Assembly (NCBI GenBank): GCA_026770705.1
Contig: JANJGN010000014.1
Span: 123,318,001-123,382,000 of the forward strand
Direction: 5' to 3'
Length of the DNA stretch: 64,000 bases
Source: Isurus oxyrinchus
Lineage: Eukaryota
Shown here: piece after piece, positions 1-64,000 of the stretch
Numbering within the stretch: position 1 is the stretch's first letter
Layout of the letters: each line of letters opens with the position of its first letter
Made by a program: the position numbers and the translations under genes
Notes under the pieces: generated by a model
Seen by the model: the letters and a program-made list of their open reading frames with translations, nothing else
Told to the model about the DNA's origin: nothing
Databases searched by the model: none

Positions 1-269
1 GTTCCAGGTTAGAATAATCCCAAATAAGACATTTAGCTTTTGTATGCCACTTGGTTATGCTATTACAACACTTTAGTGAACCATTTACATGAAGTTCTGT
101 TAGGTTTAGATTTCATTCAACAAGTGAAACAAAATGATGAATTTTAAAGTATGTTTACAATATATATATATATATATTTACAACATATATAAATTTACCA
201 CATACGTTTTGTTTTTGTGTATGAGATGTATAAGAGATGAATAAAACCATGCTTTGTTTTCACTTTTAG

Positions 270-514
270 AAAAAACCTGTCAGAAGACGATATGAACCAT
301 ATGGAATGTACTCTGATGATGATGCAAACAGCGATGCATCTAGCGCTTGTTCTGAGCGGTCTTATGGCTCCAGAAATGGAGGCATTCCACACTACTTGCG
401 CCAGACAGAGGATGTGGCTGAGGTCTTAAACCACTGTGCTAGCTCAAATTGGTCTGAGAGGAAAGAAGGGCTTGTTGGCCTTCAAAATCTATTGAAAAGT
501 CAGAGAACATTAAG
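270..514 (+). CDS. CLASP1: CLASP1 coding exon (KKPVRRRYEPYGMYSDDDANSDASS...LQNLLKSQRTL), start of TOG3 region
   Basis: Acceptor ttttag at 264-269, donor gtaagg at 515. Translation is nearly identical to vertebrate CLASP1 as recalled. Ends in phase 2. Confidence 0.96.
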
Positions 515-1162
515 GTAAGGTTCTGCAAAATGTACTATCATGTTGCAGGATCTTTTCAATTCTGCCTCTCAAATCACTTGATTATTCTAATAACCTGGCA
601 TGTTAGAATCCATTGCTTTGGTAACTTAAGATTTTTGAGGTAGTGAAGGTTAGACTGATTCAAATTTGGGATTTTCCAGTCAGCATTATAAATGTTAGTC
701 TTAACTAATTTAAAATAGGTTAGTACCGTTAGTAGAATCAGAAAATCTAGGCATGAGTGTTTGAATCTATCAAGGTAAAATTTTGAACGGAGTTGTTGAA
801 TAAAATCAGACCATTTGATTTGCCCATAAACTTTGAAATATAATCTCTTGAAATAAATTGTGTAATGTAGCTTTACCTTTAAGCTATACAAAAATTCCCA
901 ATTAAAGAAAACACTATACAAGTGAGCCATCATACACTCAATATGATGAGTCATTTAAAATGACAATTGAAAATTAAAATTATTCTGTTCCAAATATATT
1001 GAAGCATTTTAATAACAAGCAGAATTTTATTTTCTTTCCATTGCTATATTTTGTATCTAAAAAAAAACAAGCTTCCTAGTGCCTATGTTGACCTAATGTG
1101 ACTTAATACAGTGCTTTTAATAAACTCTTGATCTGCACATTTTATATTAATTTACTTTACAG

Positions 1163-1226
1163 CCGTGTTGAATTGAAGCGGTTATGTGAGATCTTCACTC
1201 GTATGTTTGCAGATCCTCATAGCAAG
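1163..1226 (+). CDS. CLASP1: CLASP1 coding exon (S-RVELKRLCEIFTRMFADPHSK)
   Basis: tttacag acceptor, gtaact donor. 64 nt completes the AG|C Ser codon and ends in phase 0. Confidence 0.96.
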
Positions 1227-1954
1227 GTAACTTCTACTAAAATAGTTTTTGCAAGCAGCTTCTTGCATGTACATGTAAACAGCTTTGTGTTTTGTGTGAA
1301 TGCATGCAATATTTTAAAAATATTTGTATAAATGGAACATAATATGGAAGGTGATTGTTTTCAAAAATATGCTGTGTTTTGTATTTCCTTGTTTATGGCA
1401 ATACAGGTCATTTATAAAGGTAGATCTATTTAAGAGTTGGTTGACAGAAAAGATGCAAATTTTTAAAAGGTTATTATTTCTTTAAAAAGAAAGCAACTTT
1501 CATATTTTCAGATAAGGATTGAACTTTGAAAATATTTATTCAGCAATCCCTGTACAATTATAACCTAGCTTGCAGCAAGTAAAAATAGAATTTTAAAGCT
1601 GAATTTAAATTTAACTTAAACTTCCTGAAAGGATTTTGCTTAGACCCAAGTCCAAAAGCCAACCTACTTAATGAATGTTGGTGCAATTTATACACATTTT
1701 TTCAAAAATTCTATGAAAGCAATTGTTGCCTTTTTCAGTTGTTCTAGAAAATTATAGTACAATAAATGATTTGAAAGATGTACTGGAATTTGTATTTTGG
1801 CATGCAGAGAATGCTGGTGGATGTGAGAATTTGTTTGCAATTGCCCAGCTTTATCTAAAAGCCTGTGTATTATGAAGTGATTAATGTATGTCGGTAACCA
1901 TTACAAAGCACTGTTGATTGTAAGTCTACTGCATTAATCAATGGTTTGTTTTCT

Positions 1955-2026
1955 TGCATGTCCTGTCCTTTGTTGGAACTCACAACAGAGAGTAAGTGTT
2001 GCTTTTACTGTTTACCACAAACTAAC
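1955..2026 (+). promoter_or_regulatory. Splicing-regulatory motifs around the microexon: TGCATG (RBFOX-type) 1955-1960 and ACTAAC (QKI-type) 2021-2026
   Basis: Motifs read directly; further TGCATG at 1264 and 1301 in the same intron. Function is inferred. Confidence 0.55.
1989..1991 (+). CDS. CLASP1: 3-nt microexon AGA (Arg; PHSK-R-VFSM)
   Basis: caacag|AGA|gtaagt: acceptor and perfect donor around one codon, phase 0/0. Supplies the Arg of the PHSKRVFSM isoform that neither flanking exon encodes. Confidence 0.85.
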
Positions 2027-2932
2027 ATATATTGGTGCCCTTGAAAAATACGTTTTTATTTTGAGGAAAAGTTAGTTTCAAATCTTATTGAAGAATAATA
2101 AATCTCAATTAGTTACTGTAATTAGTGCAAGTTTAAATTGTTACAATCAAGTTAAGGACCATTAACATTTAAAAATAAATGTGGCTACCTCATTTTAACC
2201 AATACAACTAATCCACAAGATTTCACTTTTTTTAACAAAAACTTATTGTACACAAAAGAATTAAATAAAACAAACACTATAAACTTAATAATATGGCTTT
2301 AACTACATTTATTGTTCACTCAGGTCTACTTCTTCCCCCAAGTATTCTCATATAAGACACATCAAGCTTAAAGTTATTTACTTCTTTAGGGACCACCCAT
2401 AAGTATGCCCCAGTCCTCTGGAAACTATCTTTAATTCTCCTCAGTTCCAGCAATTCTAAGAGGTAAAACTTTTGATTTACCATGTCTTGACTGTGGATAC
2501 CTGAATCCATTTTTTGTGGTTATTTTTTTCAATACTTCCAAGCTGCTTCAGCTGATCATTTTCTTTTGCAATAAGACACTGTGAGGTCCACTGTGCATTC
2601 TCCCACTAGCTTCAAACTAAACAACCTCCAGCTTCTGTTCCCGCACAAGATTCAAACTGAGATTAAGCCTCACCCGCCTTCACATGCAGTCAATGCTTAA
2701 GTTAGCGTTTTACTCTGTCTACTGTGCAGGCCTATCTAACTGTTATTTACTTTGTCTATCTTCTCAGTCAGCTGCAATCCACATAAAATGCAATTAACTT
2801 TTCCAGCAAATGCCCAGATGAATTGAAACCATAGAACTTCTTAATCTCAGCCTATCTCTATGACAATGTAGCCTGCAGTCTGCTGTCCTCAAACAGACCT
2901 TTAAGTTAATTATCCTTCATTTCCAATTTCTT

Positions 2933-3310
2933 AGAACATAAGAAATAGGAGCCTTAACTCCACTTTTCTGTCAGGCCCCCATAACCCTCGGCTCTCTTGT
3001 CAATCAAAAATCTGTCTAACTCAACCTTGAATATATTCAATAACCCAGCCTCCACTGCTCACTGGGGAGGAGAATTCCAAAGACCCTTGAAGAAGAAATC
3101 CCTCCTCATCTCCATCTTAAATGGGAGAGCCCTTATTTTCCCACTTAGTTCTTGATTCCCTCATGAGAGGAATCATCCTCTCAGCATTACTCTGTCAAGC
3201 CCCCTCAGAATCTTGTATGTTTCAATAAAATCACCTGTCGTTCTTCGAAACTCCAGTGGGTATGGGCCCAACCTGCTCAAGCTTTCCTCATAGGGCAAAC
3301 CCCTAATCCC
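2933..3310 (-). mobile_element. CR1-type LINE 3' fragment
   Basis: agaacataagaaatagg tail; similar to the RT C-terminus/3'UTR of other copies such as 50825-51300. Confidence 0.75.
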
Positions 3311-4432
3311 AGAAAGCTACCTGTATGCACAGGGTCAGATCATTTTAATGGGCTGAATGCAGCACCAATGAAGGTAGGCCATTTAGAGAAAGGGCTTACT
3401 TCTAGAATTGGGGAAGGAGAATAAGCCGCAATTTCAGATTTGATCTGGTGAAATAGATGGATTTTACTACATTTCAGGGTTTACTGAATGCTTTTAAAAA
3501 TTAATTTAGTTCTGCCTCCCAAAACAAAAACACCTCTCTGGATTGCACTTCTTCGCAGATATTGCAGACATCATGTCTCTGGCTTTTTAACAAACAAGCC
3601 CACTTGCTGTTCTATAGCTCTCTCTCTCTTCCTTCTACTCTGACCTTTTTAACCTACAACCTAAAAGTTATATTCTAAAATGCAAGAGCCATGAGCTAGA
3701 TATTCGCATAACAGGGCGCCTGCCTTCTGCCATTGAGTGTTGGCACACTGAGGATATCTGCAGATTATGTTTTCAGAACATTAGAGACATTAACTGAAAT
3801 TTAGCAGATATCGCCAGATTTTTGTTCATTTGGATTCTACATGCAACATTGGCATTGTACCAGGTTGAAATATTCGGAGCTCAGCCGTAGAAATTAAGTA
3901 ATTTTTGAGGTCTTGTTGCTGTTTTCTTCCATGAAATGAACAAAGTTGATTTTCACCTGGTGGGGGCAACATAACCTATATTCCTTTAGATGTTTTACAT
4001 ACTGGAAGGCCTAGTAACTGATAATTGATTCTTTACAAATGTGAAAAATTAAAAGATAATTTCAAATGAAAAGATCGGTGCTTGAACCCCACTGCCCCCT
4101 TAAGTACAGTTTCACAGTGTGAACTGTAACTACTAGATACCGCATCACATTTTAAAAAAAGATATTGCTTCAAATTCATGTGGCTAAAGAAGAATACTGC
4201 TAGAGAATAGAGTGCTTCAATTTTATATTCAGCCATTTGTCTAGGTGTGCTTTATTTCTGTTTCAGCAGAAGTTATTCCTCCTTAACTTTGTCATCAATT
4301 ACAAATTAATTTTATGAAGGAAATGACATTTGCCAGGTTGTTTGTTTGTGGTATCAAACTGCTTTTTTGATACATGGTATGCCATTCCTGCCAAACACCA
4401 ACAACAGTCATGATACATTCTTTTTATTTTAG

Positions 4433-4596
4433 GTATTCAGCATGTTTTTGGAAACTTTAGTAGATTTCATCATCATCCACAAAGAAGACTTACAGGATTG
4501 GCTATTTGTGCTCCTGACTCAGCTTCTAAAGAAGATGGGTGCTGATTTGCTAGGTTCTGTACAGGCCAAGGTTCAGAAGGCACTAGATGTCACCAG
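4433..4596 (+). CDS. CLASP1: CLASP1 coding exon (VFSMFLETLVDF...KALDVT-R)
   Basis: ttttag acceptor, gtcaga donor. 164 nt, phase 0 to 2. CLASP1 peptide. Confidence 0.96.
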
Positions 4597-5979
4597 GTCA
4601 GACCAGCGATCAAGCTGTTTCCTATAATATTTACATTGAGGATGTACATAAACTAAGTATCTTTTGTGCATACTATTTTTGTCGGTATTACTCTCTCATG
4701 ATGTAATTTGGTTGGGTGGTGACTCCTAAGTGCATAATAAATAGGAGCAGGTATAGTTATTTAGTCCATCGAAGCTACTGCACCTTCGACAAGATTGTAG
4801 CTACTCTCCTACCTCAACTCCATCTTTCCACATTTTCCCATATTCTTGGTTCTTTTGTTATCCAAAAAACTCTCGATCTCTGACCTGATTGTGCTCAATG
4901 ACTGAGCATTCATAGCTCTCTGGCTAGAGAATTGCAAAGATTGCTTTGAGTGAAGAAATTTCTCTGTATGGTCACGTTCCTTTCTGACCTTTGAATGTGG
5001 TCTGTTTCTCATAAGGTGGTTTAATAATGATGCATTAAGCAGAGATCTGGCAGAGGATCTCCATTGATTGTGGGTCTCATTAGATGGCTAATAGCCAATA
5101 GCTTATTGAACCTTGTGATCCAGGAAAACTAAGTCTTGAATGCTGTTGGAGGTGCTAATTCAGCCTCCTTTATATTGGCTGGTGCTATCCGAGATGGGAA
5201 AACTGCACTCCCAGTGCTGATAGCACATGGTCAATACAAAATTACATTTACATAGATTATAATGGTATACTTAGGTTAAAAGAGTATTATTTATTTTATT
5301 CAGGATGCCAATAGTAATTGAAATTTTAATTTACCGTACTGTAGTTGTACATTCTCCTAGCATTTGGTTGCTTTGTGATCCACTCAGTTACATTTCAAAA
5401 AGTCTAATTTCTCTGGCATTTAACTTTATGGTTTCTGAGGGCTTATATTGCATCCTAGCTCAGCAAACACCTTACTGGCTGGGTTGCATTAACTGTCTGA
5501 CTTCCCAACTGTGGGACCTGTTTCTGGAAACTTTCAGGGCCCCGAAATGATCAGCTTGTTTACCAGCTACTCCAGAGTCTTGCATTGCTGGTCAAACAAC
5601 TATATTTTTGCATTTTCTTGAACTTCTTTCAAATGCAACTGTTCTGTAAAATCAGTTATATTCTCCCCTTCTGACCTGTTTCCAAATGCCCTCTAACTTG
5701 ATAAAACTAGTGGGAAAAGCCTGGTTTTTTAAATTTTTATAATCCATGCTGTCCCTGGGATTCTCATGAAAATGTAATAAATGCTTTATCACCAAATTAC
5801 AACACTGCCTTCTTGGCCCAAGATTTTTTTGCTCCACATAGGGTGCTGTGTTAATAATTGAAAAGCACTTAAAATTTCAGGATTATGCTAAAACTCAGTG
5901 TTATTGATCTGAAATAAGGCACATTACCATAACTGTGGATGCTTGGTGTGCAATTTCAACAAAGCCAATATGTCAGCTA

Positions 5980-7226
5980 TGTGTCACCTCAGAGTCAGAA
6001 GATTTTGGGTTCAAGTCCCACTTCAGAGACCTGAACATAATCTAGGCAGTTCGGGCACGATGTTAAACTAAGGCGGTCAGAAAAGATTCCATGGCACTAT
6101 TTTGAATTATAGCCTGCTTATGTGTCATACTATTTCTATTCAGCCTGGCATGTCTGTGTCAGCTGTCTACAAAAGCAACTTGCCTAGTCCCACTCACGCA
6201 CTTTTTCTCAAAGCTCTGCAAATTTTTCTCTTCAGGCAATTATCCAGTACCCTTTTGAAAGCCACAATTGAATCTGCCTCCACCATGCTCTCAGGTAGAG
6301 CATTCCAGATCCTAACCACTTGCTGCACAAAAACTGTTTTTCACATGGTACTTTTACTTCATCTGCTAATCACCTTAAATTGGTGTCTTCTGGTTCTTGA
6401 CAGTTTTACCAATAGGAACTGTTTTCCCTATCTACTCTGTCCTCGCCCTTCAAGATTTTGAACACCTTCATCAATTATCTTTGTTTCTTCTCTTATACAA
6501 GGAGAGCAGCCCTAGTTTCTCCAATCTATCCATGGAACTGAAGTTCTTCATCCCTGGAACCATTCTCATGAAGCTTTTCTGCACCCTCTCTAATGCTTTC
6601 ACATCCTTCTAAAAGTGTGGTGCCAGAACTGGACACAATACCCGAGTTGTGCCCGAACCAGCATTGTTTTTATTTTGAGGATTATCATAAAATCCTTGCT
6701 TATGCACTCTGTGCCCCTATTTAGAAAGCCCAGTATCTGGTATGTTTTATTAACTGTTTTCTCAACCAGCTTTGCCAACTTCAGTGATGTGTGCACGTCA
6801 CTGAAGTTGGCCCCCACATCCCTCTGTTCTTGCACCCGTGTTAGAATTGTACCTTTCACTTTATATTGCCTCTCCTCATTCTTCTGGCCATAATAATAAC
6901 ATTCACTGCACACTTCTCTGCTTTAAATTTCACCTGGCACTTGTCCACCCTTCCACCAGCCTGTCTATATCTTCTTGAAATTTATCACCATCCTCCTCTT
7001 GAAAATGTGCCTTGTACACTGAAGTTTCAATCATTACTATGTATCAAGAAAAGTAGTGGTTCTAACGTTGAAGAAGGGCAGGGGAGTTATCCCCAGTGGC
7101 CTGGCCAAACTTTAACCCTTAACCAACATCAGTAACAACAGATATCTGGTCATTATCAGATTGCTGTTCGTGGGAATTTGTTCTGAGAAAATTGACTGCT
7201 GCACTTCCTACGTCGCAACAAAGACT
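5980..7226 (+). mobile_element. Deu-domain SINE (SacSINE1/AmnSINE1-like) split by a minus-strand CR1 insertion (6107-7067)
   Basis: B-box gggttcaagtccc. 'gattccatggcactattttgaa' resumes as 'ttgaagaagggcaggggagttatcccc' with TTGAA duplicated (6102-6106, 7068-7072). Inner ORF has the CR1 motif RAQLGYCVQFW. Confidence 0.75.
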
Positions 7227-7755
7227 TAGGACCAGATTCTCCCCTTTTGAGGCGGAAGTCACGAGTTCGTTGATTTGATGCCGTTATGACCCTGCTTCCT
7301 GCTCGGCAGTGTCCGCCCACACTTTTCTCATGGTGAGGTTGAGGGGACGGGGCTCGAATTGGGACTGTCACCTCCCAGAGCAGGCCTGAGGCAGGAATGG
7401 AGGAGGGTGGAGCAAGTTAGAAGGCTTGCCTCCATTCACTGGGACATCAGCCAGTTCTGTACATGAGTGTTAGGCATCCTAGCCCTTTGTCCCAAAGTGC
7501 GATGAGGGTGGGGTGAGAAAGGACAAAATGGAAGGTTTTTGCGGCCGAAAACAGGAGTGATTAAATGACAAAAGGGATGATGGTGGAAGTTGAAAAGGGA
7601 TGGTAATGTCACATTTTAGCACTTTTGGTTTGTCAGTATTTTTAATATAATAGAATGTTACAGCATAAAGTTTTTCAACATTATAACTGCTAGCGAGTCA
7701 CAAAAGATAAAACCATGAGCTCTGAAATACTAACTCCTTTTTTTTTTACTTGCAG

Positions 7756-7834
7756 AGAGTCCTTCCCATTTGATCAGCAATTTAATATTCTTATGCGTTT
7801 TATTGTGGATCAAACTCAAACACCTAACCTCAAG
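7756..7834 (+). CDS. CLASP1: CLASP1 coding exon (ESFPFDQQFNILMRFIVDQTQTPNLK)
   Basis: Consensus branch point TACTAAC 7728-7734, poly-T tract, tgcag acceptor, gtttgt donor. 79 nt, phase 2 to 0. Confidence 0.96.
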
Positions 7835-8697
7835 GTTTGTATAAAAATATCCAGTACTATAAGATATATCCTGGAAAAATGATTTGAATTAGTATTTGAA
7901 ACCTTACTTAAAAGAATGACCCAATACTAGTTGGAGATGTAACAGCAACTAACATTTCTGAACTGGTTCAAAAGAGGGGATTGAGAAAATCCTATTCAGA
8001 TTTACAAATATGGTGCATGTGCAGAGAGGTAGTTTGCCATTTTAGCCCTTACTGTATAGTGAAGACACCATTTCCTGATTTCTGCCAAATTCTGTCACGG
8101 ATCACAGACTGATGTTTGGCAGGATTTTGATGGCTAAACTTTGAAATGAGAAATAAGACTGCTATTTAGATTTGTCTCCTTCATAGTGGTATAAAATATT
8201 CTCCACCCTATTTGTATTCTTGTGTCTACTTCCTTGTCATGATATTGGTAGAGGCCTGGAAGCAGGTGTCTAGCACTTTGTGAGCAGCGCAATATACAGT
8301 TTGTGAAGGAAAGGATGTAATAACTAAATATAGCTAAATACATTTTGTGTAAAGTGCCCTTTTTATGAGGGAGTAACTGAAATAAATTGGTTGGTATACC
8401 TTACATCAGTTTTATCTCAGTTCTCTGGAGCTCAGGGCTGACACATGACTTATTTTACCTGATATTCAAAATCTGAGAGAGTTCAGGCTAGTGACAAACA
8501 TATTTAAACATTTACATCCATAGCATTTGCATATTAACCCAGAATAAATTAAATACTGTTTGAGTGAAATCTGTGTGGTGAAATTTTTTTTTAAAATGAC
8601 TGCTTTCATCTTAGTTCTGGATTTTGGCTTTACTTGTTCCGTCCAGTCAGTCATGTTTTGTATCTACTTCATTTTGTTCATATACTTTTACTTGAAG

Positions 8698-8841
8698 GTT
8701 AAAGTTGCAATTTTGAAGTACATTGAAAGGCTGGCAAGGCAGATGGACCCAGCCGATTTTGTTAATTCCAGTGAAACCCGCCTCGCTGTTTCCCGAATTA
8801 TAACCTGGACAACCGAACCAAAGAGCTCTGATGTGAGAAAG
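8698..8841 (+). CDS. CLASP1: CLASP1 coding exon (VKVAILKYIE...EPKSSDVRK)
   Basis: gaag acceptor, gtaggt donor. 144 nt, phase 0/0. Confidence 0.96.
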
Positions 8842-9192
8842 GTAGGTAGTTTAAGATAGTTTAGAATTTTTTATGAACTCAAGTACAGTGGGCTGAATGG
8901 CCTCCTCCTGTGCTCTATGATTCTGTGGTTTCCCATTCGTTATTTTGATGCTATGTTTGTATGACAGCCTTAAGACAGTAGTGTAATTCACTGCAAAATA
9001 GTTTTTTTTTAACTCCTCTCTGGTGTACCTTGGTGTTTTAATTTTGCTGTGTTTATTCCTTGCTGCACAGTGACCATAACAATGTCTTTTCTTTTAAAGA
9101 TAAGTTGACAGTGTTAAGGCCAATACTAATTCAATAATTTTAAATCTGAGATAGTTGGATTTTTGCTAGTTGAGAGATTAGGGAATATGATG

Positions 9193-9480
9193 CCAAGATG
9201 GATAAATGAAATTAGGAATACAGATTAACCATGATTGAAATGAATAGTGGAACAGATTTGAGGGGCTGAATGGCTTACTTCTGTTACTATGCTCCTTGTT
9301 CCCATGTTTCTATTTATGTAACCTTATGCTGGCCCAAGATAAATAAATGAAATCTGTATACAGATTAACCATAATCTACATGAATGGTGGAACTGATTCA
9401 AGGGGCTGAATGGCCTACTTCTATTCCTATACTCCCTAGTCCTATGTCCCTATATGTCCATATGTAACATTATGATGGCT
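9193..9480 (+). repeat. Tandem duplication (about 141-bp period, 2 copies) of a CR1 3' tail
   Basis: ccaagat..ataaatgaaat..tacagattaaccat..aggggctgaatggc..tatgtaac occurs twice in succession. Confidence 0.75.
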
Positions 9481-10320
9481 GTAACCTCTTGTTCATTATT
9501 TATTTATAGGAGTGTTTAGTATTGAGACACATATGCTATTTCTAGTAGGATATCAGTCGATTAAGTCATTGATCATCTATGTTGTCACTAAGTTATAATA
9601 AGTGGAAAGCAATTTATTTGGATTGCTTCTGTTCTATAGCTAAGCATGTCTTTTTTTTTAGCTGTAGCAGCCAAAGTTATGGGGGAGATTTTAACTCACT
9701 CAAGACCCATTCACTTACTTAAAATCAGACCCATGATGTCAGATTGTTAATCAAACCATTATAAATTAATAGTAATGGGTCATTCTTATATCTGCTAAAT
9801 TCATGATTAAATCAATAAAGGCTGCCCTCTCATGGACTTTGTTCTTGAATGTATGTCTGTAATGGAAATCATATTAACTCATTTAGACAGAATAAACTGA
9901 ACAAAGTATTATTTCATAATCCAAAATTCATTTCGTTATGTCAAGTAGCATTTTGGTCATTTCTAAAATAGTTAATGGGAAACCATTGCGGAGGAATATT
10001 CAGATGGCGTATAGTGAACGTAACTCATTTTTCAGTACTTGGTGCTTTCACCTTTTTTTTTAAATAATACTGTAGTTTACCATATTTTAGAGGAATTCCC
10101 ACCCAGCATGTCTGTTCCACCTTATCTTTGATCAGCTGGATATCTGTGATATTCGAATATATAACCACACGACTGAAAAAATTATAAGGTTTGTTTGCCT
10201 GATATAAATTGTGCATTTTCTTCATGGGCTGACTCATCCCCTCTTAATTTAGTCTGGAGAGTGTAAAGCCCGAGGTTTGCATTGCGACACTGCTGTGATT
10301 TAACCTACTAAAACCACATA

Positions 10321-10874
10321 GGGCAGCATTTTCCAATCAGCAAGCGGGGCAGGGACCCACTCGCCAACGCGTAAAATGACGTGGGGTGATGTCGGGTGTG
10401 TGTCCCAACATCACCCCACGTCAGTTAGATTTCCAGTTCGGCCTATTATGGCCATTAAAAAACTGATGGGCCTGCCCATCCAACCTTAAGGTTGGTGGGC
10501 AGGCGAAGAGGCCAGGCGGCCTTCAGATAATGCATGAAACCTCATCCATGGGCGGGATGAGGTTTCATGTAAGATTTAAAATTCCATGAAAATTTTTTAA
10601 TAAAATTAATGGACATGTCCCATCTCATGATAGTTTCACATGAGGGGACATGTTCTTAATTTTTTTTCCGTCTTTAATTAAGTTTTTAAAAGTAACACTG
10701 ATCTCCCAGGGGCAGCACTCCTGGCTCAGAGAATCACCTCCCCCACCCCCGCAACCTGCACAGTGCTTCTGGGCGGACGTCACGCTAAAAAGGCAGCCCC
10801 CAAATGGGGGCGCCGATTGGTAACCGCGTGCTCCTGCAGAACCCCCCCCCACAAACGGGGTGAAAATACTGCCC
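10321..10874. mobile_element. Non-autonomous PIF/Harbinger-type element (MITE), copy 1, inverted relative to copies 2 and 3
   Basis: TIR gggcagcattttc / gaaaatactgccc, 3-bp TSD ATA, internal palindromes shared with the other copies. Confidence 0.8.
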
Positions 10875-11499
10875 ATAGGGCTTGAGTGAATTTCCAAATA
10901 TCTATTTTTTTGAGATCATCCTACCCTTTGGTCTTTGGCTTGTTGGGTTATCTGGAGCTGAGTGAAAAGTATCTGAGGCCCAGCATCTAAGCTTCCAGCA
11001 CCTAGCCTACTACTCCAGGTGCCATCAGTAAATGGCTGGTCAGTCATTTGTTACATAATTGGTGATGATAAATCGTTCAATAAGTTTTTCATATAATGAT
11101 TATGCAGATGCAGACTGATTATTAGGCTTTAGCTAATGTAAAACATAATTGCTAAACCATAGAATTCATTTGTTTCAAAACAAATTACAGCAAAAGGAAT
11201 ATTTTAATTGATTTGACCTTTTGGTTACTCAGAAGCCAGTTTTCTCAGCAGGAGTTCCTTATTATTTGCATATGCTTGAGCTTTGTGCGCTGGTTGGTTC
11301 GGTTGGCTTACTCTGGAATGTGATGTCAAATGTCTTCGATTGCCATTCAACTCTGAAGAGATGATTTTACAAAGTAAAATAAAAATGTACTTTATAACAA
11401 AGAATTATTTTGCTTTGCTGTAATTTTGAAGTTATTTTCTCCTGTTGAAGCCTTCTTTATCCTGCCAACTGTAGAACTACACTCCAAATACTATAGGGT

Positions 11500-13540
11500 T
11501 TGCCTAACAAGTTAATTGAAGTTCTTTGATGAAATGACAGACCTCGTTTCTGATCAAAATTCTGTTGGATATGATATATTTAGATTTCAATAAGGATTTA
11601 ATGCCATACAAGTGATTAGTCTTCAAGCTAGAAAGGCATGCAATAGAAAAGAAGACCCCAACGTAGATCGTAAAATGGATCTAAGCCAATGAAATTAAAG
11701 GATGATGGTAAATGGAACTGAGTTGAAATGCTAAGGTCACTGTCAGGATGTCATAGATCAGTGCTGGGCTATTGCTATTTGCAGTCTACATAAATAGTTT
11801 GAAGCTGAGGCGGAAAGGAAATGCTTTCAGTTTGCAGGTGACACCAAATTAAGGTGGGGTTGGAGGGCTAAGCAACAGGGAACAGGTAAACTGAATACAT
11901 TGGGAAAATTACATTTGATGCATGATAAGACTAAAGGGAAACAAAAGGTGGAAATATTAGCTAAATGACACTTTGCTACAGGGCACAAAACTAGAGGGAC
12001 CTGGAGGCATTGATGGAAAGTCTAGTGAAACCAAAAGTACAATCTGGGCCAACAATAAAGAAAACAAACCAGATAGAACACAAATTTCAGGAGATGATGA
12101 TGAGCTTGTAAAATAACTGTTATGGCCACACCTGGATTACTGTGTAAGATTCTGGTCACGGTGCTATTTCAAGGTTATTCAGTCATTGGAGGAAAGGGAG
12201 AACCAAACAGATAACCTATTTAAGGAAATTGAGCTATAAGGAGAGGTTGAAGAGCTTGGGGTTGTTTCTTCTGCTGAAGCAAAGGCTCAGGCAACTATGT
12301 TCAACTATGTAGCATTCATAAGGTAATAGAAAAATTGACCCCGATGATCTATCACATCTCAAACCAGTGCACACAGACTCAGTTTTAGAAGGAGTTAATT
12401 TAGATTTAGTTAATTTACACAAAGGATGGTCATTGCGTGGAATGGACTACCAAAGTGGCAAATAATGTAGAAAACTTTAAAAGATACTTGTGCTACTGGA
12501 CAATTGAGAAGCTTCATATTTGGAATGAATCGTCAAGCTTCAGGCACTTTTTTGGCCCCCTGCTTTCATCGGTTCCTTTTTAATAGAAGAGTCAGCTTAT
12601 TTCCAGCCCTCAGTTTGGCGCTTAAGCTAACAACTTGGGTATGCATGGTTGGTATAACTTAAATTGGCTTTACTTTTTCCTTTTACTTTGACATCTCTCC
12701 TCATGAGCCCATGAAGGTTAAATTATTCCATCTATGTTTGGAGACATATGGTTGTCAACCTGTTTCCTGGTACTCTGACACACCATGTTAGCACACCAGT
12801 GTATTGAGCTGCTAAATTGTAGCTGTGAGAAAACAAGCTTCAAGCATAATTCAAGATAAAATCAATACTCATCTACCTAGAAAGATGTGGGAAAATTAAG
12901 AACATTTGAGTGGATTTGTAAATAGCAAGCTGTGTCTAACAAATTTAAGAGCTATTTTGAGGAAATAACTGTGGTGATGACATGCAATGGGGATTGTGAA
13001 TAAGGTGCCTCATAGAAGGCTTGCTAATGATATTAAGACACATGGCGTTAAATTGAATGTTGCAGCAGGTTGGGAAGTTGCTTAAAGGGCAGAAAACAAA
13101 TTACTGCTTAATGGATGTTTTTTGTATCAGAGAAAAGTAAACAGTGCTCGCTAGGGCTCAGTGTTTGAACTCTTAAATGTTTGTATATACAACACAAAAG
13201 TTTGGTTAACTGAAGATGACTTTTAAGTGACTTTAGGTGGATGTAGACAAATTAGCACACTGGTTGGATAGATGCCAGCTGAAATTTAACTTGGAAAAAT
13301 GTGATACATTTCAGGAGAAGGAATAGAGAGGATATAGACACTAAAAATGGTAAAACTTTAAAAGAACTAAAGCAGAGAGACTTACGAGTTCAGATACACA
13401 GATCTTAAATTAAGGGGTAAATTTGCTAAAGCTGTAAATTCATACATGAAGGTTCCTAAATGTCGAAAATTTGTCCGTACAGGAAAGAAGCAAAGACCTA
13501 AATTATTGGTTAAGCTGTAGTTAGAATATTAATCCAATTG
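11500..13540 (+). mobile_element. Old degenerate CR1-type RT remnants (two fragments, about 11500-12520 and 12900-13540)
   Basis: Decayed motifs tttgcaggtgacaccaaa (FA.DTK), ggccacacctggattactgtgt (PHL.YCV), ctagggctcagtg. Confidence 0.6.
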
Positions 13541-13801
13541 TCAGCGCTCGCCATTATTGCCCTGTGTAACTGATGGAAACGTATGCTGTCTGCATGCGTA
13601 CAGTTAAAATCAGAAATTGTTGTTAGTGATTCTCTTATCCTCCACAGGATGCAATTTTGAAGCCTCCCTATACAGGTAACCTCCAGCAGTCACTAAACTG
13701 ATGAGAACTTCCATTGTACGTTGTTATTTTCCTTTAGAAACTGAAAATATTATGCTTTCTTAATGAGGCATAACTAGATTTAAAAAGCATGCTCAGTCAT
13801 A

Positions 13802-14437
13802 TGCCTGAATTTTTCAGGCGGTGAGCGGGCTCAGCGGGAGCAGACGGGGGCGGTCGTGGAGCTGATCGCCACCCGCGATTGGCTGTGCACCGCCATTTAA
13901 GGCCTGCCCAGCATAAGACGTGAGCCGTAGCGCTGAGCGCTACCTTGCTGGTGGGGGGAGGAGAGCAAATCAGAGCCAGCACTCTTTCGTGCATGCACAC
14001 GAAAGAGCCCTTCAATCTCCGAGGCACAGAGCTACCTCGGAGATTATTGCTATTGTAATTAATGAATAAATGGATTAAAAATGTATTTAAACATGTCCCC
14101 TCATGTGACATGTTTTTATACGTAGGAAAAATTATTTATTTAATGAATATAAGCTTTAGGAAATCTCATCCCGCTTGTGGATGAGGTTTCCTAAAAAAAT
14201 GTGAAGGCTACTTGGCCTTTTCACCTGCCCATAACCTTAAGGTTGTATGGGCATCATTAACAATTACATTAGTTACTTCCTTAATAGGATGTTTACATAT
14301 TGTCAGGTGCGCAGCCGACTCTGACATGCATTTGCCAAACGAGACATTGCGAGACAGCATACCTGACGTCATTGCACGTCATTTTACGCGTCGGCATGTT
14401 GGGCCTGCCCCCGCATGCTGACTGAAAAATTCTGCCC
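13802..14437. mobile_element. Non-autonomous PIF/Harbinger-type element, copy 2
   Basis: TIR tgcctgaatttttcag / ctgaaaaattctgccc, TSD ATA, collinear with 56614-57300. Confidence 0.8.
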
Positions 14438-15840
14438 ATAATATCAAGCTGAACAACCTCTCCAGCCCAGAAAAATTAATTTTGTTTGTGTAATGCCAAT
14501 TCTTTTCCCTTATGATAAAAGAAAAAGTTTTTAAGGTAAAAATAATGTTTTTAATATTTCTACTCCTAGTCTCTATGTCCCAATCATTATTTAACTTACT
14601 AAAATTTGCAAAAAAATAAAGGTTAATTAGTACATTCACTTTCTGGTTTGCTGTGTTCAATTTTACTTTAGGAAGTGTGTCACAGCCATACTGTATGTAT
14701 ATAAGAAATTTGTTAAAATTTTGGAGATAAGCTTGAATTTATCTAACAGATAATTTATTTTCATTAGAACAAGGGAGATTAGGAGGAAATCTGATGGACA
14801 TATTCAAAATTGAGAGGCGTTAATGAAGTAAAAGCTATTTTCACTGATTGCTGAATCAGTGACTGGAGAGAGAATTTAAGATCGTGACAAGATTAAATGG
14901 AACGAGTGGGAGTTTTTGTTTACGCAGAGAGTTGTTAGAGCACGGAATGTCTGACCAGGGACAGTGATGGAATCGGGGTCCATAATGTTATTGAATAAAA
15001 ATAATTTATTTTTAATATGAAAATGTAGACATGGAGGAAATCCGACAAAAAGCACTATATGCTATAACATTTTATGACTGCCAATGTGAAAATCATAGTT
15101 TTAAAAAATTTTATATTTTAATTCAAGGATATGCTTTGCACAAGATGTACTGAGCATTAATCTATAAATTCAGAAATGAGAGGAAGCCATTGAGTCAATC
15201 TACCCTAATATGGTTCAGATCTCCCTTCAAGAAGATCCATGACTGGTTATTTTTACCCCTCTGTATTATGGGGGCTTCAAGAAAAGGCTGGTCCAGGGAA
15301 CTAGAATTTCCCTGCATCTTAGAAGTATGAGGGTTAATGGTTTACCCTGTTTGCAGTAGAATGATTTTATGCATTTGTGTAAAAGAAAAAAATTCAGTAG
15401 AATTGTTGCCTGCCAAAAGGGTGAAACTTTAAACCTTAAAATTGCTTTGTGTAAGAGATTTTATATATCTCCTATAGAAGATTCACTTACCCACCATGAC
15501 TTAACACGATGTTCCTTAAAAACAGTAAACTGGACCCTTAATGGCATATCCAAAAAAATGTATGTGTAGATATACATGCACACTAGGCAATCTCTCACGA
15601 TATTGCACACAGGGAACCCAGACCTAGTGTGGTTTCAGGTGAAGCGAGATTCAAAGCTAGGAAATACAGATAATTGGATCAGGATGTGCAAATGTACTTC
15701 AGTCCAATTTTAAAATTATACATTCTTTCCTTAGCATTCTAAATTCCTAGGGACTGCCAATATAAATTTGTCTTAGTGCGCCATTATAGCATAAGTTGAC
15801 AAGGCATAGGAATTTATAATGGAAAAGTTGACTGGAACTT

Positions 15841-15981
15841 NNNNNNNNNNNNNNNNNNNNNNNNNNNNNNNNNNNNNNNNNNNNNNNNNNNNNNNNNNNN
15901 NNNNNNNNNNNNNNNNNNNNNNNNNNNNNNNNNNNNNNNNNNNNNNNNNNNNNNNNNNNNNNNNNNNNNNNNNNNNNNNNN
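15841..15981. other. Assembly gap (141 N)
   Basis: Run of n characters. Confidence 1.
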
Positions 15982-18900
15982 TTGTCCACTTCCTGGAGGT
16001 ACCTAAATTCCTGTGCCGTGATTTTGTCACACCTGTCATCTTTTTTACCACCCACTTTTGGGTAGCACATACCTATAACAAAGTAAGGTAAACTATATCA
16101 ATCCTCCCTTCATAAGTTGTATAGTTACTTTTCCAAATTACATCCACTATGCACTTTCTTCTAAGAGACACTGTAAGGAAGTTTCACTTTTACAACCATT
16201 ACTTTTAAAATGTTTAAGTTCCAGATTTTATTTTTAATACAAAAATCAAGGCTCACTTGTCTGAGGTTCATATTAAAGGCCATCCGTAAAAATGTCCAAA
16301 TTTTGTCTTCAGCGTTTGGGACTGCTGTTCAGCCTTGGAAGGAAATGCCCTGGTTGATTGGGGGCAAAAAAATCCTGACCAACCCATTCATTCAACTGAC
16401 CTGGAACACTCATTTGTTTCAATAGACCTGCCCCTATTTCTGCAGGCATACTCAGCACTGCTGAGCCCTTCAATATCATTTAACTTACTCCGCAAAGTAT
16501 CAGAGGAAAATCTCAATACCATATTATAAGATGAACTTTTGACTTGTTCCGTCACTGTCACTGGCCCCAGTGTTATGCCATCCATGATAGAACAAGTTTA
16601 TTGTTCAGTGCCATTGGAGATCTGCCTATGTTTGTAAACATACTCTTTGTAGTGAAATAATAATTTGTATTTTGGTAGTAGTGATTAGATTTTATAGCAG
16701 AGTATATGCATGCCAAGTAACCTTGTCAAATTGAAAACCTTTAAGTATTTGTTTCCTGTAAGTAGTATTAGTCTTAACATTTATTTTTTAAACTTTAACA
16801 TTTATCAGGTATTTTTTGTTTATATGAACAAGTGTTTATGGCAGCATGATGTTTACAGTGAGAACGCTGCTTTCTGTAGCTGATTTCACAGCCATGTTTG
16901 CTGAAAGTCCCTGAAGCACCAAGTTCTGAATATCATGACCTTATTGAACTGCACCTTTTTCTGAATGACTCCCTTTTAACATTTTGTGTTCACTACTCCA
17001 ACAATGGCAAGCTGTATTTCTATATTTTTTTTATTGCAAGAAGGATTGCAAGATTCTTCACAAGAGAGAAAAGTTAGAGAAATAAATGCTGAGCCATGAT
17101 GGAAGCGGTTCGGGGAATGATCAGTGGCTTGGTCAAGCATTTGGCAGTTGCAAATTTTTTTTTTAAGGGATTTAGAGAAGGTAAGAGTTTTGGAAAGGGA
17201 GTTACAGATTTAAAACTTGCCAGCTGGCATGTATATAAAATGATAGTCCAAAAAGTAAAAAAAAACAGGAAAGGTATAAGGTACAGAAATGAGATGAGGC
17301 CCTGGAGAACTTGAAGGATAAGGCAAGGATTTAAAATTTAAAGACCCAGATTTTTGCATTCAGCATCAACGGAACATCATTCACTGTTCACTTTGCAGAC
17401 AGCCACCCACAAACCTGGGCCATAGAGTGCAAATTTGCTCTAATCTGGTGTCTGTTTCAACGTGACTCCCTCTACAGGGCATATCAAGGAATCCTTAGTG
17501 TGACAATCAGAGCCGAATTTTAACCCCAAAAAGAATGGCTGGGTTTGGGTTGGCTGAGGGGGAGTTAGTCTCAAAAATCTGTTTTCTGACCCAATCCATT
17601 TGCAGCTTTAACTGAAGTTGGAATTTGGGTAGACAACCAACTTGATCAGAGGAGGCTAGTTGGAACTTGAAACATAAATGGGGCTGTGAGCCTCATTGGC
17701 GTGCAGGTTTTAAACTTTGACTGCTGTCAGCCAGGTTTCCCGACTGTTGAGAAACCTGACAACGTCATTGAGGCAAAAGCCTCCTGGATCCAGATGCCTT
17801 CCTGAAAAGCCTCTGCAGTTGCAGTGTTCATCAAGGGAATTGCAGTTTTGTCCCACCGCCAGGCCCTGATCTCTCAACACCATAAGGCCATCCATCCCAC
17901 CCTGCCACCCTTCCTTCCCGTCCCGGCGATCTCTGAACTTCATCCCCCACCCCTGATTGCCAGCGCACTCAATTGACTCTGCCAACCCGATCAACTCCTG
18001 CCCCTGAAATTGGTTTGCCTGCTGCTGTAGCTGTCACTAACCAGCTTCCCACCTGAATGGAGGCCCAGCCTGTCAATCAGTGATACCAGTAACCTGTTGT
18101 GGCATTAGAGCACTATAGTGTGTGCGGGAACCCCAAGTTGTGGTTTACATGTGACTTTCTCACTGACACATTCCCTGCACAGGTCAATAAACACTTTGCA
18201 CATGAGCCTAAACCAGGATATATAAAGCGGAAAATGTAGATTAGATTTAAGTGATGTACAAAAAGTAAAATAATAATCAGGAAGTGCAGATGGAATTAAG
18301 CAAGAGCGATAAGATAGAAAAAGTAGGAAAATTATTTTGGTTTTTGTTTTGCTTTAAATCTCTAGCACTAATTTTCTTATGAGGAAGTGAGTCTGCACAT
18401 TTGTAAAAATAAGTTTTCAGGGCCAAAGAGGTTGTTAAATTGTAATGATCATTTATCATTTTAAAAATTTCCTTACTCCTCAATGCACTAGCACTAATAT
18501 TTTTAGCTGTTGCTTATTGCGGAACTAGTGGTCAGGTACTCTAAATTCACTCTGTTGCATTGATTTTAGTGCGAGTCTATGGACGAGGACTATACCAGCA
18601 CAATCCTGTGGAGGAGCTGGGTGTCTCTGATGGCAGCTTCCAGATTTCCATATTTAACTCCACATTTGGCTGCCAGAAGTTGTTGTTCAATTTATCTCAT
18701 CATAACAGCCAGTGCAGTTATTTACTATGTATCAATCAGTTGATTTTAGTGAACGTACTTCATCAACCCTTTCGTCTGAAGTCAACAAAATTTCCAGAAA
18801 TGTCGTTCATTCATATTGGACATAGGAATTCTTTGATTTTTTTTTTTCATTTTTGGCATGCAATGCTCCATTAATAAATTTTTCAAAGGATCCAAAAGAG

Positions 18901-19674
18901 GTGATCATGCTTAAAGAATATCCTCTTTCACCAAAGTGCCATTTCAATGAATTGGCCAATGAGCAGTTTTGGAATTAATACAATGTAAAATGCATTTTTA
19001 CACTTTCAAACTAAAGTGCATTATTTCATCAAGAGGTTTTATTTAAAATATAAACCTATATTGTGGAATTGCTTTAGACTTGTTTTGTAAAAATTCAGAA
19101 TACATAAAGTATTTGCGATAGAAATATTAATATGATATACACTGAAGGCCTTTTATAACATGAGTACAAAATTGGGGAGATATTCTTGGTGACCCCTGTA
19201 TTGCTGTTGTATATCTTGATTGAAAATAACTAATTGGATGGTAAGCTCTTTTCAATTAGAAGAAAATGGTGTCACAGGAAAGTACTTCCTTTTCTTTAGG
19301 AAAGAGAATTACTTATAATTCCGCAGATTAACCCAATGCAACCGTTATGTTCCAGCCTCAGAAACAGTGAGCTACACCATATTCAACAACAAAATGCTGT
19401 GCATCTGTTCCTTTGACCTAGTATAATTGAGGTCTAAAATTCCCAGGTCATGCCGTAGCTGATTCAGAGTTATACCTCATATCGCACCTTTTTGTTCTAT
19501 TCTGCATAAATATGTGGAAATTTGTTTGAGCACTGTAAGTTCAATAAATAGAAATTGTCTAATTCATAGAATGGTACAGCACAGAAGGAGACCATTTGAA
19601 CCATCTTGTTTGTTTTATTTAAAACAGATATTACCTGCAGAATCTTTACTGTCACCATCCACTTGAATGTTCCT

Positions 19675-20000
19675 TTTTTTTATTTCTTCATGGGATGTGG
19701 GTGTCTGTGGCTAGGCCAGCATTTATTGCCTTCCTAAATGACCTTGTTTAGAGGTCACATGTAGGCCCAACCAGGTAAGGACAACAGATTTCCTCACCTA
19801 AAGGACATTAGTGAACCAGATGGGTTTTTACAACAGTTGACACTGGTTTCGAGGTCATAATCAGACTTTGAATTCCAGATTTTTATTAGATTCAAATTTC
19901 ACCATCTGCTGTGGTGAGATTCAAACCCAGATTCCCAGAGCATTACCCTGGGTCAGTGGGATACTAGTCCAGTGACAATACCACTATGCCACCGCCTCCC
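19675..20000 (-). mobile_element. tRNA-derived SINE (same family as 23605-23885, 55712-56050, 57750-58110)
   Basis: Reverse-complement A box (ccactatgcca) and B box (gattcaaaccc); tail ggctaggccagcatttattgcc. Confidence 0.75.
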
Positions 20001-20644
20001 CACATTCCATGAGCTGTATGATTCCATAACTTACATTCATCATTCCAAAGTCTTTGGTCAAAAGCACAACAATATTTTTAATGTTTTTTTAAAATTCCTT
20101 ACAGATTCAAGGGACAAGTATCATTTGGTTTGTTATATTTTAGGTTTGTTTGCTTGTAATATTATTCTACTGTTGGTTCATTGTACATGTAACATTGAAA
20201 ACATAACTCTTCATCAGACTAAGAAGCGGACTTCAAAAGTGCAAAATTTTAGACGTTGTAGGATCTAGGCCATGTCTAAGTGTTGCAACTGAGAGTTGTA
20301 AAACACACAACATTTTTTTGTACACGCATCAGGCTGTTCTGCATAGATGGGCAACAAGATTGTGGTATTCCTTTGTCTTTTGAGATGCCACTGAAACTTA
20401 ATTTCTTTCCCACAGTCAAGTAAATGATTAGCTTTTTAAAATACATATGGAGTGAAGAAAACAGCAAATTGGCAGCTGTGAGGTGACAGTCTAAGTAAAA
20501 CAAAAGCCAGCATCTCTCTGTTGCAAACATAACTAGTCATTTTCTGTTGTGGCTTGTCAGCTTTATATAAGTTTGTTAATCATGCAACTGCTGTTTATTG
20601 TATACTGAAATTTTTCTAATACCCTTCCCACCTGTCAAACCCAG

Positions 20645-20740
20645 ACTGTGCATAGTTGGTTGAGTGATGAGGTGTTGGCCAGGTCCTGTTCGAGTACCTC
20701 TGGGCCTGGTGAAATTGGCCTGGAAGAAAAGTGTAAACAG
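20645..20740 (+). CDS. CLASP1: Putative 96-nt cassette exon TVHSWLSDEVLARSCSSTSGPGEIGLEEKCKQ between DVRK and AAQ
   Basis: CTAAT branch-like motif 20616-20620, pyrimidine tract, ccag acceptor, cag|gtagaa donor. 32 stop-free codons, phase 0/0, in non-repeat sequence. Resembles an insert I recall in teleost Clasp1 isoforms (not verified). Confidence 0.75.
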
Positions 20741-21449
20741 GTAGAAAAATGTTGCACCTACTAATCTCAAGTTGCTTTTTTCCCTGTATCATTGGCTCTT
20801 TTTTTAACTTGGCTGCACAAGGGTCTTGGCCTGACTGACATCTATTTCTGTGTAACAACCATGTGTTTGTTCACTCTACTGTATTGCCAACGGCAGTTGC
20901 CTTCCCATAACTATACAACACACAGGTGGTGGTCTCTGGGAATAAGGTTTGCCTTTTCTTTGCAGTGTTAATAAGTAACATACAGCATTGGCCCTGACAT
21001 GAGGACTGCTGCTTGTAGTGTTGGAATGCATGCTCATCTGTTAACTAATGGATCTAAAAGTGCATTAACACAGTTCTTAAATATATGTTTCTTTGGAACT
21101 TGAAATGTATTCTTTGATATCAATGCAAATTGGATTGGTCCCAGCAAGCTTGTAGTAAACCTATTCTTGTATGTTAAATTTTATCTAAAATGTATAAGCA
21201 TTTTGTGGATAATATGACTGTAATACATCTGATCTTATAACATTGTCCACTTTAGTTGGATGCACCACTCTGTTTATTAATTCTAACAGAATATTAACTT
21301 TTTATTTCAGCGCATTCCTAGCAGATTTATGCATTTGCACTGCATAAGTTTATTATTCTGGTAATTTAAAATCTGTTTAGCTGTTCTGACATGCACGGCT
21401 CCTGAGTTAATTGAATATTAAAAGTTATTGCTACCTTGAATGAATTGCC

Positions 21450-22520
21450 ACATTATAAACTTGTTAACAAAATTGAAGGTCATGGGGTTAGAGAAGAAGT
21501 GGCTGCATGGATATGAAATTGGATGAGGGACAGCGTATTGGTGAGTGGTTGTTTTTAAGACAGGAGGGAAGTGTGCAGTTGTGTCCCCCAGGTGTTATAA
21601 CCCACTGTTCTTTTTGATATATATAATAACCTGGACTTGGGTCACAGGCAATAATTTCAAAGCATGCAGATGATGCAAACCAATGAAGAGGATAGTAATA
21701 GACTTCAGGAGGATATAGACAGACTAGTTAGACACATGGCAAGTGAAACTTAACATACAAGTGTGAGGTTAAGTTGTTTTCATAGGCAAATTAAGGAGGG
21801 GCAGTATGAACTAAATGGTGCAATTTTAAAAGGTGTGCGGGAACAGAGACCTGGCGTTGTATGTACTCCTATCATTGAAGGTGATACGAGGAATTGAGAA
21901 GGCTGTTAAAAAGGCATACGGATCCTTGGATTTATGAGTAGAGTCATAGGGTATAAAAGCAAGCAAGTTAGGCTAAATCTTTATAAAACACTGATTACGA
22001 CCCAGATGGAGTATTGTGCCCAATTATGGAAACCATATTTTAGGAAGGATGTTGAGACCTTATTGAGGATGTAAAGGAGAGTTACTCCAAATGGCACAAG
22101 AGATAAATGTCTTCAGATACCTGAAAAGATTAGAGAAGCTGGTAGTGTTCTGCTTAGAGCAGAGAAATGTAAGAAGAGATTTTTTTTAAGAGGTGTCCAA
22201 CATCATGTATGGCCTTGATAGAGTAAATAAGGAGGAACTGTTTCCAGTGGCAGAAGGGTTAGTAACCAGAGGACACAGATTTCAGATAATTGCTACAAGA
22301 ACCAGAGACGGAACTGGAAAAAGAATTAATCAGTGAATTATGATCAGGGATAGTCAGAAAGGGTGCTGGAAGCAGATTCAATAATGACTTCTAAAGGGAA
22401 TTGGCTAAATACCTAAACAAAAAAAATTGCAAGTCTATGGCAAAGAAGCACAAGAGTGTGTCTAATGGATAACTAAGAGCCAGAACAGGCACAATGGGCT
22501 CAATAACCACCTCCTGTGGT
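21450..22520 (+). mobile_element. CR1-type LINE RT/3' fragment
   Basis: gcagatgatgcaaa (ADD), ctttataaaacactgattacgacccagatggagtattgtg (LYKTLIRPQMEYC), typical 3' tail. Confidence 0.8.
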
Positions 22521-23070
22521 CTGATTATCTGTAGATTACATAGCATATTCTGCTAGGTTTTATGATACACCCATCATATTCTTTGGCATAAATAAAAGCA
22601 GCAAGTACAATTGTAGAATGTTATTTCCATTGAAATTCTGGAAGTGTGCAGTTCATTTGTTTTACCAATGTTCTTAATGTTTGTCCTCTCCAACATCATC
22701 TTCCTCCCACCCCACCGACTTATTTGAAAAAAACACACACAAGAAAATACCAAACACTGACAGTTTAATTTTAAACACAAATTAATCAATAGAATGTCAT
22801 ATAATTGGCTGATCTAAGTGTCATTGTTGTGCTGCTGGGAATACAGCTTAAAAAATGGAAACGGCTTAGAACAGTCTGTTTCAGAACATGACAGCAGACT
22901 ACACGCCCATGTGACTGATTTCAGTAATGCTGTTTGAGTTTAAACTGCAAACTTTTGAGTACTGAACTAGTTGGACTCTAAAGCATAATGCTGTTGGGAA
23001 AATGGCAATCTTGCAGTCTGCTATATAGTTGATGTTTAGTAGTTTGTAGCTTGTAACCCAAATATTCATA

Positions 23071-23165
23071 ACCATGCCCCTTTGAAATGCTGAGCACAGA
23101 TGCAGTGTCCAGAATATATGACCATGCCTGTTTTGAAATGCTGAGCCTAGATATAGTAACCAGAA
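23071..23165. repeat. Short tandem duplication (50-bp period, 2 copies)
   Basis: accatgcc..tttgaaatgctgagc..agat..ccagaa starting at 23071 and 23121. Confidence 0.7.
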
Positions 23166-23383
23166 CACAATCTGCTGCAACTTTTTTTTTTAAAGAGAAG
23201 CCAATAGCCTTCAAATAGTGCAGCAAATGCTGATAAAGGGCATCCAAGGTTTCCATTGGGTGACTGATTTCCAATGGGACTGCTTAGATGTTGCTCTTGG
23301 GTTAATGGGAGTGGCCAGAATTTTTAATGAGTCATTTTAGTTTCCTTTTGTTGTTAATCATTGTTTCTTTCTGTTTTCTACAG

Positions 23384-23527
23384 GCTGCGCAGGTCGTGCT
23401 GATTTCTCTGTTTGAGCTGAATACTCCTGAATTCACTATGTTACTTGGTGCCTTGCCAAAAACATTCCAAGATGGTGCCACCAAGCTCCTTCACAATCAC
23501 TTGAAGAACTCTAGCAACACTAGTGTG
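23384..23527 (+). CDS. CLASP1: CLASP1 coding exon (AAQVVLISLFELNTPEF...KNSSNTSV), end of TOG3
   Basis: Long polypyrimidine tract with cag acceptor, gtactt donor. 144 nt, phase 0/0. Confidence 0.95.
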
Positions 23528-23604
23528 GTACTTGGCTCCTACCATTTTTTAATGCAACCTTTCAATTATAATGGAAAGATAATGTGCATTACTAAAAATA
23601 ACCG

Positions 23605-23885
23605 GGTATGGTAGTGTTGTGGTTGTGGCACTGGATTAGCAACTTGGATGTCATGAGTTAAAATTCCCAAAATAGCAAGTTGAGGAATGGAATTCAATAA
23701 ATCTGAATTTTGGGGCTAATAAAAGAACTGACATATTGTTACAAAAACCAACCTGGTTCACTAATGTCCTTAGAGTACCTGGCCTGGCATGTGACGGCAA
23801 TCCCATGCTACATACTTGACTCCGAATACCTCAGGGCACCTGGGGATGCACGTTAAACACAGCCTGCCTGTGTTGTCCGTATCAC
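23605..23885 (+). mobile_element. tRNA-derived SINE, degenerate
   Basis: ctggttcactaatgtcctt core shared with 57750-58110. Confidence 0.6.
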
Positions 23886-24189
23886 AGGAGCAAATTTTTT
23901 TAAAAGTGCAACAGCCTTACTTTGTCAACTGAACGAGTGGCATGGTTGTAATTTCTACCTGCAGTAAATACCTCCATTATTGGAATTATGGTACTTATCT
24001 GTTTTGGTAAAGAGAACCTGACATGCGTTAGCGCTATAAATGGAAGGGGAAAAGAAATTTGTGATTCTAAAATCCTATTCGATTTCTTCATCTCAAACTT
24101 TAGATATATGTAAGGTATTTGTTTCACCAATCTATATATCTGTCTTCTTCAAATCATGCCATGTACAATAATAGAATTAAGAGTGAATT

Positions 24190-24740
24190 TTAAGCCACAG
24201 CTACATAAGTTGGACCACACCTGGTACTATGTTCAGTTCTGTACACCACACCTTAGAAAGGAAATATTCATTTCAGAGGAAGTGCAATATAGATTTACTG
24301 GAATGATACCTGGACTCCAAGGATTAAATTATAAGGAGTGCTTACACAAAGGGTTGCATTTGCTGGAATTTAGAAGGCTAAGGGGTGATTTAGTTGAAGT
24401 TTTCAAGATATTAAGGGAAACAAATCGAGTACTTGGAGATAAACTATTCCTGCTGTTTGAAGGATCTAGGACTACAGCACATAACTTTAAAGTTAGAACC
24501 AGGTCTTTCAAAGTGTGAAGTTAAGAAACATTTTTACACAAGGGCGGTAAAAGTTGTGAACTCTCTTCCACCAATGGCTGTTAATGCTCAGTCAATTATT
24601 AATTTTAAATCTGAGATTGATAGATTTCTGTTAACCCAAGGTAATAAGGTGTCAGGGGTTGGAATTGGGTCACAGAGCCGCAATTGAATGTTGAAGCAGG
24701 CTGATGGACTAAATGGCCAACTGCTGTTTCTGTGTTCTGA
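24190..24740 (+). mobile_element. CR1-type LINE 3' fragment
   Basis: ORF motifs YYVQFCTPHLRKEI, LEFRRLRGDLVEVFKI. Confidence 0.85.
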
Positions 24741-25014
24741 AGGCTGCGTTTTTGGGCTCAGATCATTTCGTGATCATCCTCTGAAGCCAAAACAAGATTA
24801 GGTTACAGCCTTAAAATTGACATTGGTGTCTGACACATATTTCTGACTTTCCCATTTTGTTTTGTTCAGATATTTTGATCTGAAGACTTTTGTGATTAAT
24901 TGTAACTCAGTTGTTGCAATTTATAAGTGTTGCTCATTTTCTGGTTATTTTAGCTAATATAAGTGGAAGTGCATAATGATTCATATCTCATTAGATTTTC
25001 CGTTCTTCATGCAG

Positions 25015-25121
25015 AGTTCACCTAGCAACACAATGGGACGCACACCTTCACGACACTCCAGCAGCCGAACAAGCCCTCTTACTTCTCCCACAAATTGTTC
25101 GCATGGTGGCCTTTCCCCAAG
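25015..25121 (+). CDS. CLASP1: CLASP1 coding exon (SSPSNTMGRTPSRHSSSRTSPLTSPTNCSHGGLSP-S)
   Basis: gcag acceptor, gtaata donor. 107 nt, phase 0 to 2. Translated by hand; not in the ORF track. Confidence 0.95.
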
Positions 25122-26764
25122 GTAATAAATTATCATTTTTTAATTATCCATTGCAAGTTTATGATGTATTTCTAGTTCCTAGGTAAAATCTGTTATAAAA
25201 ATAATAAATAAAATCCCATCAATTTCCTGGCAGTTCCTTCTCTTTACGGCCTTCAAATGCATAATGAGTCATAAATACCTTCTTCAAACTTTCTTTTCTC
25301 ATTTCATTTTTATTCCATTTGTTGCTCCCTCACCTTGCTGATTTTGAATAGCAGCTATATGTGGTTTCCTAAGATCTGTCCTGTGAGGATCATTTTTGTG
25401 TCAGTAAGTTTGTATCCGGGTCCCACCTTTTCCTTATTTCTGACTGTCCACCGCCACAATGGAATTTGAGGGGGGGGTGGGGGACAGCCTTGGTAATTTC
25501 ATGTAAGAAATGAATCTATGCAAACCTATACAAAGTACCAGATCCTGTCATGTCCTTCCCTTCGTACAATTCAGTCCAGATGTTTTACAACATATTATCC
25601 TATGGTACTGGAGCTCTTGCCGTACCCGCAAAGTGATTTCTGCAATAAATAATGCAAATACCATTGTTTGCAACCCAGTAATGTTGAATGAAAGTGAATA
25701 TGTTTTAAAAATGAGAAGAATCAAGAGTACTCGACAAAAACTGACTGTAAAGGAACCAGTTTTCCTGTGGGCTTTAAACAAATTTCCTGGAGCTGGGTAT
25801 TTCCAGGGACTCATCAAGCTCCAAAACATCCTGAAAAGGGCATAAAGCAAATGCATACACCAAAATTATAATGTATCTCTTTCTTTTCCCTCAATCAAAT
25901 ATTTGTTTTCATTGGTAACCCATCGTGTGCACGAAACTTTCCTATACCACTCCATTACATCATTTCAAAACTGCACTCACTAAAATGACATTTCTAATTC
26001 CTGTTTCATTGTTCCTGCATGAGCTTTTTTTTAAAATAACTTATTTTACATGTTTTTTTTGGTGAGGACATAAACAGATCTGCTGATAAGTACTATTGTC
26101 TTAATGCTATTAACATTGGTATTTCTGGCTTATTGCACATTTTAAAAGCATGGTTCTTGAATAAATTAGCATTATTAACTTTTGGCTACAATGTAATACT
26201 GCTAGTTTGAGGAACCTCTGTGTTAATAGAAACCCAATAACAAAATGGAACACTTCATCTGAAAATAAGTAGTATTGGTCACTGAAAAAACTACTGTAGG
26301 TCACGGAGAAGTTCACCACAATTGTATTGTTCCTGCCAACCTTGTGTAACTAGTGGTAAACAAATCAAAAAGTTGTCTGTTAGTAACTGCTGTGGCTTAT
26401 ATTCACGGTGAAAATAGCTGACATTTTTTATAATGAAAGTGTCTGCATTTGTGTACGTAAAAGTGACGTAGTTATTGTGAATTTGTTGCTTGTCATTCTT
26501 TTTGTACGTGAATGTTAGGCTGTGTCAAAGTATGCATATGTGCTATAACTTGCACAGTAAAAGGACTTGATCACATTTTTTCTGAAGTGTATTTACGATC
26601 CTAACCACCTATAGTGTGCAGTGTTAACTATTTTGGTATCATAAATTGAGGCCTGGAAGTTGAAGAAAGGGAAGGCAGGGGGAGAATTACACTGAGATGC
26701 AGTCTGAGACATTATAGGTGAGGGGGCTTGATACTTGGTGTATGGTAGAGCTTGGGAAGCCACC

Positions 26765-27695
26765 AAAGAACAAAAAGAAGTTCAGCATAGGAACAGACCC
26801 TTCGGCCCTCCAAGCCTGCGCCGATCATATTGCCCGTCAACTAAAACATTTTGCACTTCCGGCGTTCGTATCCCTCTATTCCCATCCAATTCATGTATTT
26901 GTCAAGCTGCCTTTTAAACACCACTATCGTACCTGCGTCCACTGACCTCCTCTGGCAGCGAGTTCCAGACACTCACTACCCTCTACGTAAAAAACTTGCC
27001 CCGTACATCTCCTCTATAGTTTTCTCCTCTCACCTTAAACCTATGTCCCCTAATAATTGACTCTTCCATCCTGGGAAAAAGCTTCTGACTATCTACTCTG
27101 TCCATGCCACTCAATTTTGTAAACTTCTATCAAGTCGCCCCTCAATCTCCGTCGCTCTAATGAGAACAATCCGAGTTTCTCCAACCTCTCCTCATAGCTA
27201 ATAACCTCCAGACCAGGCAGCATCCTGGTAAACCTCCTCTGCACCCTCTCCAATGCCTCCATATCCTTCTGGGAATGTGGCGACCAGAATTGCACACAAT
27301 ATTCCAAGTGTGGACTAACCAAGGTTCTATACAGCTGCAGCATGACCTCTCAGCTTTTATACTCAATACCCCTGCCAATGAAGGCAAGCATGCCATATGC
27401 CTTCCTGACTACCTTATCCACCTGCATTGCTACTTTCAGTGACCTATGGACCTGTACACCCAGATCCCTCTGCCCGTCAATACACTTAAGGGTTCTGCCA
27501 TTTACTATGTAATTCCTACCTGTATTAGACCTTCCAAAATGCATTACCACGCATTTGTCCGGATTAAACTCCATCTGCCATTTCTCCGCCCAAGTCTCTA
27601 ACCGTTCTATATCCCGTTGTATCCTTTGACAATCCTCTTCACTATCTGCAACTCCTCCAACTTTAGTGTCGTCTGCAAACTTACTAATTAGCCCA
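26765..27695 (-). mobile_element. Young, 5'-truncated CR1-type LINE
   Basis: FADDTK (reverse complement of ctttagtgtcgtctgcaaa), [31 protein letters not shown]. Few disablements; CpGs retained. Confidence 0.9.
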
Positions 27696-28549
27696 AACCA
27701 GTAGAATGATGGAGGATCAAAGGCTGGAAGTGACAGCTGTGAACAAAGGTTTCACTGTTGGTGATAGTGAAGTAAGGATGGAAATGAATTGGTAAGTTTG
27801 GTAATGAATTGGTTGTGAGATTTGAAACTTTGTTCAGGGTTGAATGGATCCTGGCAACTGAATCGGCTTAAGGCGTGAAGATTCTGGCGGGATTGTGAAC
27901 AGTGCCTCCCCAAGTTAGAATGCAAATTTGAACTTACAATTATTCACAGAATGAAATTTGAGAATGTGCAGAATTTTTTGCACGTGAATATATTTATAAG
28001 GGTTAGCAATTCATCAGCTATTTCAGCAGAATTTCCTTAATGGTTTTTAAAATTGAGATGGCAATAATATATTCAGTTGAACTCAACAAGGGCTTTTCAA
28101 GTTGTCTGGCAGAATTCCCTTATAATGCACAGTCCTGTTGCTCAGGAGATACAAACAAGGATGGGCCACTTCTGGGTTATGGACAGCTTACAAGTACAGC
28201 TGCAAATCTATCATTAACGCTTACAAGGAGCAAGTTTTAATATAGAAAGTATTCCCAAGATTTGGTCATCCAATGACCCAAAGTTCTAATGTAGCTGAAC
28301 ATGTGAATATACGCAATTGATCAAAGGTGCCCAGTTCAGGAATTTAGTGTGGCTGAATGTTTTATTTGAGAATTTTACTGCTCTACCAGCCCACTTGTTT
28401 AATGTTTTCATTTGCTGAGGATTTATTTCTACTGCATTGAATTTTATACATATAATTAGAGTTAACTGACTTAATGCTAGCCGCCCACACTAATTTCCAA
28501 ATGTACACCGCCCCCCCACAAGAATTGGAGCTTTATTTAAACATGTAGC

Positions 28550-28920
28550 TATACAGAGCCATGGGACTTAAATAGATGAATGCCGACGAAGGAAGAATTT
28601 TTCTTCTTTTTCTGGATGGGTGAACTAAGAAGGGCCCCAGCTTAGACGTTATGTTTAAAATTAAGGGTCGCCCTTTCAGAACAGAGATGAGGATTTTATT
28701 TCTCTGAGGGTTATGCGACTTTGGAACAGAAGGCGATGAAGGCGGGGTCATTGGATATTTTTAAGGCAGAGGTAGATAGATTCTTGTTAGGCAAGGGAAT
28801 CAAAGGTTATCGGGGGTAGATGAGAATGTGGAATTCGAAACGCAAGCCCATGAGCCAGGATTTTATTGAATGGCAGAGCAGGGTCAAATGTTTCACTCCT
28901 AACCCTATTTCTTATGAAAC
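28550..28920 (+). mobile_element. CR1-type LINE 3' tail
   Basis: ttaagggtcgccctttcagaacagagatgagg and aaggcagaggtagatagattcttg shared with other copies. Confidence 0.7.
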
Positions 28921-29161
28921 CCTGAATTACAGCGATTAAATTGGTTAACTTTTCTGGGTTGAGCACTAGTGCCGTCTTCCTGATATAGGTCATCAGGAGG
29001 CATGCTGTGCACGAAATCCTGAAATTTAATTTTGACCTTTGCTTAAAAAGAAACAGCAAATACAGAAGTGCTGAAGGCGTTTGAGCCTGTGAATTCTGGT
29101 CTAGAAGTTGGCTACAATAGTGAAGTCGAGTGGGTCTTCTCGAGCTTAGACAGTTCACTGA

Positions 29162-30425
29162 GGGTGGAACTTTCCCAGAATTGCACTAAGTGCAGTAGTG
29201 GGCGGGTAAAATGAGTCCTACCCACCGACAAAAATGGCGAGTTTCGCACCATAATTTCCCGAGCCCGCCTCATTATTTACGCATTCCCGGGAAACACGTG
29301 ATTTCTGTGGCAGGCGGGCTGTCGTTTACCGGTTCACCATCACCCCGCTGTTGCATCACACTGGCCACCATCTTTAAAAGGCAGCCGCCAGCAAAGCACT
29401 TATTGTCACTGGCTCACTACCGCTGTCCGGGAGACATGGCCAGCAAAGGCAAAAAGACTGCTGCCCCTCGCTTCAATAGCGACGGGTTCCTCGAGCAACT
29501 GCTGGATGCTTTGGAGGCCTGACGGGATTTGCTATACCCCCCGCAGAAAGGGTAGCAATGTCACCAACCGGGCTATGAGCCCCTCCAGCAGTGACTGCTA
29601 CATGGAAAGCTTGGCAAGGAGATTGTACAATGTGTGCAGTCCGACTGCTCCGTGGTCCAATAGAATAGTGGCAGACTTAAAAGTCTGTGCTGGCGGGGAT
29701 GGCAGTGCGTAAACTATGGAGCGCCTGGTGGCTCTTTGGTGCCTCCACGTTGTTTGCACGGGTGGGAAGGCTAGGATCCTGGCCCCAATCGTATCACTGT
29801 GGCTGTGCCTGATCTGTCTTAGCTGCAGAGGCATGGTCAGTTTATACAGGTGTCCCTAATGTAGGGCCACTCCCCTCGCTTACCCTGCCCCCCACCTCGA
29901 TTGCCTGTGTACGGGATGTAGCACCAGGGCAGCACTTCCTGCCCCCCCACAAACACTCACCTCCAAGTCTGGCCCTCACTTGCCCACGGATACCATCCCC
30001 AACCCCCCCCCCTCTCAGCACTTGCCTCCGGGGCCAAGCATCAGTTGCCCCCAGCGCCCCTGAGGCCTATAAACAGCAGGTGAGCTGTGGAGAACGCTGT
30101 TGCCGACTCAACTCGGTTCTCCCAAAATGAAGGCCGCCAAGTGTATGTCACCTGCTTGGTGTTGTGAAACATGTTGACATGCTTTCCTGCCGATGTGGAC
30201 AGATGATACAGCGGGGTTCCAAGAGCTGGCGGGATGGCCTTTTGTCATATGCTAGCGTATTACAATTAGCTTCCCTGACCAATGGCAGGAAACGCGGCTT
30301 GCCGCCAGAGGGCTGAGCAGACAGTTGCGACCTGCCTTTACACCGTCATGCAGTAGTTCACGCCATGTTTTCCGGCACACACTATCTATCTCACCCGCTG
30401 CCAGCGGGCTCAGAAAACTCCACCC
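29162..30425 (+). mobile_element. Internally deleted PIF/Harbinger transposon with Myb/SANT-like ORF remnant
   Basis: TIR gggtggaactttc / gaaaactccaccc, TSD TGA. 29436-29522 encodes MASKGKKTAAPRFNSDGFLEQLLDALEA, like the N-terminus of Harbinger Myb/SANT proteins. Confidence 0.75.
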
Positions 30426-30859
30426 TGAATATTTTAATAACGGGTTGAGTTTTGCAATATCTCATACTAGGTATAATGCATTGGTATACTGAAAAGAACT
30501 CTTAAAAAGTGACATCCAGAAAAGCAAATGTCATTATTTTGGACATGTGATCTGAACTGAAAAGCTACATAGATCCCTTCTAGACAGCAAAGTGGAGAGC
30601 AGCAGAAGGAGGGGTCGATGTAGGCATAATTGGATGATGAAGTTCACAGCGAAATCAGGCAAGCTACAGTGGATATATGAGGATGCCGCAAGACAGGAGA
30701 ATGTGACTTACCATGGCAGCAGATCTTTTGGTAGGAGTAGTGACAAGCAACAGCATACTGAAAATAAGAACATATTGCATGTTAATTCTTCTAGAGTTAT
30801 CCAATTCTCTGATAGCATTGTTTAAAAGTTAAAGAAACAAACTTTTGGGTATGTAAGGT

Positions 30860-31240
30860 ACAATATAAATGCAAGATTACCCAAGGTGCTTCATAACCAA
30901 TGAATATTTATTTGATCTTTATTGACTGTTGCATTGAAGGCAACCAATTTGTACACAGTAGATCCCACAAATATGATCAGTTAATCTTATTTGGTGATGT
31001 TAGTTTAGTAATGAATATTGGTCTGGACACGGCGCATTCCTTGCCATGAGATCTTTCACATCGGCCTTAACAGGCAATTAAGGCCTCAGGATAACATCTC
31101 AGCCGAAAGGCAGCACCTTCCACAATGCGGCACTCCATAATACATTGAAGTGAGAGCTCAGATTGTGTGTTCAAATCCCAGAGTGGGCCTGAATTAACAA
31201 TTTGCTACTAGGTTAGTGCTACCACAGAGTTAGGCTGACA
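30860..31240 (-). mobile_element. Deu-domain SINE, degenerate
   Basis: gccatgagatctttcacatc, gccgaaaggcagcacct and caatttgtacacagtagatcccaca match the reverse complement of the 5980-7226 family. Confidence 0.6.
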
Positions 31241-31789
31241 CTGTAAAACCTGAAATGTCTGAACTGTTAAAGGATCAGAAAAATATTTTATACTTCATAA
31301 AATGAATTCTGCACATACCATTCTTCTAAATGAACAAAACATGTATTGGGTAGTTGGATTTTTTGAAGATTTGGAATATTTAAAGTCTAATAATGTTCTA
31401 ATACATGAACAGAGTGATATTTTCACATCGTTGATTATTTGACCTGCATCCAAGTGGGATGTTAGTGATGTGAAAATTTCACTCTGTATTCTCTGAATGC
31501 AAATGTGTCTCTTTGTCTTACAATAACTTACTAATGTTCTCCTTCAGATTATATAAAATAAAGGCCAAAGGTTAAATTGTTCCTTCCCATATCCAGGTGA
31601 CTTCTTGCATAAGGAGATGGGCAAGTTAATTCTGCTGGGTTTTCACATTATTCTGAAATCTAATGTTCAAATTTATATTTGATCAATAATGCTGAAAAGA
31701 GAGATGAGTTACTGAAGCTTTTTGTCTTGCAGTTAGTAGGATAATTGCAAAAATGCCAAATTTCAAATGATCACTACAATTTATACTAC

Positions 31790-32581
31790 AGGAGAAAAGG
31801 ATGCTGATTGTTTGACAAGTTTACTCTGATTTGCTGTGCTGGTGCCAAGGAGAAAACAGCAGGGAATTATAGGCTCCCCAAGCTCATAACTCAAAAAGGC
31901 ACAAGGCTTGAACATATACCTAATGTTTGCAGAGAACGGGTTCTGGCGTATGAATGTACTTTGCTTCTAGCAAGTGTAAATGAGCTACATTACAAGCTCA
32001 ACTGATTACCTTAAATTGCCTGTTAGCGTAGCTCCTAGCACACTTGGGATTATTCAGCTGCCCAATTGTAGAATCACATCTAACAGTGAACATTTTGTTT
32101 TGGGTTTTGCAAGCGCGGGCTGGTTGATTATGATCTGTGGTCTGCCTGTTACAAGTGGCTGATGAATCAAACAGCATGTTCCAATCAGCCAACTGCTGGG
32201 GCATGCGTCGTAAGTACCTGGCATCACACAATATCCTGCAGGATGATGACTATCCTGATCAAATCATTGGTCGCCATGTATTGTGCATGAGACAGTAACT
32301 GCTACTTTCAGACCTGAAGATTGCCCGGTCTACCTCAAAATACCCTGGAAAAGCAAATTATCTCAAAAATGTTGATCAATAGGTTAAGCAAACCATTTCA
32401 TGCTGCTACTATGCAGTGGCTACATGAGTGGAATTTTCCAATAACAGGATGCTATCATCAGTCCAAAAAGATGTTCTGTCTACTGCACAATTGAGCAACA
32501 TCTTCTATGAGTTTAAGTGCCGGTGCGATGTCAGCTACATCGGTCGTACGTCCCAACAATTAGCTGATCAAATCAAACAGC
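31790..32581. mobile_element. Penelope-like element fragment with inverted 5' segment (GIY-YIG endonuclease)
   Basis: Plus strand 32506-32580 reads YEFKCRCDVSYIGRTSQQLADQIKQ. Minus strand from 32231 leftward reads CDARY..QQLAD..CDSTIGQ..LLEAKYIH..PVLCK. Confidence 0.8.
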
Positions 32582-34848
32582 CACCTGAGTGAGGCACTGA
32601 AATGTATCCAGGGACTGAGGAGAATTCAACAACTTCAGGAACAGGGTACAAGACAAAATACTTAGGCAACATGTCTCTTTTCAGTAATATTAAAGTTCTG
32701 TACTACCAAGCGATTGTTTATGATCAGTAACTCAATTTGCAATAAGTATGATGTTTTCCATTACTTTGTCAAGTATAGTGTCAAATAATTTTTTTCTGAA
32801 ATATACTTTGCAGTGTATTGAGTTTGAGAACATAGAATCTTTAATTCTGCCACCTAGGTTTTAATCCACCCTAGAGCCAAGGTCCTATGCAAAATTAGTT
32901 TCCATAGCATTGACCCAGTTCCTTGCGGGTATATCCAATTCACAGTTTTGGTAATGTTGGACACTCAATGTGGGAATTTTTTCGCATTCCCTGGCTCATG
33001 TTGTGAGAATAATAATTTACTGAAAAATATGCAGTTTGAGGAAACTGAAAATTATTTTTTTTCCTCTTTCTCAAAATCAAATTGTAGATGTTCAGATCAA
33101 TAAGATAGTGGAATCCTGTTCCCAACAATGCTTATTTTTGCCTGTTGAAAGAAGCCAGAAAAGAGAGAGTCAAGGGTCTGGCCATAATTTATCAAGCTAC
33201 TTTAAATGTGCAAATTGCTTTATGGAATTAGAGAGTAGACAATTTAACACCCTAGTTCAATAATGAAAGGATAAATTGAATAACAAGACCAATTAGTCTG
33301 TTGTCAGTTGTGAGCAAACTCTCGGAATCTGCATTCACGATAAAAGTTTTGCAACCATCTTCAGTAAGAAGTGCCGAGTGGATGATCCATATCAGCCTCC
33401 TCCTGAAGTTCCCATCATCACAGATGCCAGTCTTCAGCCAATTTGACTCACTTCCTGTGATGTCAAGAAACGGCTGAAGGCACTGACAACATTCCGGCAA
33501 TAGCCCTGAAGATTTGTGCTCCAGAAATACAGCAGATGATCAAATGTGGCACCAAGGGCTGCACCCTGAGCCTATTCCAGTACTGCTATAACACTGGCAT
33601 CTACCTGACAATCTGGAAAATTGCCCAGTTATGTCCTGTCCACTAAAAGCAGAACAAATCTAACCCATCCAATTAGCGTCCCATTAGTCTACTCTCGATC
33701 ATCAGCCAAGTGATGGAAGAGGTTGTCAACAGTGCTATCAAGGGGCATTTACTTAGCAGTAACTTGTTCACTGATGCTCAGTTTGGGTTCCGCCAGAGCC
33801 ACTCCACTCCTGACCTCGTTACAGCTTTGATCCAAACATGGACAGAAAAGCTGAACTCGAGAGGTGATGTGAGAGGGACTGCCCTTAACATCAAGGCTTC
33901 AAGGAGCCCTAGCAAAACTGAAGTCAGTGGGAATCTGGAGCAAAATTCTCCATTGAGTTGGTTGTGATTGTTGGAGGTCAATCATCTTAGTCCCAGGACA
34001 TCACTGCAGGAGTTCCTGAGGATAGTGCACTAGGCCCAACCATGTTCAACTTCTTCATCAATTACCTCCTGGCCATCATAAGGTCAGAAGTGGGGATATT
34101 AAGGATGAATGCACAACGTTCAGTATAATTTGCAACTTCTCAAACACTGATGCAGTCTGTGTCCATACGCAGCTGGACAACATTTGGCATTGGACTGATA
34201 AGTAACATTCGTGTCACACAGGTGCCAGGCAATGCCCATCTCCAACAAGACACAACCTAACCATCTCGTCTGGCATTCAGTGGCACTACCATCGTTGAAT
34301 CACCCTCTATAAACATCCAGGAGATTACCATTGACCAGGAGCTGAACTGGACCAGCCATATAAATATTGTGGCTACAAGATTGGTTAGAGGCTAGGACCT
34401 CTGTGGCAAGTAACTCACCTGACTTCCCCAAAGCTTCTCCACCATCTACAAGACACAAGTCTCCATTTGTTTGGATGAGTGCAATTCCAACAACACACAA
34501 GAAGCGTGACGCCATCCAGGGGAAAGCAGCCCACTTGAGTGGCATCCCATCCTACACCTTAATCACAGAATCTTTACAGTGCAGAAGGAGGCCATTTGGC
34601 CCATCAAATTTGCACTGGCTCTCTGAAAGAGCATTCTACCTAGTCCCACCCCCTGCCTTATCCAATTCCTTTCTGAATACTTTGATCAAACCTGCATTCA
34701 CACCTCTCAGGAAGTTTGTTCCAGACTCCAACCACCCTCTGGGTAAAGAAATTCCTTGCATCTCTTTTACTCCTTTTGCCAATTATTTAGAGTCTATGCC
34801 CTCTAGTTCTTGATGCTTCCTTGAGTGGGAACAGTTTTTCACTATTTA

Positions 34849-34990
34849 TAAAAACAAAAAAACTGCGGATGCTGGAAATCCAAAACAACAAAAACAGAAT
34901 TACCTGGAAAAACTCAGCAGGTCTGGCAGCATCGGCGGAGAAGAAAAGAGTTGACGTTTCGAGTCCTCATGACCCTTCGACAGAACTTGA
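34849..34990 (-). mobile_element. Short, young Penelope-like 3' fragment inserted in CR1
   Basis: Minus strand ends gatgctgccagacctgctgagtttttccag...T-rich; homologous to 61140-61260. Confidence 0.75.
34949..34987 (-). ncRNA. Minimal type I hammerhead ribozyme motif (variant core)
   Basis: Minus strand AGTT-CTGTCGA-A-GGGTC-ATGAG-GACTC-GAAAC-GTC-AACT: stem I, stem II, palindromic ACGT stem III, GUC cleavage triplet. Confidence 0.65.
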
Positions 34991-36239
34991 GACTATTTAC
35001 CCTGTCCATACCCTTCAGGATCATGAATACCTCCACCAGCTCTCCTCTCAGCCGCCTTTTCTCCCCAACCCTTCCAATCTACCCTCATAGCTACAGTTCT
35101 TCATGCCTGGAATCATTCTTATGAACCTCCTCTGTACTTTCTCCAATGCCTTCCCATCCTTCCTCAAGTATGGCTCTAAGAACTAGACACAGCACTCCAG
35201 CTGAGGCATAACTAGTGTCTTAAACAAGTTCAACATGACCTCCTTACTCTTGAACTCAATGCCCCTATTAATAAAGTCTATGATATTACATGCTTTATTA
35301 ACTGCTCCTTCAGCATGCCTTGCCTTCTTCAATGATTTCGGTACATATACACCGAGGTCCCTTTGTTCCTGCACCTACTTCAGAGTTTCTCCTTTATTTT
35401 ACAATGTCTCTCCATATTCTTCCTGCCAAAATGAATCACCTCAAACTTCTCTTGAACTTCACTTGCTACTTGTCTGCCCAATCCACCAACTTATTTATGT
35501 CCTTTTTGAAGTTCAAAACTATCCCCATCACAGTTGACAACGTTTCCAATCTTCGTATCACCTGAAAATTTTGAAATCATGCCCCAAACACCACAGTCTA
35601 GGTCATTGATATATACCAGGAAGAGCAAGAGTCCCAACACTGACCCCTGAGGAACTCCACTACAAACCTCCCACCAATCTGAAAAACATGCATTAAACAC
35701 TACTTTGTTTCCTGTCACTCAGCCAATTTCTTATCCAAGCGCCTACTTTCCCTTTTATTCGATGAGCTGGAATTTTGCTCACAAGTCTGTTGTGTTCTGT
35801 TGTCTCCCTCCACCACCGACAGACAGTGGCAGCAATGTGTACCATCCACAAGATGCATTGCAGTAACTCACCAAGGCTCCTTCGAGAGCACCTTGCAAAC
35901 CCATAACCTCTATCACCTAGAAGGGCAGGGGAACACTACCACGTGCCAATTCCCCTCCAAGGGGACATCATCCTGACTTGGAACTATATTACCATTACTT
36001 CACTGTCACTGGGTCAAAGTCCTGAAACTCTGTTCCTTAGAGCACTGTGGGTTGTACCTACACCACATAGTCTGCAGCAGTTCAAGAAAGCGACTCACCA
36101 CCTTCTCGAAGGAATTGGAAATGGTTAATAATTAATGGTCTAGCCAGTGATGCCCACATCCTGTGAACAAACAAATAAAAATAATTAAACATTTAGAATG
36201 TGAGAGTTACTCGAGTGCAGCCAGCATTGATTTTTTTTT

Positions 36240-37960
36240 AAGATAAGTCATGTTTGATAAATTGATAAGTTTTGAAGAAGTGATCTATTGAATGGACAAA
36301 GGGACTGCAGTAGATGTAACTTTTTCAGAAGATATTCAATAAAGCATTTTCAAGAGGCTTGTAGCGAACTTTGAACATGCGGTATAAAGTCAAATGTAGC
36401 ACTATGCATAGAAGATTGGTTGACGGACAATAAACAGAGTTAGGATTAATGATAGTATGTCAAACTGGAGGAGATGAGTGCTCAGATGAGTCATTGATGA
36501 GTCCACTTTTCTTAATGTATGAAGAAATAATTTAGACTTGGATAAAGGGAATATAATCTCAATTTGCTGAGTATAAAAAAAGTAGGAGTTGGGCAAATAG
36601 CTAAGAGAACTGAAAAGCTTGAAGTCTTAGGTTAGCAGCCTGGGTTGACAGGTAGCAGTTGCAATTCATTGTGGGTAACTGAGTGTTAATATATTTTGGG
36701 AGGAAAATGAGTAATGCTCATAATATGGAAAAGCTGTAAAATGTGGAATATTAGAGATGCTTTAAGGGCTCAAGTACAAAAATCCCTAAAACTAATTGAA
36801 AGTAGATAAGGCCATACAAAAGGCCAGTGGAATTTTGAGTTCTATAAATGGAGGCATAGAGTACGAAAGTGAATAAGTAATAAATTTGTACAAACCATTG
36901 GTTAAGCCATAGGTAGAATACTGTGGACAGTTTTGGGCAATACATTATAGAGAAGATATTGGACTGTAACTTCCGAGCTCCCCAATGTCTTTAGGGGGTA
37001 CCCCAAAGATGCGCTGGGGAATCCCCCTCGGAGGTTCCCAGGTAAGGGTTTGCACGGCAGCTGCCCAGAAGTGCAAATTTCCTTTGGACAATTGCTGGGG
37101 ACCATGCGGAATTGTGATTTTAAATCGTAAACTTTGAGGGTTATACCAATAGTTATCCCAGAATTCAAACCTCCTAATTTCTGGGTAACGATTGTAAGCA
37201 CCCAGACTGACCCCCATGTGACAACCCCCACCCCCCACAGGACTCCCCTGACCATCCCTACAAGGATTCTTCTCTTTTTCTCCCCCCCGACCTCCGATTG
37301 CCCCCACAGGCCCGACATGAACCCCGCCAACCTATGAGACCCTGCCCCACCCCCCAGGACCTCTGGTTCCCCCACCCACCACATCTGACTCCTAACAGCC
37401 CTACCTGCCCTCCGATTCCCCCACCCTCCAGACCCCCCAAATCCTATCCACTTACCTTGTCCCTGGCCTTTAAACTTATCTGCTGGTGCTGTTAAAAAGG
37501 GGGCAAAGCCTCCTTGAACATGCTGGAGCTGCGCTTCATTGGAGCCTGCGAGGAGTCTTTCAGTGCAGGCCCCAAGCAACTCCGGCGATCGGAAGTGTCA
37601 GTGTAATTTCCCGTGGGCCATCTCTTTCCGACAGTAAGTCAGAAGTTGCAGCCCATTAAAACCGTGGGGTGCATATAGCACACGTTCACCAGTATGAAGT
37701 CAGGGATGAGAAACTATTGTTATGAGAGCCTCAAGATACTGGGGCTATTTCCACAAGATCAGAGAAAGCTAAGGGAGATGTAAGAGATTTTTAAAATTGA
37801 ATTCTAATGATGAGTCAGGAAAGACTATTCCTTGTGCATAGGAGTAAGAAAAAGATACAGGACCACCTGCAGAGAGCAGGTTAGTGGAATTAAGTCTGGA
37901 TTCCTGTAGAAAAGAACTGCCAGTAATACAATGGGTTGAATCACCTCCCTTTGTGTTATG
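36240..37960 (+). mobile_element. Old CR1-type LINE remnant interrupted by a Harbinger-type element
   Basis: ttgtacaaaccattggttaagccataggtagaatactgtggacagttttgg motif before the insertion; RT C-terminal sequence continues after 37654. Confidence 0.7.
36961..37654. mobile_element. Non-autonomous PIF/Harbinger-type element (different family, C-rich interior)
   Basis: TIR ggactgtaacttccga / tcagaagttgcagccc, TSD ATT. Confidence 0.8.
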
Positions 37961-39838
37961 GTTCTGCTATGTACTGCAGTTTTCTGCCAAAAAAATTTAT
38001 GTTCCTGAAAGTTCTTGATCTATTGTGCATGTATCCAGTCCACTGGCTCTGCGTCACGCAAGATCCTGGAGTATACAAATGTGCTGTTGTAAGAGAAAGT
38101 ATATCTTGACCAATTGTGTTGGCTTTGCATTGAGGGAAGGTCGGAGTGGTGAGGGTTAAATGCCAAAATGTGACTGAAGTAGTTTGTGGATTGTGAGACT
38201 AAACTAATTGGCAGTTATATTCCAGAGGTGATTCTAGAATCTGGGCATTTATGATGTGACTCTGTGATTTAAGGCCACTGAAGTCAATCAAAACATTAAA
38301 AGATGGTGTTAGCTACATGTGAGAATTTTTTTTAAAAAAGCAAAAAAAAACCAAGAACTCTGGATACAGCATCTACTAAAAATGGAAAAGATGATACATT
38401 ATCAGACTAGAAGAATGATATACAGTGATGACTCTACATGTGTTTAAAGACCAAGTCTTAGTTGTTTTCTTGGAGTATTGAACAGTGCAGTATTCTACAG
38501 TAAAACATTGGGATGAATTGGGGGGGAGATATTGAGTGGAGTGCCTCAGGTCTTGGATGAGACATCTAAAATCTTAAGCAAAAAATGGGAGCGGGGGGCA
38601 CTTCATAAGAAGGTACTGAAAATAAACCTGGAAAAATATTTGACAAAACAGAAGGGCAAAAGAGCACAAATTAGGGTTTTGACCAATAGGCTTAGGAACA
38701 TAATTGGGAATTATTTATTTTACTTAGGGTGATCAATAATCAGTTGTTAGGATACATGATCGCAGATGGGACACTGGACCAATGTGGCCATGGGGTGGTA
38801 TTCAGGAAAGATGAAATCCAGTGTAACAAAGTGTCATCTTTATCCAAGCCTAGGTTGCGATCTGATCGATTCCTGGCTCAAGGATGCAGTTGGTTGAACA
38901 GACAGGTTGAAGGGTAGTGGTCTCTGGAGTTTGGCTGAGCATGGCTGACTAGTTTAAGGTGCCCAATTTAAGTTCCAGCCTTTGTGGAGATGTGGGTTTG
39001 AATTTCACCATGGCCGGAATTGTAGCAATTGTTGGAAGCAATTGTTGGTTCTCCTGGCAGTTCAACAAATCTCTTCAGGCAGACAATTGACAGCTGAAAT
39101 TTAGTATGGGGACCTCTGTGGTGTTTCATTTGTTTATGAAAAGGAAAAATGTGTAGGGCTATGGGGAAAAGGCAGGGACTGACACTAGTGAATTGCATCT
39201 TCAGAAGATCAGAGCAAACGTACAGGCCGAATGGCCTCCCCCTGTGTTGTAACCATTCTACGATTGAAGGACTTGTATTCTCTTCTGCAACCTGAGTGAG
39301 TGAAAGAATATTCTGACACTAAATATTGCATTCATCCAGGCACACAATTTGCTGACATAGCCTAAAATGTGCTTTAGTGCTAGTTTGCGCCACTGCAGCT
39401 AAGCTTGTGAAATATGTTTTATCAAAAAAATCCTGGATCCCTTCTTCCTTAATGCTATTTAATGTGATGGTTATAATTTGACAAAAGAAATGAATGACAT
39501 AAGACTACGAAAATCATTTGATACTAAAACCCAATTATGTAGGTGCGAAAAAACGTTTGTAAAACCTCACTTGCACTTACCATACTGAAAGTCTGAAATA
39601 TTTATTATTTGTGTTGTGCAATCTCTGTTGCCCTTGTGTGTTTGTATGGTATTGGCTAAAGTGGATCAACGCTGCTGCTTGCTTTGATGAGGTGTTCTCT
39701 GTTTGCTATTCTGCTTCTATTAATGTTCTGAAATTTTTCTTCAGTAAAGCATGACCAAAAGCCACTCGGAATATGGTTTTCTTTCTCTTTTTTGCCTTTC
39801 TCGTTCTTTCTCTTTCTCTGACCACACTGTGACTGCAG

Positions 39839-39955
39839 TCGATTCTGGGGTTGGAGTGCAGATGGGCTCTCAAAGCATCCCCCCACCCCTTCTCAACCTC
39901 ACTCCATCCCCACAGTTCCTACCCACAAGACCTTCCGGCGTTCTTACTCGCCCAG
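39839..39955 (+). CDS. CLASP1: 117-nt cassette exon (RFWGWSADGLSKHPPTPSQPHSIPTVPTHKTFRRSYSP-S)
   Basis: Long CT-rich tract with tgcag acceptor, gtaact donor. Phase 2/2, so skippable. Matches the mammalian CLASP1 RLWGWSADGLAKHP...RRSYSPS segment as recalled. Confidence 0.92.
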
Positions 39956-40448
39956 GTAACTAACCCCCTATCCACATCTATTCAAAATGCCTTGTGTCAT
40001 CAGGCGACTCTTGTTTTTGGCTTTAGCATGATTTGTTGTATGTTTTGAGTGGCTATAACTTTTGTTTGCTGAAATTCATTGCTTTTTTAATTAATCTTCA
40101 TCTTTCTTTCAAATAATTACAGCTTTGTACTTGTTCATGAATGTGAACCATCACAATTTTGAATGTGTCATCACAGCTGAACATTTTTATTAGCGGTGGG
40201 GTAACTGATCAACAGCAAACCATTTTACTGTACTTGAATAATTACTCTTATCTATTCTGAATAATTGAATGCAATGTCACATGCTGGCACAAGCACGTTG
40301 GGCCGAATGGTCCCCTTCTGTGCTGTATCATTCTATGATTCTGTGTTACCATGTTTGAAGTATTTCAGCCATGTATTCTAAATATATTATGTGCTTTAGA
40401 TTTAGCAGGAATTATAAACAGATTGCTCACTGGCTGTTTTATTTATAG

Positions 40449-40599
40449 CATGTTGGACTATGACACAGAAAACCTTAACTCCGATGAAATTTATAGCTCT
40501 CTTCGTGGGGTCACACAAGCCATCCAGAACTTTAGTTTCCGCAGTCAAGAGGATTTGAATGAACCGATTAAACGGGACGGAAAAAAGGACTGTGATGGT
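40449..40599 (+). CDS. CLASP1: CLASP1 coding exon (MLDYDTENLNSDEIYSSLRG...KKDCDG)
   Basis: tatag acceptor, gtaggt donor. 151 nt, phase 2 to 0. Confidence 0.94.
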
Positions 40600-41857
40600 G
40601 TAGGTATCCTCTTCCTAATTCAACATGAGCTACCCTTTGGTTATCCATGCAGTTGCCTTGATCGGGGAACTGGGGACAGAATAATGACAATATTCATTTA
40701 TTTTTGCCACAATATAGAAACATTAATATACTTTCATTCGGTGCCCTATAACCTGGGTAAGTCAGAAATTCCAGTATCCATATCAACAGAATGCCCTTGA
40801 CCTATAAAGGATTTTTCTTTTGGATGAAGAACAGATGATCCCTTTTAATGTCATTTTACCTTTCCTGCTTGCTGATCTTACGCTGCCAGCAGTGCGCATT
40901 TTTCTATTATGTGTGACACTAATGGAGGAATTACAAAGTTTTTATTAGCCAGGAGGAGTAAACTTTTGAGGTCATTGATTCAATCATAAATGAAGGATTC
41001 CATTCCGATTAACACAGGACAAGAATAGTACACATTGAACACCAGTGGTAAAAACCTGTTGTTTTGTCAGATTTTAAAGCATGTGCAGGATAGTAGAAAC
41101 AGCTCTGAATATTGGAATGAATTTATAGGCTTTTAGTTCATGGTAAGGATTTTTTTTTTTAACAAATATTTCTGATTCTCGAGCCCTTAAGTTCTTTTGT
41201 CCTCCACTAAGAATTTCCTCTGTTTTGACTGTGAATATAAGAGGCAACCGCAAGCATTGAAATTAAATGTTGAATTTCCAGCTAAGTTCAATTAGATTAG
41301 CAGAAACCAGAGACAGATTTATGGTATTCCTAACACACAAGTAGTGTGTTTGTGTATATTGCCCTTGTGATGGGATCTGTATATTGAAAAATAATTTCAA
41401 TGAAAGCATATTTAGTTGCACTAACGTACATGTAACGTAGCAACCTTTCATGTTTTTTGAGTAAAATGCCATTGACTTTTCCAACTGTGAAAGAAATTGG
41501 AAATTTTATTTTAAGCAACACAATTCTAATGGCCATTTCACTTTCTTTTTTAATACATATCTCCTGAAGATAACAATTGATGCAAACTGGCAGTGGATTA
41601 GTGATTAAATGGTATTGTTTCAAACAAATAATCAGCTTGTTTTGTTGATTTTAAATTAAGCCCAGCTAAGTCAAACTACAACATTTTGGAAGACTGAGAG
41701 GAGTTGACTCGAGCTGGATACTTTGTTCTTCCACATCAAGCAATCGGAAGAGAGTGTGGGATAATCTGGTTATCATCCTTCTCTTTCAGAGCTGTATTTT
41801 TGTAATGTGTTAAATTGTTTTCAGAATTTAAAAAAAATCTTTAACATTTTGTTAAAG

Positions 41858-42104
41858 GTATCAAGGGATGGAGGAATTGCATCTCCGTCCTCTGACATTC
41901 GTGGAGGAGGTGAACCTGTGGAAGGAGGAAGAACTGCTCTTGATAACAAAACATCTTTGCTTAACACTCCACCACCACGCTCTTTCTCTGGACCTCGGAC
42001 TAGAGAATACAATCCGTATAATTATTCAGATACAATCAATGTGTTTGACAAGACAGCCCTTAAAGAAGCTATGTTTGATGATGATATGGAACAATTCCGT
42101 GATG
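41858..42104 (+). CDS. CLASP1: CLASP1 coding exon (VSRDGGIASP...DDDMEQFRD)
   Basis: taaag acceptor, gtaaga donor. 247 nt, phase 0 to 1. Confidence 0.95.
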
Positions 42105-43412
42105 GTAAGATTCTTCTGTACAATATCTTAAATAATTTTGGCTTCATGTGGTATAACTTTGTTAGATAGTATGGTAATTAATAGTGACTTAGAGCCACTT
42201 TGTGCAAAGGAATTCCCGAATCTGATATGACTGCTCCTCTGCAGTGGTTGAAATAGCGTATCTAAAATTTATTAATGTATATTTGTTAGCTTAAATAAAT
42301 GACATAGAGCAATTTCTTCCAAAGTGTTTTGTTGAGCTAACAAATTGTTCAATTAATGTTCAACGTCTGCCAGAAAAATGGATCCATGGTTGGTTTGGGC
42401 ATATTCAAAATAGTGAAGCAAAATAACACGTGTACAAGATTGTTTACCTTCAATTTAAAAGCTGCCTTATGTCAAATCAATCAGAGCTCAGCTTTCTTTG
42501 TTCTGCAGCATATGTTTAGAACAAAGCAGCATATATTAAGTTACTAAAATGTATCAAAAATTAAGAGATTTTCAGAGCTAGCATTGCTGCTAGTTTTGAA
42601 TGACTTGCATCCCTTGGAAAAGATTTACATCCCCTCTAGCTATAATGTACACCCTTGTAAGTGCAAAGCCTTCTGCTATTCAAGAGGCCTAGTTAACAGT
42701 GCATCAGTATGCACTGTTTGGTTAATTTATATTGTGTGTGTGGATACTGGCTTACGCGTAACATAAACTGATTTAACAGGGAACTTTTGCCCTAGTAAAG
42801 GATTTAGCTCAGTGTGCTTTGCAGCAGTGTTTAAATTGGGCTTCCAAACACATGTAGTCAGGAAACGAATCTCCCTGATTTTGACAGGCTCTGAATGGAT
42901 AATTCTAAGCTATTATGACTGAATCAATGGCAAGATTGTGATGATGTACACTTCAGTTGAAAATGAGACAGATTCATACATGACATTCGGTTCCAAGAAC
43001 TTTGCTTTAATGTGAGATGAGTTCTAATTACTTTAGATGGTATTCTATAATTCTAATTAAGCAAAATTATGATTTCATTTTAATGTTAGTGGACTGGAGC
43101 CTAATATGAAAAATCCCAGAAGTCCAAAGGTTAATTATTTTCAGTCTTCCTCTTCAGCTATTTTTCTAACCCTCCTTTGATCTCTCCTGGAAATGTTGAT
43201 AGCACAGTGGAACACATTTCCACAGGTGAAAGTATCCTGTTGTATTTTGCCAAACTGTCCATTCTTAAATTTTGACGCTAAACAATTAAGGGCGGGCTAT
43301 TTTATTACTGAGCCAAATCCTGTTGTGACTTGACATCTACCCGGATTGTTCCAGCACTGGGAGATGAACGACAATCAGAAGCATGAACCTAAGTAAATTT
43401 CTCTTTCCCACT

Positions 43413-44362
43413 TGTTACGATGCAGAAGGTGGTATTGGCCAGGCTGACCAAATCCACAAGGGAAACTTAGCCACACTATCACAAAGGTTTTGCAATTTGT
43501 ATTTATTGCGAGAAGATTTGTGCACTGAATTCAGAAGTAATGAATCCACTAACACCTTTAGAGATTTAAAAAATTAAATAAAACGTTTATTAACAAAAGA
43601 AAAGAATAAAACACGTACACAAGATTACAATTACATGGTTATTTAATCCTTAATATTATAATAATTTCCAAAATTCCTAGTTAACCCAACTACATACTTC
43701 CTTTAAGGCAACGGTCCAAAGTAGATTTTAAATTTATATAGACAATCCAGCAAGGTTACCGCAAGCACCCAATTGACAGTGGAATTCCAAAGGCTTTTAA
43801 GACAACTTTGCAGAATTCTGCTGTCCTAGTAACCAAAGTGGCTAGAGGCTTCTCCCAAGTCTGTTTCACACAGTGTGCCTTTCAGATAGTACATGGCCAC
43901 TCCACACAGCCTTCATTCTTCTTTAAATATATTTCTTCCTCTTTAATCTGTAAATCCCATTGTTCTCACATGTCTTTGGAATTTACTTTTCCCATAATAT
44001 AAAAATATTTTATGTTGTCGTTATGGCCAGTACTTTTGGGAAAAATCAACGTAATAACCTGCCTTATTTATCTTATCGGGTGTATATCTCCTATTTATCT
44101 TTGAAAACCAAACACCTCTCCACTTATCTTAAAATGCAAATTTAATTCACACCGTATCTGCTGAGACTTTACCCTAGTTCACTCATTAGCATTTCACATG
44201 CCCTTTTACACCTAACTGCCTTGATAATTTCAATCTTGCGGTCTATCCATCTTTAATTTAATTAAATTAGTCACACAGAGCCATCCACACACACACACAA
44301 ACATAAGCTTATTTTACAATACCCCACAATAATAATGTGAAAAATCTGATAGTTTCGTGACA
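43413..44362 (-). mobile_element. Solo LTR (Gypsy/ERV-like, 4-bp TSD), 950 bp
   Basis: TG...CA ends with inverted termini tgttacga/tcgtgaca; flanks cact/catt; reverse-complement homology to 58953-59908. Confidence 0.8.
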
Positions 44363-44456
44363 CATTTCCTTCAACATTGGGTACCTCTGCGGCTGCTCTG
44401 GATAAGATGGATGAGCTCAGCAGAGTTGGGCCATAGCTGGTGCTTCATAGTTTGTA

Positions 44457-44770
44457 TAGGTGAAGTATCCTTTATCTGAAACCCTCGGTCAGATTGCGTT
44501 TTGGCTTTCAGATCATTTTGGTTTCCGGGTACCACATATGGGCCTATGCCTGCTAAAATTACAATGGTTGCAGCCTAGGCTAGCTCTAGTCTAAATAAAA
44601 TGGCTAGAAAAGTAAGATGTACCATTGAATAATAAATACAGGGTACCTCTAATAAGTTCCTACCTGTGGTGCCACCTGCAATCCTGTTTGTAGGAGAGGA
44701 TTTGTAAGGTAAACAGTGCAGAAAAAAAAAGTGTGGTTTTGGGATTTACAGATAAAGGACACTCGACCTG
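44457..44770. mobile_element. Tc1/mariner Tigger-like MITE
   Basis: TIR taggtgaagtatcctttatctg / cagataaaggacactcgacctg, TA on both flanks. Resembles Tigger4-type TIRs as recalled. Confidence 0.75.
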
Positions 44771-45761
44771 TATAGCTCAGCTACCTGCTGTTTTAACCAG
44801 GTGAGGATTTGGGCAGCTGTGTTTATTTTCTAACAAGTAAGTTTGTAATCTGTTGATGGAAACTCTGGGCACATTTATTTCTTTACTGACAATGTTCAAT
44901 ACATGAGTAATTTCTGTTATCTACTTGGTGCTGCAGCAATTTCTTAGTGAGTGCACTATGTGCTAATAAATGTTTGCTAATTACTTGCAATGTTTGCTAG
45001 TTCAGGTAAGGATGCAATTAATTGTTTATTTAAGCTTTTTGAGTGCTTAATTTCTTTTATAGCCTTCAAATAACATGCCCAGAGCAAGACTAGAAGTGCA
45101 ATATCTTTTTCCACAGAGCAGTGGGTCTATGACTCATAGCTAAAGCTGTGTTGATCAGATCTTTAAAATATTTGGTTACAGAATAGAATTGATTAAATTA
45201 CTTATTGTTAGTTGATTAAATGTTGTGTGGAATATGATGGTTCCTGAGCTGTGACAACCATGAAAATGGGACTGGGAAGGCATCTGATCAAGGAATGAGT
45301 TGGGTGGTATCTACAGTAGAACATATTGTACATGATATGTGGAACAATTCGGTTTTGATGGACTGAATGATTTGATTCGTGATTTCTTTGTGTTCTCATG
45401 TGCAAAAGTACTTGAAGTCTGAAGAGACTGTTGCACTGAATTGGCAACTGACCCAACAAGCTATAGTGCGGGGGTCAATGGATGGATTGGAAAATCAGTG
45501 AAGTGTGCAAATAAGTTGCAATGAATCAGTTCACTGGGAGGACTCGCCACAATGCATAGTGATGGGCATAGGCAGTTTTACATTGAGTTCACTCAAACTG
45601 TGGGGAGTAATTAAGACCAGTGCTAAGACTGACAACTTGCTTTGGAGACATTGGAATGGAATTTTATTTGAAGCATACTCGTAAGTGTTCCAGAATGCAA
45701 TTGCGGTTTCTAGCTAAGAAAGGGAATCCTGGGGAGCCAAAACACTAAAAAGCATCCTTAT

Positions 45762-46990
45762 TGATCATCATTGTCACCTGCCCTTCAATTCGAGGATGAC
45801 GAGGGTTACAAGTTTCTGTCATGGGCGGTCTTGTGACTGAACAGGTAGATTCTTGACTCTCAGATTTTTGAGCACATGGGACAGGACATCCCAGGAGGTA
45901 GTGGGATTCAGCATGTAGGATTTGCTTCATTTTAACATTCCAAGTTGCAAAATTTAAAGTTTTCTTCCTTTGACCACAAAGATGATGATCCCGCAGGATG
46001 TGATTTCCCCAGCCAGGAGAAAGTGGGACTGCCTGTTTTTTTTAAACTTTCCGAACCATAGCTTTATTTGTTGTGTAGGTACACTGGCAGTTTATGCAGT
46101 ACTGGAGGAAGCCATTGTGAAACGTCTGGGCTTCAGGGTGGTGCATTCCTGAGTCAGCGATACACCATCTTCAGGTGCCTCATGCAGCCTATACCAGTTG
46201 CATTTCTTCTCTTGGCCTTAGCACTCCAGTTATACTTCCTCTTTCTCTTGGCAGGGCAGGCACATTTACCGCAGGTCGATTTCTACAGGTGAAATGCTTT
46301 AACCCCACATCGCCGGCAAAGAGTGTGGGTCTTGCTCCACCTCCGACCAAATGACGATGTCCCCTTCATCATTTTCACTGCGTGTTGGAGAGGGCACCTT
46401 TTCTGGCCCCCTCCCCATTTGAGGTGAGCAGAGGGTATCCTGAAGAGGACCGCTCATGTTGCTGCCCGAGGCACCTCTTCCCATCTCAGGTGTCCAATGA
46501 TGTCATTGCATCCATAACCTGTGGGCAGATTCTTGACTAGGGCTCCCAGGTTCACATCCCTGTCATTCTTGCCAATCCTCGATTCACCACAGGACATGGT
46601 AAATGGATTCTGGTAGCAACCTGCGCATGACTTTGTTTAATGTGGGGACCTTGGGATGCCATCTTTGTCCACACGATCTTGACAGGTTGGTGATCAGATT
46701 TTGGTGACTGTTGAACCACAATGAATGGAACCACTTTGCTGCTGCAGCCTTCTTTCACCTTCGTAGCCAATGAACGTGTAGTCTTTTGCCTTTTCTGCCT
46801 TTGAGGCCTTTGGACCTCACTTTGTCTGGCACCTCTTCCTGAAGTTGTTGCCGTGGGTACCCCTACCAGGAGCAAGGAGCACCTGATGACATCGCTCAAG
46901 GGATAGTTGCAGCATGCAAGCCTGTCCACCATGTCAAGGTGGCGATCCACAGAGGATCTGATTGCTTTCTGGAGATCTTAAGGTGATTCT
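45762..46990 (-). mobile_element. Degenerate non-LTR retrotransposon 3' part, probably RTE clade
   Basis: Minus-strand C-terminal remnant CPMCSKI*ESRIYLFSH, followed by a short (GAT)n-like tail. GC-richer than the flanks. Confidence 0.5.
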
Positions 46991-47599
46991 TTGAAGTAGC
47001 AGAACTTATAATGTACATTGAAGGCTCACATCATAAGAAATTGAGGCTTTTTTCTTTTATTAAGAATACTTGGGCACGTTGTGGTCATGAATGAGATTAA
47101 GGAATACTATCAGGTTCAAGGAAAATCTACTAATATTGCTTTCAACTTGGTACCTTGTGACCAGCATGGAAAAAAACAGAAGCCTTGAGATACATGGCCA
47201 CATTTTTATCCAGTTTAATCCAGCTCTGTTACAAGTAAAAGTTAATTGGATTATTTGTTGAATCTATCTCTCTCAGATTAGGAGAGATATGTGGAGTGAA
47301 ATCCCAGGTTCATTCTAGAAGATAGCCCAGCTAGTTTGGATACACAAGTACCAGAACAAATATCCTGACATAACTTTTGGATCCTCAGAATTGCTAAAAA
47401 TGTTTTTATTTATATTGCACTTGTAAAATGTCCCAAGGCATTTGACTACATTAAATGCGCTACATAAAAGTCATAAAAGCAAGTTGTTCAGGACAATCGA
47501 TTCAACTGCATACGCTACCATTATCAAGCTTAAGTACATAAGATTTTCCTGTCCAATTCTGCCACCAGTACAAGCTACGCAGCTTTGGAGCAAGTGAAG

Positions 47600-47960
47600 G
47601 TGTGATTGCTCACCTACAATAATAGTGACAGGGTGGATACTGACAGGATGTTCCTCCTTATGGGAGAGACTAGAAATAGAGGATACAGTTTAAAAATAAG
47701 GGGTCTCCCATTTAAGACTGAGATGAGGAGAATTTCTTTCAGGGAGCCATTCTGTGGAATTTTCTTCCTCAGAGAGCAGAGGAAGCAGGAATATTGAATG
47801 TTTTTAAGACTGAGTTTGACAAAGGAGTCAAAGGTTACAGGGAATAGGCAGGAAAGTAGAGTTGAGGCCGCAATTAGATCAGCCATGATCTTATCAAATA
47901 GTAAAGCAGGCTTGAGGGGCCAAATGGCCTACTCCCACTCCTAATTTGGTACGTATGTTT
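47600..47960 (+). mobile_element. CR1-type LINE 3' tail
   Basis: DRVDTDRMFLLMGETRNRGYSLKIRGLPFKTEMRR. Confidence 0.8.
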
Positions 47961-48184
47961 GAAGTTTGAGGTGCTATGCTGAAGAAAATATATAAAGAGA
48001 ACTTGCCTGTCGCAACCTTAGGAGCCCCAAAGTGCTTCACAGAAAATGAGGTATGTTTTGAAGTGTTGCATTGTTGTAATGTGGGGAACAGAGCAGCCAA
48101 TTTACACACCTGTGCTCCCACAAGCAACAGATGAATGAATGATTACATCTTCTAACTGATGTTTGTTGAGTATTAACTTTTGGC

Positions 48185-51100
48185 TTAGTTGTGCAGGGAG
48201 GGAGGAGAAATGAGAGAGAGCAATAGTGGTAGGGGATTCTATAATTAGTGGAACAGACAGGAGCTTCTCGGCTCACAGACGTGATTCCAGGATGGTATGT
48301 TGCTTCCCTGTCATGAATATCACCGAGCGGCTTCAGAGCATTCTGAAGAGTGAAGGTGCCCAGCCAGAGTTCGTGGTTCACATTGGTACCAGCAATATGG
48401 GTAAAAAAAGGGATAAGATCCTGCAGGCTGAGTTCAGAGAGTTAAGGAAGAAATTAGCAAACAGGATCTCAAAGGTAGTAATCTCCAGATTACTTGCAAG
48501 GCTAAAATTAAAAGGTATTATTTAAATGCAAGGAGTATAGCAAACAAAGCCGATGAGCTGAGGGCATAGATAGATGTGTGGCAGCATGACATCAATGCTA
48601 TAATGGAAACTTGGCTTAAAGAGGGGCAAAAATGGCAGCTCAACATCCCTGGATATAGGGGTTTTCAGGATGTACTAAATGAATCATCAAATGAGGCCAT
48701 ATGGGTTGAGCTCAGGAATAAAAAGAGGGCATAGACCCCCAAATAGTGAGAGAGAGATAGAAGAGCAAATATGTAGGCAAATTTCTGAGTGCAATAGGGC
48801 AAAACAATAGGGTAATAATAGTTGGGGACTTCAACTACCCTAATAACAACTGGATACGAACATAGTAATAGGCGCAGAAGTACAATTCTAAAGCTGGGCA
48901 AGTGGATGAAGTAGCAGTGGGTGACCAGTTTGGAGATAATGACCATAATACAGTTAGATTTAACATAATTTTGGAAAAGGATAACGATACAACAGGAGTA
49001 AATATCTAAATTGGGGAAAGACAAACTTTACAAAGCTGAGAGGTGATTGGTGAAAGTGGACTGGTTACAGCCACTTGAAGGGAAATCAGTGACAGACCAG
49101 TGGGAGGCATTCAAAAGCAAGATTCTACAAGCACAGTGTATGCATGTCCCCACAACGAAAAAGGATGGTATGCCAAATCTAGAGCCTCCTGGTTATCTAG
49201 AAGTATACAAGGTAAAATAAGGCAGAAAAAGAAAGCTTATGACAATCACAAAATACTTAATACTGTAGAAAGCCTAGAGGGTATAGAAAACACAGGGGTG
49301 ATGTAAAAAAGTTAATTAGGAAAGCAAAGAGAGGATATGAAAAAATATTGGCAGGTAAAATCAAAGAAAGCCCAAAAATGTTTTGCCAGTACATTAAAAG
49401 CAAGAGACTAACTAAGGAAATGGTAGGGCCAATCAGAGATGTTTATGGTAACTTGTGCTCTGATGCTGAAGATGTGAGCAGGATTCTCAATGAGTACTTT
49501 GGCTCTTTGTTCACTAAGGAGAGGGATGAAGCAGATATTCTAGCTAAGAGGAGGAGTGTGAAATATTCAATACAATAACCATAGTGAGAGGGGATTTACT
49601 GGAGGGACGGCAAGGGTGTGGGAACCACGAGAAAATATTAGAGAGAGGAATACCAGGGTGTACAAAACACTGTGAGGGACAGATATAACTAGTATGGTGT
49701 ATAGTAAGTTAATAGGTCAAGTCTGGGTGAGGAAGAAAGTAAGAAAATCTAAATTGGCATGAATGTGAATGCACGGAGTGTGGTAAATAAGATTGGGGAG
49801 TTACAGGCGCAGATTGCTATATGGAAGTATGATGTTGTGGCGATAACAGAGACCTGGATCAAGAAAGGGCAGAACTATGTGTTAAGTATTCCTGGGTACA
49901 AGGTGTTCAGAAAAGATAGGAAAGGAGAAGGGGTGGCCATATTGGTTAAGGAGAGCATTGCAGTGCTGGAGAAAGAGAATGTCCCCATGGGTTCAAGGAT
50001 AGAATCAATTTGTCTAGAGCTAAGGAACAAAAAGGGTGCAATTACATTGCTCAGTGTAGTCTATAGACCGCCAACTAGTGAGAAGGATGTAGAAGAGCAA
50101 ATCTGAAGGGGAATTGCAGAGGGATGCAGGCATTATACAGTTGTTATAATGGGGGACTTTAATTGTCTGAATATAGACACGGTCAGTGATCATGTAAAGG
50201 GTGGAGAGGGTCAAAAGTTCTTAGATTGTGTTCAGAAAAATTTTCTACAGCAGTATGTGTCCAATTCAACCAGAAAAGATGCTCTGTTGGGCCTGCTTCT
50301 TGGGCCAAGAAGATCAAGTGTCAGTGGGGGAACATTTAGGAGACAGTAATCACTATTGTATGTTTTACGATGATGATAGAAAATGACGATAGGCAATCCA
50401 GAGTAAGAATAATTAACTGGATGAGAACCAACTTTGGGGCAAGAACGGAGCTGGGCCAGATAGACTGGAACGAAGGATTGGCAGGAAAAACTGCAACTGA
50501 ACAATGGGTTACCTTTTAAAAAAAGGGTTGGTTCGGGCACAGTCAAGGCATATTCCAACGAAAGGGAAAGGTAGGGCAAACAAATCCAGAGCTCCCTGGA
50601 TGAAAAAGGAGATAGAAATTAAGATAAAAAAGAAAAAGTGTACTTATGGCAGGTGTCAGGCAGAAAAATATAACTGAGAACCAAGAGGAATAGGGGAGGT
50701 GAAAAAGCATACTAGAGAAGCGAAGAGGGATTATGCGATAAAACTAGCAGCCAACATAAAGTGGAATCCCAAAGCCTTCTATAGGCATATAAATAGTAAA
50801 AAGGTGGTAAAAGGAGGAATAAGATCATAAGACGTAGGAGCAGAAGCTGGCCATTCAGCCCATCGAGTCTGCTCCGCCATTCAATGACATCATGACTGAC
50901 CTGATAATCCTGAACTCCATTTTCCTGCCTTTTTCACATAACCCCTGATTCCCTTACTGATTAAAAATCTGCCTACCTCAGCCTTGAATATACTTAACGA
51001 CCCAGCCTCTACAGCCCTCTGTGGCAAAGAATTCTGTAGATTGACTACCCTCTGAGAGAAGAAATTCCCGCTCACCTCTGATTTAAATGGGTGCCCCCTT

Positions 51101-54100
51101 ACTCTGAGATTATGTCTTCTGGCCCTAGACGCTCCCATAAGGGGAAACAACCTCTCAGCATCTACCCTGTCAAACCATCTAAGAATCGTATATGTATCAA
51201 TAAGGTCGCCTCTCATTCTTCTAAACTCCAATGAGTACAGGCCCCACCTACTCAACCTCTCCTCATAAGAAAATCCCTCCATCCCCGGGCTTAATCTAGT
51301 GAACCTTCTCTGGACTGCCTTCAATGTCAGTATATCTTTCCTTAAATAAGGGGAACAAAATTGTTTACAGTATTCTAGGTGTGGTCTAACTAGTGCCTGG
51401 TATAGTTTTAGCAAGACTTCCCTATTTTTATACCCCATTCCCTTTGAAATAAAGGCCAACATTCCACTTGCCTTAACTATTACCTGCTGAACTTATATGC
51501 TAGTTTTTTTGGGATTCATGCACAAGAAGCCCCAAATCCCTCTGTGCTGCAGCTTTCTTCAGTCTTTCTCCATTTAAATAATATTCAGCTCCTCTAATCT
51601 TCCTGCCGAAGTGCATAACCTCACAGTTTCCTGCATTATATTCCATCTGCCACGTTTTTGCCCACTCACTTAACCTGTCCATATCCTCCTGTAGATTCCT
51701 CGGATCATCGTCACCACCTGCCTTCCCACCTATTTTTGTGTCATCTGCAAACCTGGCGATAGTATATTCACTTCCCTCATCCATGTCATCAATATATATT
51801 GTAAATAATTGTGGCCCCAGCATTGATCCCTGTGGCACTCCACTAGTTACAGGTTGTCATCCTGAAAATGCCCCTCCCTATATCCCAATTTTTTGTCTTC
51901 TATTAGTTAGCCCGTCCTCTATCCATGCTAATATATTTGTGGGCTCTTATTAAGTTGTCTTATGTGTGGTACTTTATCTAATGCCTTTTGGAAATCCAGA
52001 TATATTACATCTAATGATTCCCCTTTAGCTATCCTATTTGTTACCTCCTCAAAGAATTCTAATGAAGTTGTCAGGCATGATTTCCCTTTCCTGAAGCTAT
52101 GCTGACTCTGCTTGATTATGTTATGCATTTCTAAATGCTCTGCTATTACATCCTTTATAACAGACTCCAACATTTTCCCAATGACATGTGTTAAGCTAAC
52201 TGGCCTATAGTTACTGTTTTTTGTCTCCCACCCTTTTTGAATAAGAGTGTTACATTGGCAGTTTTCCAATATTCTGGGACTTTTCCAGAATCTAAGGATT
52301 CTTGGAAAATTACTACCAGTGCATCTGTTATCTTTGCAGCTATTTCCCTTAATAACTTAGGATGCAACTCATCAGGTCCAGGTGACTTATCGGCCTTTAG
52401 CCCCATTCGTTTCCCAAGTACTTTTTCTCTAGTGATAATTATTGTATTTATTTCCTTCCCTTTTGCTCCATGATTATTTAGTATTTTTGGTATGGGCCAA
52501 TTAGTAGGGTTGATTAGGTACCTAAAAGGGAATTTACACATGGACGAAGGGACCATGGCTGACGTATTAAATGATAACTTTGCATCCATCTTTACCCCAG
52601 AGCCAGCATGGATTTCTATAGGGGAAACCGTGTTTAACTAACTTGCTAGAGTTTTTTGAGGAAATAACAGAAAAGATCGATGAGGGTAATGCTTTTGATG
52701 TGGTGTACATGGACTTTCAAAAGGCATTTGACACTGTACCACACATCTGACTTGTGAGAAAAGTTATTGCTCATGGAACAAAATGTACAGTAGCAATGTG
52801 GATACAAAATTGGCTGAAAAATAGGACGCAGAGAGTAATGGTGAATGGATATTTTTTGGGCTGGAGGAAGGTTTGTAGTGGAGTTCCCAGGGTCGGTATT
52901 GGAACCCTTGCTTTTCCAGAGATATATTAATGACCTAGATCTTGGCGTACAGGGGTCAATTTCAAAGTTTGTGGATGATACAAAGCTTGGGAGTGTTGTA
53001 AACAGTGAAGAGGACAGTGTAGAACTTGAAAAGGACATAGACAAGATAGGTGGCAAATGAAGTTCAATGTGGGGAAGTGTGAAGTGATTCATTTTGGTAG
53101 GATAAACATGGACAGACAATAAAAAAATAAGGGGTGAAATTTTGAAGGGAATGCAGGAGCAGAAAGACCTGGGTATTTATGTGCATAGATCATTGAGGGT
53201 GGCAGGACAGGTGGAGAGAGCAGTTAATAAAGCACATAGTATCTTGGCTTTATTCATAGTGCCATAGAGGAGAGGAGCAAGGAGGTTATGCTGAATTTAT
53301 ATAAGACACTCATTAGACCTCAGCTGGAGTATTGTGTACAATTCTGGGCACCATATTATAGGAAGAATGTGAACACATTGGAGAGAATGCAGAAGAGGTT
53401 TACAAGAATGATTCCAGGGATGAGAAACTTCAGCTATGAGGATAGATTGGAGAGGTTGGAACTGTTCTCCTTGGAGAGAAGAAGGCTAAGAGGAGATTTG
53501 ATAGAGATGTTCAAAATCATGAGGGGGGCTGGACAGAGTAGATAGGGAGAAGCTGTTCCTGCTCGTAAAAGGATCAAGAACGAGAAGGCGCAGATTTAAA
53601 GTGATTTGTAAAAGAAGCAAATGTGACGTGAGAAAAACCTTTCTCACACAAGAAGTGATTCAGGTCTGGAAAGCACTGCCTGGAAGTGTGGTAGAGGCAG
53701 GTTCATTCGAGGCATTCAAGAGGGTATTAGATGATTATTTAAATAGAAACAATGTGCAGGGGTACGGAGAAAAGGCAGGGCAATGACATTAGATCATCAT
53801 GCTCACTTGGAAAGTCGGTGCAGACACACTGGGCTAAATGGCCTCCTTCTGTGCTGTTAAAATTCTGTGATCCTTGAAGGTGGTTAAGTCACCAGGGCCG
53901 GATGGATTGTATCCTCGGCTGCTAAAGGAAGCCAAGGAGGAAATTGCGGATGCTCTGAGGATCATTTTCCAAGCCTCACTAGATACAGGTGAGGTACCAG
54001 AGGATTGGAGGTCTGTGATCATTGAACCATTATTTAAAAAGGGTACGAGGGATAAATCAAATAATAAGGGCTAATTATTCTGTCTTTGGTGGTGGGCAAA

Positions 54101-55430
54101 TTATTAGAATCAATTCTGAAACACAGGATAAACTGTCACTTAAAAAGGAATAGATTAATCAGGGATGGTCAGTATGGTTTTGTTAGGGGAAAGCCATGTC
54201 TTACTAATTTAATTGAATTTTTTGAAGAAGTAACAAGGAGGATTGATGAGGATAATGCAGTGGATGTTGTCTACATGGTTTTTAGTAAGGCATTTTACAA
54301 GGTTCCACATGGCAGACCGGTCAGAGAAGTAAAAATCCATGGGAGACGAGGAATGTGGCGAGTTGGATTCAAGATTGTTTCCTGTCACTGAGCCAAAGAG
54401 TAATGGTTGATGGATGTTTTTGCGAATGGAAAACTTTCCAGTGGCGTTCGACAGGGCTCAGTGTTGGGCCCCTTGCTGTTTGTTGTATATATTACTGATT
54501 TGGACTTAAATGTGGGTGGCATGATTGGGAAACAGACAGATGACACAAAAATTTGGCATGTAGTTGATGGTGAAAAGGATGGCTGTTGTCTCCATAATGA
54601 TATCAATGGTTTGGTTGAGTGGGCAGAAGATGGAATTCAATCCAGAGAAGTATGAGGTAATGCATTTGGGGAGGGCAAACAAAGTTAGGGAATACCCAAT
54701 AAACGGGAGGATATTGGGATGGGTTGTGGAAGTGAGACACCTTGGTATGCGTGTCCACAGGACCCTGGAGGTGGAAAAGAAAGCATATGGAATGCTTTCC
54801 TTTATTGGACGAGGTATAGAATACAAAAGCAGGGATGTAATACTGGAACTGTATAAAATGCTGGTTAGGCACAGCTGGAATTTTGTGTACAATTCTGGTT
54901 GCCACATTACAGGAAGGACACAATTGCTCTTGAGATAATATAGAGGAAATTGACAAGAATGTTGCCAGGTCTTGAAAATTTCAGCTATGAGGAAAGTTTG
55001 GATAGGCTGTAGGGTTGTTTTTCTTGGAACTGAGGAGGCAGAAGGGTGACCTGATTGAGATGTACAAGATTGAGGGGCCTAGATAGAGTAGACAGGGATG
55101 CCCTGTTTTCCCCTAGCAGGGGTCAAATACCAGGGGGCACAGATTGTAGATTGGGTGATTGGTAGAAGGAATAGAGGGGACGTTAAGAAAAACCTTTTCA
55201 CCCAGAGGGTGGTGGGCACTTGGAATTCACTGCCTGGTTTGGTGGTGGAGGCAGAAACTCTCAACTCATTTAAAAGGCACCTGGATCTGCACCTAAAGTG
55301 CTGTAACTTGCAAGGCTACAGACCAAGTGCCGGAAGGTGAGATTAAAATGGGCAGCTAGTTTTTTTCAAATTCTTTTTTGACCAGCTGTGTGGCCTCTTT
55401 CTGTGCTGTAACTTCTCTATAATTCTATAC
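48185..55430 (+). mobile_element. Nest of several CR1 LINEs: ORF1 SGNH-esterase remnant (48226-48525), two APE endonuclease remnants (about 48520 and 49759), RT/3' segments (52600-53870, 53870-55430)
   Basis: VGDSII..VVHIGTSN (SGNH blocks); NARSVVNK..ITETW, VYRPP, GDFN (APE); SPGPDG, QYGF, QGSVLGP, DDTK (RT). All have stops or frameshifts. Confidence 0.9.
50825..52495 (-). mobile_element. CR1-type LINE RT + 3' end inserted antisense within the nest
   Basis: KSPGPDELHP, YLDFQKALDKVPH, PQGSMLGPQLFTIYIDD, FADDTK, RPHLEYC on the minus strand. Confidence 0.9.
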
Positions 55431-55711
55431 CAAGCATAACTCCCTTTATGTTCTTTGAAGCATTTCATAGGATCTTTTAAGTCTATCCACGAGGCAGGTG
55501 GGGTCTCAGTTTAATACCCAAAAGACAAAACCAACAATGCAACACTCACTCATGCTGTCAATCCAGATTATATGCTCAAATCTCTGGATTCAGAGTCATA
55601 AATTGTAACAAGGCTATTAGATTAGCATAGATAGCATAATGACCTACACTGGTGTATAAACTGGAAACATAACCGTGTATATAAATAATATCCTTCTAAG
55701 TAGATGAGGAA

Positions 55712-56050
55712 GTTGGTGGCATAGTGGTAATGTCACTGGACTAATGCACGTGGACATGGGTTCAAATCCCATCACAGCAGCTGGTGGAATTTAAATACAA
55801 TTAATAAATCTGGAGTATAAAGCTAGTCTCAGTAATGGGGACCATAACCACCATCATCAATTGCCGGAAAATGCCCTTTAGGGAAGGAAATCTGCCATCC
55901 TTGTCTGGCCTGGCCTACATGTGACTCCAGATTCACAGTATTGTAGTTGACTCTTAACTGCACTCTGAAATGGTCTAACAAGCCACTCAGTCTAAGGCCA
56001 ATTAGGGATGGGCAACAAAGGATATGCAAATCCCATGAAAGAATAAAAAA
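55712..56050 (+). mobile_element. tRNA-derived SINE
   Basis: A box tggcatagtgg, B box ggttcaaatcc, tail caattagggatgggcaa. Confidence 0.8.
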
Positions 56051-56613
56051 AATATGCTTGCAGTTTTGCTATAGAATTCTGTTTGATGGCATGTTTGTTT
56101 TTATGGCTTGCAGTATTCCCTTATGACGTTGTTTATTTGGACATTCAGAAGGAAATTAATAAATTTTCATACAAAAAACCTTGAATTGAATCAAAGCTAC
56201 AGACAACAGTGTTGAATTTGGGGCTGGAAGAGGATCTGTAGGTTAAAACAGGAACTTGTGTGGCATTTGTACCAGCTTGAGAAAGGTGTTAACTGCGGTC
56301 TGGTAGGCCCAGTGTTTTGATCATTGTTCCTAACCTGCGCAAGTGGTCTGTTTAACCTAAGTCATTTGTAAATTCATCATAATACTGACAATGCTAATGC
56401 AGGGGAGAGTAATAGAGACAAGGTGCAGTTGAAGACCAGGTTTTCAGAAGAATTCAAATTGGTTCTACAATTGAGCAAATAAATAGAAAATTAAAATTCC
56501 ACGCTGATGAACTTCCTAAGTTGAAAAAAAACCATAAATAAACATGATTGAAATTAAATTACCACAAGGAAACCTAGAGAAAAATATATGGTTAATACTC
56601 GAAAGATTACTTT

Positions 56614-57300
56614 GGGCAGAATTTTCCCCCGTTGTGGGGGAAGTTCAGGAGCGGGCACGTGCGGGCGCGCCTCCGAACGGCGCCCCCAATTGGGGATGCA
56701 CCGCCATTTTACGTGGGCGGGCCAATTAAGGCCTGCCCAGCGTGACGTCCACCAGGAAGTGCTATGTGCTTCCCGTGCGGGCAGGGGTGAATTTCCTAAG
56801 CTGAGAGTGCGCTCTTTCCTGCATATGTGTGAAAGAGCACACTCATGTCCCTGAGGCTAAGTGCTGCCTCAGGGAGATTGGCACCAAATTCAAAAATTCT
56901 AAATATAGAAAAATAAACTTTCCCTGACATCCCCTCATGTGACACTGTCACATGAGTTGGGGCACGTCCATCACTTTTAATTAAACTTTTATTACATTTT
57001 TAAAAACCTACATGAAACCTCATCCCGCCCATGGATGAGGTTTCATGCTTTTTCTGAAGCCCACCAGGACTCCCAGCCTACCCGCCAACCTTAAGGTTGG
57101 ACGGGCAGGTTCTTTAACGAGTTCAATTACTTTTGAAATGGCCTCAATCGGCTGTTGACAGGTCGGCGGGCACACAGCTCATTTGGCTGTGCTGCCGCCA
57201 ACCTGAAAATTGAAATGATGCGAGGTGATGTCATCCCGCATCATTTTACGCATCGGTGAGCAGGCCCCACCCCCCACTTACCAACCTCAATATCCTGCCC
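56614..57300. mobile_element. Non-autonomous PIF/Harbinger-type element, copy 3
   Basis: TIR gggcagaatttt / aatatcctgccc, TSD TTT. Lies within an old CR1 remnant (about 56110-57745). Confidence 0.8.
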
Positions 57301-57749
57301 TTTGTGTCTAGGAAATGTATTGAATCAATTTAAAATCTAATAAAATGTCAAAAAATACAATTTCACTGGAGTTATGTTAGTGCTTTATAAAGCATTGCTC
57401 AAACCAAAACCATGCTTATTGTATTATGTTTTGTCATACAACCACAGCCCAGCTATATGTGCACCATAAGCGTTATTGAAGGGATCAAGAAGAGCAACAA
57501 AACTACTCCTAACATGTATTCTGGAAGAGTCATGAGAAATGGCGAAGTTTAAAGCTTCCAGTCTAGAAAGAAAGCAATTAAGGAGGGACATTGTCAAAGT
57601 ACAGTATTTAAAATTTTAAAAGTAAACTTGGATTACTACTTTGAAATAAACCAGTAAAGTAGGACCAGGAGGATATAAATAGAACTAATGAAAAGTAAAT
57701 TTAAAACAGATATTGAGAAGAATTTTGTTGCTCAAAAAGTGATGCGTTT

Positions 57750-58110
57750 ATGGGGAGGTAATGGCGTAGTGGTATAGTGGCTGCAGACCAATCCGGAGAC
57801 CAATGCTCTGGGGACTCGGATTCGAATCTCACCAAGGCAAATGATGGAATTTGAGTTTCAATTTTTAAAAATCTGGAATTAAAAGTCTAATGATGACCAT
57901 GAAACCATTGTCGATTGTTGTAAAAACCCATCTGGTTCACTAATGTCCTTTAGAGGGAAGGAAATTTGCTGTCTTTACCTGGTCTGGCCTACATGTGACT
58001 CCAGCAATGTGGTTGACTCTTCAATGCCCTCTGAACAATGGCAATTAGGGATGGGCAATAAATGCTGGCCTAGCCAGTGATGCCCCCCCCCCCCACCATG
58101 AATGAATTTT
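57750..58110 (+). mobile_element. tRNA-derived SINE
   Basis: A box tggcgtagtgg, B box gattcgaatct, tail gcaataaatgctggcctagccagtgatgccc. Confidence 0.8.
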
Positions 58111-58489
58111 AAAAAAGTTGGAATGGTTTGCTAGCTGGACAGTGGAGGAGGGAACATTGGTGTCATTCAGACAGATGCATGTGGAGGTCAGTTTTAAGTA
58201 CTGGGAGTTTGGACCACAATGGATCACAGCCTATTTTTGTCCTCAACTTTTCTCTCTTTTTCTTTTCTCTATTCATTATTTTCCTTCCCACTTCCCTCTA
58301 TCACTTTTCACCTATCAAATCCTTGTTCCTTCTCTTCCTGAAGCTATTGAATCCTTGTTGGGGTACAGTCCTTGGATGCATTTCAACACCTCGCTCAGGT
58401 GGCTATTATTCGTGTGCAAGCCTTAACTGTAGAGTGTCTGCATGCCATTCAACTAAAGGGCACCTCAGCCAGTATCAGTCATGTCCTCA

Positions 58490-60290
58490 CCAATTGTGTG
58501 TGTGTTAATGAACCTTTTTATCTTGCACTCATCAGGACAAACATAAGAATGCCAAATTTCAAGCACTTTATACTATAGGAGAAAAGAGTGTTGATTAGTT
58601 GACAAATCAACTCTGGCTGAGGCGTTGTCATGGCGAAAGCATTGGCAACTTCAGGCTCCCCAAACTCCTGCCTAATCCAAAAAAGGTGCAAGGCTTGAAC
58701 ATATCCCTTTTGTTTGCAGAGAGTGAGTCCATGAGTATGAATGTATGTCTCTTCTAGCAAACGTAAATGAGCCACATTATGATCTCAACTGATTATCTTA
58801 AATTGCTCTTAGTATAGCTATTTACACACTCAGAATTGTTCAGCCAATACTGCCCAATCGCAGAATCACATGCTACCATAGATGGTTTTGTTTTGGGTTT
58901 TGCAAGCACAGTCTAAACTCTGCCTATTATGAACAACCAAAGAAACATGCTGTTTCGTGAAACTAACACTTTTTCATTGTTATTGTGGTTTATTGTAAAG
59001 TAAGTTTATGGGTATGAGTATAGATGGTTCTGTCTGTGAGATTTTATTGAATTAGAGACAGATAGACTATAAGCTTGAAATTATCAAAAATTAGGGGTAA
59101 AAGGCATTTGAAATGCTAATGAGCAAACATGGATGAGGACTTAGCATGTAGGGTATGAAGGAAATTTGCCCCATTTTTAGATAAATGAAGGAGTTGTTTA
59201 GGTTTCAAAGGGATAATGGGATATTTACAACTAACAAGATAAGCAAGGCCAAGCATTGTGTTTGTTTTTACCAAATGTACTGACCATATTGGCAACATGA
59301 AAGATTTTTATATTATGGAAATAGTAAATTTCCAAAGACAGTTATAACAATGGAATTTACAGTTTAAAGTGAGAGAAACACATAAAGAAGGATGGAAGGT
59401 TATGTTGGGGGGGGGGGGGGGTGATGGGGGGTGGCATGTAAGATGTAAAATGTCTGTGTGAAACAGCTTTGGGGAATCCTATAGCTACTTTTGCAGAAGT
59501 TTGCTGTGTCCAGTAACCAAAGGTGGAGGAAAGCCTTTGGAATTCAGCTGTCAAGTGGATGTTTGTGGTGACTTTGCTGGGTTGATATAATTTAAAATCT
59601 ATTTTGGACTGTTGCCTTAAAGAGGGTGTGTAGTTGGGAGACAGGTTAATTAGGGATGTTGAGATTTGTTATTGCATTAAGTAACTATAATCTTATGTAT
59701 GTTCTTGAAATGTTTTCTTTTGTTAATAAATGTTTTGATTTAGCTTTTAAAATCTCTAAAGGTGTTAGTGGACTCAGTACTTACTTCCGATTTCAGTGCA
59801 CAAATCTTCTTGCCATAAATACAAATTGTAGAACCGTTGTGATAGCGTGACCAAATTTCCCTTGTGGATTTGGCTTGCCTGGCACACATCACCTGTCACG
59901 TCATAACAGCTGTTTGATTCGATCAACCATTCGCTAAGACGTACAGCCTATGCACCGGCACTGAAATTCTTACATGGTGTTGCTCAGTTGTGTGGTAGAC
60001 AGAACGTTGTTTTGGACTGCCAACAGCTGATAGTGGAATATACCACTCATGTAGCCACTACATAGTAGCAATGTGTCATGGCTTGCTTAACTTGCTGTTC
60101 AAATTTTTTGAGATACTTTTCCTTTCCAGGATAATTTGAGGCAAACCGGGTACTTTTCAAGACCATAAGTGGTGCTCTTTGGCCCATTTGCACAATACAC
60201 AATGAACAATGATCTGATCAGGGTAGCCATTGTGCCGCAGGATTGCTTTGGTCTGCTTTTGCGAGATCGTTGTGAAGATGAAAGTCCAAA
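58490..60290 (-). mobile_element. Penelope-like element fragment (same family as 31790-32581), interrupted by a solo LTR
   Basis: AHLRLLEETYIHTHGLTLCKQK C-terminus; shared ttttgttttgggttttgcaagc; host resumes after 59912. Confidence 0.75.
58953..59908 (+). mobile_element. Solo LTR, 956 bp, same family as 43413-44362
   Basis: Perfect 4-bp TSD GCTG (58949-58952, 59909-59912); ends ...tcataaca; AATAAA near 59725. Confidence 0.82.
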
Positions 60291-60632
60291 ATTTACTTGG
60301 CTGGAATTGAGAATGTTGATGTCTCAAACATGAGATCTATCTATCTTTGATCTTTTGCAATATATTGTAAACCTATTTCAATTTTTACAACATATCTTGA
60401 AACATATTCTAGTTGGAAAAAAACTACGTAATTGTAACACTTAAAAACAGTGAAGTTCCTTGAAACAGTGAACCTGTGTTTGGCGTACAGCTGTCTAGCA
60501 TCATATCCTTAACTATCACACAAAGAGAAAGGTGTAGTTCAGTATTGTAATTCTCATATGCTACAACCTTTTTGATCAAAAGAAATGGATACTTTGAAAG
60601 ATTTCAGGAATATATTTTTTTCCTTCTGGCAG

Positions 60633-60823
60633 TTCCCATTGACCATTCAGATTTGGTTGCTGACCTTCTGAAAGAACTTTCCAACCACAATGAGCGAGTT
60701 GAAGAGCGGAAGGCAGCACTATTGGAGCTCTTAAAAATAACCAGAGAGGATACCCTGGGGGTTTGGGATGAGCATTTCAAGACTATTCTGCTTTTGCTTC
60801 TAGAGACCCTAGGAGACAAGGAT
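60633..60823 (+). CDS. CLASP1: CLASP1 coding exon (V-PIDHSDLVADLLKELSNHN...ETLGDKD), start of CLIP-interacting domain
   Basis: ggcag acceptor, gtaagt donor. 191 nt, phase 1 to 0. Confidence 0.96.
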
Positions 60824-61139
60824 GTAAGTAATTCTTCACAGCCCACAGTGAGTGAAAATCCTGCATTTACCTAAGGAACAAAATGGTATTTTGCATCAGC
60901 AGGGTTCGATGTTCATAAGATAGCTATGTAGCTTGTTCAAAATAAGTAAAGTCTTCCAGTTTATCAGGATTGGACTAAACCAGCCGACCTGCTATATTTA
61001 ATATGGCATCTCTTGAGGTTTTTAGTAAAATGTTTCTTCAGTTAATCCAAGTTTCCAAAACTCTTTCCCACCCTCAGAAGAATCCTTGTTCACTCTTGGG
61101 TCGGTTCAAGATAGACTGCAGACAGATAATATAAAATGT

Positions 61140-62260
61140 GGAAAAGTGAAATATTGCAGATGCTGAAAATCAAAAGTAGAAAATGCTGGGAATGCTGAGC
61201 AAGTCTGTGGAGAGAAAAACAGTTAATGTTTCAAGTCGATGACCTTTTATCAGAACTAGGCAAAGTTAGAGGTGAAAAGGGATTTAAGCTAGTGAAATTG
61301 GAGATGGGGGGCTGCGGGGAAGAGCATGGGAAAAGAATTCTGTGACAAAGTGGAAGGCAAGAGAGCTTAAATGTCAAAAGGGTACATGTTGCAAGGCCAA
61401 AGGGAGAGGTAATGGGACAAGTAAAGAAATAAAACGTGTCTAGGGAAAGTGTGAATGACAGGATCATAAACAGCTGTTGCCTGAAAGGAAGCTAAAGAGA
61501 GAAACGAGAGTAAAACCAAAACTAGCAAAAAAAAGGAAACAAAATGCATGGCAGAGGTTGCCATCTAAAATTGTTGAACTCATATTGAGTCCAAAAGGCT
61601 GTAATGTGCCCCATGGAAAGATGAGTTGATGTCCCTTAAGCTTATGTTGAACATTTTTGGGATAGTACAGGAGGCAGAGGACAGAAAGATCAGAGTGGGA
61701 GCAAGGTGGAGAGTTAAAATGGCGAGCGACAGAAGCTTGGACTGAACAGCAATATTCCACAAAGCGGCTACCCAATCTGCTTTTGATCTCCTCAATGTAG
61801 AACTGACTAGACTGCGAGCAGTGAATATAGAATATTAAATTGAAAGACGTAGAAGTAAATTGCTGTTTAATCTGGAAATAATGTTTGGGGCCTTGGACAG
61901 TGTGAAGGAAAGAGGAACTCCTTCATTTGCATGGAAAGGTGCTGTGGAGAGGGGAGATGGTGTTGGAGATGACTGAGGAAAGGATAGGCTAAAGCACAGA
62001 GGGATTTTGGAATGTTAAAAGGGGAGGGAAGGGGGAGATGTGTTTGGTGATGGCAGACGATGATGAATATGGAAGCTGGTGGGATGGAAGGTGAGTACAA
62101 GAGGAACCCTATCATGGTTCTGGGAGGGAGGGTAAAGGATGAAAGTAAAAGTGCCTGAAATGAATGGACACGGCCAAGGACCCTGTCAACCAGGGGCATG
62201 AGGAGGGTCCGGTGGGGCAAGTGGAATCCTTGGTTGAGGGAAAAGGAAAACATATCAGAA
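61140..62260 (-). mobile_element. Penelope-like element (GIY-YIG C-terminus + 3' region) with decayed hammerhead motif at 61221-61257
   Basis: HFNSPPCSHSDLSVL..LIFPWGTLQPFGLN. Minus strand agtt-ctgataa-aaggtcatcgactt-gaaac-att-aact. Confidence 0.75.
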
Positions 62261-62952
62261 CACTAATATGGAAATTTGGAATATTTTGACATTTTCACTG
62301 TTAACAGTTGTGCGCCCGTTCAAGCAATTTGAAATACAGTGCAATCCTTTTAACATGCAAGTGATTGAAACAAGACAAAAGGGTATTGAAAAGGGCAGGA
62401 GGGATGGAATTGACCTTGGGATCCTTTTCAAAAGATTTAAATTAATGTGATGGTTAATCCATTTGCACCTTGGCTTAAACAGAAACTTAATATCAGTGTA
62501 TCATAGGAAATAATTGGACCTAACCATGTTTATAAGCCTCTTATCGGGACAGGATGCATATTGTTCATCATGTAGAAAGCTATAAATACATTTTGTGATT
62601 TGACTTAATACACAGGTAATCCGTACAAGTAAAACGCTACTTTTGAGTGTTCACGGATTTACAACTAGCAAACATGTAATAAAATCACAATTGTTCGCTA
62701 GGAAAAAATTTCCTAAGCTAAATATTTTAATCCCTGACACCCCTACCAAATACAAGCTTCAGAAGATTTTTCTTTTTGACGTCTTGCCATGACTGTTGTG
62801 TGTTCTCTATACTGCTGTTAACTACTGGTGAAGTAGCCCTTAACTTGAACTGCAACTCTATCTTTGGAAAGGAATTGTATGAAAATACAGCAATGCATAA
62901 ATGTATTTACAAATCAAATTCTTTCTCTCCCTCCTTCACCCTCCCCCTCAAG

Positions 62953-63081
62953 CACTCCATTAGAGCATTAGCCTTAAGAGTTCTACGAGAAATCCTGCGC
63001 AACCAACCGGCAAGGTTTAAAAACTATGCAGAGCTAACGATTATGAAAACGCTAGAAGCACACAAAGATTCCCACAAAGAG
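62953..63081 (+). CDS. CLASP1: CLASP1 coding exon (HSIRALALRVLREILRNQPARFK...KDSHKE); gene continues beyond window
   Basis: C/T-rich tract with caag acceptor, gtgagt donor. 129 nt, phase 0/0. Confidence 0.96.
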
Positions 63082-63289
63082 GTGAGTTGAGTTTCAGTAT
63101 CTTTCAGTAATTCTCGAATTCTTTTTATAAAAGGCTGCTCAACAAACTTTTTCAGTTAATTTATTTTTTTAGATTGATATTAAACATCCTTTGATGGGTT
63201 AAACATATTTCAGAAGATTAGTAAAGTACAGCCAGGTATCTGGCAAATGAAGAAATTACTGATTGGTGACATTGAAAAAGAGATACATG

Positions 63290-63810
63290 AAATGTAATAT
63301 ATTTTCAGTGGGAATTGAATTAGAAGTCTCTTGTTACATAAGGTCAGGCAAATGGTACTCGGAGTATTGTAATGGCCTGGATAAAAGCTGAGACCGTCCA
63401 TTCTTCTTCAGGGCATTGTGGCTGTAGTATATACTGTTTCTCATGCACTGAATCAACTCTTCAAAGCTGCTTAGGTAGCACCTCCTGAACCCACAATCTC
63501 CCCCCGACCTCAAAGGGCAGCAGATGCATTGGCCACCATCACCTCCAAGTTGCATACCATCCTGACTTTGGAATATATTACTGTTCCTTCATTGTCACTG
63601 AGTCTTAATCCTGGAATACTCTACGTAACAATGCTGCCTTCACCACAAGGTAGCGATTAAGCCTCCTTTAGTACACTGTATGCAGCTTTGGGTCCCATAT
63701 ATAGAAAGGGAATTTAAATCATAGGGACCATGCAGCAAAGATTCACCAGGGTTGACCAACTATTGTTATGAGGAGAAATTTAAGATACTGAGACTATTTC
63801 CACATGAGTA
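63290..63810 (+). mobile_element. Degenerate LINE fragments (3' part of the 33340 family, then a CR1 piece)
   Basis: ccatcctgactttggaatatattactgttccttcattgtcactg matches 35968-36012; CR1-like gggtcccatatatagaaag follows. Confidence 0.55.
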
Positions 63811-64000
63811 TTTTTTCTTAATTCCTCCATCCTCCTTTCTGAGGTTTTGACAACAGCTGAGATATGGTTTTGAGGGAACTCATAACTGCCACCTCCAAGT
63901 ATCATTCTTGAGGCTATACTGAGCATATTGACAGATTATTCAGTCATGGAATGCATCACACCTGAATCTAACCCCTTCCGTGCACACAACAGAAGCACTT

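Follow-up and report, generated by a model that had tools for sequence, protein, structure and literature searches.

The microexon and its setting in shark CLASP1

The window, by which we mean the whole 64,000-nt stretch of Isurus oxyrinchus DNA analysed here, carries a CLASP1 gene of chondrichthyan type, three exons of which are identical to shark CLASP1 proteins. On its plus strand, a coding exon at 270–514 (KKPVRR...RTL, with 100% identity to shark CLASP1) opens TOG3 with HEAT repeat A; by protein comparison, an exon ending in ...FADPHSK at 1163–1226 supplies a helix and the loop of HEAT repeat B and closes at a phase-0 donor, and an exon starting with VFSMFLET at 4433–4596 encodes the second helix of repeat B together with repeat C. 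The phase-0 intron between the last two contains a single codon, AGA (Arg), at 1989–1991 on the same strand, with the acceptor CAG at 1986–1988 and the donor GTAAGT at 1992–1997; the context reads cacaacag AGA gtaagtgt, and the intron segments on either side are 762 nt (5') and 2441 nt (3') long. Inclusion of the codon gives PHSKRVFSM with the reading frame kept. The sequence-only reading had proposed that a CLASP1 of shark type has a 3-nt arginine exon in TOG3, and the sequence, the frame and the identity to shark proteins bear this out. The PHSK and VFSM flanking exons are present as it described them, and so are the two motifs that it had singled out, a TGCATG starting at 1955, 34 nt 5' of the exon, and an ACTAAC starting at 2021, 30 nt 3' of it.

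The intronic surroundings, all on the plus strand, comprise a likely branch point (TTAAT, 1934–1938), a T-rich tract at 1945–1974 that is set back from the acceptor, the RBFOX-type TGCATG at 1955–1960, a GGAACTC...CAG acceptor stretch at 1975–1988 that is kept across related loci, and a consensus donor, GTAAGTGT, at 1992–1999. The role of the branch point is suggested by comparison with the other loci described below, and comparison of loci together with the published position rule points to the TGCATG as a putative, probably repressive element. The ACTAAC at 2021–2026 is QKI-like and is unconserved at this place.

We considered whether the arginine could arise by a 3-nt shift of the flanking donor or acceptor and rejected this, since the adjoining intronic triplets encode valine and a stop, and a separate exon is thus needed for Arg here. 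The bare motif is weak evidence in itself, because although the pattern YAGAGAGTRAGT has two matches in the window against none in 100 shuffles, the residues predicted from the second match, at 58720, are found in none of the 143 proteins spanning that site, and it is unsupported as a further microexon. The case for the exon at 1989–1991 thus rests on conservation and not on the motif alone. The second match, a cag AGA gtgagt at 58717–58728, belongs to a phase-1 intron of CLASP1 and is accompanied by a T-rich tract. In birds and turtles this junction shows a Glu variant of one residue, which possibly stems from a tandem acceptor.

Several other features of the gene were observed alongside. A 21-nt stretch at 18366–18386 in a CLASP1 intron has an acceptor, a pyrimidine tract and a GTGAGT donor, and two longer CLASP1 exons, at 20642–20755 and 39837–39953, are present in some shark isoforms and missing in others. 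Upstream of the window in the same genome (G000) are 27-nt SANP and 24-nt LLGDSRTK CLASP1 microexons (G000:C14:123293704, L008, and 123310214, L006), which are neural or neuromuscular in mouse. High-copy interspersed repeats at 2137–2260 and 2918–3300, in the intron 3' of the microexon, dominated the sequencing reads placed on this region.

Conservation in CLASP2 and in vertebrate-type loci

The VFSM exon has two matches in the genome, this CLASP1 and a CLASP2-type paralogue on contig C5, and in the 57,368-nt CLASP2 intron the element is repeated at G000:C5:147445787, with TGCATG at −34, GTTGGAACTC, AG, AGA and then GTAAGTGT. When the CLASP2 intron is scanned with the window flank from −40 to −3, which leaves out the splice sites and the exon, this site is the best match with 26 of 38 positions, against 23 for the runner-up and a background mean of 9.9 (sd 2.8) for the 38-nt flank; the shorter flank from −25 to −3 puts it second (16/23 versus 18/23 elsewhere). 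The local alignment score is 53, where 60 shuffles reach 33 at most, and among 31 tiles of the CLASP1 intron a single one, on a repeat, ranks above the exon-bearing tile.

A scan of metagenome contigs yielded 18 loci, 17 of which were examined (the exception, L032, matches weakly and in part), and their labels as vertebrate- or invertebrate-type reflect similarity only. The four vertebrate-type loci (L015–L018, 91–98% identity) all have YAG AGA GTAAGT in this intron, a configuration found in none of the eight invertebrate-type loci with an intron at the position and both flanking exons; the remaining five have no intron there or too little flank. Six vertebrate-type loci can therefore be compared, namely the window CLASP1, the CLASP2 of the same genome and L015–L018, and the codon AGA and the donor GTAAGT are the same in all of them, as is the presence of a GGA-containing acceptor stretch. 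TGCATG lies upstream in five of the six, at −34 in four and at −44 in one, and is absent from L016, which is CLASP2-like; in the shark CLASP2 a further TGCATG lies 3' of the exon at +37, a position associated with activation. The other five loci have CTAAY at −53 to −66 where the window has TTAAT at −55. Downstream of the exon, the window alone has ACTAAC at +30, ACTAAY within 50 nt occurs in one of the six loci (and within 200 nt in none of the three other CLASP1-like loci), and CTAAY at +11 to +31 occurs in three of the six, so that the downstream ACTAAC is rejected as a conserved QKI enhancer. Rfam gave no matches.

Taken at sequence level, these comparisons indicate that the exon is older than the CLASP1/CLASP2 split and at least as old as the jawed vertebrates. 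The sequence-only reading had dated it to the jawed-vertebrate ancestor and had looked to alignment with orthologous vertebrate introns for support; a conserved upstream stretch is indeed present in CLASP2 and in L015–L018, and the origin appears to lie further back than was claimed, before the duplication of the two genes, which was probably part of the early vertebrate genome doublings. We regard it as very likely that AGA 1989–1991 is a real exon in this genome.

Protein records and splicing data

Annotated proteins differ at this site. Among the first 120 homologues listed, 32 carry the Arg and 77 are without it, the other 11 failing to cover the site or being divergent there. In the 81 chondrichthyan records, a set that leaves out one partial record not spanning the site, Arg is present in 14 (five species) and absent in 66 (eight species), one record being mis-spliced. 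Both forms occur together in none of the 13 chondrichthyan record sets, the Arg being absent from all 32 Scyliorhinus torazame records and present in all five of Carcharodon. The presence of Arg by record set looks like a pipeline effect, and its presence in shark records may be owed to homology rather than to shark reads. A further 136 proteins were examined, 90 of which span the site; 76 of these have less than 75% identity, and 74 of the 76 are without an extra residue, with one extra Tyr and one 23-residue insert in the others. Because these distant homologues and single records of amphioxus, Styela and lamprey are without Arg, the short loop is taken to be ancestral.

Other insertions are seen at the same place. 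P0339 of Ciona intestinalis has an extra Tyr exactly at the microexon position, which is due to a slip of annotation or else to a one-codon insertion of independent origin, and no site for such a Tyr codon was seen in the tunicate-like introns L021 and L024. Mammalian and unnamed CLASP1 records (P0211, P0133, P0134 and P0163) have another alternative exon, IADSE..., after PHSK at the same junction, which inserts 23 residues in P0211.

The exon is already known, since catalogues list it for mouse and zebrafish and RefSeq proteins of sharks imply it. MicroExonator Table S1 contains AGA rows for mouse Clasp1 (chr1_+_118547655_118547658, 'Annotated', coverage 822, conservation 6.25), mouse Clasp2 (chr9_+_113887044_113887047, 'Annotated', coverage 2013, conservation 6.19) and zebrafish (chr9_+_38268829_38268832, coverage 320, in a transcript that also has an LLGDSRNK exon) (PMC7821500). 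The tables hold coordinates and no gene names, and the genes were identified through neighbouring rows that encode CLASP peptides, with the host intron assigned from exon order and spacing. The mouse and zebrafish exons have the same codon as the shark exons, in the same genes and in the same order after the 24-nt LLGD exon, although the intron segments differ in length (about 2200 and 206 nt in mouse), and the window AGA is the shark orthologue of the mouse Clasp1 3-nt exon and of the zebrafish exon. The expectation that annotation would miss such an exon describes its erratic treatment in the shark record sets well, but it does not hold generally, given the 'Annotated' status in mouse.

In mouse, the Clasp1 exon belongs to cluster Included I2, with no neural difference and a PC1 of 0.005, while SKM.diff and Heart.diff are both TRUE and PC2 is +0.09 (PMC7821500). 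PC2 is negative in all 25 of the muscular or neuromuscular rows listed, of 139, and from this difference we infer that the Clasp1 exon, otherwise broadly included, is skipped in heart and skeletal muscle, a direction that derives from the sign of a principal component and not from PSI values; the row is also flagged Alt5 and RESCUED, and such events are quantified less consistently (PMC7821500). The Clasp2 exon falls in cluster NN1 with a change of −1 and is excluded in neural tissue from E10.5–11.5, and it also differs in skeletal muscle, in a direction that the table does not give (PMC7821500). The mouse Clasp1 coordinate is absent from the mouse–zebrafish conservation file, in which the Ensembl gene ids tried likewise had no match. 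The shark exon would presumably follow the same tissue pattern.

Sequencing contigs were available from eight runs, none on record as RNA, and none of them crosses the CLASP1 donor at 1226. Four runs compared with 200–4700 gave contigs on intronic sequence alone, mostly repeats, and the four others, compared with 200–2300, gave one contig on exon 268–436 and one CLASP2-type contig. The former, from run X8, matches 268–436 without differences and has a loose end that reads as the upstream LLGDSRTK exon. In a CLASP2 contig of the same run, the PHSK exon is spliced to an acceptor that precedes the CLASP2 microexon by 622 nt (L014:4965 onward, G000:C5:147445165, in the CLASP2 intron); the joined sequence reads Ile and then a stop and, going by this one contig, may be a poison or terminal exon.

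The TOG3 loop and a model for the exon

The AGA lies in the region encoding TOG3, for which 3WOZ, the crystal structure of CLASP2 TOG3, has a chain without the Arg, and no sequence with Arg was found among solved structures. In mouse CLASP2 TOG3, P699 and H700 correspond to the tubulin-binding A384 and N385 of Stu2 TOG2, W660 also corresponds to a tubulin-binding residue there, and HEAT repeat B has been modelled in contact with the neighbouring protofilament (PMC6641166). The spacing of W19, P58 and H59 in the 3WOZ chain fits this mouse numbering, and Arg therefore enters after K702, three places past the His. The insertion falls in the loop that links the two helices of HEAT repeat B, and the placement of the residue in a HEAT loop of TOG3, as first suggested, agrees with the 3WOZ comparison, with the mapping in PMC6641166 and with AlphaFold2. 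In an alignment of 66 sequences, D57 never varies and H59 and K61 hardly do. The AlphaFold2 models, built on an alignment in which most sequences lack the Arg, keep the fold in both forms (mean pLDDT 95.7 with Arg and 96.7 without; TM-score of the Arg form to 3WOZ, 0.95), and the differences between them are small and come from stretches that also differ at one further residue: the second helix of repeat B has S60 as its first residue in the form without Arg and K61 in the Arg form, the first helix is two residues longer with Arg, and pLDDT over residues 51–60 is 98 without and 88 with. As a separate observation, the HEAT-A loop tryptophan of TOG3, which is W660 in mouse and a modelled tubulin contact, reads Phe in the shark CLASP2 (G000:C5:147421208-147421450; L010, L012).

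We hold as somewhat more likely than not a model in which this is an ancient 3-nt cassette exon that is included by default, skipped through RBFOX in heart and skeletal muscle, and likely to tune the binding of TOG3 to the microtubule lattice. The consensus donor, together with the set-back branch point and pyrimidine tract, would favour inclusion, and RBFOX putatively bound at the upstream TGCATG would repress the exon; as this motif falls downstream of the likely branch point and ahead of the acceptor, a protein bound there could hinder recognition of the 3' splice site. RBFOX binding upstream of an exon is reported to repress it (bioRxiv 10.1101/2024.09.20.614071), and micro-exons repressed by RBFOX have been described (PMC4317164). 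A conserved (T)GCATG in the upstream intron, the mark of such repression, is present at the five loci noted above and makes the link to RBFOX drawn by the sequence-only reading plausible. Lower inclusion where RBFOX is high would fit Clasp1 in mouse muscle and fits Clasp2 in neural tissue, but not Clasp1 in embryonic brain; RBFOX proteins rise during neurogenesis, as reported for the timing of RBFOX2, yet the mouse Clasp1 exon is not reduced there. Since that exon is unreduced and zebrafish reads include the exon, RBFOX alone does not explain the difference between the paralogues. We also count against an RBFOX mechanism the absence of an upstream TGCATG from L016 and the extra TGCATG of the shark CLASP2. 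In the shark, the CLASP1 PHSK-AGA-VFSM junction is seen in no contig of the eight runs, none recorded as RNA, a result that speaks neither for nor against splicing.

At the protein level, the second helix of repeat B is predicted to begin one residue later when the Arg is included, and the loop would gain a positive charge three positions past a His modelled as a tubulin contact; by analogy such a re-registered tubulin-facing loop may alter lattice binding or rescue. TOG3 binds microtubules weakly and promotes rescue mildly (PMC6035287), and the effect of the Arg may therefore be slight. The analogy is with the cytohesins CYTH1/2/3, in which a 3-nt glycine microexon in the PH domain switches phosphoinositide preference (PMC6314551). 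Both exons are a single codon, common to paralogues and placed at a ligand-binding loop, whereas the cytohesins are unrelated proteins in which the residue is Gly and not Arg and the ligand a lipid and not tubulin, and it is for cytohesin only that function has been shown; the cytohesin exon is the best model for the way in which the CLASP exon could work.

The exon might be real, with the same tissue pattern, and yet have a main regulator other than RBFOX, either QKI at an ACTAAY-type branch point or a factor acting on the GGAACTC stretch, and this we hold to be unlikely. QKI competes at branch points, ACTAAY is found at −54, −60 and −67 in three of the six loci, the GGA-containing stretch is retained in all of them, and the mouse Clasp1 exon is not skipped in brain, but the window's branch-point region is TTAAT rather than ACTAAY and the exact −34 spacing of TGCATG is common to both paralogues. 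Very much less probable is the neural SRRM3/4-activated class, which the sequence-only reading had named as its first option. Neural SRRM3/4 microexons resemble it in being frame-preserving and conserved, with a set-back pyrimidine tract and a strong donor, and each of the six loci has a TGC 28–44 nt upstream; the neural class is also that of other CLASP1 microexons, and inclusion in zebrafish reads would fit as well. However, the UGC for SRRM3/4 usually lies at a distance of about 7–20 nt, whereas the nearest TGC in the window, at −34, is inside TGCATG. In SRRM3/4-dependent microexons the UGC is described as following the pyrimidine tract and preceding the acceptor (PMC13174390), and the longer Clasp1 microexons in CHyMErA-seq insert 3–9 residues (PMC12868881). 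Neural SRRM3/4 microexons gain inclusion in neurons, whereas the AGA exon in neural tissue is unchanged in Clasp1 and lost in Clasp2, and a neural SRRM3/4 class is largely refuted in mouse.

It is also highly improbable that the motif in this shark is an unspliced decoy. Proteins lend no support to the comparable motif at 58720 and most chondrichthyan records are without the Arg, but the flanks are conserved in CLASP2 and at four other loci, and 14 records, from five species, do have the residue, which the flanking exons of this genome cannot supply. We give somewhat more weight, while still thinking it improbable, to a real and conserved exon whose Arg is nearly neutral for TOG3 and is retained for some other reason, such as splicing coupling, or is tolerated. 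The fold is essentially unchanged by the Arg, the 23-residue insert of mammalian CLASP1 (P0211) at the same junction suggests that the loop may tolerate change, and no paper on the function of the exon was found; against this, the AGA codon is the same in the six loci and the three table rows, across both paralogues, 74 of the 76 distant homologues otherwise keep a single loop length, and the site adjoins modelled tubulin contacts.

The exon is catalogued, yet it is apparently unstudied. No paper on what it does, what regulates it or its occurrence in both paralogues was found in a search largely without the subscription literature, there was no match to it in the VastDB-paper supplements searched (11 of 27, and others may list the exon and its tissue pattern), and it is not mentioned in the accessible parts of PMC13174390, PMC11653684, PMC4642858, PMC5630039 and bioRxiv 10.1101/2025.09.04.674271.

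We tentatively suggest, while regarding it as less probable than the model itself, that the exon and its repressor motif predate the CLASP1/CLASP2 duplication and were then divided, so that the Arg is left out of CLASP1 in striated muscle and out of CLASP2 in neurons. If so, excitable cells would give TOG3 its invertebrate-type loop again and alter microtubule rescue by one residue, and the sole solved TOG3 structure would be that of the minority isoform. Because TOG3 was solved without the Arg, CLASP biochemistry should state which form a construct contains, and shark protein databases offer one form or the other per record set and never both. The exon offers a minimal testable case of splicing at a microtubule-binding surface, with one residue, two paralogues and different tissue patterns.
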